Shown here: positions 1 through 64,000 of the stretch, in pieces
Position numbering within the stretch: the stretch's first letter is position 1
Layout: each line of letters starts with the position of its first letter
NCBI GenBank assembly: GCA_944380065.1
Contig: CALWGM010000114.1
Coordinates: forward strand, 31,082 to 95,081
Origin: an uncultured Lachnospiraceae bacterium
Lineage (GTDB): Bacteria > Bacillota > Clostridia > Lachnospirales > Lachnospiraceae
Direction: 5' to 3'
DNA: 64,000 nt
Made by a program: the position numbers and the translations under genes
The notes under the pieces: generated by a model
Databases searched by the model: none
The model's input: only the letters and a program-made list of their open reading frames with translations
What the model was told of the DNA's origin: nothing

Positions 1-22
1 TCGATTTTATGTTCCCTGAACT

Positions 23-274
23 TCATCTGTCTTCCTTTCCTGTTCTCCGGATTACGCCGATCTCAATAAACACCGGATAAATGTAGCTGGCCCCGAATAC
101 GCCTAACTTCTTCGGCCCCGTCACTACCTGAAGCTCCAGCGCCTTGGCTGTGGAAAAGGGGCAGCCCGCAAACGCCTCGATGGCCACCCAGAGACGTTCC
201 TCATCCGGCGCTTCCAAAAGCCGCGCCCTGACCTGCTCTCTCTTCTGTCTGCTGTCATCCGTATCTGTACACAT
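23..274 (-). CDS. Small hypothetical protein (83 aa), possibly carrying an internal deletion
   Basis: ATG at 274 follows a GGAGAGAGGG purine-rich RBS and a TTGTAC-N18-TATCAT promoter. The C-terminus TGPKKLGVFGASYIYPVF resembles small Clostridia hypothetical proteins recalled from memory. Confidence 0.55.
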   Translation of the reverse strand: MCTDTDDSRQKREQVRARLLEAPDEERLWVAIEAFAGCPFSTAKALELQVVTGPKKLGVFGASYIYPVFIEIGVIRRTGKEDR

Positions 275-435
275 AACTGAGCCCTCTCTCCGGTGCTTAA
301 TGTCTTTATGATAGCATAAAGCGGCCGTCCCGTACAAGGGGTTTGAAAAAGGAAGGCAAAGGCTGCCTGAACAGCAACGGGCCCACGCCCCAAAAAACCG
401 GCTCAAAAAAACCGGGAAAAAAACGAAAAAAGTAT

Positions 436-464
436 TTGACTTTTATCGCCCGGTATAGTATAGT
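436..464 (+). promoter_or_regulatory. Sigma-A promoter of tRNA-Thr, with upstream A-tracts (391-431)
   Basis: TTGACT at 436-441, 17-bp spacer, TATAGT at 459-464; repeated CAAAAAACCGG and A-tracts upstream resemble an UP element. Confidence 0.8.
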
Positions 465-489
465 ACATAAGTCAGCAAACAGCAGACAG

Positions 490-561
490 GCTGATGTGGC
501 TCAGAGGTAGAGCACTTCCTTGGTAAGGAAGGGGTCACGGGTTCAATTCCCGTCATCAGCT
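490..561 (+). tRNA. tRNA-Thr (anticodon GGT), CCA not encoded
   Basis: Cloverleaf: acceptor stem GCTGATG/CATCAGC, D-arm GCTC..GAGC, anticodon arm CTTCC-TTGGTAA-GGAAG, T-loop GGTTCAATTCC. Confidence 0.97.
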
Positions 562-575
562 TTTTATCTGATCGG

Positions 576-608
576 ACAGCTTTCCATCGTATGGGAAGCT
601 GTTTTTTC
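576..608 (+). terminator. Intrinsic terminator of the tRNA transcript
   Basis: Stem ACAGCTTTCCAT/ATGGGAAGCTGT followed by a T-run. Confidence 0.8.
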
Positions 609-624
609 ATATTTATCATCAGCG

Positions 625-670
625 AATGCCTTAGCGGCAGGCTGACAAAGCCTGCCGCTAAGGCATTTTT
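625..670. terminator. Perfect 19-bp inverted repeat, likely terminator between convergent tRNA and Uma2 units
   Basis: AATGCCTTAGCGGCAGGCT (625-643), loop GACAA, AGCCTGCCGCTAAGGCATT (649-667), then T-run. Confidence 0.65.
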
Positions 671-718
671 GTTATCATATGTTGTTTCATCTGCACTGAG
701 ACACATTCTGCAAATCTC

Positions 719-1276
719 TCACAGGCCCCTGCCAATTTCCGCCAGATCAATCTCCAGCCCTTCCAAAGTCACCGAATGCACCCAATCAGAAAAAGTATAT
801 TCATTTCCGCTTTCATTTGCGAAATCATATACCATCACCCTCTTTTTATCCGGATCAACAATCCAGTATTCCCGGACGCCGGCAGCCTTGTATTTAAAAA
901 GCTTAACAAAATAATCTCTGTGATAGCTGCTGGGAGATACCACCTCAATGATCCAGTCCGGCGCGCCATCGCAGCCCTGTTCCGTAATTTTATCCCGGTC
1001 ACAGATCACGCAGACATCCGGTTCCACATACGTTTTGTGATTTGCATTCAAAAAAACAGCAAACGGGGCAACAAACACTTCGCATTGACCTTTGTTCTTT
1101 CTGATATACTCACGGATTACCCCGAACAATTCACCCGCCATCCTCTGATGCCGCGTGTTCGGCGGCGCCATCAGATACATCTGGCCATCGATCAATTCCG
1201 CCCGTTCCCCATCCGGCAGTGCATAAATATCGTCTATCGTATGATTTGCTTTCGGCGCTGTTGACATATCCTTCAC
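719..1276 (-). CDS. Uma2 (DUF820) family PD-(D/E)XK endonuclease-like protein
   Basis: Family motifs ELIDG..MAPP..RHQ, EPDVCV, PDWIIEVVSPS, K..Y..AGVREYWIVDP. Start is GTG 1276 or ATG 1267. Confidence 0.92.
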   Translation of the reverse strand: MKDMSTAPKANHTIDDIYALPDGERAELIDGQMYLMAPPNTRHQRMAGELFGVIREYIRKNKGQCEVFVAPFAVFLNANHKTYVEPDVCVICDRDKITEQGCDGAPDWIIEVVSPSSYHRDYFVKLFKYKAAGVREYWIVDPDKKRVMVYDFANESGNEYTFSDWVHSVTLEGLEIDLAEIGRGL

Positions 1277-1677
1277 CTTCTCTTTTTGTTTTTATTATAG
1301 GGGGTTTGCGCTGCCGCCGCAAGCGATTTCACAAAAACAGGGTGCTCGTTCAGGATTTCCACCTTCCTGACATGGACCCCAACCGCGTCAATTTCCCCGC
1401 TGACCCGGATCCAGTTCCCCGGAAGCTCCATCAGGATCGCCGGAATGACATAGGCAAAATCCTGTTTTTTGTCTTTACGCCCTTTCGCGATGCGTGTCTC
1501 CCAGCTGCGCTGTGTACATTCCCTGCAGAATCTTTTGCTCTTCGGGAAGAACCGCTCCACTGCATAGGCAACCGTATCTTTCCCATATTCGCAGGGAACC
1601 GCGGTGAGCAGGCTGTAATCAGCAGCTACAGAAATTTCACATACAAAAGATCCATCCATCATTTTCTTCATAAACAT
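1273..1677 (-). CDS. Hypothetical protein (134 aa), coupled to the Uma2 gene
   Basis: Strong RBS TGGAGG upstream of the ATG; the stop codon overlaps the Uma2 start region (GTGA). No family recognised. Confidence 0.75.
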   Translation of the reverse strand: MFMKKMMDGSFVCEISVAADYSLLTAVPCEYGKDTVAYAVERFFPKSKRFCRECTQRSWETRIAKGRKDKKQDFAYVIPAILMELPGNWIRVSGEIDAVGVHVRKVEILNEHPVFVKSLAAAAQTPYNKNKKRR

Positions 1678-1714
1678 TTACCTCCATTCATTCATGAGCA
1701 TGAACCGGGAACAC

Positions 1715-1876
1715 AAAAAAAGACACTGCGCCCCATGTTCATCCTGTCATCTGCCTCAGTGTCTTTTCTCATTTTCTGAATTTTTGACGCACTGAGCCTT
1801 CTGTTTATCAATCACTCAACGCATCATTCTGTAAATGTTTACTTCATCAGTGTACCATATCCGTTTCTGATGTCAA
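1715..1876 (-). promoter_or_regulatory. Sigma-A promoter plus structured leader with terminator/antiterminator potential
   Basis: TTGACA (1876-1871), 16 bp, TG-n-TACACT (1854-1849). Terminator stem AGACACTG/CAGTGTCT plus T7 lies before the RBS; a competing CTCAGTG lies at 1796-1790. Confidence 0.6.
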
Positions 1877-1954
1877 GAACCTCCCACTATTTTCTGCATT
1901 TCCTTCCGCATGCCTGCTGCGGTTCACCCCGTTTACAGCAATGCATCTCATCGC

Positions 1955-2236
1955 TTACCTGGTTATGGAACTGTAGAAATCAATCATCAGCCCGTCCAGA
2001 ATTATTGTTAAAATGATCCATGGCCATCCCAGCGCCAGCACACCCACCAACTTGCAGATCACAAAGCTGATGGTGAATCCCATCGGCACCCAGAGCGATA
2101 CGGCAAGCATCAGGATCAGCCATCCGATCCCCGGTTCAAATGTTCCCTGTACCTTCCAGACAATAGCAAAAATAATCTTCGCAACAATGCCAGCGTTCAG
2201 CCGTATAGCCTGCAGACATCTGTCTCTCATTTTCAT
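1955..2236 (-). CDS. Small multi-pass membrane protein (93 aa)
   Basis: RBS GGGAGG just upstream of the ATG; about three hydrophobic helices; has its own promoter-like element at 2286-2313. Confidence 0.75.
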   Translation of the reverse strand: MKMRDRCLQAIRLNAGIVAKIIFAIVWKVQGTFEPGIGWLILMLAVSLWVPMGFTISFVICKLVGVLALGWPWIILTIILDGLMIDFYSSITR

Positions 2237-2276
2237 ATTCCTCCCTGTTTCCTGTATAGATTGGATCGTTTTGATT

Positions 2277-2324
2277 CTGTATCAGAATATAACATACCCT
2301 GTTTGGATTTCAGGAGGGGGGAGC
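2277..2324 (-). repeat. Copy 1 of a degenerate 48-bp promoter-containing direct repeat
   Basis: 36/48 identical to 13982-14028 by manual alignment; shared blocks CTGTAT, ATATAACAT, TTTCA and GAGGGGGGAGC, the last three at identical spacing. Confidence 0.6.
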
Positions 2325-2366
2325 AGGGCACACCTCTATCCGGAAAATGCGCCCTGCTCTCTCCTC
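2314..2366. terminator. GC-rich 16-bp hairpin just downstream of the 814-aa gene
   Basis: GAGGGGGGAGCAGGGC (2314-2329) pairs with GCCCTGCTCTCTCCTC (2351-2366); no strong T-tract. Confidence 0.4.
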
Positions 2367-2381
2367 TTCTTTGGGTATTGC

Positions 2382-4826
2382 TCAGGCCATACCCTCGATC
2401 TCCGCAGCGAAGAAATCTTTATCGCTGTCATGCTTAAACTCTAATATTCTTACCCTGAGCAGGCTGTTTTCCCGGATCGTACCGGCCGCCCCGGTATCCT
2501 GCCTGTAGCGGCTTACCTTCCGCGGGGAGATATTCACTTCATAACCGCTATCTGTAAGCTTTCCCCGGATACCTCCATTCGACTTTATTTTTGTGCATTT
2601 CATCTCCAGGCACTGCCCGATCAGCGTCTCTGCGTCGCTCTGGCTGATAGCCGGAGCAAGATAGCGAAGAGCCAGATCCCTGCCGGCCAGAATTTGGTTC
2701 AGGATTCCGACGGTCGTCCCGTCTCCCACCAGAAGCGTATACATCTGCCGCAGATTTTCCCTCTCCGGTGAATGCTGATCCGCATGGCCGGCCAGATTCC
2801 GGATTTCCCTGATCCTGTTGATATCAGCCGCCATCTTTCCCCACCATGCGCTCCAGTTCCCGGGAATCACACCGCAATACGCACGGAAAGCAGTATCTGC
2901 GCACAATTCTGCAAGAAACGTCTTTTTCGCACGGATCAGATGGACGAAATTCCCTAAAAATGTCCTTGACACATCCATATGCCGAAAATTATCCCGGGCA
3001 TCCGGAATATTCAGGCGCTTCCCCAGACTGTACTCCGCCAGGTCGGGGATCCCCTGGAACAGGCCAAACAGGTTGTCCCGGAGCGCCTGTTCCGCGGCTT
3101 TTCCGTAAAGAATCAGCTGCGCCGAAAAATCATCAAACTCAATTCCCGGCATGGACAGCGCCTCCTCCACAACGACGGCCATTTTGATATAAAACTGACA
3201 CCGCTCACTTTGTTTGTCCAGCAGATCATCTTTCAGATCCTGATGGATTCTGTTTCTGGCCAACAGGAATCTTTCATCCAGCGTCTGCAGTTCCGTTTCC
3301 GTGATCTCAATGATATCCTGATATTCATCCACCTGCACATCCTGGAAAATCTGCTGACCGGCTTCCGCGAACGCCTGGTCAACGCGCCTGTCATGCTCGG
3401 CCGCGTCCGTGACAGGCCGGTTCATCTCTATCCGGATCTTTTCCCGGTCAAACTGGCTGATCTGCCTCTGCAGGCGTCTGCCAATTAAAAGCCCTGATTC
3501 TTCCCGACTGCTGCCGCCAAGCAGCTGCAGAAAATCTTTCACAGATATTCCCTGTACAATCTGCATATTTTCCACGGAAACATTTTGTGACTCATCAACA
3601 GCGCCTTCCTGATAATATTTATCGATAATATAGGTATTTCCTCCCCGGCCGGTATCTGCACTGCGCTTTCTCTCAATCTCCGGTAAGGGATTCTGGTTGG
3701 CGGCATCCGCCATCCTCCCCTCCTGACAGTAATACTGAAACAGCAGGGAATTAAACCTCACCAGGAAATCCCTGCAGACAGGATTGCCATTCTGATCCTG
3801 GCAAACCGCTTTCCGGAATAACCCCCGGTGCAGCAGGGCGCTTACCGCCGTTTCATATGCGGATCCTGCAAAGTCATAACAGGCGTATTCGGCATTGGAT
3901 GAAGCGTTTGACGCCAGCAGGCGCATCACATCCAGCTGCGCGTCCGTCAGCAATTTGCACCAGCCGTCCATAACAATCTCACATTGTGCCCGCGCCTCCC
4001 TGACCGCTTCCTTTACCTGGATCCTGCCATTATGAGCCGCTCCGCTGGCATACAGCTGCCTGGCCAGAATATTTACAAACCTGGGGATTCCGCCGCTTAA
4101 CCGGAAGATCTGTGTCTTCATGGCATCCGGTATCATGATCCCGCCGCCTTCCTGCTTCCGGTACAGGTAAACACCGATATCATCTTCTGCGAAACAGGTC
4201 ATCTCTATGGGATTTGTAAACTTCTGCAGGAAATAGGAACCGCGGATATCCCTGGGCAGGGAATCCTTCGACAGATCATAATTGGTCGCCACCACACACT
4301 GGATCTGGCCGCTCTCAATCAGGCTCCTCAAACAGTCATGATGCGCCTGCGTGACAGAGTTCGACATGGTGAACAGTTCAAAATAATCCATGATAATCAC
4401 CGCCATATATCCCCAGTTATCATGAAGCACCTGCATAAAATTCTGAAATCTGGCCTGTCCGGGCATTGCAGAAATCTCCCCGGTCAGTTCATGAATCTCC
4501 GAAAGGAGTTCCCTGTCGCGGATCAGCTGGTTCAGAGACAGTTTCAGACGGTCCGCCAGATACTCACAGATATCGTTACCATCGCTTTTATTGGACAGAT
4601 CCGCAAAGTATATTAACTTTTTTCTGGTTTCTGCCATTTTCCTCCTGTATTCCGGCGTAAATGCAGTTCTTAAGAGGGAAGTTTTTCCGCTTCCCTCCGG
4701 ACCGACAATATATGTATTGGTTCTGGTACCCGCACTGTTCCGAAGTATCTCGATCAGCGTCTGATCCCCGACCCACTCATCGGCTGACTCCACCGGAAAA
4801 TCATCAATAAACGGATTAAATCCCAT
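2382..4826 (-). CDS. STAND-family NTPase - HEPN RNase - S1-like RNA-binding fusion (814 aa); putative defence effector
   Basis: Walker A GPEGSGKTS (aa 42-50); Walker B VIIMDYFE; SGGIPR (GxP) motif and winged helix. HEPN helix YGKAAEQAL (from aa 574) and RNLAGH (R676-H681). C-terminal OB/S1-like fold from aa 736. RBS AGGAGG overlaps the upstream stop codon. Confidence 0.8.
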   Translation of the reverse strand: MGFNPFIDDFPVESADEWVGDQTLIEILRNSAGTRTNTYIVGPEGSGKTSLLRTAFTPEYRRKMAETRKKLIYFADLSNKSDGNDICEYLADRLKLSLNQLIRDRELLSEIHELTGEISAMPGQARFQNFMQVLHDNWGYMAVIIMDYFELFTMSNSVTQAHHDCLRSLIESGQIQCVVATNYDLSKDSLPRDIRGSYFLQKFTNPIEMTCFAEDDIGVYLYRKQEGGGIMIPDAMKTQIFRLSGGIPRFVNILARQLYASGAAHNGRIQVKEAVREARAQCEIVMDGWCKLLTDAQLDVMRLLASNASSNAEYACYDFAGSAYETAVSALLHRGLFRKAVCQDQNGNPVCRDFLVRFNSLLFQYYCQEGRMADAANQNPLPEIERKRSADTGRGGNTYIIDKYYQEGAVDESQNVSVENMQIVQGISVKDFLQLLGGSSREESGLLIGRRLQRQISQFDREKIRIEMNRPVTDAAEHDRRVDQAFAEAGQQIFQDVQVDEYQDIIEITETELQTLDERFLLARNRIHQDLKDDLLDKQSERCQFYIKMAVVVEEALSMPGIEFDDFSAQLILYGKAAEQALRDNLFGLFQGIPDLAEYSLGKRLNIPDARDNFRHMDVSRTFLGNFVHLIRAKKTFLAELCADTAFRAYCGVIPGNWSAWWGKMAADINRIREIRNLAGHADQHSPERENLRQMYTLLVGDGTTVGILNQILAGRDLALRYLAPAISQSDAETLIGQCLEMKCTKIKSNGGIRGKLTDSGYEVNISPRKVSRYRQDTGAAGTIRENSLLRVRILEFKHDSDKDFFAAEIEGMA

Positions 4827-4838
4827 TTTCTGCTCCTC

Positions 4839-7800
4839 CTAAAAATCATACCATTCACTGTCATCACTGGTTTCTGCCACGGCAGGCCGGCTTTCTGCGC
4901 TTCCTGTTTCCGGCTGCCGGATCTGGAAAATATCCGGTTCTTCCGGCACCTGTCCGTACTTTGAACTGTTTGTCCTGAAGTATCTTCTGTAGATGTCCAG
5001 TTCAAACTTATACAACTGGGAATCAATCGGATGGACAGAGAGAATCTTCAGCCCGGTCAGGACTTTGACCACCCGCTGTATCTCCACCCTGGATATGCTC
5101 ATCAATTCGGAAAGCTGATTCAGATGGACATATGCATCTTTCTTGGCCGCCAGGCTCTGCATGGCGTCAACCAGATCTCTCTCCTCCCCTTCCTCACAGC
5201 CTTCATAAAACTGTTTGCACCACAGATCCGTGATGACTTTCGGAATACTCTGCCGCACATCGGAAGGATATACCACACACCGCCCGTTTTCTTTTGCCCG
5301 TTCCACCGCTTCCTCGCCCAGTAATTTTGTGTGCCACACCAGGCCGCCTGCATAATCCCAGATCCATTTCACAGCCTCCTCTGTGATAATCAGCTGCGGA
5401 TATGGACGGTACGGCAGATACAGCAATTCTTTCGCATCATTTTCCGGAAGCTTCCCAACCTCCAGCACCTGCTTTCCAAATCTCTGGAACAGCTGGTTTT
5501 TCCGGTCGCCCTTCAGGTTATAGCGGATCAGCCAGTTGGAACCGCAGATCACCAGGTGAACTGCCTTCCTGCAGGCATAGCTGTTCAGTATTTCGCTGAC
5601 GGAACCAAATAAGCTGTCCAGATTTCTGTGATATTTCATCTGGCTTTGCTCCACGCGCTCAAACAGGCGGTCTATCTCATCAATGATCAGAAACAGGCCA
5701 TACTCTCCGATGAGTTCCTTCACATCCAGATAAAACAGACTCAGCTTTTCCGGCTGCCGGTCAGCGCAGAAATACCCCAGACTCCAGGTATGCTTCAGTT
5801 CCTCCCAGGCATTTTCTGTTTTCAGGGCCGGGAGCTTTCTTTCCACGGTGTCGATCACCCGCTCAATAAACACGTACTGAATCGGCTCGGTAGCCGGAAT
5901 CGACTGGCAGTCTGTCTTGACACAGATGATATGTCCCTTCTTTTCCCCTATGTAAGCTTCCAGGTAATTCAAAAGCGACGTCTTGCCGGTTCTCCGCACC
6001 CCGTACATTAAAGCGCTCCTGTAATCTTCAAAAGAGTCCCCCGCCACCAGGCTGCGCAGCATTGCCGTTTCATTCCTTCGCCCTACAAAGTCGGGACTGT
6101 ATATCTCGCCGGTCTCCTCATCCACTTTGAACATGATGCCGTCTGCATACGCCGTCAAAAGCCCTGTAGGATAATCCGGTTCCGCCCCTTCCTCAAGAAA
6201 CAGGGTACCCTTGCATACCGTGGACGAAAGAGTCTTATCCGCATAATGAAAACCTGCTGTCACCACATACTCTAACTGTTCACAGGTGTGGTCTGTGCTG
6301 TAATCCAGTTCAAATACCGCCTTTCCCCCCGGGGAAAGCTTTTTCAGGATATACTGGTTACTGCTGCTGCCGTCACTGTAAGCCGCCTGGATAATGATTT
6401 CTTCGGCATCAATCTTTCCGATATTATGCACTTCCCCAAAAAGACTGCCATAATAACGCTGGCTCCCCTGATTCAGGATCTCGAATGAAAGTACCGGCCG
6501 CTGATCCAGCTCATTGATCTCATCATTGATCAGCTTCTGTACTTTGTTTTTCATTTCCATCCAGCGGTTCGTCTCAATTTCTTCCAGACGGAGATAATTC
6601 ACAGAAAGTTCTTCCCTTAAAACCTCCTGGTTCTCCTGCGCTGTGGACATATAACAATTTCTCAGACCGTCCAGGACGCTGAAAATCTGCGCCACACACG
6701 CGCCGATTAATCCATCAGCAATCAGTCCCCGTACATACTGCAGCAGCCCCCGGTTCTCTCCATAGCAATCCAGCAGGCTTTTCAGATCTCCGGACGACTT
6801 CACCAGGATCAGAAGTCCTTCCTGGACGGTTCGTCTCGCCTCTTCAGCCCCTTCCCCGCTGGGATCCCTGTATTTTAAGATTCTTACCAGATCAAACAGG
6901 ATCTGATGAGCGCCGGCATAGTTCCCTTCTGCCAGAGCTGCATAGTAACAATCACAGCCATACAGCAGCAGGGCGTTGTTGAGTTCCTCCCCGGAGGGAC
7001 GATCCGCCAGATAATGCTGACAGATGATTTGGGAAAGCTGCAGCTTATCCTGCATATTGGCCGCAAGATTCTGGATTTTCCCGTGCCTTATCAGAACATC
7101 TGCCAGATCTCCCTCATACCTGGCCGGAAGGATCCCTCTTGCGAACGCCGGAATTTCTTCCTCCGTCATCACTTTTTCCCGGATTGCCTCTTCTGCCGGC
7201 AGATCCCACAGGGAGGGATCTTTTTGCTCAAACGCCTTCGGATCCGGTCTCCTGGACTCCAATAAAAGCAGCTTTCTGGGCCTGTTTCCGCTGATAGCGG
7301 AATTGCCCGCAAGCGCTCTTACGCTCTGGAGATATTCTGTATTATACTGCTCCCTGACATCTGAGTTGGTCAGCGCGTAGCTCTCTGTAATCGCACCGTC
7401 TCTATTCCTGGGATTATATGGATACTTCACCACATAGCAGAAATATGCCTTTTCCACTTCGTTCGCCCGGTTCCCAATCAGCTCTAACTTTTCCTCATCC
7501 TGAACAGACGGATCAAAGGCAGTCAGAATATCCTCTGCCAGTTTCCGGTTTCCTTTACCAAAGAAGCGGGAAAGCCTCAGGACTTCATCACAGCGCGGGG
7601 AATAGAGCAGAGTCAGGATCATATTCAGACAGCTCCAGGTATGGAAATCCCGGCGTTTGATCTTCTCCCGCACCGCACGGTCATTGGAAAAGGCCGCCGT
7701 GATCCGATATCTGGCTTCATAGAGCTCACGGCACCTGATTCTGTCTGTTGTATTCAGCGCTTTTTTATAATCCGGCCGGCCAAAAACATCCGGATACAGC

Positions 7801-10800
7801 TCCAGGCCACGGCTCAGCAGATTCAGGGCGCTGTAGAAAACAGAGGCATACGCATCATTCCCCTTTTCAAAATAGGAATCTGCCTTTTTCAGTAACTGCG
7901 CCTGGAAATACGGATGTTTGACGAGGGCGCCGATCATCCACACCATCGCAAACAAAAGATCCGTATCCGTTTTTTTCTTCAGCGCGGAATCGATATACAG
8001 CTTCTCCCATTTTTCGCTCATGCTGTAATCTTCAAAGGGATGCCGCAGAATCTTTTCCAGAGATCCAAATTCTGTCTGCTGTTCACACCTTGCAAAACAG
8101 CCTTCCCTGTAAAAACGAATGACAAATTCTATTTCCTGATTTGTTTCTCTGCTGCCGCCCACCGCCATTTGACGCAGCCAGTCCAGAAGTTCCTTCCGCT
8201 CTTCTTCCGGGGTCTCCAGCAACACTCCGAACAGGCTCCGGATCAGCCCTCCATGATTGCCGGGATCCGCCTGAACCCTGATTTCAAAGGAAATATCTTC
8301 TTTATCCTCCTTCCAGGCATGCAAAATCAGCGGCTTCCAGTTTCCGGTAATCGCTCCCAGATACGCTTCCGTAAGCATCCGGATCTGTTTTTGACTCCTG
8401 TTCATGAATGAGTCTGCAACTTCCCTGCGCTTTTCACTGATAGCAGCGCCCTTCGCATATGTCTTATCCGAATATGCGTGGAACAGATAATATTCTCCGG
8501 TATCTTTTGAAAAATCATAATCTTCAATCTGGCCGGTCCACTGGTTCACAATACAGAGAGCATCCAGTGTAGCCAGCATATATGCATAATCCTGCTGTCT
8601 TCTTCTGTAGTAGGAGGCAGCGCCTTTCGATGGCCGCAACCGCACCAGCTCCCGCAGGCACCGGTGGAGTTCCGGAATAAAACCGGCCGGATCTGTACAG
8701 CACAGATGGAACAGCGCGTGATATGCCCCGTAATCATTTTTAAACATGGAAAGGATATGTCCGATCACATGAACCGTTTCCTTTACCTGCCCGTTTACAA
8801 TACCCGCGTCTGTAATTTCATTCAGCTGCTGAATACTCGGCATATTGCCGTCCGGCATAATCAGCCGGAGCATCATCCGGTTTTCCGTATTATCCGCCCA
8901 TTCGCGCAGTTCGTCCGTATCTTTCCGGGCAAGCTCATCCACCAGTTCTTTGTAGTTCATGGGATTCAGAACATCCTTCAGCTGCCCAAGGATCTCCCCT
9001 GCCTCAGAAATTCTTCCGTCCGCCATAAGATTGGCAGCCAGCACCACTCCCAGATTACAATTCTTTCCAAAAATTTCTGATTTGTAAAATTCAATGCCGT
9101 AATTCAAAGCCTCTGCATTTCCGCTCTTTTCTGCAATCAGAAGGGATGCCCGGATCAGGGAATGTCCCGGTTCGCTTCCCTTATACCTGACGCAGACAGC
9201 TTTCACAAGTTCCGGCATTTTTGCGTCATTTCCCAGACAGGATAAGTATTCAGGATTTTCAGTCAGCCTGTGTTCCATATATTTCCGGCAGTTTTCCACA
9301 GTCTGATCATCTTTGGCATTCGCCCAGTTCAGCAGGGTCTGCAGCAGCAATTCCTTCTGCTCATACTTTTCACAGTAGGAGGCACATCCTTCACATCCAT
9401 CCGCATTGTAAATGCTGTTGATATACAGCAGCTTGCTGTAAGCAACCGGGTTATCCTGGATAGGCAGCGAAACACTCTGTTCCCAGACTTCCGGATTGCC
9501 AAGATTGCTGTACAGCTTCCGGATCAGTTCATTACTGTCATCCTCTGAGAGCATCCTCGTCTGGCTGGTATCCGCTGCAGCCTCCGCAGCCCCCGGCTGC
9601 AGTTTCGGACTGACGCTGGACGCAAATTTCATGTATTCAAAAATCTCATCCATTCTCAGTTCAGTCAGGACTTTCTTAAACAGATCAAAATAGCTGGGTA
9701 TGTTATAGCCCCAAGTCGTCTTTAAAAGATTATTAATCCTGCCTCCGGTCCGGCTGTCCATATTATCCAGCGGATACTCCACCAGCATACGCAGAATATA
9801 CTCTGCATGATTGGTCTGGTTTCTTTCGCATTTCAGGAAATACAGACACAACAGCCCCTCCACTGTATGATATGCCCTGACATGGGAAATACAGCGCTCC
9901 TCTGCAGAATCAAGAATTTCTTCCGGAAAGGCTCCCCGCATCAGGGTATCCGTATACAGGGTATATACACATCTCTGCAGTTCAGCATGCCCCGTCAGTT
10001 CCCTCTCATTTCCCAGAGAGTGGAAAAACAGTACCAGTTCTTTTGCCAGTCCATCTGTCCCGGCCAGACTGACCAGGCTGTGATACACATGCGGATTTGT
10101 AAGAATTCTTACATCTTTCAGCAGCGGAAGCAGCGGAAGCACCTGCGCCTCATCCTGCGGAAAATCTGAGAGAATGCGGCCTATCCTGTCGCCTTTCTCT
10201 TCCGCATCGCCTGCGTCCTCTGACAAAATCTGCCGGATCTCCAGAAGATCAATCTCTCCTTCTAAATTCTTTACCGCATCGCCATAGATTACCCGCAGCC
10301 GCCTCAGTTCCTCCAGCGTAAAGTCCGGAAGCCGCTCCGTCACCTGGCTGAGGAATGCCGCCGACAGATCTTCCAGTTCCCCGACGCCCAGCACATGATA
10401 CAGGTAAAGCGCCAGTTCCGGATGATGCGTTTCGACAGCCTGGCGCTGGATGGACAGCAGGCTCGTTTCACTTAAACTTCCCTCGCCTGTGACAATCGTC
10501 CGGATCACATCTGCGTCAAATACTCTGATCCACTGATCAAACAGCTGTATCAGGATCCGATTCACATCTTCCTGCCTCCCGCATTCATACAGCGTATGGA
10601 TCAGCAGTGCCCCCCAGGCCTGATACCATGCTGCTTCTGATTTTGCATCATCAGGATTCGTAATCTGCGGCATGGGAATCCGATCGTGATCCGCAACGGT
10701 CTTCAGTTTGGCAATAAACAGCTGCATCATCCTGCCCCAGCTGTTTTCTTTCACTGCACATTCGGAGGCAAATTTAAGATAATTTTCTCTCTTAAATAAA

Positions 10801-13800
10801 AGATCCAGATATAATCCCTCATTTTCATCTCTGAGCGCAGGATACTCCTGCATCAGGGACAATAAAGCAGATTCATCTCCTGTATCCAGATAAATATCAC
10901 GCAAAAGATGGACTGCCTGCAAGTCAGGAACCGCAAATTTCGCAAACATTTCTGCCGCGTTCTGATAATTTCCCGCCATAGCATAAATACGGCCGGCAAT
11001 ACTGCACGCGTCCATCCCATGCGGGTAAGCCTCTGCCTGATACACGCCTGCGATCGAAGACGCAAACGGATCCCGGACTCCCAGCTTCTTCGCAGCCTCA
11101 GAATTGGCGTATTCTCTCAGGGAGCGTTCCAGACAGATGATACTCCTCAGCAGCGGATCATTCAGAAGCAGACTTAACCTCCTGATCCGGGAGTAGAACG
11201 CGGAGACTTCTCTGTCCTCACTGCTCTCCTGTCCGGAGACAGCGTCGCTGACCCATGTCTGTGTACCGGCCATGAAGGCCAGGCATTCCTGAAGATTTGC
11301 GCGGATATAATCCATGGCAGATACCGGATCCTCTTTGATTCGTGCCAGTAAATAGAGATGCCTGCAGGATCCGTTCTGAGAATACTTTGCGCGGAAGCAT
11401 TCATACAATTTGCAGCATTCATCCCATCTGCCTTCCTCAGCAAGAAGAACCATCAATTCCGCCGCAGGAACATCCCGGTTATCGGCAATTCCCTTCCACA
11501 TGTAATATTCCGCCAGGGAATGTTTATTTTTCTGATATCGGTAAAATCTCCGCCCGATATTGACAGCCGTGTCCCCCTCGCCAAATGGGCTGTCTTCTTT
11601 CGTGCTGCAGGCTTTCCTGATTCTGGCAGCTTCCTCTTCTGAATAGCCGAGTTCGCTTAATTTTGCCTCCTGCAGGACAAATTCGCGAATCCTGTCGGTA
11701 TCACCCTCACAGACCGCCTGTTCAAAATCATTCATTTCGCCGGCAGATGCAAAACATTCCAGACGTTCTGCAAATTTCTGCTTTTCTTCAGGATCCAGAA
11801 TCTGATCCGGCAGCAGCAGACACTGGCTAATGACCTCAGGCTGGTACATTAAGAAACAATGCTCGCTTAAATATACCCGGGCCGCAGACGGATCGCTTTC
11901 ACACAGGATTCCCAGATACGCAGCCTGCTCTTTCAGGCTGGTATGGTTTTCACTGGCATAGTTATGAAACAGATACATATACGCTTCTTTTTTCCCTTCA
12001 TGCCGGTATAATTCCAGCAATGCATGGAAGCTCTTTTCTTCATCAAACAGAAGACCCATGATATCATAGCACTCAGCCAGCCCCCCATCATTTCCGATCA
12101 CCCGGTAAAGACGCTCTGCCGCCGCCCGGAAAGTCATGTCCGCAGGCAGATCTCCCTGTTTCAGCACTGCCATTCCCGCCTCTGTGCAGAAAGGATCTGT
12201 CGGGTTCTCTGCAAAGTAATCCCGTAAAGCCTCCCGTTCACCAAAGACCAGCATCTTCGCCACTGTATTTTCACACAGGCACTTTGTTATTTTGTGGATT
12301 GCATAAAGATCTCTGCCGATGGTATTGATCTTATACAGAAGTTCTTCCGGATCGGGTCTTTCGACAGTTTCCCCGCCGCCTGCGTCGGTATCCTCAAACG
12401 CAGCCCGGCACTCTCTGACCCGGCTTTCGACCGCATCCAGCCCGGAAAGATATTCCCGCTCCTCCGGCTGGGTTCCCACTAATATTTTTGCGGCGATCCG
12501 TTCGGAGGTAAATTCCACAAAATGAGAAGTCACCCGCTCGATTTTTTCCATAACCCCCTCATCCACAATACTTTTTGCGGCCATGACATCTCTCAGATCT
12601 TTGTAATATCCCAGCATGGACAGCAGTACGCCATAATCCACCGCTTCATGGATCCCGGCAGATACAGAAGCCATACGCTCCTGGTCCCTGCGCGGCGTAG
12701 AAATATCCTGCTCTGCCACCACAGAATACAGAACAAAAAATTCATGCGTTTTTCCGGCAATCTCGGAGAAATCAGAAATTGCTTTTCCCGCCTGTTCCAG
12801 TAAAATATTTTTTCCGTCCGCCAGTTCACGGATCTGCCGTATCGTACTCTCTTCCGGATAAGGCCGCTGCAGGACGCCATAATACAGCTGACGCAATTTT
12901 ACACAGTCTGCTTCAAACGCTGCGATCCGTCCGGCGATTGCTTCACCGGGAATCTTCCCGCTGCCCAGGCAATCCAGATACTGCTGCAGAACCGGCGCCA
13001 GCTGTTCCATTTTTTCGCCGACCTCCCCCGCCTTTTCATCCAGCACCGAACAGGGAACTCTGTGAACCGCGGACTTCAGATGTTCTTTCACCCAGCAGCC
13101 CAGGTCTGTCCCGTCATCTGCACAGCAGAAACCTCCCTGGGCAAATGTCTGCTTTGAACCGTCCAGGTTTTTGGGATTCGGGACTAAAATACAGTAAATA
13201 CTCTCATCGCTGCCGCTTTTCTTTAAGCCTGTTTCAAAAGCGAGCCGCGGCTCTTCCTCCTCCATGCCGTCAATCAGGAAGCTGTCCATCCCAAGAAGGA
13301 TCTTTGACATTTGGAGAGCGATCGACGTTTTGGCCATGTCTTCTGTCAGTTCTTCATTAAAAAGGCGCAGCTTTTTTATATTCACGTTCCACCAGTTCAT
13401 ATAAGCAGAAACATGCATTTGCTGTATCTCTGCCAGCTCTGATTTCTGGGGAACCGGTTTAGAAGCCGGTTTGGGTACTGGTACCGGTATCGCATCGTCT
13501 TCTTTTCCATGGGAAAGCCACAAATTGTCTTCCGACACTTTAAAATCCGGAAACACAGCCTGAATCCATTCTCCCAGGCGCATCCCGTCTGCCAGAAGTT
13601 TATAATTAATATTCTCCGGCGAATTGTTCAAAAGATTCGGGATGGTTGACATCAGGATCTTACCTTTCTGTAAAATCTCGTTTTCGAGAATCATCCATGC
13701 CTTCGCCACCCTGTCGTCCGCCATACGGAGTGTTTCATAGCCGTTATTCCCAATCACTGAAAATTCCGGAAAATGGTCTGCAATCCACTTTTTCAGCCCC

Positions 13801-13934
13801 GACGCCGGATACAGCTCCAGGCTGATATCCTCCTGCCCAAAAACAGTTTTTAACGCACTCAGTTTAATAAAACCGCTCCTGCGGATCCGGTTTGACAGTT
13901 TTCGGACAATCATATTTTTTTCTGCTTCTGTCAT
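4839..13934 (-). CDS. Giant (~3031 aa) protein: 2x OST-HTH/LOTUS-like, DUF3825-like, TPR-like helical repeats, Ig-like, C-terminal STAND NTPase and wHTH
   Basis: Uninterrupted 9.1-kb ORF; RBS AGGAGGGGG precedes ATG 13934. FVGRRNE precedes Walker A GVRRTGKTS (5976-6002); Walker B FLIIDEID (5670-5693); LVICGS sensor; YAGGLVW motif. N-terminal LOTUS-like pairs and an FETGL..IY..VPN motif. Confidence 0.8.
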   Translation of the reverse strand: MTEAEKNMIVRKLSNRIRRSGFIKLSALKTVFGQEDISLELYPASGLKKWIADHFPEFSVIGNNGYETLRMADDRVAKAWMILENEILQKGKILMSTIPNLLNNSPENINYKLLADGMRLGEWIQAVFPDFKVSEDNLWLSHGKEDDAIPVPVPKPASKPVPQKSELAEIQQMHVSAYMNWWNVNIKKLRLFNEELTEDMAKTSIALQMSKILLGMDSFLIDGMEEEEPRLAFETGLKKSGSDESIYCILVPNPKNLDGSKQTFAQGGFCCADDGTDLGCWVKEHLKSAVHRVPCSVLDEKAGEVGEKMEQLAPVLQQYLDCLGSGKIPGEAIAGRIAAFEADCVKLRQLYYGVLQRPYPEESTIRQIRELADGKNILLEQAGKAISDFSEIAGKTHEFFVLYSVVAEQDISTPRRDQERMASVSAGIHEAVDYGVLLSMLGYYKDLRDVMAAKSIVDEGVMEKIERVTSHFVEFTSERIAAKILVGTQPEEREYLSGLDAVESRVRECRAAFEDTDAGGGETVERPDPEELLYKINTIGRDLYAIHKITKCLCENTVAKMLVFGEREALRDYFAENPTDPFCTEAGMAVLKQGDLPADMTFRAAAERLYRVIGNDGGLAECYDIMGLLFDEEKSFHALLELYRHEGKKEAYMYLFHNYASENHTSLKEQAAYLGILCESDPSAARVYLSEHCFLMYQPEVISQCLLLPDQILDPEEKQKFAERLECFASAGEMNDFEQAVCEGDTDRIREFVLQEAKLSELGYSEEEAARIRKACSTKEDSPFGEGDTAVNIGRRFYRYQKNKHSLAEYYMWKGIADNRDVPAAELMVLLAEEGRWDECCKLYECFRAKYSQNGSCRHLYLLARIKEDPVSAMDYIRANLQECLAFMAGTQTWVSDAVSGQESSEDREVSAFYSRIRRLSLLLNDPLLRSIICLERSLREYANSEAAKKLGVRDPFASSIAGVYQAEAYPHGMDACSIAGRIYAMAGNYQNAAEMFAKFAVPDLQAVHLLRDIYLDTGDESALLSLMQEYPALRDENEGLYLDLLFKRENYLKFASECAVKENSWGRMMQLFIAKLKTVADHDRIPMPQITNPDDAKSEAAWYQAWGALLIHTLYECGRQEDVNRILIQLFDQWIRVFDADVIRTIVTGEGSLSETSLLSIQRQAVETHHPELALYLYHVLGVGELEDLSAAFLSQVTERLPDFTLEELRRLRVIYGDAVKNLEGEIDLLEIRQILSEDAGDAEEKGDRIGRILSDFPQDEAQVLPLLPLLKDVRILTNPHVYHSLVSLAGTDGLAKELVLFFHSLGNERELTGHAELQRCVYTLYTDTLMRGAFPEEILDSAEERCISHVRAYHTVEGLLCLYFLKCERNQTNHAEYILRMLVEYPLDNMDSRTGGRINNLLKTTWGYNIPSYFDLFKKVLTELRMDEIFEYMKFASSVSPKLQPGAAEAAADTSQTRMLSEDDSNELIRKLYSNLGNPEVWEQSVSLPIQDNPVAYSKLLYINSIYNADGCEGCASYCEKYEQKELLLQTLLNWANAKDDQTVENCRKYMEHRLTENPEYLSCLGNDAKMPELVKAVCVRYKGSEPGHSLIRASLLIAEKSGNAEALNYGIEFYKSEIFGKNCNLGVVLAANLMADGRISEAGEILGQLKDVLNPMNYKELVDELARKDTDELREWADNTENRMMLRLIMPDGNMPSIQQLNEITDAGIVNGQVKETVHVIGHILSMFKNDYGAYHALFHLCCTDPAGFIPELHRCLRELVRLRPSKGAASYYRRRQQDYAYMLATLDALCIVNQWTGQIEDYDFSKDTGEYYLFHAYSDKTYAKGAAISEKRREVADSFMNRSQKQIRMLTEAYLGAITGNWKPLILHAWKEDKEDISFEIRVQADPGNHGGLIRSLFGVLLETPEEERKELLDWLRQMAVGGSRETNQEIEFVIRFYREGCFARCEQQTEFGSLEKILRHPFEDYSMSEKWEKLYIDSALKKKTDTDLLFAMVWMIGALVKHPYFQAQLLKKADSYFEKGNDAYASVFYSALNLLSRGLELYPDVFGRPDYKKALNTTDRIRCRELYEARYRITAAFSNDRAVREKIKRRDFHTWSCLNMILTLLYSPRCDEVLRLSRFFGKGNRKLAEDILTAFDPSVQDEEKLELIGNRANEVEKAYFCYVVKYPYNPRNRDGAITESYALTNSDVREQYNTEYLQSVRALAGNSAISGNRPRKLLLLESRRPDPKAFEQKDPSLWDLPAEEAIREKVMTEEEIPAFARGILPARYEGDLADVLIRHGKIQNLAANMQDKLQLSQIICQHYLADRPSGEELNNALLLYGCDCYYAALAEGNYAGAHQILFDLVRILKYRDPSGEGAEEARRTVQEGLLILVKSSGDLKSLLDCYGENRGLLQYVRGLIADGLIGACVAQIFSVLDGLRNCYMSTAQENQEVLREELSVNYLRLEEIETNRWMEMKNKVQKLINDEINELDQRPVLSFEILNQGSQRYYGSLFGEVHNIGKIDAEEIIIQAAYSDGSSSNQYILKKLSPGGKAVFELDYSTDHTCEQLEYVVTAGFHYADKTLSSTVCKGTLFLEEGAEPDYPTGLLTAYADGIMFKVDEETGEIYSPDFVGRRNETAMLRSLVAGDSFEDYRSALMYGVRRTGKTSLLNYLEAYIGEKKGHIICVKTDCQSIPATEPIQYVFIERVIDTVERKLPALKTENAWEELKHTWSLGYFCADRQPEKLSLFYLDVKELIGEYGLFLIIDEIDRLFERVEQSQMKYHRNLDSLFGSVSEILNSYACRKAVHLVICGSNWLIRYNLKGDRKNQLFQRFGKQVLEVGKLPENDAKELLYLPYRPYPQLIITEEAVKWIWDYAGGLVWHTKLLGEEAVERAKENGRCVVYPSDVRQSIPKVITDLWCKQFYEGCEEGEERDLVDAMQSLAAKKDAYVHLNQLSELMSISRVEIQRVVKVLTGLKILSVHPIDSQLYKFELDIYRRYFRTNSSKYGQVPEEPDIFQIRQPETGSAESRPAVAETSDDSEWYDF

Positions 13935-13981
13935 AGAAATACCCCCTCCTGTTTGATGGTACTGATGAAAGCCTTCCAATC

Positions 13982-14028
13982 CTGTATATCATATAACATG
14001 TACCGACTGCTTTTCAAGAGGGGGGAGC
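13982..14028 (-). promoter_or_regulatory. Sigma-A promoter of the giant-gene operon (copy 2 of the degenerate repeat)
   Basis: TTGAAA (14017-14012), 18 bp, TATGAT (13993-13988). An AGGGGGG-AG-CCCCCCT inverted repeat (14019-14034) sits just upstream of the -35. Confidence 0.7.
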
Positions 14029-14067
14029 CCCCCTGCATCCCCCAGCTTCAACTTTTCAAATTTTCAG

Positions 14068-14097
14068 GAATAAAAAAGCCCCATTTGACACACTCTT
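14068..14097 (+). promoter_or_regulatory. Possible sporulation-sigma (sigma-F/G type) promoter of sigG
   Basis: GAATA-N18-CACTCTT resembles the forespore sigma consensus GHATA-N18-CATWHTA. Confidence 0.4.
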
Positions 14098-14172
14098 TGT
14101 GTAAAGAAAAAAGAACGGCTGCCGTATCTTCTACAGCAGCCCCACAGAATCTACCGGAGGTAACAAACACAC

Positions 14173-14958
14173 ATGGCAGCATATAAGGTTGAAATTTGCG
14201 GAGTCAATACTTCCACGCTCCCGATCTTGAAAGAGGAAGAAAAGACAGAACTTTTCCGGAAAATCAGACAGGGGGACCGGTCCGCCAGGGAAGCCTACAT
14301 CAAGGGAAATCTCCGGCTGGTCTTAAGCGTAATCCGGCGGTTTGCCTCCAGCAATGAAAATGTGGACGACCTGTTCCAGATCGGCTGCATCGGCCTGATC
14401 AAATCCATCGACAACTTCGATCCCACCCTGGACGTGAAATTTTCCACCTACGCCGTCCCCATGATCGTGGGGGAGATCCGCCGTTATCTCCGGGATAATA
14501 ACAGTGTCCGCGTCAGCCGCTCCCTGCGCGACACGGCTTACAAAGCCATGCAGGCCAGGGAACAGATGATGCGGACATCCAATTCTGAACCGACGATCCA
14601 CGATATTGCAAAAGAAACCGGCATTCCCACCGAGGATATTGTCTACGCCCTGGACGCCATCCAGACCCCGGTCAGCCTCTATGACCCCATCTACACCGAC
14701 GGCGGGGAACCCCTCTACGTGATGGACCAGATCAGCGACAAGAAAAACCGGGAGGAGCGCTGGGTGGAAAACCTCTCCTTAAGCGACGCCATGAAGCGGC
14801 TCAACGACCGTGAAAACCGCATCATCCGTCTCCGTTTTTTTGAGGGCAAAACCCAGATGGAGGTTGCCTCCGAGATCCACATCTCCCAGGCCCAGGTCAG
14901 CCGCCTGGAAAAAAACGCCCTCAAAACCATGAAAAACTACCTGACCATAAACTGCTGA
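14173..14958 (+). CDS. sigG: RNA polymerase sporulation sigma factor SigG
   Basis: N-terminus YKVEICGVNTSTLPIL, NLRLVLS, DDLFQIGCIGL..SIDNFD, FSTYAVPMIVGEIRRYLRD, C-terminal TQMEVA..I.ISQAQVSRLEK. Confidence 0.96.
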   Translation: MAAYKVEICGVNTSTLPILKEEEKTELFRKIRQGDRSAREAYIKGNLRLVLSVIRRFASSNENVDDLFQIGCIGLIKSIDNFDPTLDVKFSTYAVPMIVGEIRRYLRDNNSVRVSRSLRDTAYKAMQAREQMMRTSNSEPTIHDIAKETGIPTEDIVYALDAIQTPVSLYDPIYTDGGEPLYVMDQISDKKNREERWVENLSLSDAMKRLNDRENRIIRLRFFEGKTQMEVASEIHISQAQVSRLEKNALKTMKNYLTINC

Positions 14959-14961
14959 ACC

Positions 14962-15762
14962 CTACTGCCCATACAGCTTCTGATCGATACACACGCCGTG
15001 CACCACAAAGCGGATGGTATCGCTGGAGGAACAGGTGGAAAGGGTCACGATCCGGTCCTGGTTCGTGGGAACGATCCCCGTATCCTTCATGGAACCGGAA
15101 ACCATCTGATCGATCAGCGCCTGGTACTGCTCGTCGGGCGCATACCCGACGGTATAGATCTCGCTGTCATCCGCCACATTCTCATAAGAGAAAATCTGAT
15201 ACCGGAAAGCGCCCTGCTCCGTGTAAATGGTAAAATACTGGTTGGCGTCATAGAAATTCTCGTCCCGGTTGTACTTTTTCAGCGTGCCGAACATGCTGCC
15301 GTTCTTCATGTTATGACCATACAGGATGTTGTAATAGTCTGAGAAATCCGGCGCGTTCATAGCCTCTAAAAAGATACTCCCGGAAGAATGGCGCTCTCCC
15401 AGCATATCCCGGTAAAGATAGGTATCGTTATCCGCCGCATGCAGGATCGGATAATCCACATTGACCGCATCCGTATCGTCAAAACGGATCCAGCCCACCA
15501 CATCCGGATTGACTGCCTTTAAGCTGTCAAAATCGATCTGCACGCCTGCCCAGTCGTACCCTTCTTCCACCTGGCCGTCCACATCCGCCGTGTCCACATA
15601 CTCCTGCGCCAGCTCCGTGTAATTGTCCGCCGCCTGTTTATAGTCCATCAGGATCGGGATCAGTTTGTACAGGGCAAACGCCATCACCGCCAGCGCAAGG
15701 ATCAGTATCACCGTATTGGCCGCCCGTCCTGCCCTCTTTTTTTCCACACCTTTTCTGCTCAT
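14962..15762 (-). CDS. srtB: Class B sortase
   Basis: N-terminal TM helix; DYPILH..DN..YL, GSIFLE, ILYGHNMKNGSMFGTL, catalytic TLSTC followed by RFVVHG. Confidence 0.92.
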   Translation of the reverse strand: MSRKGVEKKRAGRAANTVILILALAVMAFALYKLIPILMDYKQAADNYTELAQEYVDTADVDGQVEEGYDWAGVQIDFDSLKAVNPDVVGWIRFDDTDAVNVDYPILHAADNDTYLYRDMLGERHSSGSIFLEAMNAPDFSDYYNILYGHNMKNGSMFGTLKKYNRDENFYDANQYFTIYTEQGAFRYQIFSYENVADDSEIYTVGYAPDEQYQALIDQMVSGSMKDTGIVPTNQDRIVTLSTCSSSDTIRFVVHGVCIDQKLYGQ

Positions 15763-15840
15763 ATGTTCCTCTTCCTCTGCATTCAGATTTTATCCTGCGC
15801 CTTCCCGCACCGCCATCCCGGTCAGGAAAAACTGCGGATC

Positions 15841-17250
15841 TCAGTATACGACGATGGGATATCCGATCTGCACATTCTCATAAACCGTCTTCATCGCCGA
15901 TACCGGCGTATTCACACAGCCGTGGGATCCGTTGGTCTTATAGATGCTGCCGCCAAAAGAACTCCTCCAGTCGGCGTCATGGATCCCCACATTCCCATTG
16001 AAGGGAAGCCAGTAGGTCACATCCGAATTATAGTCCTGGCCGGTCAGCGTATAGGGCGAAATCCGTGCGTCCACCGCCCAGACGCCTCCCGCCGGGGTAT
16101 CCCATCCCCTGGACGGATTGCCGGTCACCACCGGCGTATCCACAATACACTGCCCGTCTCTGTACACCCACATCCGCTGCGCCGCGATGCTGATCTCCAC
16201 ATAATTGCCGCCGATATCGTTCGTATCCCGGCAAATGCCGCTGTAGAGATACACCGGCTCCACCGTCACCGATTCCCCGGCCTCGATCAGTCCGATCAAC
16301 TGCTCTGCGGTCTTGGACTTATGAATGCACCAGCCATAGTCCCCGCCCTTCAGCGTAATTTCCTGCCCGCCATGGGTCCGGAAGGTTCTCCTCAGGCCGA
16401 AGGTGTCCGTATCATAAGCCATGTTGTAAACATAGTCGTCCACTGCCTCCCGGTTCAGTCCGTAGGTGTAATTGTCGCCGAACGTAATCCAGTCCTTGAT
16501 CACAGACTTGTCAACCACCATCTGCCGGTCGCTGAAATCATAGGTGATCTGCACGTCGATCATCCGGTTGACGGCATCACACTCCTCCTGCAGCTTCTCA
16601 TCGTCCTGATAAATCTGCGGAGCCGCATAACAGGAAAGCTCATCCAGGGAAATCTCTGTCTCCCCCGCCGTCAGGGAATCCCTGACCGTCTCATAGACCG
16701 TCTCATATGTCAACTGGTTCCCATAGGTTTCCGGCTGGATGGCAAAGGCGCCGTCCACATATTCGAGATGGGCGTCGGTGGGCGCCGTCATATTCGCCTC
16801 CTGCATGCAGGAAAGCCCGCGGATCGTTTCCTCCAGCTTCCCTTCATCCAGCGTCATATGGATATCCCTGTCATCCTTCGGCGAGGCCGCCATCAGGAAC
16901 CAGGCCGCTGTCTTCTGTTCCTCCAAAAGCTGTTCCACTTCGCCCTGGTCATCATACTGCAGCCCAACCTGCTCTGCGGAAATGATCTCCTGCCCGTCCC
17001 TGGTGGTGATCTGCAGCTGGTATTCCCCCACCTTCTGGTGGATCTGCTCTTTTAAAGCCTCCGCCGTCTGGCCGCGCATGGGAATACCGAACACTGTCCC
17101 GCCGCCGTAAAAATGACTCCGGTAATAACAGCATCCGGCAATATAAACCGCTGCCAGCGCGATCCCGGCTGCCAAAAGGATCTTCCAGGCCCGGGCGCTG
17201 TTTATCTTCTGTTTCTCTAATTCCTGCCGTATCTTTTTCTTCTGTTCCAA
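15841..17250 (-). CDS. L,D-transpeptidase (YkuD domain) with peptidoglycan-binding region
   Basis: N-terminal TM helix; YVEISIAAQRMW, TPVVTG, GIHDA and SHGCVN catalytic motifs. Probable TTG start at 17250 after GGGGAC. Confidence 0.9.
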   Translation of the reverse strand: MEQKKKIRQELEKQKINSARAWKILLAAGIALAAVYIAGCCYYRSHFYGGGTVFGIPMRGQTAEALKEQIHQKVGEYQLQITTRDGQEIISAEQVGLQYDDQGEVEQLLEEQKTAAWFLMAASPKDDRDIHMTLDEGKLEETIRGLSCMQEANMTAPTDAHLEYVDGAFAIQPETYGNQLTYETVYETVRDSLTAGETEISLDELSCYAAPQIYQDDEKLQEECDAVNRMIDVQITYDFSDRQMVVDKSVIKDWITFGDNYTYGLNREAVDDYVYNMAYDTDTFGLRRTFRTHGGQEITLKGGDYGWCIHKSKTAEQLIGLIEAGESVTVEPVYLYSGICRDTNDIGGNYVEISIAAQRMWVYRDGQCIVDTPVVTGNPSRGWDTPAGGVWAVDARISPYTLTGQDYNSDVTYWLPFNGNVGIHDADWRSSFGGSIYKTNGSHGCVNTPVSAMKTVYENVQIGYPIVVY

Positions 17251-17375
17251 AGTCAGTCCCCCTGTTTTTTGTCTGATGGTAGTTCCGCCGCAAACGGCTA
17301 TCCGAACATAATTCCCAGTAAACCACTTCCCATTGTAACTGTTTTTTCCCAATCATCAACCTTTCTCACAGAAAT

Positions 17376-17392
17376 TTAACAGAATTGTAACA
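17376..17392 (-). promoter_or_regulatory. OmpR/WalR-type direct repeat upstream of the L,D-transpeptidase
   Basis: TGTTAC-AATTC-TGTTAA matches the WalR consensus TGTWAH-N5-TGTWAH, upstream of a TTGATG-N16-TACAAT promoter. Confidence 0.45.
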
Positions 17393-17395
17393 GTT

Positions 17396-18136
17396 TTACT
17401 CATACTTCATAATCTCTTTTTTCAGCTGTTTTATGATCCTTTTTTCCAGCCGGGAAATGTAGGACTGGGAAATCCCCATCAGGTCTGCCACCTCTTTCTG
17501 GGTGTACTCCTTCCCGTCCGCCGAGGCCATACCGTAGCGCAGCTCGATGATTTTTTTCTCCCGCGGGGAGAGCCTGCCAATCGCCCGTTTCAGGAGTTTT
17601 TTCTCCACCTCCGTCTCCATATCCCGATAAATGATATCCTCGTCGGTGCCGAGGATGTCAGAGAGCAGAAGCTCATTTCCATCCCAGTCCACGTTCAGCG
17701 GCTCGTCAAACGATACCTCTAATTTCATCTTGCTGGTCCTGCGCAGATACATCAGGATCTCATTTTCAATACAGCGGGACGCATACGTGGCCAGCTTGAT
17801 CTTTTTCGCCGGGTTATATGTATTAATGGCCTTGATCAGCCCGATTGTCCCGATGGAAATCAGATCCTCCACTCCCACGCCCGTATTGTCAAACTTTTTT
17901 GCAATATAGACCACCAGGCGCAGATTGTGTTCGATCAGGGCCGCCCTGGCGTCCGGATCCTTCCGGGTAACCAGCATCGTGATACAGTCATTCTCCTCCT
18001 CTGTCTTCAGCGGCGGCGGCAGCACATCGGCGCCCCCGATATAATGAATCTCATTGGATTTCAAAAACAGAAGGTTCTGCAGGGTCGGCACCAGCTTCAG
18101 CTGAATCCGTCCGGGTATTGATACTTTCAGATACAT
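17396..18136 (-). CDS. sigE: RNA polymerase sporulation sigma factor SigE (pro-sigma-E)
   Basis: Pro-sequence then [70 protein letters not shown]; directly downstream of spoIIGA. Confidence 0.97.
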
Positions 18137-18173
18137 ACGTCTTCTCTCCCTTATTCATTCTCCATCCCCCACA

Positions 18174-18947
18174 TCAGCAATAGCTTCCGTTCAGCAGCAT
18201 CTGTACCCGGGGCGCCCGCATCAGTTCTCCTTCCCGCAGGCCGATCTTCGGAGTATCTATCTCTTTCACCGTACCTCTCTGAAAAATCTTCATTTTATCC
18301 AGGGTGACAACCTCTATTTCCGCCATCCCCCCGCTGATCGTGAAATACGGGATCCGGCTGGCGGTTCCTTCCAGTGCTTTTGCCCATTCCGCAGGCAGCG
18401 CCTGTTTCATCAAAATGCTGACCGCCGCCCCGCTGGCCGGATCCCGCAGCAGGTTCCCGCTGTCACAGAACGCCTTCCGCGTGACAGTCTGCCCTTTCAG
18501 GCACAGTTCCACCAGACATACCCTGCACAGGACTTTCTGCCGGCACTGCCAGACCGCGAACAGCGCCGCAGCCAGGATCCCCCAGAACAGGATCAGCCCC
18601 GCAGATCCTGTCCCCGTCTGCAGCCGGATCCACTGCTGTACGCCTCCCGCCACAATGAGAACCAGATACACATTCAGCCACAGCCGCAGAAAATCCCGCA
18701 GGGAACCCGGCCGGAACACAAACCATACCGTCAGCGGCTGCACGATGGCATGGCTCAGGATCACATAACTGATGTAGCCCGGCAAACACAGCAGGAGCCC
18801 TGTGGATACCGCCACCGCCGCCGCAGGACCCAGAAACAGCCTGCGCAGGATAACTTTCTGGTTACAGCAGACAGCCGCCGCTAAAAGGGCGCAGAAATCC
18901 ATCAGGAAACTGAGCAGGAAAAAGACATCTACATACCATTCATATAT
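18174..18947 (-). CDS. spoIIGA: SpoIIGA pro-sigma-E processing aspartic peptidase; probable non-canonical ATA start
   Basis: Multiple TM helices and catalytic DSGN..RDP. The family N-terminus YEWYVDVFFLLSFLMD lies in frame upstream of ATG 18902 and starts at ATA 18947, after a GGAGGTG RBS. Confidence 0.85.
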   Translation of the reverse strand: MYEWYVDVFFLLSFLMDFCALLAAAVCCNQKVILRRLFLGPAAAVAVSTGLLLCLPGYISYVILSHAIVQPLTVWFVFRPGSLRDFLRLWLNVYLVLIVAGGVQQWIRLQTGTGSAGLILFWGILAAALFAVWQCRQKVLCRVCLVELCLKGQTVTRKAFCDSGNLLRDPASGAAVSILMKQALPAEWAKALEGTASRIPYFTISGGMAEIEVVTLDKMKIFQRGTVKEIDTPKIGLREGELMRAPRVQMLLNGSYC

Positions 18948-18981
18948 TTCTTTTCACCTCCCGGCAACCCAATCTGATTTC

Positions 18982-19025
18982 AGTATATAAAATGCCCTGC
19001 GATTTTTTTGTCAAAATCGCAGGGC
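18982..19025 (-). promoter_or_regulatory. spoIIG promoter overlapping the ftsZ terminator hairpin
   Basis: TTGACA (19014-19009), 21-bp spacer, TATACT (18987-18982); Spo0A-box-like TGTCAAA at the -35; 13-bp stem GCCCTGCGATTTT/AAAATCGCAGGGC. Confidence 0.6.
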
Positions 19026-19050
19026 TGAAAAAAATTTTCTGTCCAATCTG

Positions 19051-20214
19051 TTATTTTCTCGTATTCTTCAGGAAATCCGGAATCTTGATATCCTTCGGCT
19101 GAACGGAAGGAGTGGGATTCTTCGGTCTCTGAATGGAATTCATGTTCACGGTCTGATGGGTACCGGAAACAGGCTTCGCCTGGCCGGAAGCAGTCCGGGA
19201 AATATTTAAGGATCCCCCGTTCAGCCTGGAACCCAGTCCGGACATGATATTCGGCGCCTCCGCCGGCTCCTCCAGCCCGGTAGCGATGACTGTAATGGTC
19301 GCCGCGTCCTGAGCGGACTCATCGTATTTCGCGCCAAAGATAATGTTCGCGTCGTCGCCTGCCAGATCCTGGACATAGCTGGCCGCGTCGTTGGCATCCA
19401 TCAGGGAGATATCTCCGGAGATATTGATGATCACATGGGATGCGCCTGTGATCGTCGTCTCAAGCAGCGGGCTGGATACCGCCATCTTCACTGCCTCAAT
19501 CGCCTTATCATCACCGGTAGCCGCACCGATACCGATATGGGCCATGCCCTTGTCCTTCATAACTGTCTGGACATCCGCGAAATCCAGGTTGATCAGCGCC
19601 GGCAGGTTGATCAGGTCCGTGATGCCCTGTACGGCCTGCTGGAGCACCTCGTCCGCCTTTTTCAGGGCGTCCGGCATTGTGGTTCTTCTGTCTACGATCT
19701 CAAGGAGCTTGTCATTGGGAATCACGATCAGCGTATCTACATTCTCTTTCAGGTTCTCGATGCCGCTGACGGCGTTTGACATCCGCTTTTTCGCCTCGAA
19801 CTTAAACGGCTTGGTCACAACGCCTACCGTCAGGATCCCCATCGTCTTGGCGATCCGCGCAACCACCGGGGCTCCGCCTGTCCCGGTACCGCCGCCCATA
19901 CCGCAGGTGACGAACACCATATCCGCGCCTTCGATCGCCTTGGAAAGCTCCTCCGCACTCTCCTCCGCAGCCTTCTGGCCGATCTCCGGCTGTGCGCCTG
20001 CGCCCAGCCCCTTGGTCAGCTTCTCGCCGATCTGGATCAGTGTCGGCGCCTTGCAGAGCGTCAGCGCCTGTTTGTCGGTATTCACACCGATAAACTCCAC
20101 TCCCCCGATATTCTCATCTATCATACGGTTCACAGCGTTATTTCCAGCTCCGCCCACGCCGACTACAATGATCCGGGCGCTGGACTCAGCCCCTATAGAC
20201 ATGATCTCAACCAC
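19051..20214 (-). CDS. ftsZ: Cell division protein FtsZ
   Basis: [22 protein letters not shown], tubulin signature [17 protein letters not shown]-terminal IPDFLK. GTG start after AGGAGG. Confidence 0.99.
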
Positions 20215-20298
20215 AATTGTTCCTCCTTTATATCTCAAACCTGATATCTCAAAGTCCTGAATTTCAGTTCTGTTATCTGAATCTTCTATAACATTCTC

Positions 20299-20327
20299 AT
20301 TCTATAATCTTTTACCCAAATAATCAA
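20299..20327 (-). promoter_or_regulatory. Sigma-A promoter upstream of ftsZ
   Basis: TTGATT-N17-TAGAAT. Confidence 0.6.
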
Positions 20328-20345
20328 CCGGTTTTTCCAAAAAAA

Positions 20346-21140
20346 TTATTTTTCTTCCGGCACCGTCTGGGCGTCCACCGGAATCTCCGTCAGCTGATTG
20401 ATCTTGAAATAAATGTCGGAGCCGGACTCGCTCCAGTTCTCCAGATGCAGGGTCCCGGTCTGTCCCTCTAACTGGGGCAGGATCTGATCCATCCGCAGCA
20501 GCTTTTCATTCAGGGAGCTGCCGCTTCCCACACTGACCTGGATGTTCCCGTAGCTTAAGAGTACGGAATCCCCCTGTACATAGATCGTCTCCGGAATCCG
20601 CTCATATTTTTTCAAAAGCTGCGTCAGGTTTAAAAGCGTGCGCAGGATCCGGCTGTCGTCCAGATCCAGCTTTTCATAGAGCGCCGCCTGATCCACCGCC
20701 AGCCCCGTAATCTTGATCGTCCCCTCAATCACCTGGCCGGAAAGCTCCACCACAAAACCGTCCTTATCAAAATAAGCGTTTTTCCCAAGAGAGGGGATAT
20801 ACACATACCCCAGCACGCCCTTTTCGATCACCCGGATCCGGATCTTCGACGGGGAGCGCAGGGAAATCTCCATGGAATCCACAAAAGGGATTTCCTCCTG
20901 CTTATGAAATTTATTTTTCAGCACCACATACAGGGAACTCCAGGAATACTCGTCATCCAGCACCCAGTTTTCAATCTGCTCCGCCGGATAAATCTCGTTT
21001 CCTTCCACCTCCACGTCCCGGACGACAAACACTTTCCAGACCATCACCGTCCCCAGCGCGGCCACTAAAAGCACCGTGGGAAGAATTACCCGCAGGACGC
21101 GGCGCCTCTGCTTTTTCTTTTTTCTCCGTTTCTGCATCAT
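20346..21140 (-). CDS. ftsQ: Cell division protein FtsQ/DivIB
   Basis: Basic N-terminus, one TM helix, POTRA-like V..VEVEGN..Y; dcw position between ftsW and ftsZ; ATG 21140 after AGGAGG. Confidence 0.85.
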   Translation of the reverse strand: MMQKRRKKKKQRRRVLRVILPTVLLVAALGTVMVWKVFVVRDVEVEGNEIYPAEQIENWVLDDEYSWSSLYVVLKNKFHKQEEIPFVDSMEISLRSPSKIRIRVIEKGVLGYVYIPSLGKNAYFDKDGFVVELSGQVIEGTIKITGLAVDQAALYEKLDLDDSRILRTLLNLTQLLKKYERIPETIYVQGDSVLLSYGNIQVSVGSGSSLNEKLLRMDQILPQLEGQTGTLHLENWSESGSDIYFKINQLTEIPVDAQTVPEEK

Positions 21141-21150
21141 CCGCCTCCTG

Positions 21151-22275
21151 TTACTCCATGGGAACTTCGCCGTCAAAACGGATGCCCCGGGACACAGACA
21201 GCACCAGCCCCATCTCCGCTAAGAGGATCACCATCGAGGTGCCTCCGTAACTGATAAAGGGCAGCGTAACCCCTGTGTTGGGGATCGTATTGGTCACCAC
21301 CGCCAGGTTCAGCACCACCTGCAGGGCAATATGGGCCATCACGCCCACCACGATCATGGAGCCGAACAGGTCGGCGGCATTATTGGCGATCACCATAAAA
21401 CGCCAGAGCAGCAGGACGAACAGAAGGATCACGCAGATCGCCCCGAACAGTCCCAGTTCCTCACAGATAATCGTAAAGATAAAGTCATTCTGCGCTTCCG
21501 GCACATAGCCCATTTTCTGGATACTGGCTCCCAGCCCCTTCCCGAACAGCCCTCCGGAACCTATGGCGTACAGCCCCTGCAGGGTCTGGTAGGCGTCGTC
21601 CGGATAATCCTCCGGGTGCAGCCAGGCCAGGATACGGGCACTCCGGTAAGACTGGGTGAGGATAAACACGGCTCCAGCCGCCGCCACCACGCCGGCCAGC
21701 GCAAAAAAATGCGAATATTTCGGGCTGGCCACAAACATCATCAGGATGCAGATGCCGGCCACGATGATCCCCGTACTCAGGTTGCTTTTGGCGATCACTA
21801 AGATGATCGGCGCCACCCGGATCAGGACCTTCACCACGGTCTTAAAATCCCGGATCTTCCGGGGCATTTTGCTCAGAACCGCGGCCACATAGATGATCAC
21901 GCCGATTTTCGCCAGCTCCGAGGGCTGGAAACGGATGGGGCCGATCTGCAGCCATCTCTGGGAGCCGCCGGCGTCATCTCCCACAAAAATCACCGCCGCG
22001 CACAGAAGAAAAGCCAGCAGATAAACGATCGGGCTGACTTTTTTCCAGAATCCGTATGGTATTCTGGAAATCAGAAGCATGCCCGCCATGCCGCCCAGGG
22101 CAAAAATCCCCTGCCGCTCCAGATAATAGGCGGCATTCCCAAAACTGCCCTCCGCCTCATAGGAGCTGACACTGTAAAGCATGACCAGCCCGAATCCCAC
22201 CAGAAAAATGATGAGAAACAGAAGGCTGTAATCAAAATATTTCACTGGCTTTTCTTTCCCGCTGCGATCACTCAT
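21151..22275 (-). CDS. ftsW: SEDS family peptidoglycan polymerase FtsW/SpoVE
   Basis: GFGLVMLYSVS, RWLQIG..FQPSELAK, YQTLQGLYAIGSGG, PEAQNDFIF, GVTLPFISYGG. Confidence 0.93.
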   Translation of the reverse strand: MSDRSGKEKPVKYFDYSLLFLIIFLVGFGLVMLYSVSSYEAEGSFGNAAYYLERQGIFALGGMAGMLLISRIPYGFWKKVSPIVYLLAFLLCAAVIFVGDDAGGSQRWLQIGPIRFQPSELAKIGVIIYVAAVLSKMPRKIRDFKTVVKVLIRVAPIILVIAKSNLSTGIIVAGICILMMFVASPKYSHFFALAGVVAAAGAVFILTQSYRSARILAWLHPEDYPDDAYQTLQGLYAIGSGGLFGKGLGASIQKMGYVPEAQNDFIFTIICEELGLFGAICVILLFVLLLWRFMVIANNAADLFGSMIVVGVMAHIALQVVLNLAVVTNTIPNTGVTLPFISYGGTSMVILLAEMGLVLSVSRGIRFDGEVPME

Positions 22276-22282
22276 TGAACAA

Positions 22283-23650
22283 CTACTCCTTTAATGCATG
22301 CACCATTTCCTTAAACATCTTTCCCCGTACTTCATAGTTGGGGAACATACCCCAGCTGGCGCAGGCGGGAGACAGAAGGACGGCGTCCCCGTTCTCGGCC
22401 TTCTCATAACACAGATCCACCGCTTCCTGCAGGCTGTCGGCAAATACATAATCCGTAAACCCGCAGCTTTCCGCTTCCCGGGCGATCTTTTCCCGGGTCT
22501 GCCCGATCAGCACCAGAAGCTTTACCTTTCCGTCAAAGCTTCTGATCCATTCCGTATAGCTGGAATCCTTGTCATAGCCTCCGCCGATCAGGCAGGTGGG
22601 CCGGTCCATGGCCTGGATGCCCTTGATCGCCGCGTCCGGGTTCGTTCCCTTGGAATCATTATAAAAACGGATTCCCCGCTTTTCCGTCACATACTCGATC
22701 CTGTGCTCTACCGCCTGGAACGCCCGCAGGGCTTCCCGCAGCTTTTCCAGCGGCACGCCGTAGGACAGCGCCATGGCCGAGGCAGCCATGGCATTTTCAT
22801 AATTATGCCGTCCCAGGATATTCAGCTCCTGCGTCCGGATGATTTCCGTCACCTGTCCCCCGGCAGCGTACACGATCCGGTCGCCGTCCAGATAAACGCC
22901 CTCCGGAAGCGTATGCAGGCTGCTGAACCAGACGATCTTCGCCTGTATCCGCCCTGCCTGGGCGCGCAGAGTCTCATCCTCATAATTCAGCACGCAGATG
23001 TCCTCCGGCCCCTGGTTTTTCGTAATATTCATCTTCGCCGCGATGTAATTCTCCATGGTATGGTGACGGTTCAGGTGATCCGGCGTAATATTGAGCACCG
23101 CACAGATCTTGGGGCGGAAGGCGTCAATGGTTTCCAGCTGGAAGCTGCTGATCTCCGCCACAGTCACCGTATCGTCCGTCATATCAGACAGCACCCCGGT
23201 ATAGGGGATCCCGATATTGCCCACCACCTTCACATGGTCCGAGCACTGTTTCATGATCTCCCCTAAAAGCGCGGTAGTCGTCGTCTTTCCATTGGTCCCG
23301 GTGATGGCCAGGACATCGCCCTTCCCGAACCGGTATGCCAGCTCGATCTCTCCCCAGATGGGAATCCCCGCGCTGCGCAGTTCCTCCACCAAGGGAAGAT
23401 CCACCGGCACGCCCGGACTCAGAACCGCTAAGTTCAGGCCCGCCTTCACCTCCTGCGGCAGCTGGCCGGTATAAAGCGCCGCATGCTCCGCAGTCCCGAG
23501 ATTCTCCAGCACCCGGTCCCTGTCAGTCTCCGGATTGCCGTCAAAAAGAATTACCTCCGCCTGTTTCTCCACCAGCAGCCGCGCCGCCGCGATCCCGCTG
23601 ATCCCGGTTCCGAAAACAAGAACCTTTTTTCCTGAAACGTCCATTTCCAT
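22283..23650 (-). CDS. murD: UDP-N-acetylmuramoyl-L-alanine--D-glutamate ligase
   Basis: GTGISG, SPGVP, AITGTNGKTTTT, EISSFQL, HRIE, NDSKGTN, LSPACASW. Confidence 0.98.
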   Translation of the reverse strand: MEMDVSGKKVLVFGTGISGIAAARLLVEKQAEVILFDGNPETDRDRVLENLGTAEHAALYTGQLPQEVKAGLNLAVLSPGVPVDLPLVEELRSAGIPIWGEIELAYRFGKGDVLAITGTNGKTTTTALLGEIMKQCSDHVKVVGNIGIPYTGVLSDMTDDTVTVAEISSFQLETIDAFRPKICAVLNITPDHLNRHHTMENYIAAKMNITKNQGPEDICVLNYEDETLRAQAGRIQAKIVWFSSLHTLPEGVYLDGDRIVYAAGGQVTEIIRTQELNILGRHNYENAMAASAMALSYGVPLEKLREALRAFQAVEHRIEYVTEKRGIRFYNDSKGTNPDAAIKGIQAMDRPTCLIGGGYDKDSSYTEWIRSFDGKVKLLVLIGQTREKIAREAESCGFTDYVFADSLQEAVDLCYEKAENGDAVLLSPACASWGMFPNYEVRGKMFKEMVHALKE

Positions 23651-23677
23651 CCTCCTGTATCCTGTGATCTGCCGCCT

Positions 23678-24628
23678 TTACAGCCCGATAAATGCCACCA
23701 GGCACAGCAGCGCCGTAATAATGGAAAACACCGCCACAACCCGCGTCTCCGACCATCCGCAAAGTTCAAAATGATGGTGGATCGGAGCCATTTTAAAGAA
23801 GCGTTTTCCTCCTGTCTTCTTAAAATAAAGCACCTGGATCATCACCGAGATGATCTCAATCCAGTAGATCAGCCCCACGATCAGAATAAAAACCGGCATC
23901 TGCATCATATAGGCTGTTGCCGCCACAAAACCGCCCAGCGCCAGCGATCCGGTATCGCCCATAAACACACTGGCCGGATATACATTAAACAGCAGAAAGC
24001 CCAGCAGCGCCCCCACAACCGCACAGGTAATCGGCGCGATCCCGCAGGCGTTCCCCACCGCCACGACGGAGAAGAATGTGGCAACCAGTACGGTTACGCT
24101 GGAAGCCAGCCCATCCAGGCCGTCTGTGAAATTGACCCCGTTCACGGTGCCGATCACCGCCAAAAACAGGATCGGGACTGCCACCCAGGACAGGGACAGG
24201 TACTTCCCGCCTGAAAACGGGATCAGCATCGCCAGCGAAATATCATTGTGAAGGAGATACACGGCAAACACTGCGGTCACCACGATCTGACAGAGCATCT
24301 TCTGCCATGCCAGCAGCCCGTCAGACCTGCGCAGCACCACCTTCAGGTAATCATCTAAAAAGCCGATGATCCCAAAGCCCACTGTCACAAACAAAATCGG
24401 AATAATCCGGGGATAATCCTTTACATAAATCAGCGACGTCACCACGATCGCAATCAGGATCATCAGGCCGCCCATGGTGGGCGTCCCGTTTTTCTTCTGA
24501 TGAGACTGCAGTTCTTCCCTCTCCGTATTTCCAATCTTCAGTTTTCTCAAGAACGGGATCATGATGGGTCCCAGAATTGCCGTAACCGCAAACGCGATTA
24601 AAACCGGTATGATTACCTGATATGTCAT
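23678..24628 (-). CDS. mraY: Phospho-N-acetylmuramoyl-pentapeptide transferase
   Basis: KNGTPTMGG, GFLDDY, NGVNFTDGLDGLA, FMGDTGSLALG, MAPIHHHFE. Confidence 0.98.
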   Translation of the reverse strand: MTYQVIIPVLIAFAVTAILGPIMIPFLRKLKIGNTEREELQSHQKKNGTPTMGGLMILIAIVVTSLIYVKDYPRIIPILFVTVGFGIIGFLDDYLKVVLRRSDGLLAWQKMLCQIVVTAVFAVYLLHNDISLAMLIPFSGGKYLSLSWVAVPILFLAVIGTVNGVNFTDGLDGLASSVTVLVATFFSVVAVGNACGIAPITCAVVGALLGFLLFNVYPASVFMGDTGSLALGGFVAATAYMMQMPVFILIVGLIYWIEIISVMIQVLYFKKTGGKRFFKMAPIHHHFELCGWSETRVVAVFSIITALLCLVAFIGL

Positions 24629-24730
24629 TTTCCTACCTCTTTTTCTCCCAGCCGCAAAAGCCGCTCTGTATTCTTTCCGGGAGGGAAAATCCGCGGACTC
24701 CCCTGCCGGAAGCTTTTTTGTAACTCATGT

Positions 24731-24759
24731 AGTATACGTCTTTTTCCCTGCTTTTGCAA
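24731..24759 (-). promoter_or_regulatory. Internal sigma-A promoter for mraY-murD-ftsW-ftsQ
   Basis: TTGCAA-N17-TATACT in the 170-bp gap after the second PBP gene. Confidence 0.65.
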
Positions 24760-24801
24760 CCGCCATTTCCGCCGGCAGCCGCTGATATCCCGGCAGGCAG
24801 C

Positions 24802-26562
24802 CTATTGTCCGCCCGGATTTTCCTCCTCTGTGCTTTCTTCCGGGATCTCCTCTTTTTCCAGTCCCAGATAGGGCAGCACATCCGCGAAAATCTCCTGCAT
24901 CACAGGCGCGGCGATGGTTCCCCCGTAATAAACTCCCTGGGGATCATAGATCACCACCAGGCCGATCACCTGGGGATCCTCCGCAGGGGCGAATCCCAGG
25001 AAGGACGAAATATACTTTTTTTCACTCCGCGGCAGCGTCTGGGAGGTGGCGGTCTTCCCTCCGATGGAAAATCCCTCCACGGCCCCCTTCTGGCCGGTGC
25101 CCTCGCTGACCACTTTCTCCAAAAGCTCCCGCAGCGTCTCCGAGGTCCGGGCGGAAACAATCCCTTCTTCCTGCCCGTAGGAAAACTCCTCCGTCACATT
25201 CCCGTTTTCATCCTCCGTGCGAAGGCCAAAATGGGGCGTGACGCGCGTCCCTCCGTTGATCAGGGAAGATACCGTGGTAATCAGCTGGATGGGCGTGATC
25301 TGAAACGACTGCCCGAAGGCGATGGTCGCCAGTTCCACCTGGCCGATCTTTTCCTCCGCATGCATAATGGTGGACGCCTCCCCCGGAAGATCAATATTGG
25401 TGGCGGACATCAGTCCGAACTGTTCAAAATATTTACAGAAATTGTGCGCCCCCAGGCGGAGCCCCAGCTCAATAAACACCGGGTTGCAGGAATTCATAAT
25501 CCCTTCCGTAAATGTCTCCGCCCCGTGTCCGGCTGTCTTATGGCAGCGGATCCGCCGGTCCTCCACGATCTTATAGCCGGGGCAGTAAAAACGGTCGTCG
25601 GTGGATACCACGCCCTGTTCCAGGGCCGCCGCCGTGGTGATGATTTTAAAGGTGGAGCCCGGCTCATAGGTGTCGCTGACGCACCGGTTGCGCCACATCT
25701 GGTTCAGCAGCTCCTGCTCCTCTTCCTCCGACGCGGCTTCCTGCTGCAGGGTAAACGGTTCGTTCAGATTATATTCCGGCACATTGACCATGGCCAGGAT
25801 CTCCCCGCTTCTCGGATCCATAAGAATCACGCTGACCGCCTCGGCCTGTTTCTCCTCTAAGACACGCTCGGCCGCCTGCTGGGCGTAGCACTGGATATTA
25901 TAATCCAGGCTGGTCACCAGGTTATCCCCGTTTTCCGGTTCCTGCCTGCGCTCCCCGGTTTCTGCAATTTCCACGCCGGAAGCGTCGGTCATGGTCAGGA
26001 TCTTCCCCTCTGTACCCGCCAGCCATTCCTCATACATGACCTCCAGCCCCAGGATCCCCTGGTTATCGCCCCCGGTGAAACCCAAGACCCGGGAAGCCAG
26101 CTCGTCATAGGGATAGTATCGCTTATAATCCACATCCACTTTCACGCCCGCCAGGTCATAGCCAAGGATCCGGTCTCCCGTCTCCTTCGGCACATTGGAG
26201 CGGATCCTCTCAATGGAACTGATCTTCTCCACCCGTTTCCGGACGGTTTCCTCCGGCAGCTCCAGTTCTTTCGCCAGCACGCGGATCACAGCTTCCCCGT
26301 CCTCGATCTGGCTGTGGATCACAGAAACCGTACACACCGACTGGTTTGCGGCCAGTACAACACCATTCCGATCCAGGATCTCCCCTCTGGCCGCCTTGAT
26401 GCTGCGCTCCCGCTCATGCAGGTCCTGCGCTTTTTCACTGTAAAATTCCGACCTGGCAAGCATCAGCCAGGCCAGCCTTCCCATCAGAAAGGTCAGGGTT
26501 CCGGCCACAATCAGAGCCAGAACCAGAATCTTCCGTTTCTGAAATGTTTTCAAACGTTTCAA
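24802..26562 (-). CDS. Class B penicillin-binding protein, SpoVD-like
   Basis: RGEILDRNG, RYYP, YEPGSTFK (SxxK), SCN (SxN), GKTATS; second PBP of the dcw cluster; TTG start. Confidence 0.88.
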   Translation of the reverse strand: MKRLKTFQKRKILVLALIVAGTLTFLMGRLAWLMLARSEFYSEKAQDLHERERSIKAARGEILDRNGVVLAANQSVCTVSVIHSQIEDGEAVIRVLAKELELPEETVRKRVEKISSIERIRSNVPKETGDRILGYDLAGVKVDVDYKRYYPYDELASRVLGFTGGDNQGILGLEVMYEEWLAGTEGKILTMTDASGVEIAETGERRQEPENGDNLVTSLDYNIQCYAQQAAERVLEEKQAEAVSVILMDPRSGEILAMVNVPEYNLNEPFTLQQEAASEEEEQELLNQMWRNRCVSDTYEPGSTFKIITTAAALEQGVVSTDDRFYCPGYKIVEDRRIRCHKTAGHGAETFTEGIMNSCNPVFIELGLRLGAHNFCKYFEQFGLMSATNIDLPGEASTIMHAEEKIGQVELATIAFGQSFQITPIQLITTVSSLINGGTRVTPHFGLRTEDENGNVTEEFSYGQEEGIVSARTSETLRELLEKVVSEGTGQKGAVEGFSIGGKTATSQTLPRSEKKYISSFLGFAPAEDPQVIGLVVIYDPQGVYYGGTIAAPVMQEIFADVLPYLGLEKEEIPEESTEEENPGGQ

Positions 26563-26617
26563 ACATATGCTCCGGAAATACCGTTTATTACAATCTATTC
26601 ATCCTGTCTTTTCTTCA

Positions 26618-28678
26618 TTACTGGCCTGCCCCGGTCTGGTTCGGCTCCCCGATGATATCCAGGTCGGCGTTCACCCCGGTCTGTTCTTCATCCGGATAAA
26701 TATTCAGGTAAGGCAGCGCCTCTTTCAGGATCTCCCGCACCAGGTTCTGGGCGTAAGAGCTGTGGGCCTGATCCTCCACATTCGGCTCATCCACAACGGC
26801 GTAGATCACGATTTCCGGATCATCCGCCGGGACGGAACCGATAAAGGACACCAGATATTTGCCGTCCGCACGCTGCGAAGTGGCATTTCCCTCTTCATTC
26901 AGCACGAATTTTTCCGCCGTACCCGTCTTGCCGCACATCGAATAGCCGTCCACCTTGGCGGTCTTTCCGCTTCCCTCATCCACAACGGCTTTCAGATATC
27001 CCCGGACTGTAGAGGCCGTTTCCTCTGACAGGGGCTCCCGCAGCACGGTGGGATCAATCTCCCTGACCGTGTTTCCGTTTTCATCCTCTAACTCATTCAC
27101 CACGTGGGGCAGATAATACGTGCCCCCGTTGACGATGGAGCTGTAGGCGCTGGCCAGCTGCACCATGGTCACGTTAAAGTTCTGCCCGAAGGAATTGGTG
27201 GCCAGGTTGATGGTATTCAGATCCTCCGCCTTATAGATCAGCGTGTCCGTCCGGCTCTCTCCCGGCAGGTCGATATTGGTCTTTAACCCAAAGTTGAACA
27301 GCCGCTGGTACCGGGCAAAATTTTCTCCCCCGATCTTATAGGACATCTGCATCAGGGAGTCGTTGCAGGAGTCCTCTAATGCGCCGGACATGGTCTCCAT
27401 ACCGTGGCCGCTGCGGTTGACACAGTGGATGGTATGTCCTGAAATCTGTTCATACCCGTCGCAGTAAAAAGTCATATCCTCCGTCAGCGTCCCCGTCTCC
27501 AGTCCGCAGGCAATGGTAAAGGGCTTCGCCGTGGAACCCGGCTCATACGTATAGGTGAGACAGAAATTCTGTTTCAGCCCCTCCGTTGCCTTTTTCTTCG
27601 CGTTTTCATCCATGGCCGCTAACTCCTCCTGGGTATAGAACAGCGCCAGGTTCTCGTCCGCGGTCAGCGTATAGTCATAGTTGGGGTAATTGGCCATGGC
27701 CAGAACCTCCCCGGAGTCCGGATCCATCATCAGCACCGCGATATGCTCCGCGCCGCCGCCGGGCTCAGCCCCGTTGGTCAGCCTGGTATAGAATTCTTTG
27801 ACCTTTGTCTCCACAATGGTCTGCAGGTTTGCGTCCACCGTGGATACGACCGTCTGCCCGTTGACAGCTTCCTTCATGTTGATCTCATAGTTGGAATCCG
27901 GGTTCAGGTACCCGTACTGCCGTCCGTCCGTCCCGTTTAACACATCGTTGTAGGAATCTTCAATCCCGCCGATTCCCAGATTCCCGGCCGCCGTATATCC
28001 CACCAGGGCGCTTGCCAGGGATCCGTAGGGGTATTCCCGGATATATTCTTTTTCAAACCAGATGCCCATGATCTTCCGGTCTTCTTTTTCTTCCTGTTCC
28101 TCTTTCTGGTCTTCTTCCGGGGTTTCCTCCTCTTCCTCTTCTTCCCCGTAATTTACCTTCTCCTGCAGCGCCTCGAACGCTTCGATCTCCTCAGCGGGAA
28201 GCTTTTCCGCGATCTTTAAGTATCTGCTGTCTTTGTTGTCCGCGATAAAGGCGCGGATCTCCTCGAAGCTGTAGTTCAGCTCCTCCTCCCGGAAACACTC
28301 CCGCAGCGCCTCCATTGTCGGCTCTAAATAGCTCTCCTTGGAGGTCAGCACGCTGCAGTCCAAAATCACATTGTACACGTCGGTGCTGGTTGCCAGCACC
28401 GTACCCTTGCGGTCCACAATATCCCCTCTGCGGAACGGTATGGTGGTACTGCCGTACTCCTGGTTGCTGAGCACGATCTTTTCATACCGCTCCCCGCTTT
28501 TTACCTCAATAAAACCAAGGCGTCCGATCATAACAACCAGGACGCCGGCCACGCACAGAAACAAAATGGTCAGCTTCTTTTTCATGCGGAGCAGAAAACG
28601 AAACTGTTTTTTCTGTTTTTTCTTTTTTTTCTTTTTGATCCGTGCCTTTATTTTTCTGAATAACTTTACAAATATCAT
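26618..28678 (-). CDS. Class B penicillin-binding protein (FtsI/PBP2B-like)
   Basis: RGDIVDRKG, REYPYG, YEPGSTAK, SCN, KTGT; an acidic insert EEEEEETPEEDQKEEQEEKE; probable ATG 28678. Confidence 0.9.
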   Translation of the reverse strand: MIFVKLFRKIKARIKKKKKKKQKKQFRFLLRMKKKLTILFLCVAGVLVVMIGRLGFIEVKSGERYEKIVLSNQEYGSTTIPFRRGDIVDRKGTVLATSTDVYNVILDCSVLTSKESYLEPTMEALRECFREEELNYSFEEIRAFIADNKDSRYLKIAEKLPAEEIEAFEALQEKVNYGEEEEEEETPEEDQKEEQEEKEDRKIMGIWFEKEYIREYPYGSLASALVGYTAAGNLGIGGIEDSYNDVLNGTDGRQYGYLNPDSNYEINMKEAVNGQTVVSTVDANLQTIVETKVKEFYTRLTNGAEPGGGAEHIAVLMMDPDSGEVLAMANYPNYDYTLTADENLALFYTQEELAAMDENAKKKATEGLKQNFCLTYTYEPGSTAKPFTIACGLETGTLTEDMTFYCDGYEQISGHTIHCVNRSGHGMETMSGALEDSCNDSLMQMSYKIGGENFARYQRLFNFGLKTNIDLPGESRTDTLIYKAEDLNTINLATNSFGQNFNVTMVQLASAYSSIVNGGTYYLPHVVNELEDENGNTVREIDPTVLREPLSEETASTVRGYLKAVVDEGSGKTAKVDGYSMCGKTGTAEKFVLNEEGNATSQRADGKYLVSFIGSVPADDPEIVIYAVVDEPNVEDQAHSSYAQNLVREILKEALPYLNIYPDEEQTGVNADLDIIGEPNQTGAGQ

Positions 28679-28694
28679 AACCTGCATCACCTGT

Positions 28695-29213
28695 TTATCT
28701 GGATGCCACATCCGTATACTGGTTCATATAATCACTGCTCTCCACGGAATAATACCGGATCTGCCCGGAGTCCGGGTAAACGAGCCCCAGTTCTCCCGCC
28801 CGTGCCTTGATCTCCTCCAATGTCATGGATGTCTCCAGCCGGCTCTCCGCCGCATGGTTATCCGCCTGCAGTTCGCTGATCTTCGTTTCCAGCGCTGCAA
28901 TGTCGGAAATGCGGCTGGTGATATTGGCCTGAAAATAAACAAAAACAGCACATACCGCAAAACAGAGAAGTGTCACAACCGTCAGAAAAACCACATATCC
29001 GCGGTTCACCGCCATCGCCCGCTGGCAGTTCCTCCTGGCCGCCCGCCGTCTCTCATGCTGCCGGGCCAGTTCTTCCCTCGAAGGCTGCGGTACCGCCGCG
29101 CTCCGCCCGGGCATTTCCGGATGTCTCCGGGGCGCCGCCTCATATCTGCGCACCGTATTGCCTTCTATGTAAGTATGTTCCTGATTTCTGTTTCTGCTTG
29201 CCATTTCTACCAT
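28695..29213 (-). CDS. Cell division protein FtsL-like
   Basis: Single TM helix then coiled coil (I..LE..I..L..DN..LE..L..), [13 protein letters not shown]; sits between rsmH and the PBP. Confidence 0.75.
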
Positions 29214-30217
29214 CTCTTTCCTGATTCATTTCTTCCAGCAGCCTCCGGCTGCTGCTTTTTCTCAAATACCCGAAGCTTTGCGCTTTTTGATCTTCTGTTC
29301 TGTTCCAGTTCCTCTTCTGTCGGAAGAATCGGCTTTTTCGTCAGCATTTTACCCCGGGAGGTCTTCCCGCATACGCAGACAGGAAAATTGGGCGGGCAGG
29401 TACATGGGTTTTCATTCCGCTTAAAACAGTTTTTCACAATACGGTCCTCGATGGAATGGAATGTGATCACACACAGCCTCCCGCCTGGTTTTAAAATCCC
29501 GATCATCCCGTCCAGGGAATCCCGGAGAACCTCCAATTCACGGTTCAGTTCGATCCGGATCGCCTGGTATGTCCGTTTGGATGGGTGTCCGCCGGAGGCC
29601 CTGGCCTTTGCCGGGATCGCCGCGCGGATGATCTCATTTAACTGCCCTGCCGTCTCAATGGGCTCCCTTTCCCGCGTCATTACAATCTGCCTGGCTATAT
29701 TTTTAGCGAACTTTTCCTCCCCGTTTTCCCGGATCATCCGGCACAGCTCATCTTCGCTGTATTCCGCTAAAATATCCCTGGCTGTCATCCGCTGTCTCTG
29801 GTCCATCCGCATATCCAGGGGAGCGTTTTCATCCCGGTAGGTAAAACCGCGTTCCGGCTCGTCCAGCTGATAGGAGGAAACTCCCAGATCCAGCAGGATC
29901 CCGTCCACCTGGCTGATCCCCAGCTCTGCCAGCCGGGGAACCATCTCCGCGTAATTGCTGCGGATCACCGTCACCTGCCCTTCAAAGGGCTTCAGCCGCC
30001 GGCTCGCCGCCGCGACAGCCGCCGCATCCTGATCGATGCCGATCAGCCTCCCTTTTTCGGAAAGCCGGCGGCAGACCTCATAACTGTGCCCGGCGCCTCC
30101 CAGCGTGCCGTCCACATAGATCCCGTCAGGATCCGTCACCAGTGCGTCCACCGTCTCCTGCAGCATCACCGAAACATGCGCAAATTCCTTTTTTGTCTCC
30201 ATATACTGTGGATGCAC
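29207..30217 (-). CDS. rsmH: 16S rRNA (cytosine1402-N4)-methyltransferase
   Basis: [65 protein letters not shown]. Confidence 0.98.
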
Positions 30218-30232
30218 CTCCGATCCCCTGTC

Positions 30233-30670
30233 TCAGATTCCCAGACCCAGAGCCGCCATATGCTCTGCGATCTCATCCATATCGTCGTACTCATTCTCCT
30301 GCCAGCGCTCTTTGCTCCAGATCTCGATCCGGTTTAAAACGCCCACTAAAACGACCTCTTTGTTCAGGCCGGCAAATTCCCTTAAAACCGAAGGGATCAG
30401 GACACGCCCCTGCCTGTCCACCTCGCAGTCGGCTGCGCCCGCAAAGAAAAAGCGGGAGAATTTTCTCGCATCTTTTGTGGTAAGCGGTATCTCGCGGAAT
30501 TTGTTTTCAATGTTCTCCCACTCTTTGTTGGGATATACGAACAGACAGCCGTCCAGTCCTTTGGTCACGACAAACTCTTCGCCCAGGATCTCCCGGAACT
30601 TCGCCGGCATGATGATCCTGCCTTTGGCATCTACCGAATGGCTGTACTCGCCCTTGAACACTGAAAACAC
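30233..30670 (-). CDS. mraZ: Division/cell wall cluster transcriptional repressor MraZ
   Basis: GEYSHSVDAKGRIIMPAKFRE, KGLDGCLFVYP, DRQGRVLIP, EIWSKERW. Confidence 0.98.
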   Translation of the reverse strand: MFSVFKGEYSHSVDAKGRIIMPAKFREILGEEFVVTKGLDGCLFVYPNKEWENIENKFREIPLTTKDARKFSRFFFAGAADCEVDRQGRVLIPSVLREFAGLNKEVVLVGVLNRIEIWSKERWQENEYDDMDEIAEHMAALGLGI

Positions 30671-30726
30671 CTTCTTCCCCGCTCAGATTTGAAATGGGGA
30701 AAGGGAAAAGATATCAACAAAGTTAT

Positions 30727-30819
30727 CCACATTATCCACTTTGTGCCCTTTTAAACCACAAATCCTCCACTTCACGCCACTTGTACCATAATGATATAGC
30801 ATTTCCGGCCAAAAATCAA
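30727..30819 (-). promoter_or_regulatory. dcw promoter with MraZ-binding GTGG repeats
   Basis: TTGATT-N17-TATCAT (30819-30791) followed by five GTGG motifs (plus-strand CCAC at 30777, 30767, 30756, 30736, 30727) at roughly 10-bp phasing. Confidence 0.75.
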
Positions 30820-30994
30820 TGGCTTTTTCCCCGGGGACACCAAAAATTCATCATCCGGATACACAAAAAAAGAGCCCGGATCTGCGAAAATCCCGGCCCT
30901 TTTTTCTATTCCGTTATTCAGTTTTTCCCAAAGTGGAGGGATCTCCCATTTTCGCGGGATTCCCTGCCCGTGTTCTGATGGTTTCTGTTCCTGA

Positions 30995-31141
30995 TCATCT
31001 GCCATAATACTGGTCGATCAGCTGATCCACCCTGCGGCTCTGGCTGACCACCTGCTCCTCTTTTGCACCTTCCCTCACCAGCTGGTTCAGATAATCTCTT
31101 TCCTTTTCAATCTGCGTCCGTAATTCCTTCTTTTTGTCCAT
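30995..31141 (-). CDS. Spo0E-like aspartyl-phosphate phosphatase family small protein (48 aa; absent from the ORF track)
   Basis: RBS AGGAGG; translates as MDKKKELRTQIEKERDYLNQLVREGAKEEQVVSQSRRVDQLIDQYYGR; SRRVDQLIDQY matches the S-x-x-(L/V)D-x-LI-x-x-Y pattern of the Spo0E SQELD motif. Confidence 0.75.
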   Translation of the reverse strand: MDKKKELRTQIEKERDYLNQLVREGAKEEQVVSQSRRVDQLIDQYYGR

Positions 31142-31412
31142 AACTGCACCTCCTGAAGTTCTTTTGTTTTTCCGCCTCTGTCCAGGGGCTCCGGCGGCAG
31201 AAGCCGGGGCATCCCGGACAGCGGTTTTTCTGATACCTCCCTATCATACCACGGGGGAATTGCAGAAAAATGTCGTCTTATGTCAATTACCTGCCAAAAT
31301 CCTCAGACCGCGCAGAAAATCCCGGCTGCATCCCCAAAGATACAGCCGGGATGTTCCGGCAGTCAGCATTCTGTTCTGTCTTTATGCCCCGTCCGCCCAT
31401 TCTCAGGCAGCA

Positions 31413-31730
31413 TCAGCATCTGCATCTGAAGTCCGCGCATTCCGTCTCCCGGCAGGAACAGGCATTGCTGCCTCCGCCGATCCCCACATGGTCCGCCGCA
31501 CATTTGCAGTTCTGGTTGTGGACACATTTGACAGCCTCACATTCAATCTCCGCCGTGGGAGATGCATATCCGGTGGAATTCATGGTGTTTGTCCCTTTTT
31601 CCCGGAAACTCTCGCAGCAGGTATCGCCCGCCCGGGTCGCATTCTTCCCGCCGATGGTGATATCCTCTTTGCTGCACAGGCAGTCTCTGTTATAGAGGCA
31701 GTTGGTTACAGTACAATCTAACTGAGTCAT
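31413..31730 (-). CDS. DUF1540 domain protein (two Cys-rich repeats)
   Basis: C.VTNC.YN..C.C....I.IGG and C.A.KC.HN..CKC.A..V.IGG with TCCESF and TECADF. Confidence 0.85.
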   Translation of the reverse strand: MTQLDCTVTNCLYNRDCLCSKEDITIGGKNATRAGDTCCESFREKGTNTMNSTGYASPTAEIECEAVKCVHNQNCKCAADHVGIGGGSNACSCRETECADFRCRC

Positions 31731-31804
31731 AAGAAAGCTCCTTTCTTCTTCCGGACACAGGTCTGCCCGTCCAGACAGGCCCGGAAGCTTTGATTATTGC
31801 CCAG

Positions 31805-31833
31805 TTAGTATGTGCACTGAAAAAAATTTTATT
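31805..31833 (-). promoter_or_regulatory. Sporulation-sigma promoter (sigma-E-type spacing) upstream of the DUF1540 gene
   Basis: GAATAAA-N14-CATACTAA. Confidence 0.5.
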
Positions 31834-31845
31834 CGTTTTTTATGA

Positions 31846-32019
31846 TTACATCTGATGACGCACTACCGCGTACTCATCCCCGTATTTGTAATACGGGCAT
31901 TCTTTACAGCGGCTGCCCAGAAAACGGTACAGGTCGTCCTCATCCAGGTTCACATCGCAGTACCAGCACTCATCGTCCTCATCATAGACATAATTCGCAC
32001 AGGAATCACAGGACGCCAT
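31846..32019 (-). CDS. Small Cys-rich protein, DUF6472-like (57 aa)
   Basis: MASCDSCANYVYDEDDECWYCDVNLDEDDLYRFL..CPYY..GDEYAVVRHQM, immediately downstream of tig. Confidence 0.7.
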   Translation of the reverse strand: MASCDSCANYVYDEDDECWYCDVNLDEDDLYRFLGSRCKECPYYKYGDEYAVVRHQM

Positions 32020-32020
32020 C

Positions 32021-32983
32021 TCACACCTCAACGCTCTCGGCCACAATAAAGTCCAGCGCCTTTTTATGGAGGATATCATCCCCCACCATGCGCACGCCTT
32101 CATCGCCCAGCATCTTCTGCAGCTCACCGATGGTCATCTGGTAGCCTCTGGCCATCTGAAACAGCTCTTCGTTCAGCTCCTCCTCGGTATACGCCATTCC
32201 CTCTGCCCTGGCGATCTCCAGGAGAACGGCCTGGCCCTTTAACATATTCACCGCGTCATGGGTCAGATACTCCTCTAACTGCTCCGGGCTGAGGTTGTTA
32301 TAATCCATATAATCCTGAAGGGTATTGCCGCCGTTGCGCAGCTGACCCTCCAGGCTGTTTTTCAGGATCTGCGCCCGGCCCCGGATCATCTCTTCGGGGA
32401 TCTCCAGCTCGGAAGCCTCCACGATCTTGGTCAGCACTTCGTTTTCCTTCTCCTGCAGCTGCTGATCCTCCTTAAAACGCCGGATCTCGTTCTCCACATA
32501 GCCCTTAAACTCCTCAATGGTCTTGCAGGGAGAGATCTTTGCCACCACTTCGTCCGACAGCTCCGGTGTGATGGTAGCCCGCAGACTCTTAACCGTCACT
32601 TTAAACACCGCGTCCCGTCCCGCATATTCTTTCGCGTGGTAATTGGTGGGGAAGGGAACCTTCACATCCACCTGGTCGCCCACTCTGGCGCCCACTAACT
32701 GCTCTTCAAATCCCGGGATAAACGTATTGGATCCCAAAACCAGCGGATACTCCGTCCCGTCCCCGCCCTCAAAAGGCTGGTCATCAATATAGCCCACAAA
32801 ATCGATCACGATCTGGTCGCCCATGGCCGCCTGGCCGTCTTCTTTATCCTTTGTGACAGACGCATAGGAACGGGCACGCTCCAGCTCCGCCAGAACCTCC
32901 TGCTCCGTCACGGTCACCGGGCGTTTCTGCACGTTCACCCCTTTATAGTCTGCCAATTTTACCTGAATCTTCTGTTCGCTCAT
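32021..32983 (-). CDS. tig: Trigger factor-like FKBP PPIase chaperone lacking most of the N-terminal ribosome-binding domain (320 aa)
   Basis: KLADYKG, GDQIVIDFVG, FEGG, LGSNTFIPGFEEQLVG, V.FP..YHA...G..AVF.V.V; ATG 32983 after GGAGG; own TTGTAT-N17-TAAAAT promoter. Confidence 0.85.
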   Translation of the reverse strand: MSEQKIQVKLADYKGVNVQKRPVTVTEQEVLAELERARSYASVTKDKEDGQAAMGDQIVIDFVGYIDDQPFEGGDGTEYPLVLGSNTFIPGFEEQLVGARVGDQVDVKVPFPTNYHAKEYAGRDAVFKVTVKSLRATITPELSDEVVAKISPCKTIEEFKGYVENEIRRFKEDQQLQEKENEVLTKIVEASELEIPEEMIRGRAQILKNSLEGQLRNGGNTLQDYMDYNNLSPEQLEEYLTHDAVNMLKGQAVLLEIARAEGMAYTEEELNEELFQMARGYQMTIGELQKMLGDEGVRMVGDDILHKKALDFIVAESVEV

Positions 32984-33132
32984 AAAGTCCTCCATGCATG
33001 TAGTCATTTTCCGCAAAGGCTGACAGCCCCGCTGCTTTTTGCAGCCGCCGTATACACAGCTGCCATAACCCATGAGGAACATTTTACAGGATTTGGCGGA
33101 ATTATACAACCGAAACATGGAAAGATACGCAC

Positions 33133-33187
33133 AAAAAAAGAAAAAGGCACCGGGAGTTATTCTCCGCAGCACCCTTGCCTTTGATAG
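33133..33187 (-). ncRNA. Candidate ~55-nt small RNA
   Basis: TTGACA-N17-TAGGAT (33221-33193) directly precedes a hairpin (AAAGGCA/TGCCTTT, inner GGAG-AATAA-CTCC) and a T-tract; no ORF. Confidence 0.4.
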
Positions 33188-33321
33188 TTGATATCCTACC
33201 GCCTCCAAAATAAAATGTCAATAAAAATTATAAAATTTCTATAAATTCGGCATTTTGTCGAATCTGTATATTTCCTCATGCCATTTTTGTGCAGGATTAC
33301 CATCCCGAAACTCCGCGCCAG

Positions 33322-34218
33322 TTACGGTTCACTTCGTTCACAGTAACCCGCGCCATACTGTTCCACCACATGCTGATACAATGTCTTCGCCGCCGGCGAC
33401 AGAAGGGCGGGGTTCAGCGCGGAAATACCGATGATCCGGCTGGCCTCCGGAAAGGTGGGATAGGTGTCCACCGTATACGGGATATCATTCATCACCAGCT
33501 CCGGCATAATACAGATCCCGAATCCCGCCGCCACCATGGCGATGGTGGAAAGATCGTCCACCACATGATAGTCCGAGCGGACATTCAGATCATTTTCTTT
33601 CATAAATTTCACAATATCCGCATCCGTGGATTCCATCTGGGAAACAAAGATCTGGTCCTTCATCTCATCCGGCGTCATGTACGGCGTATCTTCCCGTTTG
33701 CAGAATCCTTTCGGCACCACACAGAGCAGCGGATCCCGGTAAAGAGGCTGTATGGGAAGCTCGCCGGCGCTTGATACAGACAAAAATCCCACATCCACAA
33801 TACCGCTTCTGATCCAGTATTCCACATCCGCATACGTTCCCTGGTAAATTTCCATATGGATTGCAGGGTACTTTTCCCGGAAGGAGCGGATAATGTCCGT
33901 CATCCAGTTGGTACACACGCTGGAAAAGCATCCCACTTTCACATCCCCCTGCTGCAGTCCGTTCAGCCCGGCAATCACCTGCTGCAGACTCTCGTCGCTG
34001 TTCAGCACCGCATTCACATAGGGAAGCAGACGTTCTCCGTAATTGGTCAGGGCAACGCCGGCCTTACTCCTGGTAAAAAGAGAAAAGCCCAGTTCTTTCT
34101 CCATGGAAGAGACCGCGTGACTGACGGCAGAAGGCGTCAGACTCAATACCTCTGCCGCCTTCTGAAAACTTCCCTGTTCCACTACCGCTTTAAATACCTG
34201 ATACGAAAGTAAGGTCAT
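33322..34218 (-). CDS. LysR family transcriptional regulator
   Basis: MTLLSYQVFKAV..GSFQKAAE.L.LTPSAVSHAVSSMEKELGF.LF.R HTH plus substrate-binding domain. Confidence 0.95.
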   Translation of the reverse strand: MTLLSYQVFKAVVEQGSFQKAAEVLSLTPSAVSHAVSSMEKELGFSLFTRSKAGVALTNYGERLLPYVNAVLNSDESLQQVIAGLNGLQQGDVKVGCFSSVCTNWMTDIIRSFREKYPAIHMEIYQGTYADVEYWIRSGIVDVGFLSVSSAGELPIQPLYRDPLLCVVPKGFCKREDTPYMTPDEMKDQIFVSQMESTDADIVKFMKENDLNVRSDYHVVDDLSTIAMVAAGFGICIMPELVMNDIPYTVDTYPTFPEASRIIGISALNPALLSPAAKTLYQHVVEQYGAGYCERSEP

Positions 34219-34226
34219 TTTTCTGA

Positions 34227-35408
34227 TCAGTGATGGAACAGACGGATGCCGGTAAAGCACATGGCCATTCCATATTTATTACAGGTCTCGATCACATGGT
34301 CGTCGCGGATGGATCCGCCGGGCTCCGCGATATATTTCACGCCGCTCTTGTGGGCGCGCTCGATATTGTCTCCAAAGGGGAAGAACGCGTCCGAGCCCAG
34401 GGCCACGTCGGTATTCCCGGCCAGCCATGCTTTTTTCTCCTCCGCGGTAAACACCGGAGGCTTCTCTGTAAATACATTCTCCCATGCGCCGTCTGCCAGC
34501 ACATCCATATACTCGTCGCCGATATACAGATCAATGGCGTTGTCACGGTCCGCCCGCTTAATGTCCGCGCGGAAAGGAAGGTTCAGCACCTGCGGAGCCT
34601 GACGCAGATACCAGTTGTCTGCCTTCTGTCCCGCCAGTCTCGTGCAGTGGATCCGGGACTGCTGCCCGGCGCCGATGCCGATGGCCTGTCCGCCCTTGGC
34701 GTAGCAGACAGAGTTGGACTGGGTATATTTCAGGGTAATCAGGGCAATGATCAGATCAATTTTCGCAGAATCCGGGATCTCCTTATTCTCTGTCACCACA
34801 TTGCCCAGGAAATCGCGGTCGATCTTCAGTTCATTTCTTCCCTGCTCGAAGGTCACGCCGAATACCTGTTTGCGCTCCACCGGATCCGGCACATAGTCCG
34901 GGTCGATCTGGATCACATTGTATTTTCCGCCCTTCTTTGCCTTCAGAATATCCAGGGCCTCCTCCGTATATCCGGGAGCAATCACGCCGTCGGATACCTC
35001 CGGCTTGATCAGCAGGGCAGTATCTTTATCACAGACATCCGACAGGGAGATAAAATCTCCGAAGGAGGACATCCTGTCCGCGCCTCTCGCACGGGCATAA
35101 GCGCAGGCCAGGGCTGACATATCCTCTTTGTCCTCCCCTACCCAGTAAATCTTTTTCTCCACCTCCGTCAGGGGCAGGCCGACTGCCGCTCCCGCCGGGG
35201 AAACATGCTTAAACGAGGTTGCCGCCGGAAGCCCCGTGGCCGCCTTTAACTCCCGCACCAGCTGCCAGCCGTTAAAAGCATCCAGGAAATTAATATAACC
35301 GGGCTTGCCGTTTAACACCTGGATCGGCAGGTCGCTGCCGTCTGCCATGTAGATCCTTGAGGGCTTCTGGTTGGGGTTGCATCCGTATTTTAATTCAAAT
35401 TCCTTCAT
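34227..35408 (-). CDS. purH: AICAR transformylase (PurH-like, lacking the IMP cyclohydrolase domain)
   Basis: LKYGCNPNQ, SFKHVSPAG, DRMSSFGDF, KYTQSNSV, GAGQQSRIHC, SDAFFPFGD, RLFHH. Confidence 0.9.
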   Translation of the reverse strand: MKEFELKYGCNPNQKPSRIYMADGSDLPIQVLNGKPGYINFLDAFNGWQLVRELKAATGLPAATSFKHVSPAGAAVGLPLTEVEKKIYWVGEDKEDMSALACAYARARGADRMSSFGDFISLSDVCDKDTALLIKPEVSDGVIAPGYTEEALDILKAKKGGKYNVIQIDPDYVPDPVERKQVFGVTFEQGRNELKIDRDFLGNVVTENKEIPDSAKIDLIIALITLKYTQSNSVCYAKGGQAIGIGAGQQSRIHCTRLAGQKADNWYLRQAPQVLNLPFRADIKRADRDNAIDLYIGDEYMDVLADGAWENVFTEKPPVFTAEEKKAWLAGNTDVALGSDAFFPFGDNIERAHKSGVKYIAEPGGSIRDDHVIETCNKYGMAMCFTGIRLFHH

Positions 35409-35443
35409 GATATGATACCTCCGTTTCGGCCGCTGTCCGGCTG

Positions 35444-36163
35444 CTACTGATTCTTGTTGACGATCCGCGTCTCGCAGGCGCCGTCCGCGATGCTGATATA
35501 GCGGACAAACAGGGAAACCTTGTTTTCCTCATTCAGGCTTTCCCAGAGAAGCTCTGTGTATGCGTCAATATCATCCATCGTGTCCACCAATTCCGGCTCG
35601 CCCTCAAAGCTGGGAAGCGGGTTGCCGTCCCCCATATAGGTGTGGATAAAATGTCCTTCTCCGTTTACCGGCGTGGAATAGGCAAAGGTAAAACGGTTGC
35701 AGGCCGCCGGATTGCCGTTATTGCTCTTTAAAATGGACATGGCGTAGCTGTAGGCGCCGTTTTCCACATGAAGAATCCCGGAAATACGGGGGGTATAATT
35801 GGGCGCGTCCGGTTCAAACTCCCGGCCTCTCAGAGACTGCTCAAAGGTCATCTGCTTATCCATCAGCTCGAAAATCGTGTCCGTCTGATCCCCGTTGGTG
35901 ACGATCGTTTTATTGCCCAGCACGCGGACCGGCGCGTAGATGATCAGGCTGGGATCCTCTAATTTGGACGGATCAAACGCCTGGGTACGGATGCCCTGGC
36001 CCTCCTCCACAAAAATACGGTTCCGGCTGTTGGCGCTTCTTCCCATAATAAAATAAGCCGCCACCGCCTTTGTACCGTCCGGCGTTTTTCCGAGAATAAT
36101 GCCTCTTCCCGGGTACGCGTTGTTCTGAAGCTGCTGTGCAATCGACTTCATTTCCATATGCAT
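35444..36163 (-). CDS. Stand-alone IMP cyclohydrolase (PurO-like)
   Basis: YPGRGI, YFIMGRSANSRNR, LIIY.P, TNGDQTD, FEPDAPNYTPRISG; adjacent to the AICAR transformylase. Confidence 0.88.
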   Translation of the reverse strand: MHMEMKSIAQQLQNNAYPGRGIILGKTPDGTKAVAAYFIMGRSANSRNRIFVEEGQGIRTQAFDPSKLEDPSLIIYAPVRVLGNKTIVTNGDQTDTIFELMDKQMTFEQSLRGREFEPDAPNYTPRISGILHVENGAYSYAMSILKSNNGNPAACNRFTFAYSTPVNGEGHFIHTYMGDGNPLPSFEGEPELVDTMDDIDAYTELLWESLNEENKVSLFVRYISIADGACETRIVNKNQ

Positions 36164-36242
36164 GTTCTCCTTTCCTGGGCGTCCTTTTGCCCAAACAGGC
36201 CTCCTCTTACAGGATTTCTTCTATAAAAAACACTGTCAAAAA

Positions 36243-37607
36243 CTAATTTTTAAAAGAATGAACCGGAGCCGGGATCCTGCCCTGGCGGCTGACAAACGCC
36301 TCACAGGAATAGGGATTCACCGGTATGATGGGCGCATATCCCAGCAGGCCGCCGAACTCGGCCATCTCGCCCACGCCCTTGCCGATCACCGGGATCAGAC
36401 GGACCGCCGTGGTTTTCTGGTTCACCATGCCGATGGCCATCTCATCGGCAATGATACCGGAAATGGTGGATGCCTTCGTATCTCCGGGGATGGCGATCAT
36501 ATCCAGTCCCACAGAGCAGACACAGGTCATGGCCTCTAACTTTTCCAGGGTCAGCGCATCAGCCCGCACCGCGTCGATCATCCCCTGGTCTTCACTGACC
36601 GGGATAAAAGCGCCGCTTAAGCCGCCCACATAGGAGGACGCCATAATGCCGCCCTTTTTCACCTGGTCATTCAGCATGGCCAGCGCCGCCGTGGTGCCCG
36701 GGGCGCCTGCGTACTCCAGGCCGATCTCCTCTAAAATCTCCGCCACACTGTCGCCCACAGCCGGCGTCGGCGCCAGCGACAGGTCGATGATGCCGAAAGG
36801 AATCCCCAGCATCCGGGAGGCTTCCTTCGCCACCAGCTGCCCCACGCGGGTGATTTTGAAGGCCGTCTTCTTGATGGTCTCGCAGAGAACCTCAAAATTC
36901 TCCCCCCGCGCCGCCTCCAGCGCTTTCTTCACAACGCCCGGCCCGCTGACGCCTACATTGATCACAGCGTCCGCCTCCGTCACGCCGTGAAACGCCCCGG
37001 CCATAAACGGGTTGTCGTCCGGCGCATTGCAGAACACCACTAACTTGGCGCAGCCCAGGGAATCCTGGTCAGCCGTCATCTGCGCGGTCTCTTTGATGGT
37101 CTCGCCCATCAGGCGCACCGCATCCATATTGATTCCGGTTTTGGTGGATCCTAAATTCACAGAGCTGCAGATCCGCTCTGTCTCTGCCAGCGCCCGGGGG
37201 ATGGAGCGGATCAGCAGTTCGTCCGCCTCCGTCATTCCCTTGGAAACCAGGGCGGAGTACCCGCCGATAAAATTGACGCCTACGGTGTGGGCCGCCTGGT
37301 CCAGCGTTTTCGCGATCTCCACAAAATCCTCCGGCGTCCGGCAGGCCGCCGAGCCGATCAGGGCAATCGGCGTCACTGAAATTCTTTTATTTACAATGGG
37401 TATCCCGTATTTTTTCTCAATCTCACTTCCGACAGCCACCAGGTCTTTCGCCACAGAGGTAATCCTGCGGTAAATCTTTTCCTTCAGCTGCTCCAGATCG
37501 GAATCGATACAGTCCAAAAGACTGATTCCCAGGGTGATCGTGCGGACGTCTAAGTTCATCTCGCTGATCATCTGGTTGGTTTCCGTAACTTCCTGTATAT
37601 TAATCAT
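36243..37607 (-). CDS. UPF0210 (DUF711, PFL-like) family protein
   Basis: [63 protein letters not shown]. Confidence 0.93.
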
Positions 37608-37653
37608 ACTGTTCTCCTCACAACTTTCTTAAGAACTTTTCCTGAGCGCCCGG

Positions 37654-37938
37654 TCAGATCCGGTGCATCATATCGAAGATCTCTTCCTTCTGGCAGTGGA
37701 TCGTCACGCCGATCCCCTTTCCGATCTCCTCTAAGTCCGCCGCGCACTGGCCAAAGGGTACCGTGGAGCCGCTCAGATCCACGATCATCATCATGTTAAA
37801 GAAATCCTGTACGATAGTCTGGGAAATGTCCAGTACATTGATGCTGTGCTCCGCCAGGTAAGTACATACCTTCGCGATAATCCCTACCGTATCTTTTCCC
37901 ACGACAGTAATGACTGTCTTTTCTGCTGTTTTTTCCAT
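37654..37938 (-). CDS. ACT domain protein (UPF0237)
   Basis: VITVVGKDTVGIIA.V...LA...INVLDISQTI..DFFNMMMIVD; usual partner of UPF0210. Confidence 0.92.
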   Translation of the reverse strand: MEKTAEKTVITVVGKDTVGIIAKVCTYLAEHSINVLDISQTIVQDFFNMMMIVDLSGSTVPFGQCAADLEEIGKGIGVTIHCQKEEIFDMMHRI

Positions 37939-38045
37939 GTCTTACGCGCCATTTTTGGCGCTCTCCTCTCTTTAATCTTCTGCGTTCCGATCCCGGACGG
38001 CTCTGTCGCCGGGCAGAACGGACCCAAACGGCCGCCGCCGTTTTC

Positions 38046-38843
38046 TCAGAACGAAATCAGCTCGGAAACCTCATCCCGTCTGGCCACTTCCACCGGAAAA
38101 TCGGAACCCTTATACGGCACATCCGCCATGGTGATCTCCATCTTCACACTCTCATAGGCCAGCTGCGGATAATTATTCTCTTTTCTCAGATGCCCTAACA
38201 CCACCTTGCGGAAACGGTCATGCAGTACGCGGCTCAGCAGCTGCCCGGACAGTTCATTGGACAGATGTCCCTTCTCTCCCAGGATCCGCTGCTTCAGGTA
38301 ATAGGGGTAGACCCCCACCTGCAGCATATGTACGTCATGGTTCGCCTCCAACAATAATACATCCAGCCCCTGCAGCTTGTCCACAATATAATCGTCGTAC
38401 TTACCCAGGTCTGTGATGACAGCCATGGACTTCTGCTCCCTGCGCATCACATAGGCCACCGGATCCGCCGCGTCATGGGAGGTGGATATGGGCTGCACCG
38501 TCATATCGCCGATCCGAAACGGCACCTCCGGGCGGATCACCCGGAACAGGGATCCGTCAATCTCGCCCACCGACCTGTTTTCCATGATGGCGTCGATGGT
38601 TCCCTTTGTGGCGTACATGGGGATCCCGTGTCTGCGGGCCACCACGCCCAGCCCCTTAATATGGTCCATGTGCTCGTGGGTGATCAGGATCCCGTCCATC
38701 TCACTGGTCTTGTATCCGATCTCATTTAATCCCGCCTCGATCCGCTTTCCGCTGATCCCGGCGTCAATCAGTACATGGCAGTCATCGGTCCCCGCGTAAA
38801 TACAGTTCCCGCTGCTGCCGCTGGCTATACTGCAAAGTTCCAT
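38046..38843 (-). CDS. MBL-fold metallo-hydrolase (YycJ/WalJ-like)
   Basis: SIASGSSGNC, LIDAG, THEHMDH, TSHDA, TDLG, LEANHD, GHLSN. Confidence 0.92.
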   Translation of the reverse strand: MELCSIASGSSGNCIYAGTDDCHVLIDAGISGKRIEAGLNEIGYKTSEMDGILITHEHMDHIKGLGVVARRHGIPMYATKGTIDAIMENRSVGEIDGSLFRVIRPEVPFRIGDMTVQPISTSHDAADPVAYVMRREQKSMAVITDLGKYDDYIVDKLQGLDVLLLEANHDVHMLQVGVYPYYLKQRILGEKGHLSNELSGQLLSRVLHDRFRKVVLGHLRKENNYPQLAYESVKMEITMADVPYKGSDFPVEVARRDEVSELISF

Positions 38844-38847
38844 GTCC

Positions 38848-39471
38848 TCACTCCATACTTCCTTTTTTCCGAATGCCTCTCGCCAGAAGCAGCCGGTCGA
38901 TCTGGGCAAAAGCCTCTGCGGGCGTCCGGTTGTTGTCAATCTCCGCCGCGCACCGCCGCCGGTATTCCTCCTCACCCATCTGGCTGCCAAAGATCCCGTC
39001 GATCTTCTGATCCGAATAGCCGCGGCTTTTTTTCAGGCGCGCCCGGCGGTTAGCCTCAGAGGTATAAATATACCACACTTCGTCGCGGATTGCATCCTCT
39101 TTTTCATCCTGCAGGAGGGCGGCCTCGCTCACAAAAAGATCCAGCACCCCCCGCTGCCGCTCTTCCTCCGCCTGCTTTGCAACGGCATCCCACACGGCCG
39201 GATGAACGATCCCGTCGCAGGCCTTCCGTTTCTCCTCATCGGAAAACAGCACCCTGGCCAGAGCCGGGCGGTCGATCCGCCCGTCCTCCGCAAACACGCC
39301 ATCCCCGGCAAACAGCTGCCGCAGGCGGCTGTAACAGTCCGTCCCCGGCTCCATCAGGTCATGGGCGACCTCATCCGCCAGCAGTACACGGCAGTTATAC
39401 TCCTGCTCCAGATATTTCAGAATCTCCGATTTCCCGGCGCCCACACCGCCGGTGATACCAATATGCAACAT
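38848..39471 (-). CDS. coaE: Dephospho-CoA kinase
   Basis: IGITGGVGAGKS, ADEVAH, IDR..LA..LF, IVHPAV, EAALL. Confidence 0.93.
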   Translation of the reverse strand: MLHIGITGGVGAGKSEILKYLEQEYNCRVLLADEVAHDLMEPGTDCYSRLRQLFAGDGVFAEDGRIDRPALARVLFSDEEKRKACDGIVHPAVWDAVAKQAEEERQRGVLDLFVSEAALLQDEKEDAIRDEVWYIYTSEANRRARLKKSRGYSDQKIDGIFGSQMGEEEYRRRCAAEIDNNRTPAEAFAQIDRLLLARGIRKKGSME

Positions 39472-39488
39472 GCTGTCCCTCCTGCTTT

Positions 39489-40382
39489 TTATCTGCCCGC
39501 TTCCGTCTGTAAATCCCGGCAATACCCGTCCATCCACTCCGCAATCTCTGTCTGATCCCGGTTCCATACGGCCAGGACGTCATCCCCCAGCCGCTCCGGC
39601 AGCACGAATTTCCCCAGGCCGCCGAACACATCCGCCACCTGCTCCGACAGGACCATAAAGCCATTCCTCAGCTTCACATAGCTGAGCGCGGTGAAAATAT
39701 TGTCTGCTTCCTCGACCTCCCCCGGCACGATCCCCAGCTCCTGGATCTTTCTGAGGGAGGAATAATAAACGCCCTGTCCCCGCTCCCTGCCTACCGTCAC
39801 GAAGGTACCTCCCTGGAAATCATCAAATGACAGCTGTTCCTGTCTTCCCCACCGGGATTCGGAGGGAAAAATCAGGGCGGCCTTCCGGCGGATCAGCTGC
39901 ATTTCACAGAAATTCCCCGCCTCTTCCCATCCCAGCTGCAGAGTCAGCCAGAGATCGATCTTGTTCCCCTTCAGCGCCTTCGTCCCCTCCGAAAAGGACA
40001 TCCGGTGCAGGATCAGCTTCAGCTCCGGGGCATTCCTCTGGAAATATTCAAACAGCTGCGGCAGGAAATCGTCCGTATAAACGCCGTCAAAACAGCCCAC
40101 GTTCAGAAGCTGTTTCCTGGCCTTTCCCGCCAGGGCCGCATTCTTTTTGGCGTTTTCCAGCTCCTTTAAAATATTTTTCAGATCCTTTTCAAACTGTCTC
40201 CCCGCGCTGGTGAGAACCACGCCCCGGGCCTTCCGCTCAAACAGGGGAACCCCCACTTCCCGTTCCAGCAGGGCAATCTGCTTGCTTAAAGCCGGCTGCG
40301 AAATATAAAGCTCCTTCGCCGCCCCGGTCATGCTCTGCGTCTCCGCCACCTGCAGAAAATAACTGATCTGTTCCAGTCTCAT
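39489..40382 (-). CDS. LysR family transcriptional regulator
   Basis: MRLEQISYFL.VA..QSMT.AAKELYISQPALSKQI..LE.E.G..LFER. Confidence 0.95.
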   Translation of the reverse strand: MRLEQISYFLQVAETQSMTGAAKELYISQPALSKQIALLEREVGVPLFERKARGVVLTSAGRQFEKDLKNILKELENAKKNAALAGKARKQLLNVGCFDGVYTDDFLPQLFEYFQRNAPELKLILHRMSFSEGTKALKGNKIDLWLTLQLGWEEAGNFCEMQLIRRKAALIFPSESRWGRQEQLSFDDFQGGTFVTVGRERGQGVYYSSLRKIQELGIVPGEVEEADNIFTALSYVKLRNGFMVLSEQVADVFGGLGKFVLPERLGDDVLAVWNRDQTEIAEWMDGYCRDLQTEAGR

Positions 40383-40407
40383 TACTCCATCCCCCCGCTC
40401 TTCTCTG

Positions 40408-40471
40408 AACAGTGTACACTGTTTTCCCGGAACGCGCAACAATCCCGGGGAAATTTCCCCGGGATTGCTGC
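40408..40471. repeat. Two adjacent palindromes (16-bp perfect; 26-bp perfect extending to 36 bp) upstream of the LysR gene
   Basis: AACAGTGTACACTGTT (40408-40423) covers the -10 of a TTGCGC-N17-TACACT promoter; AATCCCGGGGAAATTTCCCCGGGATT spans 40441-40466. Confidence 0.7.
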
Positions 40472-40517
40472 TGATACCCGAAATCACATCTGTCCTGCCG
40501 TGTCATGTTCCAGCCGG

Positions 40518-42491
40518 TCAGTCTGCGTTTTTGTACGTACGGTAAGAGAACAGAGCCTCTGACGTGGTGGCTTTCGCGTTTCTGTGCGCCGTCAGCTCGA
40601 AAGAAATGGTTCCGTCTTCCAGATTATAATCGGTAAAGATCGGACGGCTGCCCTGGTACAGCGGAATATCCGGATAGTTGGCATCCGTCTGCGCCGCCTG
40701 CGGGATCGGCGGGATATTGTCGATCACGCCGTGCAGACCCCAGCCGATGGTCACGGAAGTGTCGCTGTCATACTGCACGCTGCCGCAGTGGCTGGCAATA
40801 TGATACTTCCCGTTTGCGTTCAGGTCTGTGCCGTTGATCACATCGCTGATGGTGGCTGTTTTCGCATCCTCGTCGATGGTGGCCTTGAAGGTCCTGGTCA
40901 GGGTTGTGGGCGCTCCCTCAAACGTAGGGGTCGTCAGGAACGGGCCGATACCGGTCTGGTTATCAAAGATACTGATCTCCGGATTTCCGGTGAGCGTGCC
41001 GTCCTCATTCCGGTTGGTGTAACGCGCGAAATGCTGACCGTAGGTAAGGGCTTCAAACTGCTGCTGCGCATCCTCTTTGCCTTCATCGGTACGCGTGGTG
41101 GTATATTCGTCATATCCGCTTAAGGTGCTGGCTTTTCCGCCTAAGATCCAGTCGATCTGCTTGGTGGGGAAGTCAAACTGATATACCGCGCACTGGTCCC
41201 TCATGGAAACCAGGATCTTATCCACATCGCCGTTTTCATCCAGGGTATAATCCACACTGTTTACATGTACATAATCCATGATGCCGTCAGCCAGGGAGAA
41301 TACGGTATTTTCCCCTACCGCAACCTCGATGCCGTCCAGGGTGCTGCCTGCATAGTCGATCTTTTCTACTGCAGACTCATACAGCAGCGGGTAGTCTGCG
41401 GTATTCACCTCGTTGACCACTTCGCCGTCTTTTACTTCCTGGATGATCCCGGTCCATACGTAAGCGGTATTGCCTCCGTCGATCCCCTCTACGGTATCCG
41501 GAAGGTTGTCTGCCAGGATCGGCGTGTAGCTCAGGAGAATATAATGATCCTCGCCCAGCACTAAGAATTCATGCTGATCCAGGTAGCCCTGTCCGTGGTT
41601 CTGGTTCTCGCTGTCGTTGGCTTCCAGCACAGCCTTGTCGATATCCTGGTAATTCTCATCCATTACCAGATAGAAACCGCTGGAGAATCCTCCGTTGGAA
41701 TTCCTGAAATCCGGCTCCAGCTCAACAAACGCAGAATAGTACCGGTCTCCGTCCAGCGTATCCTGGGCGGCAAAATTCTCCGCCATCAGCTCTTTGCCGT
41801 CGCTCTCTCCCACGCAGTTCATATTCCGGTAGTAAATCAGCTCTCCCTCTGTATTGACCCGCAGGAAGAAATGGTCTACCGAAAACGTATACACACCTTT
41901 GTCAGCCTCTGCCACGCCATTGTTTACCACTTCCAGATCCGGCATCAGCTCATTCAGGGTGTGGATCTTATACTCTGTCCCGTCTGCCATGGCCACCGTG
42001 ATCACCTCGTCCGCCGGCTCGTTGGCGTCCAATGCCTCCGGGACAACGCCTGCGGTCCCGTCCTCACCGATCTCAATGGTCTTTCCTTCCACACTGCTGG
42101 ATACAGACGCGATCTGCTGCCCCTCTGCAGGCGTAATCACGATCTCACTGCCTGCCACATACGCATTCAGATAGTAATCTGTCGTATTGGCCGTATCAGA
42201 AGAAGCCGTCAGCACCACGCCGCTGGCGCCGTTTGCGTCAGACACAGAAATCGGGATCGCCGCCGCTTCCGGCTGCATGGGAACCTTGCCCATCTGTTCC
42301 TCAATCTCCGCTGAGTAGTCAAAGGGAACGTTCACGTAATCCAGCTCGGCCACTCCGGTTGCCTCCTCTGTTTCTGTCTCCGCCTCCGCGGAAAGGGAAC
42401 CCTGCTCCTGCTCCGCATTCTTGCCGCATCCCGCCAGCATGGCCGCCCCTAAGACGCCTGCCAGAAGACATACCACAATTTTTCTCTTCAT
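40518..42491 (-). CDS. Lipoprotein with an aryl-sulfate sulfotransferase (ASST)-like beta-propeller domain
   Basis: Lipobox LAGC; motifs QHEF, DYVHVNSVDY, LVSMRD, DWILGG and GQHFAR typical of arylsulfotransferases. Confidence 0.8.
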   Translation of the reverse strand: MKRKIVVCLLAGVLGAAMLAGCGKNAEQEQGSLSAEAETETEEATGVAELDYVNVPFDYSAEIEEQMGKVPMQPEAAAIPISVSDANGASGVVLTASSDTANTTDYYLNAYVAGSEIVITPAEGQQIASVSSSVEGKTIEIGEDGTAGVVPEALDANEPADEVITVAMADGTEYKIHTLNELMPDLEVVNNGVAEADKGVYTFSVDHFFLRVNTEGELIYYRNMNCVGESDGKELMAENFAAQDTLDGDRYYSAFVELEPDFRNSNGGFSSGFYLVMDENYQDIDKAVLEANDSENQNHGQGYLDQHEFLVLGEDHYILLSYTPILADNLPDTVEGIDGGNTAYVWTGIIQEVKDGEVVNEVNTADYPLLYESAVEKIDYAGSTLDGIEVAVGENTVFSLADGIMDYVHVNSVDYTLDENGDVDKILVSMRDQCAVYQFDFPTKQIDWILGGKASTLSGYDEYTTTRTDEGKEDAQQQFEALTYGQHFARYTNRNEDGTLTGNPEISIFDNQTGIGPFLTTPTFEGAPTTLTRTFKATIDEDAKTATISDVINGTDLNANGKYHIASHCGSVQYDSDTSVTIGWGLHGVIDNIPPIPQAAQTDANYPDIPLYQGSRPIFTDYNLEDGTISFELTAHRNAKATTSEALFSYRTYKNAD

Positions 42492-42578
42492 ACCTTACCT
42501 CCTTGTTTTGTCTCCACATTTATAGTAACCTCTGTGTTACTACATTATACATGGTTGCCGGCATCTCCACAAATACAG

Positions 42579-42625
42579 AAAAGCTATCCACCCATAACCT
42601 CAGATTATGGGTGGACAGCTTTTTT
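42579..42625. terminator. Intrinsic terminator downstream of polA
   Basis: AAAAGCT.TCCACCCATAA / TTATGGGTGGA.AGCTTTT with A and T runs on both sides. Confidence 0.8.
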
Positions 42626-42650
42626 CGCAGGCCGTCTGTTTTTACATCCC

Positions 42651-45371
42651 TCAATGCGCCTCGTACCAGTTCTTCCCGGCCTTCATATCCACTTCCAGAT
42701 CCACGGAAAGCTCCGCCGCCGCGCGCATCTCATGGCTTAAAATCTCCTTCACCTGTTCCGCCTCCTCCGGCGCCGTCTCCACCAGCAGCTCATCGTGTAC
42801 CTGCAGGATCAGCCGGGAGCGCAGATGCTCCTCTTTCAGGCGGCGGTGCACCCGGATCATGGCAATCTTGATGATGTCCGCCGCGGTTCCCTGGATCGGG
42901 GAATTCATGGCGATCCTCTCCCCGAACTGTCGCTGCATGAAATTGCTGGAGGAAAGCTCCGGCACCGGCCGGCGCCTGCCGAACAGAGTCTCGGCGTAGC
43001 CCTTTTCCTTAGCTTTTTTCACCGCGCCGTCCAGGAAGGCTTTGATCCCCGGGAAGGTGGCGAAATAATTTTCAATATATTCCTGCGCCTCCTTCCGGGA
43101 AATACTCAGATCCTGGCTCAGTCCGAAGGAGCTGATCCCGTAGACGATCCCGAAATTCACCGCCTTGGCGTTGCGCCGCTGCAGGGGCGTCACCGCTTCC
43201 GGCGCCACATGGAACACCTGGGACGCGGTGATCCGGTGGATGTCCTCCGCATGCCGGTAGGCGGCGATCAGGTTTTCATCCTCGGACATATGGGCCAGCA
43301 CCCGCAGTTCGATCTGGGAATAGTCCGCGTCGATAAAAAGATCTCCCTCCCTGGGGATAAAGACCTTGCGGATCAGCCGTCCCAGCTCCATCCGCACCGG
43401 GATATTCTGCAGATTCGGCTCTGTGCTGCTTAAACGCCCGGTGGCCGTGATGGTCTGGTGGAAGGTGGTATGGATCCTGCCGTCTGCGGCGATGCAGGGC
43501 ACCAGTCCGTCCGCATAGGTGGATTTCAGCTTGGTCAGCTGCCGGTATTCCAGGATCTCCGACACGATGGGATAATCCGGCGCCAGCTTCTCCAGCACGT
43601 CCGCCGCTGTGGAAAATCCGGTTTTCGTCTTCTTCCCGTTGGGCATCTTCAGCTTTTCAAACAGGATCGCCCCCAGCTGTTTCGGGGAATTGATATTAAA
43701 CGCCTCCCCCGCCTTCTCATAGATACTCTGCTCTAACTTTTCAATCTGCCCCACCAACTCCTGCCCGTAAGCCTTCAGCGCTTCCCCGTCCGCCCGGACG
43801 CCGGTTTTCTCCATGTCGTCCAGCACAAAGACCAGCGGCAGTTCGATCTCCCGGTACAGCGTTTCCATTCCCTGTTCCGCCAGCGCCTCAAGCAGCGGCT
43901 GCTCCGCCTTCAGGCAGGTACAGGCTGTATAGCAGGCCAACTTCGCCGCGGCTTCCGGCTGCTCCACGGCAGCCTTCGGCAGTTTCAGTTTCCCTAAAAG
44001 ATCCGTCCGGGCGGGAATCATCTCCCCCAGATAATCCCTGGCGATATCGTCATACGAATATTCATTTTTCAGCGGATTTAAAAGGTAGGCTGCCAGATTC
44101 ACATCCATCACCTTTCCCTCCGCCAGTTCCACATGCTTTAACAGCGCCTTGATATCCGGCGCGATCACCCGGCCGCACCCGCCGCAAAGCCGCTGCAGCC
44201 CGGCCGCCAGTTCCTCCGCAGACATGGTTTCCCCGCAGGGGAAAAACGCGACCCGGATCCCTGCCGTTTTCTTCCCGGCCGGGTCTTTGCCGCCATCTCC
44301 GGCCGGCTGCGAACCCGGCCGCCAGGCCACAGCAGCGCCGTACACCTGTCCGGCCTCCTCCAAAAGAGCCACCGCCAGCCGCATTTCCTCTTCCGCAGCG
44401 CAGGCTTTCTCTTCCGCGGCCAGATCCTCCAAAAGCTGCTCTGCCTCTTCTCGGTCTGTCAGGATACAGAAGTTCTCTTCCACAGATCCTTCCCCCGCGT
44501 CCGCATGCTCAAACCGGGTCAGCATCTGTTTGAATTCCAGCTTTTTAAACCAGAGATAGGCTTCCGGCGTATACAGTTCTCCCATCCGGGCAGCCTCCAT
44601 GTCAAACGAAAGATCCGCATGGGTTTCGATGGCAGCCAGGGTCTTGCTCATCTGCGCCAGGTCATAATGCTCCGCCAGCGCGTTCTGCGCCCGCTTCGGT
44701 TTGATCTCCTCCAAATGGGCGTAAGCGTTCTCAATGCTCCTGTAGGCGGCGATGATGTTCGTCGCCCCCTTCTCCCCGATCCCCGGCACCCCGGGGATAT
44801 TGTCCGAGCTGTCGCCCATCAGCGCCTTGACGTCGATGAACTCCTTCGGCGTCACCTGGTAGCGCTCCAGCACATCCGCCGCGTAATAATCCTCGATCTC
44901 GGTCCCGGTCCGTTTGGTTTTGGGAATACGGATCTTCACCTTCTCTGTGGCCAGCTGCAGAAGATCCCGGTCCCCGGAGATAATGCTGACCTCCATGCCG
45001 GCTCCCTCCGCCCGCACGGAAAGTGTCCCTAAGATATCGTCCGCCTCCAGTCCCGGCTGCTCCACCGTCACCACGCCCATGGCCGCTAAGACCTCTTTCA
45101 TCACCGGCACCTGCTGGCGCAGTTCCTCCACCATGGGTTTCCTGGTTCCTTTATAGGCTTCATACATCTGATGCCGGAAGGTAGGCTCGCTGCGGTCAAA
45201 AGCCACCGCCAGATACTGCGGCTTTTCCTCATCCAGGATCTTAAATAAAATATTCAGGAACCCGTAGACCGCGTTCGTATGCAGCCCCTCCGAGTTGGTC
45301 AGATCCGGCACGCCGAAAAACGCCCGGTTCAAAATACTGTGTCCGTCAATTAAAACTATTTTTTCACTCAT
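42651..45371 (-). CDS. polA: DNA polymerase I
   Basis: LIDGHSILNRAF, EADDILGT, GDSSDNIPGVPGIG, TGRLSSTEPNLQNIP, DYSQIELR, KAVNFGIVYG, QVHDEL. Confidence 0.99.
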   Translation of the reverse strand: MSEKIVLIDGHSILNRAFFGVPDLTNSEGLHTNAVYGFLNILFKILDEEKPQYLAVAFDRSEPTFRHQMYEAYKGTRKPMVEELRQQVPVMKEVLAAMGVVTVEQPGLEADDILGTLSVRAEGAGMEVSIISGDRDLLQLATEKVKIRIPKTKRTGTEIEDYYAADVLERYQVTPKEFIDVKALMGDSSDNIPGVPGIGEKGATNIIAAYRSIENAYAHLEEIKPKRAQNALAEHYDLAQMSKTLAAIETHADLSFDMEAARMGELYTPEAYLWFKKLEFKQMLTRFEHADAGEGSVEENFCILTDREEAEQLLEDLAAEEKACAAEEEMRLAVALLEEAGQVYGAAVAWRPGSQPAGDGGKDPAGKKTAGIRVAFFPCGETMSAEELAAGLQRLCGGCGRVIAPDIKALLKHVELAEGKVMDVNLAAYLLNPLKNEYSYDDIARDYLGEMIPARTDLLGKLKLPKAAVEQPEAAAKLACYTACTCLKAEQPLLEALAEQGMETLYREIELPLVFVLDDMEKTGVRADGEALKAYGQELVGQIEKLEQSIYEKAGEAFNINSPKQLGAILFEKLKMPNGKKTKTGFSTAADVLEKLAPDYPIVSEILEYRQLTKLKSTYADGLVPCIAADGRIHTTFHQTITATGRLSSTEPNLQNIPVRMELGRLIRKVFIPREGDLFIDADYSQIELRVLAHMSEDENLIAAYRHAEDIHRITASQVFHVAPEAVTPLQRRNAKAVNFGIVYGISSFGLSQDLSISRKEAQEYIENYFATFPGIKAFLDGAVKKAKEKGYAETLFGRRRPVPELSSSNFMQRQFGERIAMNSPIQGTAADIIKIAMIRVHRRLKEEHLRSRLILQVHDELLVETAPEEAEQVKEILSHEMRAAAELSVDLEVDMKAGKNWYEAH

Positions 45372-45426
45372 ACTGCACCCGTTTTCCACAATTTTTCCAT
45401 CAGGCCGGCACGCAGGCCGTCTTTTC

Positions 45427-47229
45427 CTACACTTCCCGCGTGTAAATCTTCAGCCACTCCCGCTCCTCTTCGGTCAGGAACGGCGATACCGTTTCATATA
45501 CCCTCTTATGATACTCATTCAGCTGTTTTTTCTCTTTCTGCGTCATCAGCTCCGGGTCGATACCGTCCAGATCGATGGGACAGTATGTGATATTCTCAAA
45601 CCGCAGGAACTGCCCGTACTCATTTTTTTCATCCTCCACGCAGATCAGTTCATTCTCCGTGCGGATGCCGTACTCGCCCTCCAGATAAACCCCCGGCTCA
45701 TCCGTGGTGATCATTCCAGGCTCCAGCACGCCGCTGTCCTTGCGCTCCGGGACGATTCTGTAGCGGAACCCGTTGGGGCCTTCATGGACATTCAGGATAT
45801 GCCCCACGCCGTGCCCGGTACCGCAGCGGTAATCGATCCCCATCTCCCAGAGCGGCGCCCGGCAGATCACATCCAGGCTGGTTCCGGCACAGCCGTAAAG
45901 AAATTTCAGGTTCGCCAGCGCCATATTGCAGCGCACCACCGTCGTATAGTGCAGCTTCATCTGCGGCGTAACCGGCCCCAGGACAAAGGTTCTGGTAATA
46001 TCCGTAGTCCCTTCCAAGTAATGTCCGCCGGAATCCACCAGCAGCATCCCCTCCGGCAGGATCTGCGCCGCCGTTTCCGGATCCGCGGAATAATGCATCA
46101 TGGCCGCATTGGGGCCGAAGGCGCAGATATCCCCGAAACTCAGATCCAGGAAATGCTCCTGCTCTGCCCGCAGCCCGTCTAACATTTCCTGCGCCGTATA
46201 CTCCGTCATGGGGATCCTGCCCACGTTGGTTTTCAGCCAGTACATAAATTTTGTCATGGCCACGCCGTCCTTTTGATGCGCCCTGCGGGTGTTGGCCAGC
46301 TCCGTCGGATTTTTCACCGCCTTCATCCGCTCCGAAGGGTTTTCCCGGTCAATGACCGTCACCCCGGGCTGCAGGGAAGAGATCGCCCTGCAGCTCACCT
46401 GCTTTTTGTCCGCCAAGAGGGCTGTGCCTGCCGGCAGCTCTGCCAGCGCGCCGTAAATCTCCCCGTAAGGCCGGATCTCCACGCCGCAGTTTCCCAGATA
46501 CGCGCGCACCTCATCATCCACAGCCTCCTCCTGGATATACAGGCGGACGTCCGCCTCCCCGATCAGCAGGAAGGACAGAAACACCGGGACGTGACTGATA
46601 TCGTCTGCCCGCAGGTTCAGGATCCAGGCGTTGTCGCAGAGGCTGGATATTAGATGGTACCCGGCCCCCGCCTCCCGCATGGCCTCCCGGATGCGCCCGA
46701 TCTTGGAGGCAGCGCTTTCCCCGCTGTACTCCTCTTTCAGGATCCAGGTCCTGGTACAGGACATGGGCGGCCGCTCCGTCCAGATCTTCCCGGCCAGATC
46801 CTCCGTCACAGACAGGGTTCCCTGCTTTTTCTCCACGACAGCGCGCAGTTTGTCCGCCTGGGCGGCGTCCACGGTCCGTCCGTCAAATCCCAAAACGCCA
46901 TGCTGCGGCAGATTCTGCCCGATAAACTCCCCGATGGTGGGAACGCCTTCCACCCCCATCCGGTACAGTTCAAAGCCGCTTCCCTCTAACTCTGCCGCTG
47001 CCTGGATAAAATAACGCCCGTCCGTCCAGAGCCCCGCCTGGTCAGCCGTCACCACCGCGGTTCCCGCAGACCCGGTAAATCCGGTGATATACCGGCGCAC
47101 TTTAAAATATTCCCCCACATACTCCGAATTATGGAAATCTGCCGTGGGGATCAGATAAATATCCACTCCCTGTTGTTTCATCTCTGCCCGCAGCGCGGCC
47201 AGACGCTCTCTCTGTTCCATATATGACAC
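45427..47229 (-). CDS. Xaa-Pro aminopeptidase (M24 family)
   Basis: TGFTGSAG, LWTDGRY, DSGGHY..GTTDITRT, HGVGH, EPG.Y..G.YGIR.EN. Confidence 0.95.
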   Translation of the reverse strand: MSYMEQRERLAALRAEMKQQGVDIYLIPTADFHNSEYVGEYFKVRRYITGFTGSAGTAVVTADQAGLWTDGRYFIQAAAELEGSGFELYRMGVEGVPTIGEFIGQNLPQHGVLGFDGRTVDAAQADKLRAVVEKKQGTLSVTEDLAGKIWTERPPMSCTRTWILKEEYSGESAASKIGRIREAMREAGAGYHLISSLCDNAWILNLRADDISHVPVFLSFLLIGEADVRLYIQEEAVDDEVRAYLGNCGVEIRPYGEIYGALAELPAGTALLADKKQVSCRAISSLQPGVTVIDRENPSERMKAVKNPTELANTRRAHQKDGVAMTKFMYWLKTNVGRIPMTEYTAQEMLDGLRAEQEHFLDLSFGDICAFGPNAAMMHYSADPETAAQILPEGMLLVDSGGHYLEGTTDITRTFVLGPVTPQMKLHYTTVVRCNMALANLKFLYGCAGTSLDVICRAPLWEMGIDYRCGTGHGVGHILNVHEGPNGFRYRIVPERKDSGVLEPGMITTDEPGVYLEGEYGIRTENELICVEDEKNEYGQFLRFENITYCPIDLDGIDPELMTQKEKKQLNEYHKRVYETVSPFLTEEEREWLKIYTREV

Positions 47230-47280
47230 CTCGCATTTCCGGCCCGCAGGATCTGCCCCGCCGCCGTTTTCTTCCGTCTG

Positions 47281-47745
47281 TTATCTCACGGACATTTTAT
47301 AATCCCGCTCTGCCTCCCGGCGCTGATCCTTCTTCGCAATATCCTGCCGTTTGTCGTAGAGCTTTTTCCCTCTGGCGAGACCGATCTCCACCTTGATCAG
47401 GTCCCCCTTGATATAAACCTTCAGCGGCACTAAAGTATATCCCTTTTCCGCGATCTTGCCGCTGATCTTATTGATCTCATATCTGTGAAGCAGCAGCTTC
47501 TTCGGCCGCATGGGGTCGCGGTTGAAAATATTTCCCTTTTCATAGGGGCTGATATGCAGGCCGTAGGCAATCACTTCCCCGTTCTCAATCCGGATGAAGG
47601 ACTCCTTCACACTGCATTTGCCCATGCGGACAGACTTTACCTCCGTACCGTGAAGGGCAATCCCCGCCTCATAGGTATCCTCTATAAAATAATCATGATA
47701 CGCTTTTTTATTATTCGCGATCAGTTTGATACTGTTTTTTCCCAT
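47281..47745 (-). CDS. smpB: SsrA-binding protein
   Basis: [40 protein letters not shown]. Confidence 0.99.
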
Positions 47746-49883
47746 TCTTCCTCCTCATCTTTCAGCAGGGCGAACTGAATCTGGCGCAGCAGCCGGTCGG
47801 CGCCGGTCACCCGGATCCTCACGGTCTGCCCCAACTTGTAGCGCTTTCCGGTATGTTCCCCCGCCATCTCATAGGTATCCTCCAGATATTCGTAATAGTC
47901 CCCGGGGATATCCGCCACGTGAACCATGCCTTCCACCGTATTGGGAAGCTCCACATAGATGCCGTATTTGGTGATGCCGGAGATCACGCCCTCGTAAATC
48001 CGGCCGATGCGCTGCTCCATGTACTCCACCTTTTTCATCTTGATGGTCTCCCGCTCCGCCTCCTCCGCCCGGCGTTCCAGTTCGCTGGTCTCTCTAGCCA
48101 CAGCCGGCAGGATTTTCTCATAGTGCTCCCGGCGCCCGCCGTCCATGCGGCCCCGCAGGGTCTCCTTGATGATCCGGTGAATCTGCAGATCCGGGTACCT
48201 GCGGATGGGGGAGGTAAAATGACAGTAGTATTTGGCTGCCAGGCCGAAATGTCCCACACACTCCACCGAGTATCTGGCCTGCTTCATGGAGCGCAGCGTC
48301 AGCCGCGAGATCAGCGGCTCCACCGGGGTATCGTCGATCTTCTCCAGCAGCTTCTGCAGCTCCTTGGGATGCACTTCCTCCCCGGCCAGATGGATATGGT
48401 AACCAAAATTATTGATAAAGGTGCCTAACTTCCTGATTTTTTCCGTATCCGGCGTCTCATGCGTCCGGTACAGGAACGGGATCTCCTGCCAGAAGAAATC
48501 CTGCGCCACCGTCTCGTTGGCCGTCAGCATAAAGTCCTCGGTGATCTTTGTGGCTGGGTTCCGGTCGTAGGGACGGATATCCAGCGGATGCCCCTCCCCG
48601 TCTAAGATCACCTTTGTCTCCGGGAAATCAAAATCAATGGAACCGCGCTTTCTCCGTCTGGCACGCAGAAGGTCCGCCAGCTCCTTCATCAGGAAAAACT
48701 GTCCCGCAAAATCCCGGTACCGCTCCGTGGTCTCCGGATCCTTCAGGGTAATGATCTTATTTACGTCCGTGTAGCTCATCCGGCGGTCTACACGGATCAC
48801 CGTCTCCGCGATCCGGTGATCCACGATGTTCCCTTTTTCATCCACCGTCATCAGGCAGCTCAGCGCCAGACGGTCCTCCCCCGCATTCAGGGAGCAGATC
48901 CCGTTGGACAGGGTATGGGGCAGCATGGGGATCACCCGGTCCACCAGGTAAACGCTGGTTCCCCGCTTCAGCGCCTCCACATCCAGGGCGCTGCGCTCCT
49001 GCACATAATTGGTCACATCCGCAATGTGCACTCCCAATTCATACGTGCCGTCGCTGTTCTTTCGCACAGAAACAGCATCGTCCAGATCCTTCGCGTCCTC
49101 CCCGTCAATGGTCACCATGGGCAGCTCCCGCAGATCCAGACGACCGGCCCTGTCTGCCTCCGAGACAGGTCTGGACACCCGCTCCGCCTGGTTTAAAACC
49201 CGCTCCGGGAATTCCAGGGGAAGATCATATGCCCGGATCAGGGAGAGGATATCCACCCCCGGGTCATTCACATGCCCTAAAATTTCCGTGATCCTGCCCT
49301 CCGGCTTTTTCCCGTTCCCGCCGTAGGAGGTCAGCTCCGCCACCACCTTATGTCCGTCCACAGCGCCCTTCGAGCGCTCGACGGGAACAAAGATGTCCAT
49401 GCGGATCCGCGGGTTGTCCGGACGCACAAAACCAAAATTGGGACTGGATTTCTCATAAATCCCCACCACCGATTTCAGGCCGTGTTCCAGGATCTCCATC
49501 ACCTTTCCCTCTCTCCGTTTTCCGTCCGAGGGGATCAGCATCACCCTGACCACATCCTCATGGATGGCTCCCCCGGTATTGGGTTCCGCGATAAAAATAT
49601 CCTCCTCTTCCCCTTCCACGGTCACAAAGCCAAAGCCCCGGGCGTGGGCGGTAAAAACACCGGTCAGAAACTTCGTCTCCCCCTTCCGGTACTTTCCCCT
49701 GGGGGAAAGCTCGATCTTCCCCTCCCGGACCAGCGCATCCAGCACTTCCCGCAGCTGGGGGCGCTGCTCCTTCGGGATATTTAACAGCATGGCCATCTCT
49801 TTGATCTTCATGGGGCGGTAGAGATCATCGCAGACCAGGTCATAGATAACTTTTTTTCTTTTTTCAAGTTCTTCTCTCTGCAT
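47721..49883 (-). CDS. rnr: Ribonuclease R
   Basis: Cold-shock domains, [34 protein letters not shown]-terminal S1; secG-rnr-smpB synteny. Confidence 0.98.
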
Positions 49884-49905
49884 TCCTCTTCTCCTTCGGA
49901 TTCAT

Positions 49906-49937
49906 GCAAAAAGGCTGTCGTATCCTTACGACAGCCT
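49906..49937 (-). terminator. Intrinsic terminator after secG
   Basis: 11-bp stem AGGCTGTCGTA/TACGACAGCCT followed by a T-run on the minus strand. Confidence 0.75.
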
Positions 49938-49949
49938 CTGATGTACTTC

Positions 49950-50195
49950 TTACTGAAAACTTCCGATATTTAACACTGCCGAAATTGCAAGGAACAAAAA
50001 CAGCAGAACTCTCGTGATCTTAACAAGCATGCCCTCCATGGAGCGTCCTTTGTTCTTGCCCCAGTAACTGTCAATGCTTGTACCGGACAGAGAACCAAGC
50101 CCCTGGTTCTTTCCCTCCTGCATCAGCACGACGATGGTCATAATCACACTCAATATCATAAATACAATCTGTACGATAATCCTGACAGTTGCCAC
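49950..50195 (-). CDS. secG: Preprotein translocase subunit SecG
   Basis: Two TM helices around LMQEGKNQGLGSLSG..YWGKNKGRS; GTG start after AGGAGG. Confidence 0.93.
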   Translation of the reverse strand: MATVRIIVQIVFMILSVIMTIVVLMQEGKNQGLGSLSGTSIDSYWGKNKGRSMEGMLVKITRVLLFLFLAISAVLNIGSFQ

Positions 50196-50296
50196 AATCC
50201 ACACCTCCTGTGAACAAAATATGACACGGGCACTCCTGTGCGCCCACAACTGCATTTGATTTTAACACACCGCCTGCCAAAACACAAGAAAAATTT

Positions 50297-52351
50297 TTAC
50301 AGCTGATATACCTTCGTGCCAAAGGCCGGCAGCACCACATCCCCCTGAAGGATCTTCCCGTCGTCCAGATCCACCGCTTCCTGCTTCAGCGTAACCGTCC
50401 GCGGCTCCCAGGCAAAGTTAAGCACCATCAGGTATCTCCTGCCGTCCTTTTCCCGAACCGCGATCTCACAGTCCGCAGGCACTGCCACCTGATCCGCCCA
50501 GGGCTCCAGGACGCCCGTGTACGCCAGGAACTCCCTGATATTCTCCCGGGTGAAGGTTCCGCCGAAATGAAGCACCTTTCCCTTTCCGGCCGCAGTCTCC
50601 ACCAGCGCCGGGCTGCCTGCGTAGTAACTGCCGCCATAGACAGCCAGCACCTTTGCCTCCGGTTTCTCCGCGGATAGAATGTCGTTAAATAAGCCGGTCT
50701 CTACCTCTTTTCCGTTCCACTCCATGGAAACCGCATCATCGGCCGGCCCCACAAAAGTAAACTCCCTCACATCGGAACCGCTGACATTCTTCAAAAGCCC
50801 CGGCATGGGAGCCATGACGCAATGGCCGTCCATATCCTTCAGGCCGCTGCGGGCGCCGATGATGAGGATGCCTCCCTGCTCCACATAGGCTTTCAGAAGC
50901 TCCGCTCTCTTCTCACTGAGCAGCATCGGATGGGGGTAGATCAATACCGGGTATTTCTGCAGCTCCTCTGCCGCCGACCCGTCGTGGATATACACGATAT
51001 CATAGGGCGTATGGCTCTCCTGGGCTCCCACAAAAATCTCCTGCTCGCTGCTCTTTGCCAGCCGTCCGTGCCAGACATCCAGCCGGGCGTCCGCCACATT
51101 GTCATAATCTTTCACCAGCGCAAACGCGGCTTTATACTCGGAACCGGCCAGGTCTGAGATCGCTCTGACCCGGTCCCGGATCTGACGCACCTCCGCCAGC
51201 TTCCGGTTATCCCGGTTATCATAATCCAGAATGCCGTGCCAGTAGATCTCCGTTCCCACACAGGCCGTCCGCCAGCGGAAGAAACTCACATAGTCTGCTC
51301 CATGTGCGATACTCTGCATGGCCCACAAAATCATCTGACCCGGTTTCGGGGCGGGAGCTTCCATCCGGGTATTCCATCCGTTGGCTCCGGACTGCTGCTC
51401 CATAATGCCGAAATGAGGACAGATGGAACGGACTTCCGTCAGGTTCATACTCCACTTCCGGTCCTTCAGCATCTTATTATTCTTCGGATCCGCATCCAGA
51501 CAATAAGCAAAATTCGGATAGGAGTCATAGGTATAAACATCCAGACACTCATCTTCCATCCTGTGATTATCCAGATTGCCAAACATACCATTGGTGGTGA
51601 TAAAATCACCGGGCTTCACATATTTGCGGATAATATCACACTGCATTTTGCAGAAACGGATGCAGCTTTCTGAAACGAACCGGAAATAATCCAGGGTCTG
51701 GTGAGGATTCGTGCTGTTATGTATCGTTGTCCGGGGCACATAGATCTCCTCCCAGGCCGTATAGGTCTGGTTCCAGACAATGGTTCCCCAGGCTTCATTC
51801 AAAGCGTTTAACGTCTGATACTTCTCCTTCAGGAATTCCCGGAAAGCAAGGGTGTCGCTCTCGGAATAAAACTCATCCACCTCGCAGTTCAGCTCATTAT
51901 CAATCTGCCAGCCGATGATGCAGGGCCGTTTCGCATAGTGCTCCGCGATCTTTTCCACAATCCGCGCCGACAGCTCCTGGTATTTCGGGGAATTGTAATT
52001 ATAATGACGCCTCATTCCATGACGGTAGGGTACGCCGTCCATCCGGCAGTTTAAGGCCTCCGGATACTTTTCCGTCAGCCATACCGGCGGCGTGGCGGTG
52101 GGCGTTCCCCAGATCACCTTCATCTGCTCTTCTTCCGCCACATCCAGAAACTGATCAAAAAATTCAAAGGTAAACTCTCCCTCGTGGGGCTCAATTTTAT
52201 TCCAGGCAAATTCCGCAATCCGGATGGTAAAAATACCGTTGGCCTTCATCCGCCGCAGGTCTTCCCTCCACAGAGCGGGATCCCAGTGTTCCGGATAATA
52301 GCAGGTTCCCAGATTCAGTTCTTTCCATTGAAAATTCTGTTGTTTTCTCAT
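50297..52351 (-). CDS. Beta-galactosidase, GH42 family
   Basis: GTCYYPEHW, EFAWNKIEP, GTPTATPP, WQIDNE (acid/base), MEQQ (nucleophile), YFRWR. Confidence 0.95.
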   Translation of the reverse strand: MRKQQNFQWKELNLGTCYYPEHWDPALWREDLRRMKANGIFTIRIAEFAWNKIEPHEGEFTFEFFDQFLDVAEEEQMKVIWGTPTATPPVWLTEKYPEALNCRMDGVPYRHGMRRHYNYNSPKYQELSARIVEKIAEHYAKRPCIIGWQIDNELNCEVDEFYSESDTLAFREFLKEKYQTLNALNEAWGTIVWNQTYTAWEEIYVPRTTIHNSTNPHQTLDYFRFVSESCIRFCKMQCDIIRKYVKPGDFITTNGMFGNLDNHRMEDECLDVYTYDSYPNFAYCLDADPKNNKMLKDRKWSMNLTEVRSICPHFGIMEQQSGANGWNTRMEAPAPKPGQMILWAMQSIAHGADYVSFFRWRTACVGTEIYWHGILDYDNRDNRKLAEVRQIRDRVRAISDLAGSEYKAAFALVKDYDNVADARLDVWHGRLAKSSEQEIFVGAQESHTPYDIVYIHDGSAAEELQKYPVLIYPHPMLLSEKRAELLKAYVEQGGILIIGARSGLKDMDGHCVMAPMPGLLKNVSGSDVREFTFVGPADDAVSMEWNGKEVETGLFNDILSAEKPEAKVLAVYGGSYYAGSPALVETAAGKGKVLHFGGTFTRENIREFLAYTGVLEPWADQVAVPADCEIAVREKDGRRYLMVLNFAWEPRTVTLKQEAVDLDDGKILQGDVVLPAFGTKVYQL

Positions 52352-52382
52352 GATATCCTCCTATACGTTTCTTCTCTTTTCA

Positions 52383-53384
52383 TCACGTGGATTCCCGCAG
52401 CAGGATCTGATAGGGAAGCAGGGTCCGCTCCGGCGCCTCCTCCTGCTCCATCAGGCAGAACAGCTTCCGGCACGCCGCCTCCCCCAGTTCCCTGGCGTCA
52501 AAGGCAATCGCCGTGATAGCCGGATCTGTATTTTCCAGCACCCAGCTGTTATAAAAGGACGCCACCCGCACATCCCGCGGGATCTGCAGATGTTCGCGCT
52601 GCAGCTTTCTCAGCAGCCAGCTGCAGATCACATCGTCCATGCACAGGAGCACACGGCACTTTTGCTCCAGCGCCTCATCCGCAGCCTGCTCCACCGCTTC
52701 CCGGCTCTCCAGGTTCAGGTAAATCTGGCTCTCCGGCAAATCCAGGCCGCACGCCCGGTAAGCATCCTGAAATCCCTCTAAGCGGTTCCAGGTAATAACC
52801 AGCGAGTCGCGTCCTCCCAGCAGGACGATCGACGGCCCGTGCCCCGAAAGAAGCTTCTCCGTCAGTTCCCGGCAGGCCGCACGCTGGTCATGATTCACCT
52901 GATAAACCCCGGGATAGTCCGTATCTCCCACGGCAACAAACGGGATCCGCTTTTTCTGCAGCAGTTCCACTGCCTGATCCTTCCGGTATGTCCGCAGCAG
53001 GATCACGCCGTCCACCTTCTGGTTCCTCACGATCCGCTCCAGACTGCCGTTATCTTCCTCGGTCCCGATACAGAGCAGGATATCGTAATCTTTCTGCTCC
53101 GCATACTGCTGGATCCCAACCATGGCTTTCTGGAAAAAAGAAAGCTCAGACAGATGGTAATTTTCCGGCAGGAGCACGCAGATATTAAAAGTTTTGGACT
53201 GCGCCAGCCCCCTGGCAATGATACTGGGCTTATAGTCGTTTTCCTCGATATATTCCAGCACCCGCCGCCGGGTCGCTTCACCGATCCGTCCTTTTCCCGA
53301 AATCGCCCGGCTTACCGTTGTCTTGGAGACCCCCAGCGCCTTCGCCACCTGGTCGATGGTTATCTTTCCGCTCTCTTTTTCCAT
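52383..53384 (-). CDS. LacI family transcriptional regulator
   Basis: TIDQVAKALGVSKTTVSRAI HTH, YKPS..ARGL hinge, periplasmic-binding-protein-type effector domain. Confidence 0.95.
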   Translation of the reverse strand: MEKESGKITIDQVAKALGVSKTTVSRAISGKGRIGEATRRRVLEYIEENDYKPSIIARGLAQSKTFNICVLLPENYHLSELSFFQKAMVGIQQYAEQKDYDILLCIGTEEDNGSLERIVRNQKVDGVILLRTYRKDQAVELLQKKRIPFVAVGDTDYPGVYQVNHDQRAACRELTEKLLSGHGPSIVLLGGRDSLVITWNRLEGFQDAYRACGLDLPESQIYLNLESREAVEQAADEALEQKCRVLLCMDDVICSWLLRKLQREHLQIPRDVRVASFYNSWVLENTDPAITAIAFDARELGEAACRKLFCLMEQEEAPERTLLPYQILLREST

Positions 53385-53400
53385 TCCAGCCTTCCTGTCC

Positions 53401-55410
53401 CTATTTCTTTTTTCTTAAAATCACGGTGGAGAACGGTTTCATCTCACCGTCCATCACCCCCAGCAGCACCTCGGCTCCTTCCAGATCCGGGGAGAAGGCT
53501 GTGGGCTGTGCGTTGTAATTCTGGATAAAGATATAGGCATTCTCTGCATCCTCCCGCACAGATACGGCAATCCCCTCCGGAATCGGCTGGGCAAATACCC
53601 GCTTTACCTCCGCCTGGGCGGCGATATCCGCGTACAGATCGTCATAAAATGCCTGCTCCGCGTCTGCGCAGATATAGAATGCTTTTCCTTTTCCAAAAAC
53701 ATTTTCCGTGGCAGCCGGGGTTCCCGCGTAGAAGTCCTTTCCATACTGATACAGCGTCCTGGCCGTGGAAGGCTTTACCAGCTGGCAGAGATGCTCACAG
53801 GTATATGTCTTCCCGCCGTCCACGGAAACCATCTCGTTGGACTCGCCTTCATAGAGGGCGTCAATCTCCGTACTGCGCAGCCCCATCACATCCATCAGGC
53901 CGCCGGGCGTGCCTCCCAGTACACAGCAGTCATTTTCATCCACCACGCCGCTCCAGTACGTAAGGATGAAATACCCGCCGTTTTCCACAAACCGGCGCAC
54001 TTTCTCCGAAAATCCCGGCCGGAACAGATACAGCAGGGGCGCCGCCACAATCCGGTAGCAGTCCAGTTCCTGGGTACCGTCGATCATATCCACATTCAGC
54101 CCCAACTTGCGGAACGCATAATAAGACTTCTCCACGGTTTCTTTGTAAAACATATTCTCATTCCGGGGACCGCAGGAGCCTTCCACCGCCCAGCGGTTTT
54201 CCCAGTCATAGATCACGGCCACCTGTGATTCCACCCGGCCCAGATCCATCCGGCTCAGCTGCTCCAGGTCGTCTCCCACCTGGCAGCATTCCTGGAAGAC
54301 CCTGTCATCCTCTTTTCCATAGTGGTCGATCACAGCGCCATGGAACTTCTCAAAGCCGCCCCTGTTTTTGCGGATCTGGAAATACAGAACGCTTTCTGAT
54401 CCGTGGGCGATGGCCTGCAGGGAAGCGTTCTCTATGATTCCCGGCTTTCTCAGTCTGCTTACCGGCACCCAGTTGACAGAACTGGGGCTGGACTCCATCA
54501 GCAGGAACGGCTCCTTCTTCAGGGTCCGCATGATGTCATGCTGCATCGCGCTCTTCATGGCGGTCACCGGCTCCTTCTGATGATGCCACTGGGGATAATT
54601 ATCCCAGGATACCACATCCAGCACCCTGGCCATCTCATGATAGTTGATCAGCGGGTAATTATACATAAAATTCGTGGTGGCCGGTTTTTTTGCCCCCGCA
54701 TCCCGCAGCGCCTGGATCTCCGCCCTGCAGAAATCCGTGATCTGGTGGGAAGTAAAACGTCTCCAGTCAAGAGCAAGTCCCTGGATCGATCCCTCTCCGA
54801 TGGAGGACGGGCTCTCGATCTGGTCAAAACTCTGATAGGTATGGCTCCAGAAAGCCGTATTCCATCTCCGGTTTACCTCATCAATGGTCTGGTATCTCTC
54901 CTTCAGCCAGTCCCGGAACGCCTGCTGGCACAGCGGGCAATGGCACTCACCGCCAAACTCATTGGAAATGTGCCACAGGATCACAGCCGGATGATGGTCA
55001 AACCGTTTTGCCAGTTCCATATTGATATCCCTCACCTTTTTCCGGTACGCCGGGGAAGTAAAGCAGGCATTGTGACGCAGCCCGAAGATCTGTCTCCGCC
55101 TGGCTTCATCCACCTGCAGCACCTCCGGGTACCTGTCTGCCAGCCAGTGAGGCCGCGCCCCGGAAGGCGTCCCTAAGATCACGGAGATCCCGTTTTCATA
55201 CAGTCTGTCAATCATGTCCGCCAGCCAGTCAAAATCATACACCCCATCCTCCGGCTCTAACTTTGCCCAGGCAAACATGGCAAGGGTCACCGTGTTGATG
55301 TGCGCCTTCTTCATCAGGCGGATATCCTCTTCCAAAATCTCCGGGTATTCCAGCCACTGATCCGGGTTGTAGTCGCCCCCGTATAAAAGTCTGTCAAATT
55401 TCACTGCCAT
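53401..55410 (-). CDS. Beta-galactosidase, GH42 family (second paralog)
   Basis: YGGDYNPDQW, FAWAKLEP, GTPSGARP, WHISNE, LMESSP, EKFHGAV. Confidence 0.95.
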   Translation of the reverse strand: MAVKFDRLLYGGDYNPDQWLEYPEILEEDIRLMKKAHINTVTLAMFAWAKLEPEDGVYDFDWLADMIDRLYENGISVILGTPSGARPHWLADRYPEVLQVDEARRRQIFGLRHNACFTSPAYRKKVRDINMELAKRFDHHPAVILWHISNEFGGECHCPLCQQAFRDWLKERYQTIDEVNRRWNTAFWSHTYQSFDQIESPSSIGEGSIQGLALDWRRFTSHQITDFCRAEIQALRDAGAKKPATTNFMYNYPLINYHEMARVLDVVSWDNYPQWHHQKEPVTAMKSAMQHDIMRTLKKEPFLLMESSPSSVNWVPVSRLRKPGIIENASLQAIAHGSESVLYFQIRKNRGGFEKFHGAVIDHYGKEDDRVFQECCQVGDDLEQLSRMDLGRVESQVAVIYDWENRWAVEGSCGPRNENMFYKETVEKSYYAFRKLGLNVDMIDGTQELDCYRIVAAPLLYLFRPGFSEKVRRFVENGGYFILTYWSGVVDENDCCVLGGTPGGLMDVMGLRSTEIDALYEGESNEMVSVDGGKTYTCEHLCQLVKPSTARTLYQYGKDFYAGTPAATENVFGKGKAFYICADAEQAFYDDLYADIAAQAEVKRVFAQPIPEGIAVSVREDAENAYIFIQNYNAQPTAFSPDLEGAEVLLGVMDGEMKPFSTVILRKKK

Positions 55411-55471
55411 TTCTCTGCTCCTCTTTTCTCTTTATTTGATCCAGATAACCATCTGAACATCAGAATTCATC

Positions 55472-56227
55472 CTAATTTTCCGCCTGTTCCTGTTCGCTGC
55501 CGGAACCGTCGGAAGCTTCTGCCTGTTCCGTCTCAGCCTGCACAGTCTCGTCATTCACCAGCTCCATAATCTGCTGGCCATCCTTATAGAGCGTCAGGGT
55601 ACTGTAGTCCTCATCGGCCGTATAGGTATACAGGGTGGAACCATCGGCGCCAACCAGTTCGATCTGATCCTCATCCGCCACATAGCGCATCAGGGTCTCC
55701 ATGGCAAAGGTCCCGTCACTGTAAAAATTGTAATACTGCCCGTCCGAAGAAAGATATACCCCGTCAAACGCCGCGCTTCCCGAGAGTCCGTCCGTTCCCT
55801 CATCCAGCACAAGCTCCGCGGCCGCGTCGCCGTCAAAATCCTGGGACTCTCCCTCCACATAGATCACACGGGTATAACTGCCGTCCCCGTCATCCCGCAG
55901 CGCGTAGGTGGTGCTGGCCATCTGTCCCGCCTCTGTATCCGCATAATATAACATGGTCAGAAGCTGTGTGCCATCCTCCGCCACAGTCAGGGCGTAGTTG
56001 CCCACATATCCGTACCTGCAGTTTCCCTCCGGGTCGAAAAGCATCCGCACACGGATATTGCTCCCCGCCCAGTAGGTATCATTCAGAGTCACCGTTGACT
56101 CTATCCCGGATTCCCCGGCATCCGCCTCCGTTTCGCTGCCCTCCGGCGTGTCCGCTGACTGACACCCCGCAAAACTGAGTGCAATCGCAGATGCCGCCAT
56201 CACGGCGATCAACTTCTTTGCTTTCAT
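55472..56227 (-). CDS. Hypothetical acidic lipoprotein
   Basis: Lipobox FAGC; two beta-rich repeats; own TTGTGA-N17-TATAAT promoter (56339-56311). Confidence 0.75.
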   Translation of the reverse strand: MKAKKLIAVMAASAIALSFAGCQSADTPEGSETEADAGESGIESTVTLNDTYWAGSNIRVRMLFDPEGNCRYGYVGNYALTVAEDGTQLLTMLYYADTEAGQMASTTYALRDDGDGSYTRVIYVEGESQDFDGDAAAELVLDEGTDGLSGSAAFDGVYLSSDGQYYNFYSDGTFAMETLMRYVADEDQIELVGADGSTLYTYTADEDYSTLTLYKDGQQIMELVNDETVQAETEQAEASDGSGSEQEQAEN

Positions 56228-56431
56228 GAAAAAAACTCCTTACTTTCCAGATTCGAGGCCGGACACGGCTCTCACCGGGTCCGTAAAACACCTCGCTAAG
56301 TGATCACATTATTATACCATGTCTCAACTTTTTTCACAACCCGTTGCGCAGCCGAAAAAATAAAATCAGGAGCGGAGACATAAGCCTCCGCTTCCTGAAA
56401 AAACATATTCTGAAACAAGTTCCTGATACTG

Positions 56432-57271
56432 TTATTTTACAGCACCTGTAATACCTTCTGCGAACTGCTTCTGCAGTACGAAGAATACTACCATGGTCGG
56501 GATGGAACAGAACAATACGCCCATCATGATCAGACCATAATCGATTACGTAACCGCCGGTGGTATTGGCGATCAGCATAACCATGTTCAGTGTCTTGCCG
56601 TTTGTCATAGAAACTACCGGCCACAGGTAAGCGTTCCATGCATTCATGAATGTGATAACCGCAGCTGCCGCATAGGTGGATTTCATGGTCGGGAAGAACA
56701 TCCGGAAGAAAATCTGGAATTCTCTCAGACCGTCCATACGTGCAGCCTCGATGATGTCAATCGGGAATGCACGGGCATTTTGTCGGAACATCATGATCAT
56801 AAATGGCGTCGATATCATCGGCAGGAAGAAGCCGGGAATCGTGTTCAGCAGATGTGCCGTAGAGAACATCTTGAACAGCGGGATCATCGTTGCCACCTGC
56901 GGGATCATCATTGCCAGCAGCAGGATGGAGAACAGCAGGTCTTTATATTTGTCATGATAAACCTCGAATCCATAACCGGCCAGGGAACAGATGAACAGAC
57001 AGATCACTGTCACGCTGATCGCGTAGGCAAAGGAGTTGCCCATCGCCCGGCTCAGCGGCTGCTGGTCGATCAGGTTGCGGAAGTTCTGCGCCGCGTAAGC
57101 GCCCGGGATCAGACGTCCACGGGACACGTCAGCCATCGTATTCGTAGCTGCTGAAATCATCCAGTAGAACGGGAACACGGAGAATATGGAAAAAATCGTC
57201 AGGAAAATGTACGTAGGGATCAGCCTGCGCTGAATCATCGATTTATTTTTCTTTTTAGTCACGTGTATCAC
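56432..57271 (-). CDS. Carbohydrate ABC transporter permease (MalG-like)
   Basis: PFYWMI, EAA loop IIEAARMDG..FQIF, six TM helices. Confidence 0.95.
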   Translation of the reverse strand: MIHVTKKKNKSMIQRRLIPTYIFLTIFSIFSVFPFYWMISAATNTMADVSRGRLIPGAYAAQNFRNLIDQQPLSRAMGNSFAYAISVTVICLFICSLAGYGFEVYHDKYKDLLFSILLLAMMIPQVATMIPLFKMFSTAHLLNTIPGFFLPMISTPFMIMMFRQNARAFPIDIIEAARMDGLREFQIFFRMFFPTMKSTYAAAAVITFMNAWNAYLWPVVSMTNGKTLNMVMLIANTTGGYVIDYGLIMMGVLFCSIPTMVVFFVLQKQFAEGITGAVK

Positions 57272-58148
57272 CTACCTTCAAATTAATAAATGCAAGAATC
57301 GCCACGAGTATGAAGATGAAGAATGCCATTGCACAGGCATATCCAAAGTTCGGCGACCGCAGGAAGCAGGAGTTGTATACGTAATGGGACATGGTAATCG
57401 TCGCATTCGCAGGTCCACCGTTTGTCAGGTTCACAGACTCATCAAACAGCTGCAGCGTACCATTGATGGACATGATGAATGTCATGATAATGGTCGGCTT
57501 TAACAGCGGAACGGTAATCTTCCAGAATGTCTTCCAGCCGCTGGCGCCGTCAATCTGCGCTGCCTCATATACAGAGTACTCAATATTCTGAAGTCCTGCC
57601 AGGTAAAATACCATATTATATCCCGTCCATCTCCAGATCAGGGCGAAGATGATAACGAACTTGGCAGTTGCTGCATTTCCCAGCCAGTTATATCCCGTCT
57701 CCATCAGTCCCAGCGCCTGGAATACGTGGTTAACAAAACCATCCTGGGCAAACAGGAAACGGAAGATCAGTGCATAAGATACCAGGGAAGTCGCACAGGG
57801 AAGGAATACACAGGTACGGAACAGACCCTTGAATCTTAAATTTCTGTTGTTCAGAAGCTGAGCCAGCAGGATCGCCAGCACCAGCATGATCGGCACCTGG
57901 ATCGCCAGGTAGATAAATGTATTCCCAACAGAACGTAAGAATACACGATCATTAAACATACGCACGTAATTGTCAAAGCCGGTGAACGTCATATTCGTGC
58001 CCACACCGGTCTGGAGGGACATGATAAATGCCTTGATCATCGGGAAGAAGCTCATGATCGCAATCATGGCCGAAGCCGGAATCAGGAAAACCCATCCAGC
58101 CGCATTCTGCTTTGCCAGCAGAGACATGCCTTTCTTTTTAGGTTCCAC
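57255..58148 (-). CDS. Carbohydrate ABC transporter permease (MalF-like)
   Basis: GFDNY, EAA loop YEAAQIDGASGWKTFWKITVP, QLFDE..LT.GGP. Confidence 0.95.
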   Translation of the reverse strand: MEPKKKGMSLLAKQNAAGWVFLIPASAMIAIMSFFPMIKAFIMSLQTGVGTNMTFTGFDNYVRMFNDRVFLRSVGNTFIYLAIQVPIMLVLAILLAQLLNNRNLRFKGLFRTCVFLPCATSLVSYALIFRFLFAQDGFVNHVFQALGLMETGYNWLGNAATAKFVIIFALIWRWTGYNMVFYLAGLQNIEYSVYEAAQIDGASGWKTFWKITVPLLKPTIIMTFIMSINGTLQLFDESVNLTNGGPANATITMSHYVYNSCFLRSPNFGYACAMAFFIFILVAILAFINLKVGDTRD

Positions 58149-58259
58149 CTCAAAACCCCCTTTTCGATGAAAAAATGTGCGGGGACTGTACGCGCAGTCC
58201 CCGCACATTCCTTTACTACTGTTTCTTCAGATTCAAGTTACAGACTCGGTTTCCAGTTC

Positions 58260-59630
58260 TTAGAGACCAAGGATTGCCGCTGCATCAGCATTCGTAGAAT
58301 CCTCTGCCAGCTTCAGCTCGTCGTCGATATCGCCGCCGTTCATGATGTTCTGGATTGCAGTACCAACGTAGTTACGTCCGTCGTAGTACAGCGGGCTGGT
58401 ATTGTTGCTCGGAACCTTAGTACTCATCTCAACGATCTGTGAGTAGATGGGCTGGTTGTTCCAGAACTCCTGAGGCTCCTGGTAAACCGGATCATTAGCC
58501 ATCGGTGCGTAGCATGCGATCGCGGATGTGGTCGGAAGGATGTTCTCATACAGCACGGTGCTGCCTGCGAATGTGGTCTTTAAGAAGTCAATCGCCAGGT
58601 CTACATCCTTGCAGTTGGATGTGATGTACCAGGAAGAACCGCCGTTGTTGGAGTAATTCGTAGCGTTCGGTGTCTCAACCAGCTTCGGCATATTGGTGAT
58701 ATCCCACTTGCCTGCGTAATCATCTACGCCCATGATGGTGGACAGGATCCAGCATCCGTTGAAGGTACCAACAACCTGCCCGGTTGTGATAGAGGATACA
58801 TACTCATCCCAGGAGTTTACTTCGTAGTAAACGCCGGCCTCTACCATCTGCTGATAAATGTCGATACACTCTCTCAGTGCGTCATTGTTTACCATGTTTC
58901 CGGTGCCATCCTCGTTAAAGAGGGATGCGCCTGCGGACTGCAGCATCATCATAATGGAATCCGGGGAGTCAGCCTGTCCTGAGAACATGTACTTGCCAGT
59001 CTGATCTTTTACATCTTTAGCGATCTCGATCATTCTGTTCCAGTCGATGTCGGTCAGGTCATCGATGGTATAGCCGCACTCCTGAAGGATGTCGATGCGG
59101 TATGCGCCAACTACACAGCCGTTATCAAACGGAACACCGTAGTTCTTGCCGTCTACTGTAGAGTAAGCAAGCTTACCTGCTGTAAACTGGGAGAAGTCGA
59201 TACCGGAATCGGTCAGATCTGTAAATGCGTCCGGATATGCGGTAACGAACTTCTGATAAGAGTTATCCTGCATCAGGCAGATATCCGGCAGTGTGGAAAG
59301 ATCGCCGGAGGTAGCCGCTGTGATCAGACGGGTCTCGCAGTCATCAGACAGAACCTCTAATACTTCCATACCGAAATCAGGATTTGCCTCTTTGTAGATC
59401 TCTCCGGCTTCCATAATTGCCGGAATGTTGAAGGTGGGATCCCATGTCCATACAGTCAGCATGTTCTCGCCCTCGATCACATGTGATCCTGCTGTAGATC
59501 CGCCTCCATCGCTCTCTGCCGGTGCAGATGAATCGCCGCCAGCATTGCCGCCGCCACCGCAGCCAGCCATTGCGCCCATAGATGCTATCATGGCACCTAC
59601 GAGCAGAAGTGAAATAACTTTCTTCTTCAT
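58260..59630 (-). CDS. Carbohydrate ABC transporter substrate-binding lipoprotein
   Basis: Lipobox MAGC, LTVWTWD, LPDI, YGVPFD, YRIDIL, GGSSWYI. Confidence 0.95.
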   Translation of the reverse strand: MKKKVISLLLVGAMIASMGAMAGCGGGGNAGGDSSAPAESDGGGSTAGSHVIEGENMLTVWTWDPTFNIPAIMEAGEIYKEANPDFGMEVLEVLSDDCETRLITAATSGDLSTLPDICLMQDNSYQKFVTAYPDAFTDLTDSGIDFSQFTAGKLAYSTVDGKNYGVPFDNGCVVGAYRIDILQECGYTIDDLTDIDWNRMIEIAKDVKDQTGKYMFSGQADSPDSIMMMLQSAGASLFNEDGTGNMVNNDALRECIDIYQQMVEAGVYYEVNSWDEYVSSITTGQVVGTFNGCWILSTIMGVDDYAGKWDITNMPKLVETPNATNYSNNGGSSWYITSNCKDVDLAIDFLKTTFAGSTVLYENILPTTSAIACYAPMANDPVYQEPQEFWNNQPIYSQIVEMSTKVPSNNTSPLYYDGRNYVGTAIQNIMNGGDIDDELKLAEDSTNADAAAILGL

Positions 59631-60035
59631 GTGTTCTCCTCCTCATGAAAATAATATAATATCGTGCGGCAGCTTTCCCTTTGCCGTTTTGTCGAATATG
59701 CTCAACTGACAAAACGTCCGCCGCCTTCACATGTACATATTATATCAGAGCCCCCTCCCGCTTTGTTTGCATTTTCTTTTATAAAACATGCATATTTAAT
59801 CTTATATCGTAAAATCTACCAATTTAGTGTGATATTTCTATTCTTTTTTGACCATTTTATCAAATTTTTTCTTCTATTTTTCCTTCTTTCCGCTTTTTCG
59901 TAATTTGCACGAAAATCTGCCGGAGATTTTTCGACACTTTTACGAATGAATCACCAGACAGTTACTCCCCCCGCCGGGCGGGCCGCGGCGCCGCAGTCTT
60001 TCAGGATCCGCCTGACGGACGCGAAAAAAGGGATG

Positions 60036-60980
60036 TCACCATCCCTTTTCGATCAGTACATTATATTCCGCCAGCCTGCTCTCGTAATTGTCCGGCTGCT
60101 TCTTCCACTGGTACGGGGATGTACCGGTGATCCTCTTAAAATTGCGGTTAAAGGTGGAAGTCGTCGTAAACCCCACCTTTACCGCGATCTCCTCCATGGA
60201 ATTCCCCGTTTTTTTGATCAGGTCGCAGGCCTTGCGGATCCGCACCTGATTCAGGTATTCCACCGGCGTCATGCCGATATTTTCCTCAAACAGGCGCCGG
60301 AAATGAGATTCGCTGATATGGCACACGGAAGCAATTTCCGAGATCTTCATCGGCTGGGCATAATGGCTGCGGATATACTCAAGCGCCGGACGCACCTGGT
60401 CAAATCCGCCTCTTTTCTGCCGAAGCCCCCCCTCTGACAGCAGCGCGCTGCCGGAATTGATCCGCACGATCTGGATCAGGAGAGCCAGCGAAAGGCCGCG
60501 CACACTCTCTTTATAGAGGACGTCCCGTTTCTGCCGGATCTCTTCCAATATCGTATGCACCAGGGCCGCAAGCTCCGCCGCGTCTGATTCACGCCCCAGA
60601 TACGCTTTCTGGTTGACCTTCTCCAGCATCTTCTGCTGGAACAGCAGGTCGTCCGGGTACATGGCCTGCAGGATCTTTTCCACATCCACAAACAGATATT
60701 CCCAGTAGCTTTCCGTCTGCTCCCTGCTGACCGTATTGTGCGGATAGTTCGGCGGGATCACGCTGATCATCCCTGCATGGTAGGGATGGGACTCCTGCTC
60801 TAACAGCAGAACCCCGCTGCCATAATGGCAGACGCCGATCTCCATCAGATTGTGGAAATGCATCAGGCTGTTTTCCGAACCATATCTCCGTTTCCAGTGG
60901 TCCCCCTGCAGCGCAATCAGAAACTCATTCTGCGGAACGTCATAATACCTCAGTTCAACCTTTCCTTTTGTCTTTTTCAT
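60036..60980 (-). CDS. AraC family transcriptional regulator
   Basis: N-terminal cupin (HFHNLMEIG) and C-terminal double HTH (ISESHFRRLF..G.TP..Y...RI.KA..L). Confidence 0.95.
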   Translation of the reverse strand: MKKTKGKVELRYYDVPQNEFLIALQGDHWKRRYGSENSLMHFHNLMEIGVCHYGSGVLLLEQESHPYHAGMISVIPPNYPHNTVSREQTESYWEYLFVDVEKILQAMYPDDLLFQQKMLEKVNQKAYLGRESDAAELAALVHTILEEIRQKRDVLYKESVRGLSLALLIQIVRINSGSALLSEGGLRQKRGGFDQVRPALEYIRSHYAQPMKISEIASVCHISESHFRRLFEENIGMTPVEYLNQVRIRKACDLIKKTGNSMEEIAVKVGFTTTSTFNRNFKRITGTSPYQWKKQPDNYESRLAEYNVLIEKGW

Positions 60981-61489
60981 TGGAGAAATACCTTCATGGG
61001 ATAACGCAGCTTCAAAAACCGCAGAGTCTCTTCGTTCAGATCCAGCAAAAGCTTGATCTTTTCGCCATTTTTGCTGATGATCATGGTATAGTAGGGAATG
61101 TCATCCTCATAAGAAGTATAATCGTATTTTCTGATCTTTTCCGTACCGCCCTTCTTTTTGTACTTCATGACCGTCTCGTGGTCGGGCGGCGCTACGACTT
61201 CCAGGTTTTTATAATACAGCACATGCGCTGTCCTGCGGCGGCGTTTTCCCTTGATCACATCGATGGAGAACTGCTCGTTCTCAAAATTGTATTCATAGGC
61301 GCTGTCGTTGAACATGCTGTAAATATAGTACAGCGCCGCCAGAAGAAACGCCGGCATAAAATACCCGCTCTGGAAAATAATTCCCAGGATCACAAAAATC
61401 ACCGCAAAAATCACCATCAGCCGGCCAAGAAGCTTCGAGCCCTTCTTCGGCTTCCTCTGCACCTGCTGCGTCAACTTAAAATCCATCAT
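60977..61489 (-). CDS. DUF6106-like membrane protein
   Basis: Two N-terminal TM helices then EY....FSIDVI.GK.RR and YDYTS; family recalled from Lachnospiraceae. Confidence 0.65.
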   Translation of the reverse strand: MMDFKLTQQVQRKPKKGSKLLGRLMVIFAVIFVILGIIFQSGYFMPAFLLAALYYIYSMFNDSAYEYNFENEQFSIDVIKGKRRRRTAHVLYYKNLEVVAPPDHETVMKYKKKGGTEKIRKYDYTSYEDDIPYYTMIISKNGEKIKLLLDLNEETLRFLKLRYPMKVFLQ

Positions 61490-61631
61490 ATCGGTAAAAC
61501 AATTCCTTTCGTTGCTTATAGAAGCCCCCGTTTTTCCTTATACCGGGAAACAGGGAACCCCTTCCCTGATCCCCGGCCTCCCCGGGAATCGCTGCGGCGC
61601 CTGCCCGCAGCAATCCCGGAACACTTCCGTG

Positions 61632-62657
61632 TCAGTCGGCATACCCGTTCGGGTTGTTGCTCTGCCATCTCCAGGAATCCTCGCACATCTCCTCGATGCC
61701 GTACTGAGCCTCCCAGCCCAGCTCTCTTTTCGCCTTGGCGGGATCGCAGTAGCACATGGCGATATCGCCGGGACGGCGGGGTTTGATCTGGTAATTGATG
61801 GGGTGTCCGCAGGCCTTCTCAAAGGCGTGCACCACCTGCAGCACACTGTAACCGTTTCCGGTTCCCAGGTTGTAGATGGAAACGCCCTCCTTGTCCGCCA
61901 GCTTCTCCACCGCTTTTACATGTCCCACGGCCAGATCCACCACATGGATGTAATCCCGCACACCGGTTCCGTCCGGCGTGTCATAGTCGTCTCCGAATAC
62001 GCCCAGACATTCTAACTTGCCGATGGCAACCTGCGCCACGTAGGGAAGCAGGTTGTTGGGGATTCCCTTCGGATCCTCGCCGATCTTTCCGCTCTTGTGG
62101 GCGCCGATGGGGTTGAAGTAGCGCAGCAGCACCACATTCCACTCCGGATCTGAAGTATGGACGTCGGTGAGGATCTGCTCCAGCATACTCTTGGTCCATC
62201 CGTACGGGTTCGTACAGGTTCCTTTCGGGCAGTTCTCCGTGATGGGGATCTCCGCCGGATCACCGTAAACGGTTGCAGAAGAACTGAAAATAATATTCTT
62301 GCAGCCGTGGTTTCTCATCACATCCACCAGCACCAATGTGCCGCCGATGTTATTGTGGTAATACTCGATGGGCTTTGCCACAGACTCGCCCACGGCCTTC
62401 AGCCCTGCGAAATGGATCACCGCGTCGATCTGGTTCTCCTCAAAGATCTTTGTCATGCCCTCGCGGTTCAGAATATCATCTTCATAGAATTTCAGCGTCT
62501 TTCCTGTAATCTCCTGTACCCGGTCCAGCGCTTTTTTGCTGGAATTGTACAGGTTGTCTACGACAATCACATCATACCCTGCATTCAAAAGCTCCACACA
62601 TGTATGGCTGCCGATATATCCGGCGCCGCCTGTTACTAAAATAGTCATTGTATCCAT
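61632..62657 (-). CDS. galE: UDP-glucose 4-epimerase
   Basis: [54 protein letters not shown]. Confidence 0.98.
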
Positions 62658-62700
62658 CCTCCTTTTCCATGATCACCCGCGGCCGCAGGCCGCAGCTTTC

Positions 62701-64000
62701 TTACAGAACTGAAATGAAACGGTCAAAGGCCGCGCGGCCCTCTTCGGTACATTTGTATACGCCTGCGTCTTCCAGCACTTTAACAAATACCTTTCCGATC
62801 TCCTCCTGCAGAATGCCCTCCACATTCTCTGCCGTAAAGGTATAATTGTCCCTGAACGTATCGTACCAGTCCGCATGTTTCTCCAGCGTCTCGCTGCCGC
62901 GCAGATCTTTCCCTGTCAGGATATACTCTGCCATCTCGTCCATCTCGCCTTTTAAGCGGGCGGGAAGCACCGCCAGACCCATCACCTCGATCAGGCCGAT
63001 ATTTTCCTTTTTGATGTGATGAAGCTCTGCATGGGGATGGTAAACGCCCAGCGGGCACTCTTCTGTCGTGATATTATTGCGCAGCGCCAGATCCAGCTCA
63101 TAGCCGCCGTCCCGCATGCGGGCGATGGGCGTGATCGTATTATGCGGCTCGCCGTCTGTCTCCGCAAAGATGAACGCCTCCTCATCGGTATAGCCTCTCC
63201 ACTTCTGCAGGATATGGTCTGCCAGGTCGATGACACGCTCATCATCCGTACCCCACAGGCGGATCACAGACAGCGGCCAGTGAACAACGGCTGCCTTTAC
63301 ATCCTCATAGCCCGGGATGGTAAAGGTCTTCTCAACGGGCGCCGTCTCCATGGCGAAGGTATAATGACCGCCCTGGAAATGGTCATGGCTCAGGATCGAA
63401 CCGCCGACGATGGGCAGATCCGCATTGGATCCCAGGAAATAGTGGGGGAACAGCTTCACAAAATCAAACAGCTTGCGGAAGGTGGCCCGCTCAATTTTCA
63501 TCGGGACATGCTGTCCGTTAAAAACGATACAGTGCTCATTGTAATATACGTACGGAGAATACTGGAATCCCCACTGCCCTCCATTGATGGTAATGGGAAT
63601 GATCCGGTGGTTCTGGCGGGCGGGATGATTCATCCGTCCTGCGTAACCCTCATTTTCCATACAGAGCTGGCATTTGGGATAAGCAGACTGTTTCGCCAGC
63701 TTCGCCGCCGCGATCGCCTTGGGATCCTTCTCCGGCTTGCTTAAGTTGATCGTAATATCAATATCGCCGTACTCGGAAGCCACTTTCCACTTGCGGTCTT
63801 TCGCGATCCGGTCTTTCCGGATATAGTTGGTGGCAACAGAGAATTTGTAATATTCATCTGTGGCTTTTTTGGGGCTCTCCGCGTAATTCTCGCGGAAAGT
63901 CCGGATCACCTGCGCCGGACGCGGCGTCAGGCAGTTCATCAGCTTCGTGTCAAACAGGTCTTTTGAAACCACGCCGCTGTCTTTCAGCACGCCTGTCTCC
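62701..64000 (-). CDS. galT: Galactose-1-phosphate uridylyltransferase type II (5' end outside the window)
   Basis: ITINLSKPEKDP, YPKCQLC.ENEGY.G..NHPARQN, QYSPYVYYNEHCI, GSILSHDHFQGG, HHIKKENIGLIEVMG. Confidence 0.96.
   Translation of the reverse strand, partial: ETGVLKDSGVVSKDLFDTKLMNCLTPRPAQVIRTFRENYAESPKKATDEYYKFSVATNYIRKDRIAKDRKWKVASEYGDIDITINLSKPEKDPKAIAAAKLAKQSAYPKCQLCMENEGYAGRMNHPARQNHRIIPITINGGQWGFQYSPYVYYNEHCIVFNGQHVPMKIERATFRKLFDFVKLFPHYFLGSNADLPIVGGSILSHDHFQGGHYTFAMETAPVEKTFTIPGYEDVKAAVVHWPLSVIRLWGTDDERVIDLADHILQKWRGYTDEEAFIFAETDGEPHNTITPIARMRDGGYELDLALRNNITTEECPLGVYHPHAELHHIKKENIGLIEVMGLAVLPARLKGEMDEMAEYILTGKDLRGSETLEKHADWYDTFRDNYTFTAENVEGILQEEIGKVFVKVLEDAGVYKCTEEGRAAFDRFISVL

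Follow-up and report, generated by a model that had tools for sequence, protein, structure and literature searches.

The window, a 64,000-nt stretch of DNA, carries two adjacent minus-strand genes whose products both contain predicted STAND-type ATPases (Table 1). The downstream gene encodes an 814-aa protein in which an NTPase module is followed by a winged-helix/linker region, a HEPN-like helical domain, and an S1-like OB-fold domain at the C-terminus. Public records label this protein "ATP-binding protein" and nothing more, and we found 26 homologues of ~800 aa. Open reading frames on the plus strand at 2772–3488 were rejected as a real gene: because the minus-strand protein is conserved end to end, they are shadows of the 814-aa gene.

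Table 1. Positions of the gene pair and of the domains and motifs of the 814-aa protein within the window.
Feature	Position (nt)	Strand	Basis
814-aa gene: STAND NTPase, winged-helix/linker, HEPN, S1-like OB	2382..4826	-	ORF and translation
S1-like OB-fold domain (aa 732–814), conserved K-x-NGG-I-R-G and VNISPRKV	2385..2633	-	AlphaFold2, Foldseek
HEPN-like helical domain (aa 505–726)	2649..3314	-	AlphaFold2 model and hhalign
R676-N677-L-A-G-H681, predicted catalytic Rx4H motif where helix 3 ends	2784..2801	-	Conservation and model
Predicted HEPN helix 2 (aa 568–592) with acidic E579 (YGKAxEQxLRD)	3051..3125	-	E579 conservation
Helical/winged-helix region and low-conservation linker (aa 281–504)	3315..3986	-	Alignment
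P-loop NTPase module, nSTAND1/AAA_16 type (aa 9 to ~280)	3987..4802	-	Pfam
Walker A motif GPEGSGKT (aa 42–49)	4680..4703	-	G-x-G-K invariant in 23 homologues
Gene junction: the giant gene ends in a TAG that overlaps the Shine-Dalgarno sequence AGGAGGAG of the 814-aa gene, whose ATG follows 6 nt later	4833..4841	-	Sequence read
Giant partner gene upstream; start codon uncertain, product at most 3046 aa	4839..13979	-	ORF

The 814-aa protein begins with an nSTAND1/AAA_16-type P-loop NTPase that is intact, judged by its sequence. The Pfam nSTAND1 model matches above its threshold (31.5 bits; cut-off 27.1), and AAA_16 matches at E = 2.8e-7. In an alignment of 23 homologues, the Walker A pattern GxxGxGK(T/S) is found in every sequence, with G45, G47, and K48 invariant. 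At Walker B, the acidic D147 is nearly invariant and F149 is invariant, while E150 or an adjacent glutamate is present in sub-clades. A strongly degenerate NTPase was therefore rejected. The region between the NTPase and the helical domain has no family match in Pfam or NCBIfam, although the alignment contains a conserved short motif, QGIS..(D/E)xLxLL, near aa 425–437. Pfam returned no TPR, WD40, or LRR matches that would mark sensor repeats in the 814-aa protein, the C-terminus of which is taken by the HEPN and OB domains.

The upstream partner is a giant. Some 2,600 aa without solid family matches precede an AAA_16 ATPase (aa 2631–2774) and a winged-helix-like C-terminus, and the sequence at the junction makes the two genes look translationally coupled. 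A giant gene lies directly upstream of an 814-aa-type gene in all seven contexts, namely the window and six of six others, and carries its own AAA_16 ATPase in each. Its product is 2,769–3,200 aa long in the other contexts, apart from one of 1,528 aa that is cut by a contig end. A natural fusion also exists. A related genome, from the same family, encodes both parts as one chain of 2,794 aa: a giant-type ATPase, 26% identical to aa 2656–2908 of the giant (E = 1e-8), runs straight into a C-terminal HEPN domain of the 814-aa-protein type.

The C-terminal OB domain

The first-pass annotation had read the C-terminus of the 814-aa protein as an S1-like OB fold, and both the AlphaFold2 topology and the S1/IF1-type Foldseek matches bear this out. 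In the AlphaFold2 model (pLDDT 88), the last ~83 aa adopt the order β1-β2-β3-α-β4-β5, a five-stranded barrel with the helix between strands 3 and 4 (model numbering: strands 235–243, 249–253, 259–262, 285–296, and 299–309; helix 264–274). Foldseek of the OB domain returned the S1 domain of RNase II (E = 9.2e-4) together with NusA S1, K3L, IF1 (TMt up to 0.67), DHX8 S1, and Rpb7, at probabilities of 0.97–1.0. In Pfam, neither S1 (PF00575) nor CSD matched any of 22 homologues at E up to 10, and the domain is S1-like by its predicted fold only. Of 100 full-length homologues, 43 carry the OB domain by a family-specific HMM, whereas ~25 end directly after the HEPN domain. Lacking in about one quarter of homologues, the OB domain is therefore accessory and not part of the catalytic core.

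What the OB domain does can be read in two ways. In the mechanism proposed below it would engage the RNA substrate. It could instead be a sensor that binds activating phage ssDNA or RNA, or an auto-inhibitor that occludes the HEPN site until assembly. In the recently described HEPN defense protein DARNA, ssDNA bound at a non-catalytic domain triggers activation (DARNA preprint), and OB folds accept ssDNA just as well as RNA. That roughly one homologue in four does without the domain also agrees with a modulatory function. Against this, the domain most resembles, by fold, RNA-binding S1 domains from RNases and from translation and transcription factors, and we regard a sensory or auto-inhibitory role as somewhat unlikely. 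Such a role would touch only one step of the proposed mechanism and is compatible with the paired-STAND explanation as a whole.

The helical domain and its relation to HEPN families

AlphaFold2 modeled the helical domain with a pLDDT of 89.9 and a pTM of 0.87. Helix 1 (aa 541–557) and helix 2, which bears E579, are followed by an insert (aa 594–657), by helix 3 (aa 658–680) ending in RN, by a loop containing H681, and by helix 4 (aa 689–700). In model numbering, the helix at 154–176 terminates at the RN motif, with H681 in the next loop. This order of secondary-structure elements agrees with the published description of HEPN domains, in which a conserved acidic residue lies on helix 2 (Anantharaman et al. 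2013). From the topology, we assume that E579 is spatially close to R676 and H681. Translation places SAQLILYGKAAEQALR at aa 568–583 and R676-N-L-A-G-H681 at nt 2801–2784, both as the first-pass annotation had stated. Of the span it had drawn for the HEPN and OB unit, nt 2385–3150, the OB end stands; the start at nt 3150 (~aa 560) does not, since it loses helix 1 and also cuts off a conserved preceding helix at aa 510–527.

The predicted catalytic residues are strongly conserved. I675, R676, N677, H681, E579, and Q580 are invariant in 23 full-length homologues that share 28–61% identity. A wider alignment of 115 homologues, which takes in distant copies on helicases and other STAND proteins, retains E579 in 114, R676 in 113, H681 in 112, and N677 in 110 sequences. 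Both the helix 2 segment and the RNxxxH motif are conserved far more than chance would allow. The distant copies are C-terminal domains of DEAD/SF1 helicases and of other STAND proteins.

Conservation also bears on whether the domain cuts RNA at all. Non-nuclease HEPN domains are found in nucleotidyltransferase systems and in sacsin. The helical domain could likewise be a HEPN homologue that serves as a ligand- or nucleic-acid-binding module or as a scaffold, making the 814-aa protein a regulator or adaptor. There is little direct biochemistry on DUF4145-type HEPN domains, the type considered below, and a table in Anantharaman et al. (2013) includes HEPN families that lack catalytic activity. 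However, inactive lineages usually lose the R or the H, whereas E, R, N, and H are each kept here in 110–114 of the 115 sequences and across several architectures. The domain also occupies the terminal "effector" position of helicases and STAND proteins and is joined to an OB fold of an RNA-binding type. We consider a non-nuclease role improbable.

Profile comparison by hhalign related the domain to accepted HEPN families. With the 115-sequence alignment, DUF4145 aligned over both signature helices at P = 7.6e-5, the E579 helix falling on the LE of the DUF4145 helix; DUF4145 had been picked after weak matches to it were already seen, and its probability of 62% was the best obtained. Swt1 (P = 5.2e-3) and RiboL-PSP (P = 6.8e-3) aligned in register on RNxxxH. 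In controls, accepted HEPN families matched one another at P = 5.9e-4 to 0.11, and reversed sequences gave 0.5–0.9. The matches of the domain to three accepted HEPN families are thus as strong as, or stronger than, the mutual matches of those families. Reaching P = 7.6e-5 against DUF4145 required the diverse 115-sequence alignment; with a shallow alignment, built from 22 close homologues, the match on the motif got no further than P = 0.0047.

Pfam and structure searches returned weaker signals. Direct Pfam matches to DUF4145 and RiboL-PSP-HEPN were weak, and no Pfam HEPN model reached its threshold for the helical domain. No family member scored above the PF13643 (DUF4145) gathering threshold of 23.1 bits: the 814-aa protein had no match, only 3 of 22 homologues matched DUF4145 (best E = 0.021), and a DUF4145 scan of the whole source genome missed the 814-aa gene. 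Structure prediction with Foldseek, the check that had been suggested for the combined HEPN and OB region, recovered the S1-like OB fold and gave no match at E < 0.1 for the helical domain alone against PDB and BFVD. The best PDB match was fumarase (E = 0.49); HEPN proteins appeared non-significantly, with Csm6 (4rgp), 3jrt, and RnlA (6y2p, TMq 0.32) at E = 3.8–4.5 and an RNase LS-like protein at E = 4.8 (TMq 0.36). A profile search against PDB sequences yielded chance-level matches only.

These searches, hhalign probabilities that range from 6 to 62%, and a long insert without counterpart in DUF4145 would all suit an unrelated helical bundle, in which RNxxxH and the acidic residues serve some other chemistry or structure and the profile matches are a motif-driven coincidence. 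We hold this to be slightly less probable still than a non-nuclease HEPN domain. Three independent HEPN profiles align the motif in register, at P values comparable to or better than those within the superfamily and far from the reversed controls. Element order, acidic residue, insert, and motif positions each agree with what has been published for HEPN domains. Moreover, among proteins with a named function, only RnlA and the RNase LS-like protein, both HEPN RNases, have the top TM-scores in the two Foldseek lists.

Taken together, the E...R-N-x3-H signature, the element order, the weak Pfam matches, and the in-register profile matches to three HEPN families support the HEPN call of the first-pass annotation. 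Because these profile matches are in register, yet Foldseek found nothing significant and the Pfam HEPN models stay below threshold, the domain appears to represent a divergent, uncatalogued HEPN family. We infer that it belongs to the HEPN superfamily, lies closest to DUF4145, carries a complete catalytic signature, and is a predicted endoribonuclease.

The resemblance to DUF4145 (PF13643, clan CL0291) extends to a helix with an acidic residue, RRaLE in DUF4145 and GKAxEQ here. The post-insert helix of DUF4145 ends in (R)xxGNxxxH and that of the present domain in RxxRNxxxH, the two being in register by hhalign. Both families are found at the ends of helicases or NTPases in conflict systems (Anantharaman et al. 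2013). Unlike DUF4145, which has G at the canonical Rx4H position, the present domain has R there, as well as a second upstream arginine, R673. Its insert between helices 2 and 3 is much longer (~65 aa), and it has extra flanking helices.

Genomic setting, related systems, and a proposed mechanism

The cassette is sparsely distributed. A survey of 400 genomes from the class found it in 2; it is absent from other genera of the same family, and it has only 105 representatives among 1.84 billion proteins. It is chromosomal, has no integrase, and adjoins a sigma-70-family gene and cell-wall genes. Flanking genes are wholly different between homologous loci, and the G+C content of the cassette (0.50–0.515) is slightly below that of the rest of the window (0.544 ± 0.025). 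No copies were found by tblastn against phage and plasmid collections; therefore, carriage by mobile elements cannot be claimed. PADLOC returned only an 18-bit P-loop match to mad8, with no defense model beyond the P-loop and no Avs model, and NCBIfam found nothing past the P-loop. The immediate neighborhood is no dense defense island, its contents being one Uma2 nuclease-like gene and otherwise small ORFs. A housekeeping or developmental module for RNA processing or regulation, for example one linked to sporulation, would suit the chromosomal position, the adjacent genes, and the lack of phage or plasmid copies and of a PADLOC match, but is very unlikely in view of the rarity in the class, the differing flanks, the lower G+C, and a STAND-plus-terminal-nuclease architecture typical of conflict systems (Anantharaman et al. 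2013; Kaur et al. 2021).

The domain combination itself has precedents. Proteins that unite HEPN, STAND ATPase, TPR, and S1 (Npun_F6454, MED222_16016, and Desac_1927) have been cataloged, as have Bacillus proteins with an N-terminal HEPN, a STAND module, and a cold-shock-like OB; their role as conflict effectors is likewise only predicted there, and the HEPN+STAND+S1 examples stand in a family-table entry apparently of Swt1/CXorf38-related families (Anantharaman et al. 2013). The same three building blocks thus already occurred in one polypeptide in that 2013 catalog, and the combination in the 814-aa protein is therefore not a new kind. By their descriptions, the earlier proteins are set apart by TPR repeats or an N-terminal HEPN. 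The 814-aa protein has the order NTPase-HEPN-OB, no repeats, a DUF4145-like HEPN domain, and a separate giant partner.

A two-gene arrangement has also been described. The nSTAND2 operon is mobile, with two STAND genes and a variable terminal effector (GT4, often HEPN), and is predicted to form a hetero-oligomer (Kaur et al. 2021, eLife). Two adjacent STAND genes, one with a HEPN effector, are likewise present here. The effector-bearing STAND protein of the nSTAND2 system has eroded NTP-binding motifs, whereas Walker A is invariant in 23 of 23 homologues here; neither a ~3,000-aa partner nor an S1 domain is described for that system (Kaur et al. 2021), and both are present at our locus. This comparison with nSTAND2 is by description only, the Pfam match of the 814-aa protein being to nSTAND1/AAA_16.

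In Avs proteins, one polypeptide carries the effector at its N-terminus and sensor repeats at its C-terminus. With Avs and bacterial NLR-like proteins, the 814-aa protein shares the design of a STAND NTPase with a nuclease effector, thought to be activated by oligomerization on a phage component. Unlike in Avs, the effector is C-terminal here, the 814-aa protein has no sensor repeats and no PADLOC Avs match, and sensing is presumably delegated to the second, giant STAND protein. RnlA, PrrC, ApeA, DARNA, Tha, Csm6, and Cas13 are characterized anti-phage HEPN RNases. Their Rx4-6H chemistry, regulation through dimers or oligomers, and abortive-infection logic resemble what is predicted here; none combines a STAND NTPase with an S1 tail, and neither PADLOC nor a profile search against PDB sequences detected sequence similarity of the 814-aa protein to them.

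Our analysis suggests a putative two-gene anti-phage system, rare and built from known parts. Specifically, we favor, at a probability of roughly 0.6, a paired-STAND abortive-infection system in which the 814-aa protein is the effector, with a predicted HEPN RNase. The giant ~3,000-aa protein, a STAND-type ATPase with a huge non-catalytic region, would sense an invader cue, and its NTP-dependent assembly would recruit or co-oligomerize the 814-aa protein. The partner that drives assembly is probably this upstream giant. HEPN RNases generally need a composite active site, and assembly would pair the HEPN domains to form one. The OB domain may hold single-stranded RNA at or near that site, and cleavage of tRNA, rRNA, or mRNA would stop growth and abort infection. 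HEPN domains typically dimerize into bipartite catalytic centers, and several anti-phage HEPN RNases cut tRNA at anticodon loops (DARNA preprint). The suggestions of the first-pass annotation that oligomerization through the NTPase acts as the switch and that the S1 domain selects the substrate may reasonably be adopted within this scheme.

By analogy with paired and helper NLRs, the two proteins can also be cast, tentatively and at less than even odds, as a "sensor plus executor" STAND pair. The giant sensor would use its N-terminal tandem units to detect an invader molecule, possibly RNA, and would nucleate a hetero-oligomer with a second STAND protein that is catalytically competent; only within this oligomer would the HEPN-S1 tail be an active RNase. 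To our knowledge, a division of labor between two active STAND NTPases has no experimental demonstration in prokaryotic immunity.

If the paired-STAND explanation is true, the locus encodes an uncatalogued anti-phage system that current defense finders overlook, having neither a PADLOC nor a Pfam HEPN match, and it adds a divergent HEPN family with a built-in OB domain of an RNA-binding type. It would also offer a tractable case of one STAND NTPase passing its signal to a second, nuclease-bearing STAND NTPase, a hand-over that is the logic of paired and helper NLRs in plants and animals. The natural giant-HEPN fusion in a related genome would provide a ready comparison for why the system is split in two.

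The 814-aa gene and its giant partner

One long ORF encodes an 814-aa protein, and the predicted HEPN and OB domains lie within the 3′ third of this ORF. Translation placed the residues quoted in the first-pass annotation where it had put them, with SAQLILYGKAAEQALR at aa 568–583 and R676-N-L-A-G-H681 encoded by nt 2801–2784. Overlapping plus-strand ORFs were rejected as genes; they are shadows of the 814-aa gene, given that relatives conserve the minus-strand protein over its full length. The protein has an intact P-loop, and Pfam matches nSTAND1 (31.5 bits; cut-off 27.1 bits), AAA_16 and AAA_22 over aa 9–185, with no Pfam match beyond this N-terminus. PADLOC and NCBIfam likewise returned nothing beyond the P-loop. 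The sole name for the protein and its relatives in public records, which come from metagenome-assembled genomes of Oscillospiraceae and Candidatus Anaerofilum, is "ATP-binding protein".

The stop codon of the giant gene lies 12 nt before the 814-aa start, and this TAG overlaps the Shine-Dalgarno sequence AGGAGGAG of the 814-aa gene. AAA_16 at aa 2631–2774 is the only solid Pfam match of the giant protein, and the two ATPase modules in the window show just a faint resemblance to each other (E 0.009). The pairing of the 814-aa protein with a giant STAND-type partner recurs in all six other loci examined (homologues down to ~29% full-length identity), where a giant gene is directly upstream in 6/6 (2,769–3,200 aa in five; in the sixth, 1,528 aa up to the contig end that truncates it) and the outer flanks of the cassette are unrelated between loci. 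Giant N-termini carry tandem ~65-aa units (table). DUF3825 gave weak, sub-threshold Pfam matches in two homologous giants (E 3e-4 and 1e-2) and none in the window's own, which faintly favors reading the units as LOTUS/DUF3825-like RNA-binding modules.

A related genome, of the same family but a different genus, encodes a single 2,794-aa protein (locus L039:1607-9991, genome G551, contig C31) that combines a giant-type N-terminal region, an ATPase resembling the giant's (26% identity, ~290 residues, E 1e-8) and unlike the effector's, and a C-terminal domain of the predicted HEPN family (ARTIRNSSAHG); it has neither a second STAND module nor an OB domain. This protein looks like a natural one-chain form of the two-gene system, and such a fusion argues for a functional link between the giant type and the putative HEPN domain.

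At 0.50–0.515, the G+C content of the cassette is slightly lower than elsewhere in the window (0.544 ± 0.025). The stretch from the tRNA-Thr gene to the cassette contains two small ORFs without a family match and a gene for a putative endonuclease of the Uma2 family (E 3e-35). No integrase was found around the cassette in the window, and plasmid and phage collections held no copies of it. Just past the 814-aa stop codon, a G+C-rich inverted repeat (GAGCAGGGC ... GCCCTGCTC, loop ~21 nt) is followed by a C-run and no T-run, and was not flagged by a terminator scan. At L041, a homologous locus, the gene pair is followed by genes for a SNF2-type helicase (1,089 aa), a 377-aa protein without a family match and a DUF2201 protein, which may be another defence module.

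Coordinates of the cassette, its surroundings and the modelled helical domain
Feature	Location	Strand	Remark
tRNA-Thr	489-562	+
Uma2-family gene and two small ORFs	719-1276, 1273-1677, 1955-2236	-	between tRNA-Thr and cassette
Inverted repeat	2321-2359	-
814-aa ORF	2382..4826	-
Giant ORF	4839..13979	-	up to 3046 aa; directly upstream of 814-aa gene
Tandem ~65-aa units, window	12930-13979	-	giant N-terminus
Tandem units, other loci	L001:834-1883, L004:399-1448, L039:1607-2806		giant N-termini
Sigma-70-family gene	14173-14958		cassette's other side
Genes after the pair, homologous locus	L041:12630-18219
Leading helix	aa 510-527		conserved; AlphaFold2 model
Helix 1	aa 541-557		AlphaFold2 model
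Helix 2	aa 568-592		bears E579; AlphaFold2 model
Insert, ~65 aa	between helices 2 and 3		one hairpin, two short helices; AlphaFold2 model
Helix 3	aa 658-680		R676-N677 at end, H681 in next loop; AlphaFold2 model
Helix 4	aa 689-700		AlphaFold2 model

The helical domain as a probable divergent HEPN family

A word-indexed search with the tail (aa 520–814) found 26 proteins, nearly all ~800 aa, with 35–62% identity over this region. Invariant tail columns in the full-length alignment include S568, L571, Y574, K576, E579, Q580, L582, D584, W662, I675, R676, N677, H681 and P687. Across 115 aligned helical domains, E579 is kept in 114, W662 in 112, and the RNxxxH residues R676, N677 and H681 in 113, 110 and 112, respectively. 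RNxxxH is not there by chance, since it is kept at 14–60% identity across different architectures. The predicted HEPN domain has a complete catalytic signature.

The AlphaFold2 model of aa 505–730 is confident (pLDDT 89.9, pTM 0.87). Its predicted order of elements agrees, in the same terms, with the HEPN description of Anantharaman et al. 2013, in which helix 2 bears a conserved acidic residue and inserts often lie between helices 2 and 3. Against this, a Foldseek search with the helical model yielded no significant match in PDB or BFVD. The HEPN proteins among its matches (RnlA, an RNase LS-like protein, Csm6 and 3jrt) reached only a non-significant E of about 4–5, RnlA and the RNase LS-like protein having the top TM-scores among function-named matches.

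Pfam matches were weak, with DUF4145 in 3/22 homologues (best E 0.021) and RiboL-PSP-HEPN in one of the 22; the latter also matched a distant relative (E 0.002). We therefore compared profiles by hhalign, using family alignments built from genome matches to three accepted HEPN Pfam families. The helical-domain family aligned with DUF4145 at P 7.6e-5 (probability 62%), its YGKAxEQ helix on RRaLE and its RNxxxH helix on GNxxxH, and with RiboL-PSP-HEPN (P 6.8e-3) and Swt1 (P 5.2e-3) with the motif in register. Accepted families scored P 5.9e-4 (DUF4145 vs Swt1), 1.1e-3 (RiboL-PSP-HEPN vs Swt1) and 0.11 (DUF4145 vs RiboL-PSP-HEPN) against each other, and reversed DUF4145 or RiboL-PSP controls gave P 0.5–0.9. 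These values put the helical-domain family within the divergence range of accepted HEPN families, with DUF4145 the nearest by profile. Taken together, the near-invariant signature, the topology and the moderate, in-register profile–profile scores support the HEPN call of the first-pass annotation and make it probable (roughly 85%) that the helical domain is a divergent HEPN family outside every Pfam model.

Only 105 of 1.84 billion representative proteins matched the profile in an exhaustive search (E ≤ 1e-3), so the family is rare. Of 400 sampled genomes of the class, just two carry the helical domain: the window's own and the one that encodes the 2,794-aa fusion protein. The distribution is sparse and patchy. 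Distant matches place the domain C-terminally on other STAND NTPases, DEAD-box helicases and SF1 helicases; its presence on helicases indicates recruitment by unrelated NTPase chassis. This C-terminal placement is the position held by effector domains in conflict systems. Four distant members (P0108, P0115, P0123 and P0128) sit at the C-terminus of 1,300–1,500-aa helicases, DEAD-box for P0108 and SF1 for P0115. Separately, 15/301 genomes of the phylum (loci L048–L060) have ORFs of ~1,100–1,150 aa in which HEPN_Swt1 matches strongly (E down to 2e-39); these may be the HEPN-NTPase-type proteins listed in the 2013 census.

The C-terminal OB domain

An S1-like OB domain had also been proposed, and fold prediction upheld it. 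In the model of aa 505–814 (pLDDT 88.3), the C-terminal 83 residues have the topology beta1-beta2-beta3-alpha-beta4-beta5, and Foldseek matched this domain almost exclusively to S1-type OB folds: the RNase II S1 domain (E 9.2e-4), NusA S1, vaccinia K3L, IF1, DHX8 S1 and Rpb7 (probabilities about 1.0; TM-scores up to 0.67 on small targets). Pfam S1 and CSD models do not match it, so it is S1-like by fold only. Its best-kept segments, both with conserved basic residues, are K-x-NGG-I-R-G (strand 1–2 loop and strand 2) and VNISPRKV (strand 3 into the helix). A family-specific HMM found the domain in 43/100 full-length homologues; ~25/100 stop directly after the HEPN domain, and others have a 75–100-aa tail that may be a diverged OB copy. 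Because ~25/100 end at the HEPN domain, the OB domain is accessory and no required part of the catalytic unit.

Proposed mechanism and relation to known systems

We propose that the giant protein would detect an invader cue, and that NTP-dependent assembly would then dimerise the HEPN domains of the effector; a HEPN site is typically bipartite, made at the interface of a dimer (DARNA preprint). The OB domain would hold single-stranded RNA. It could instead bind an activator, much as DARNA binds ssDNA through a non-catalytic domain. RNA cleavage would then lead to growth arrest; PrrC, ApeA, DARNA and Cas13 make tRNA a plausible target by analogy. We infer a defence role for the gene pair from two features, its architecture and its distribution.

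Related architectures have been described. The 2013 HEPN census (Anantharaman et al. 2013) lists "STAND-ATPase, TPR, S1" fusions (Npun_F6454 and others) as well as proteins with N-terminal HEPN, STAND and cold-shock-like OB domains. In the mobile two-gene operon predicted by Kaur et al. 2021, both products are nSTAND2 NTPases, and the inactive STAND bears a GT4 or HEPN effector. Identity with Avs was rejected by architecture and by the lack of a PADLOC model match. The present pair shares the two-gene STAND logic with a HEPN effector with the Kaur et al. 2021 operon, but its effector P-loop is intact, whereas the effector-bearing STAND of that operon is inactive. By published descriptions, it also differs from the known systems in its domain order (NTPase, HEPN, OB), its DUF4145-like HEPN domain, an effector without sensor repeats and a partner protein of ~3,000 aa. 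The pair is best described, as a prediction from sequence, as a variant of already described STAND/HEPN conflict systems.
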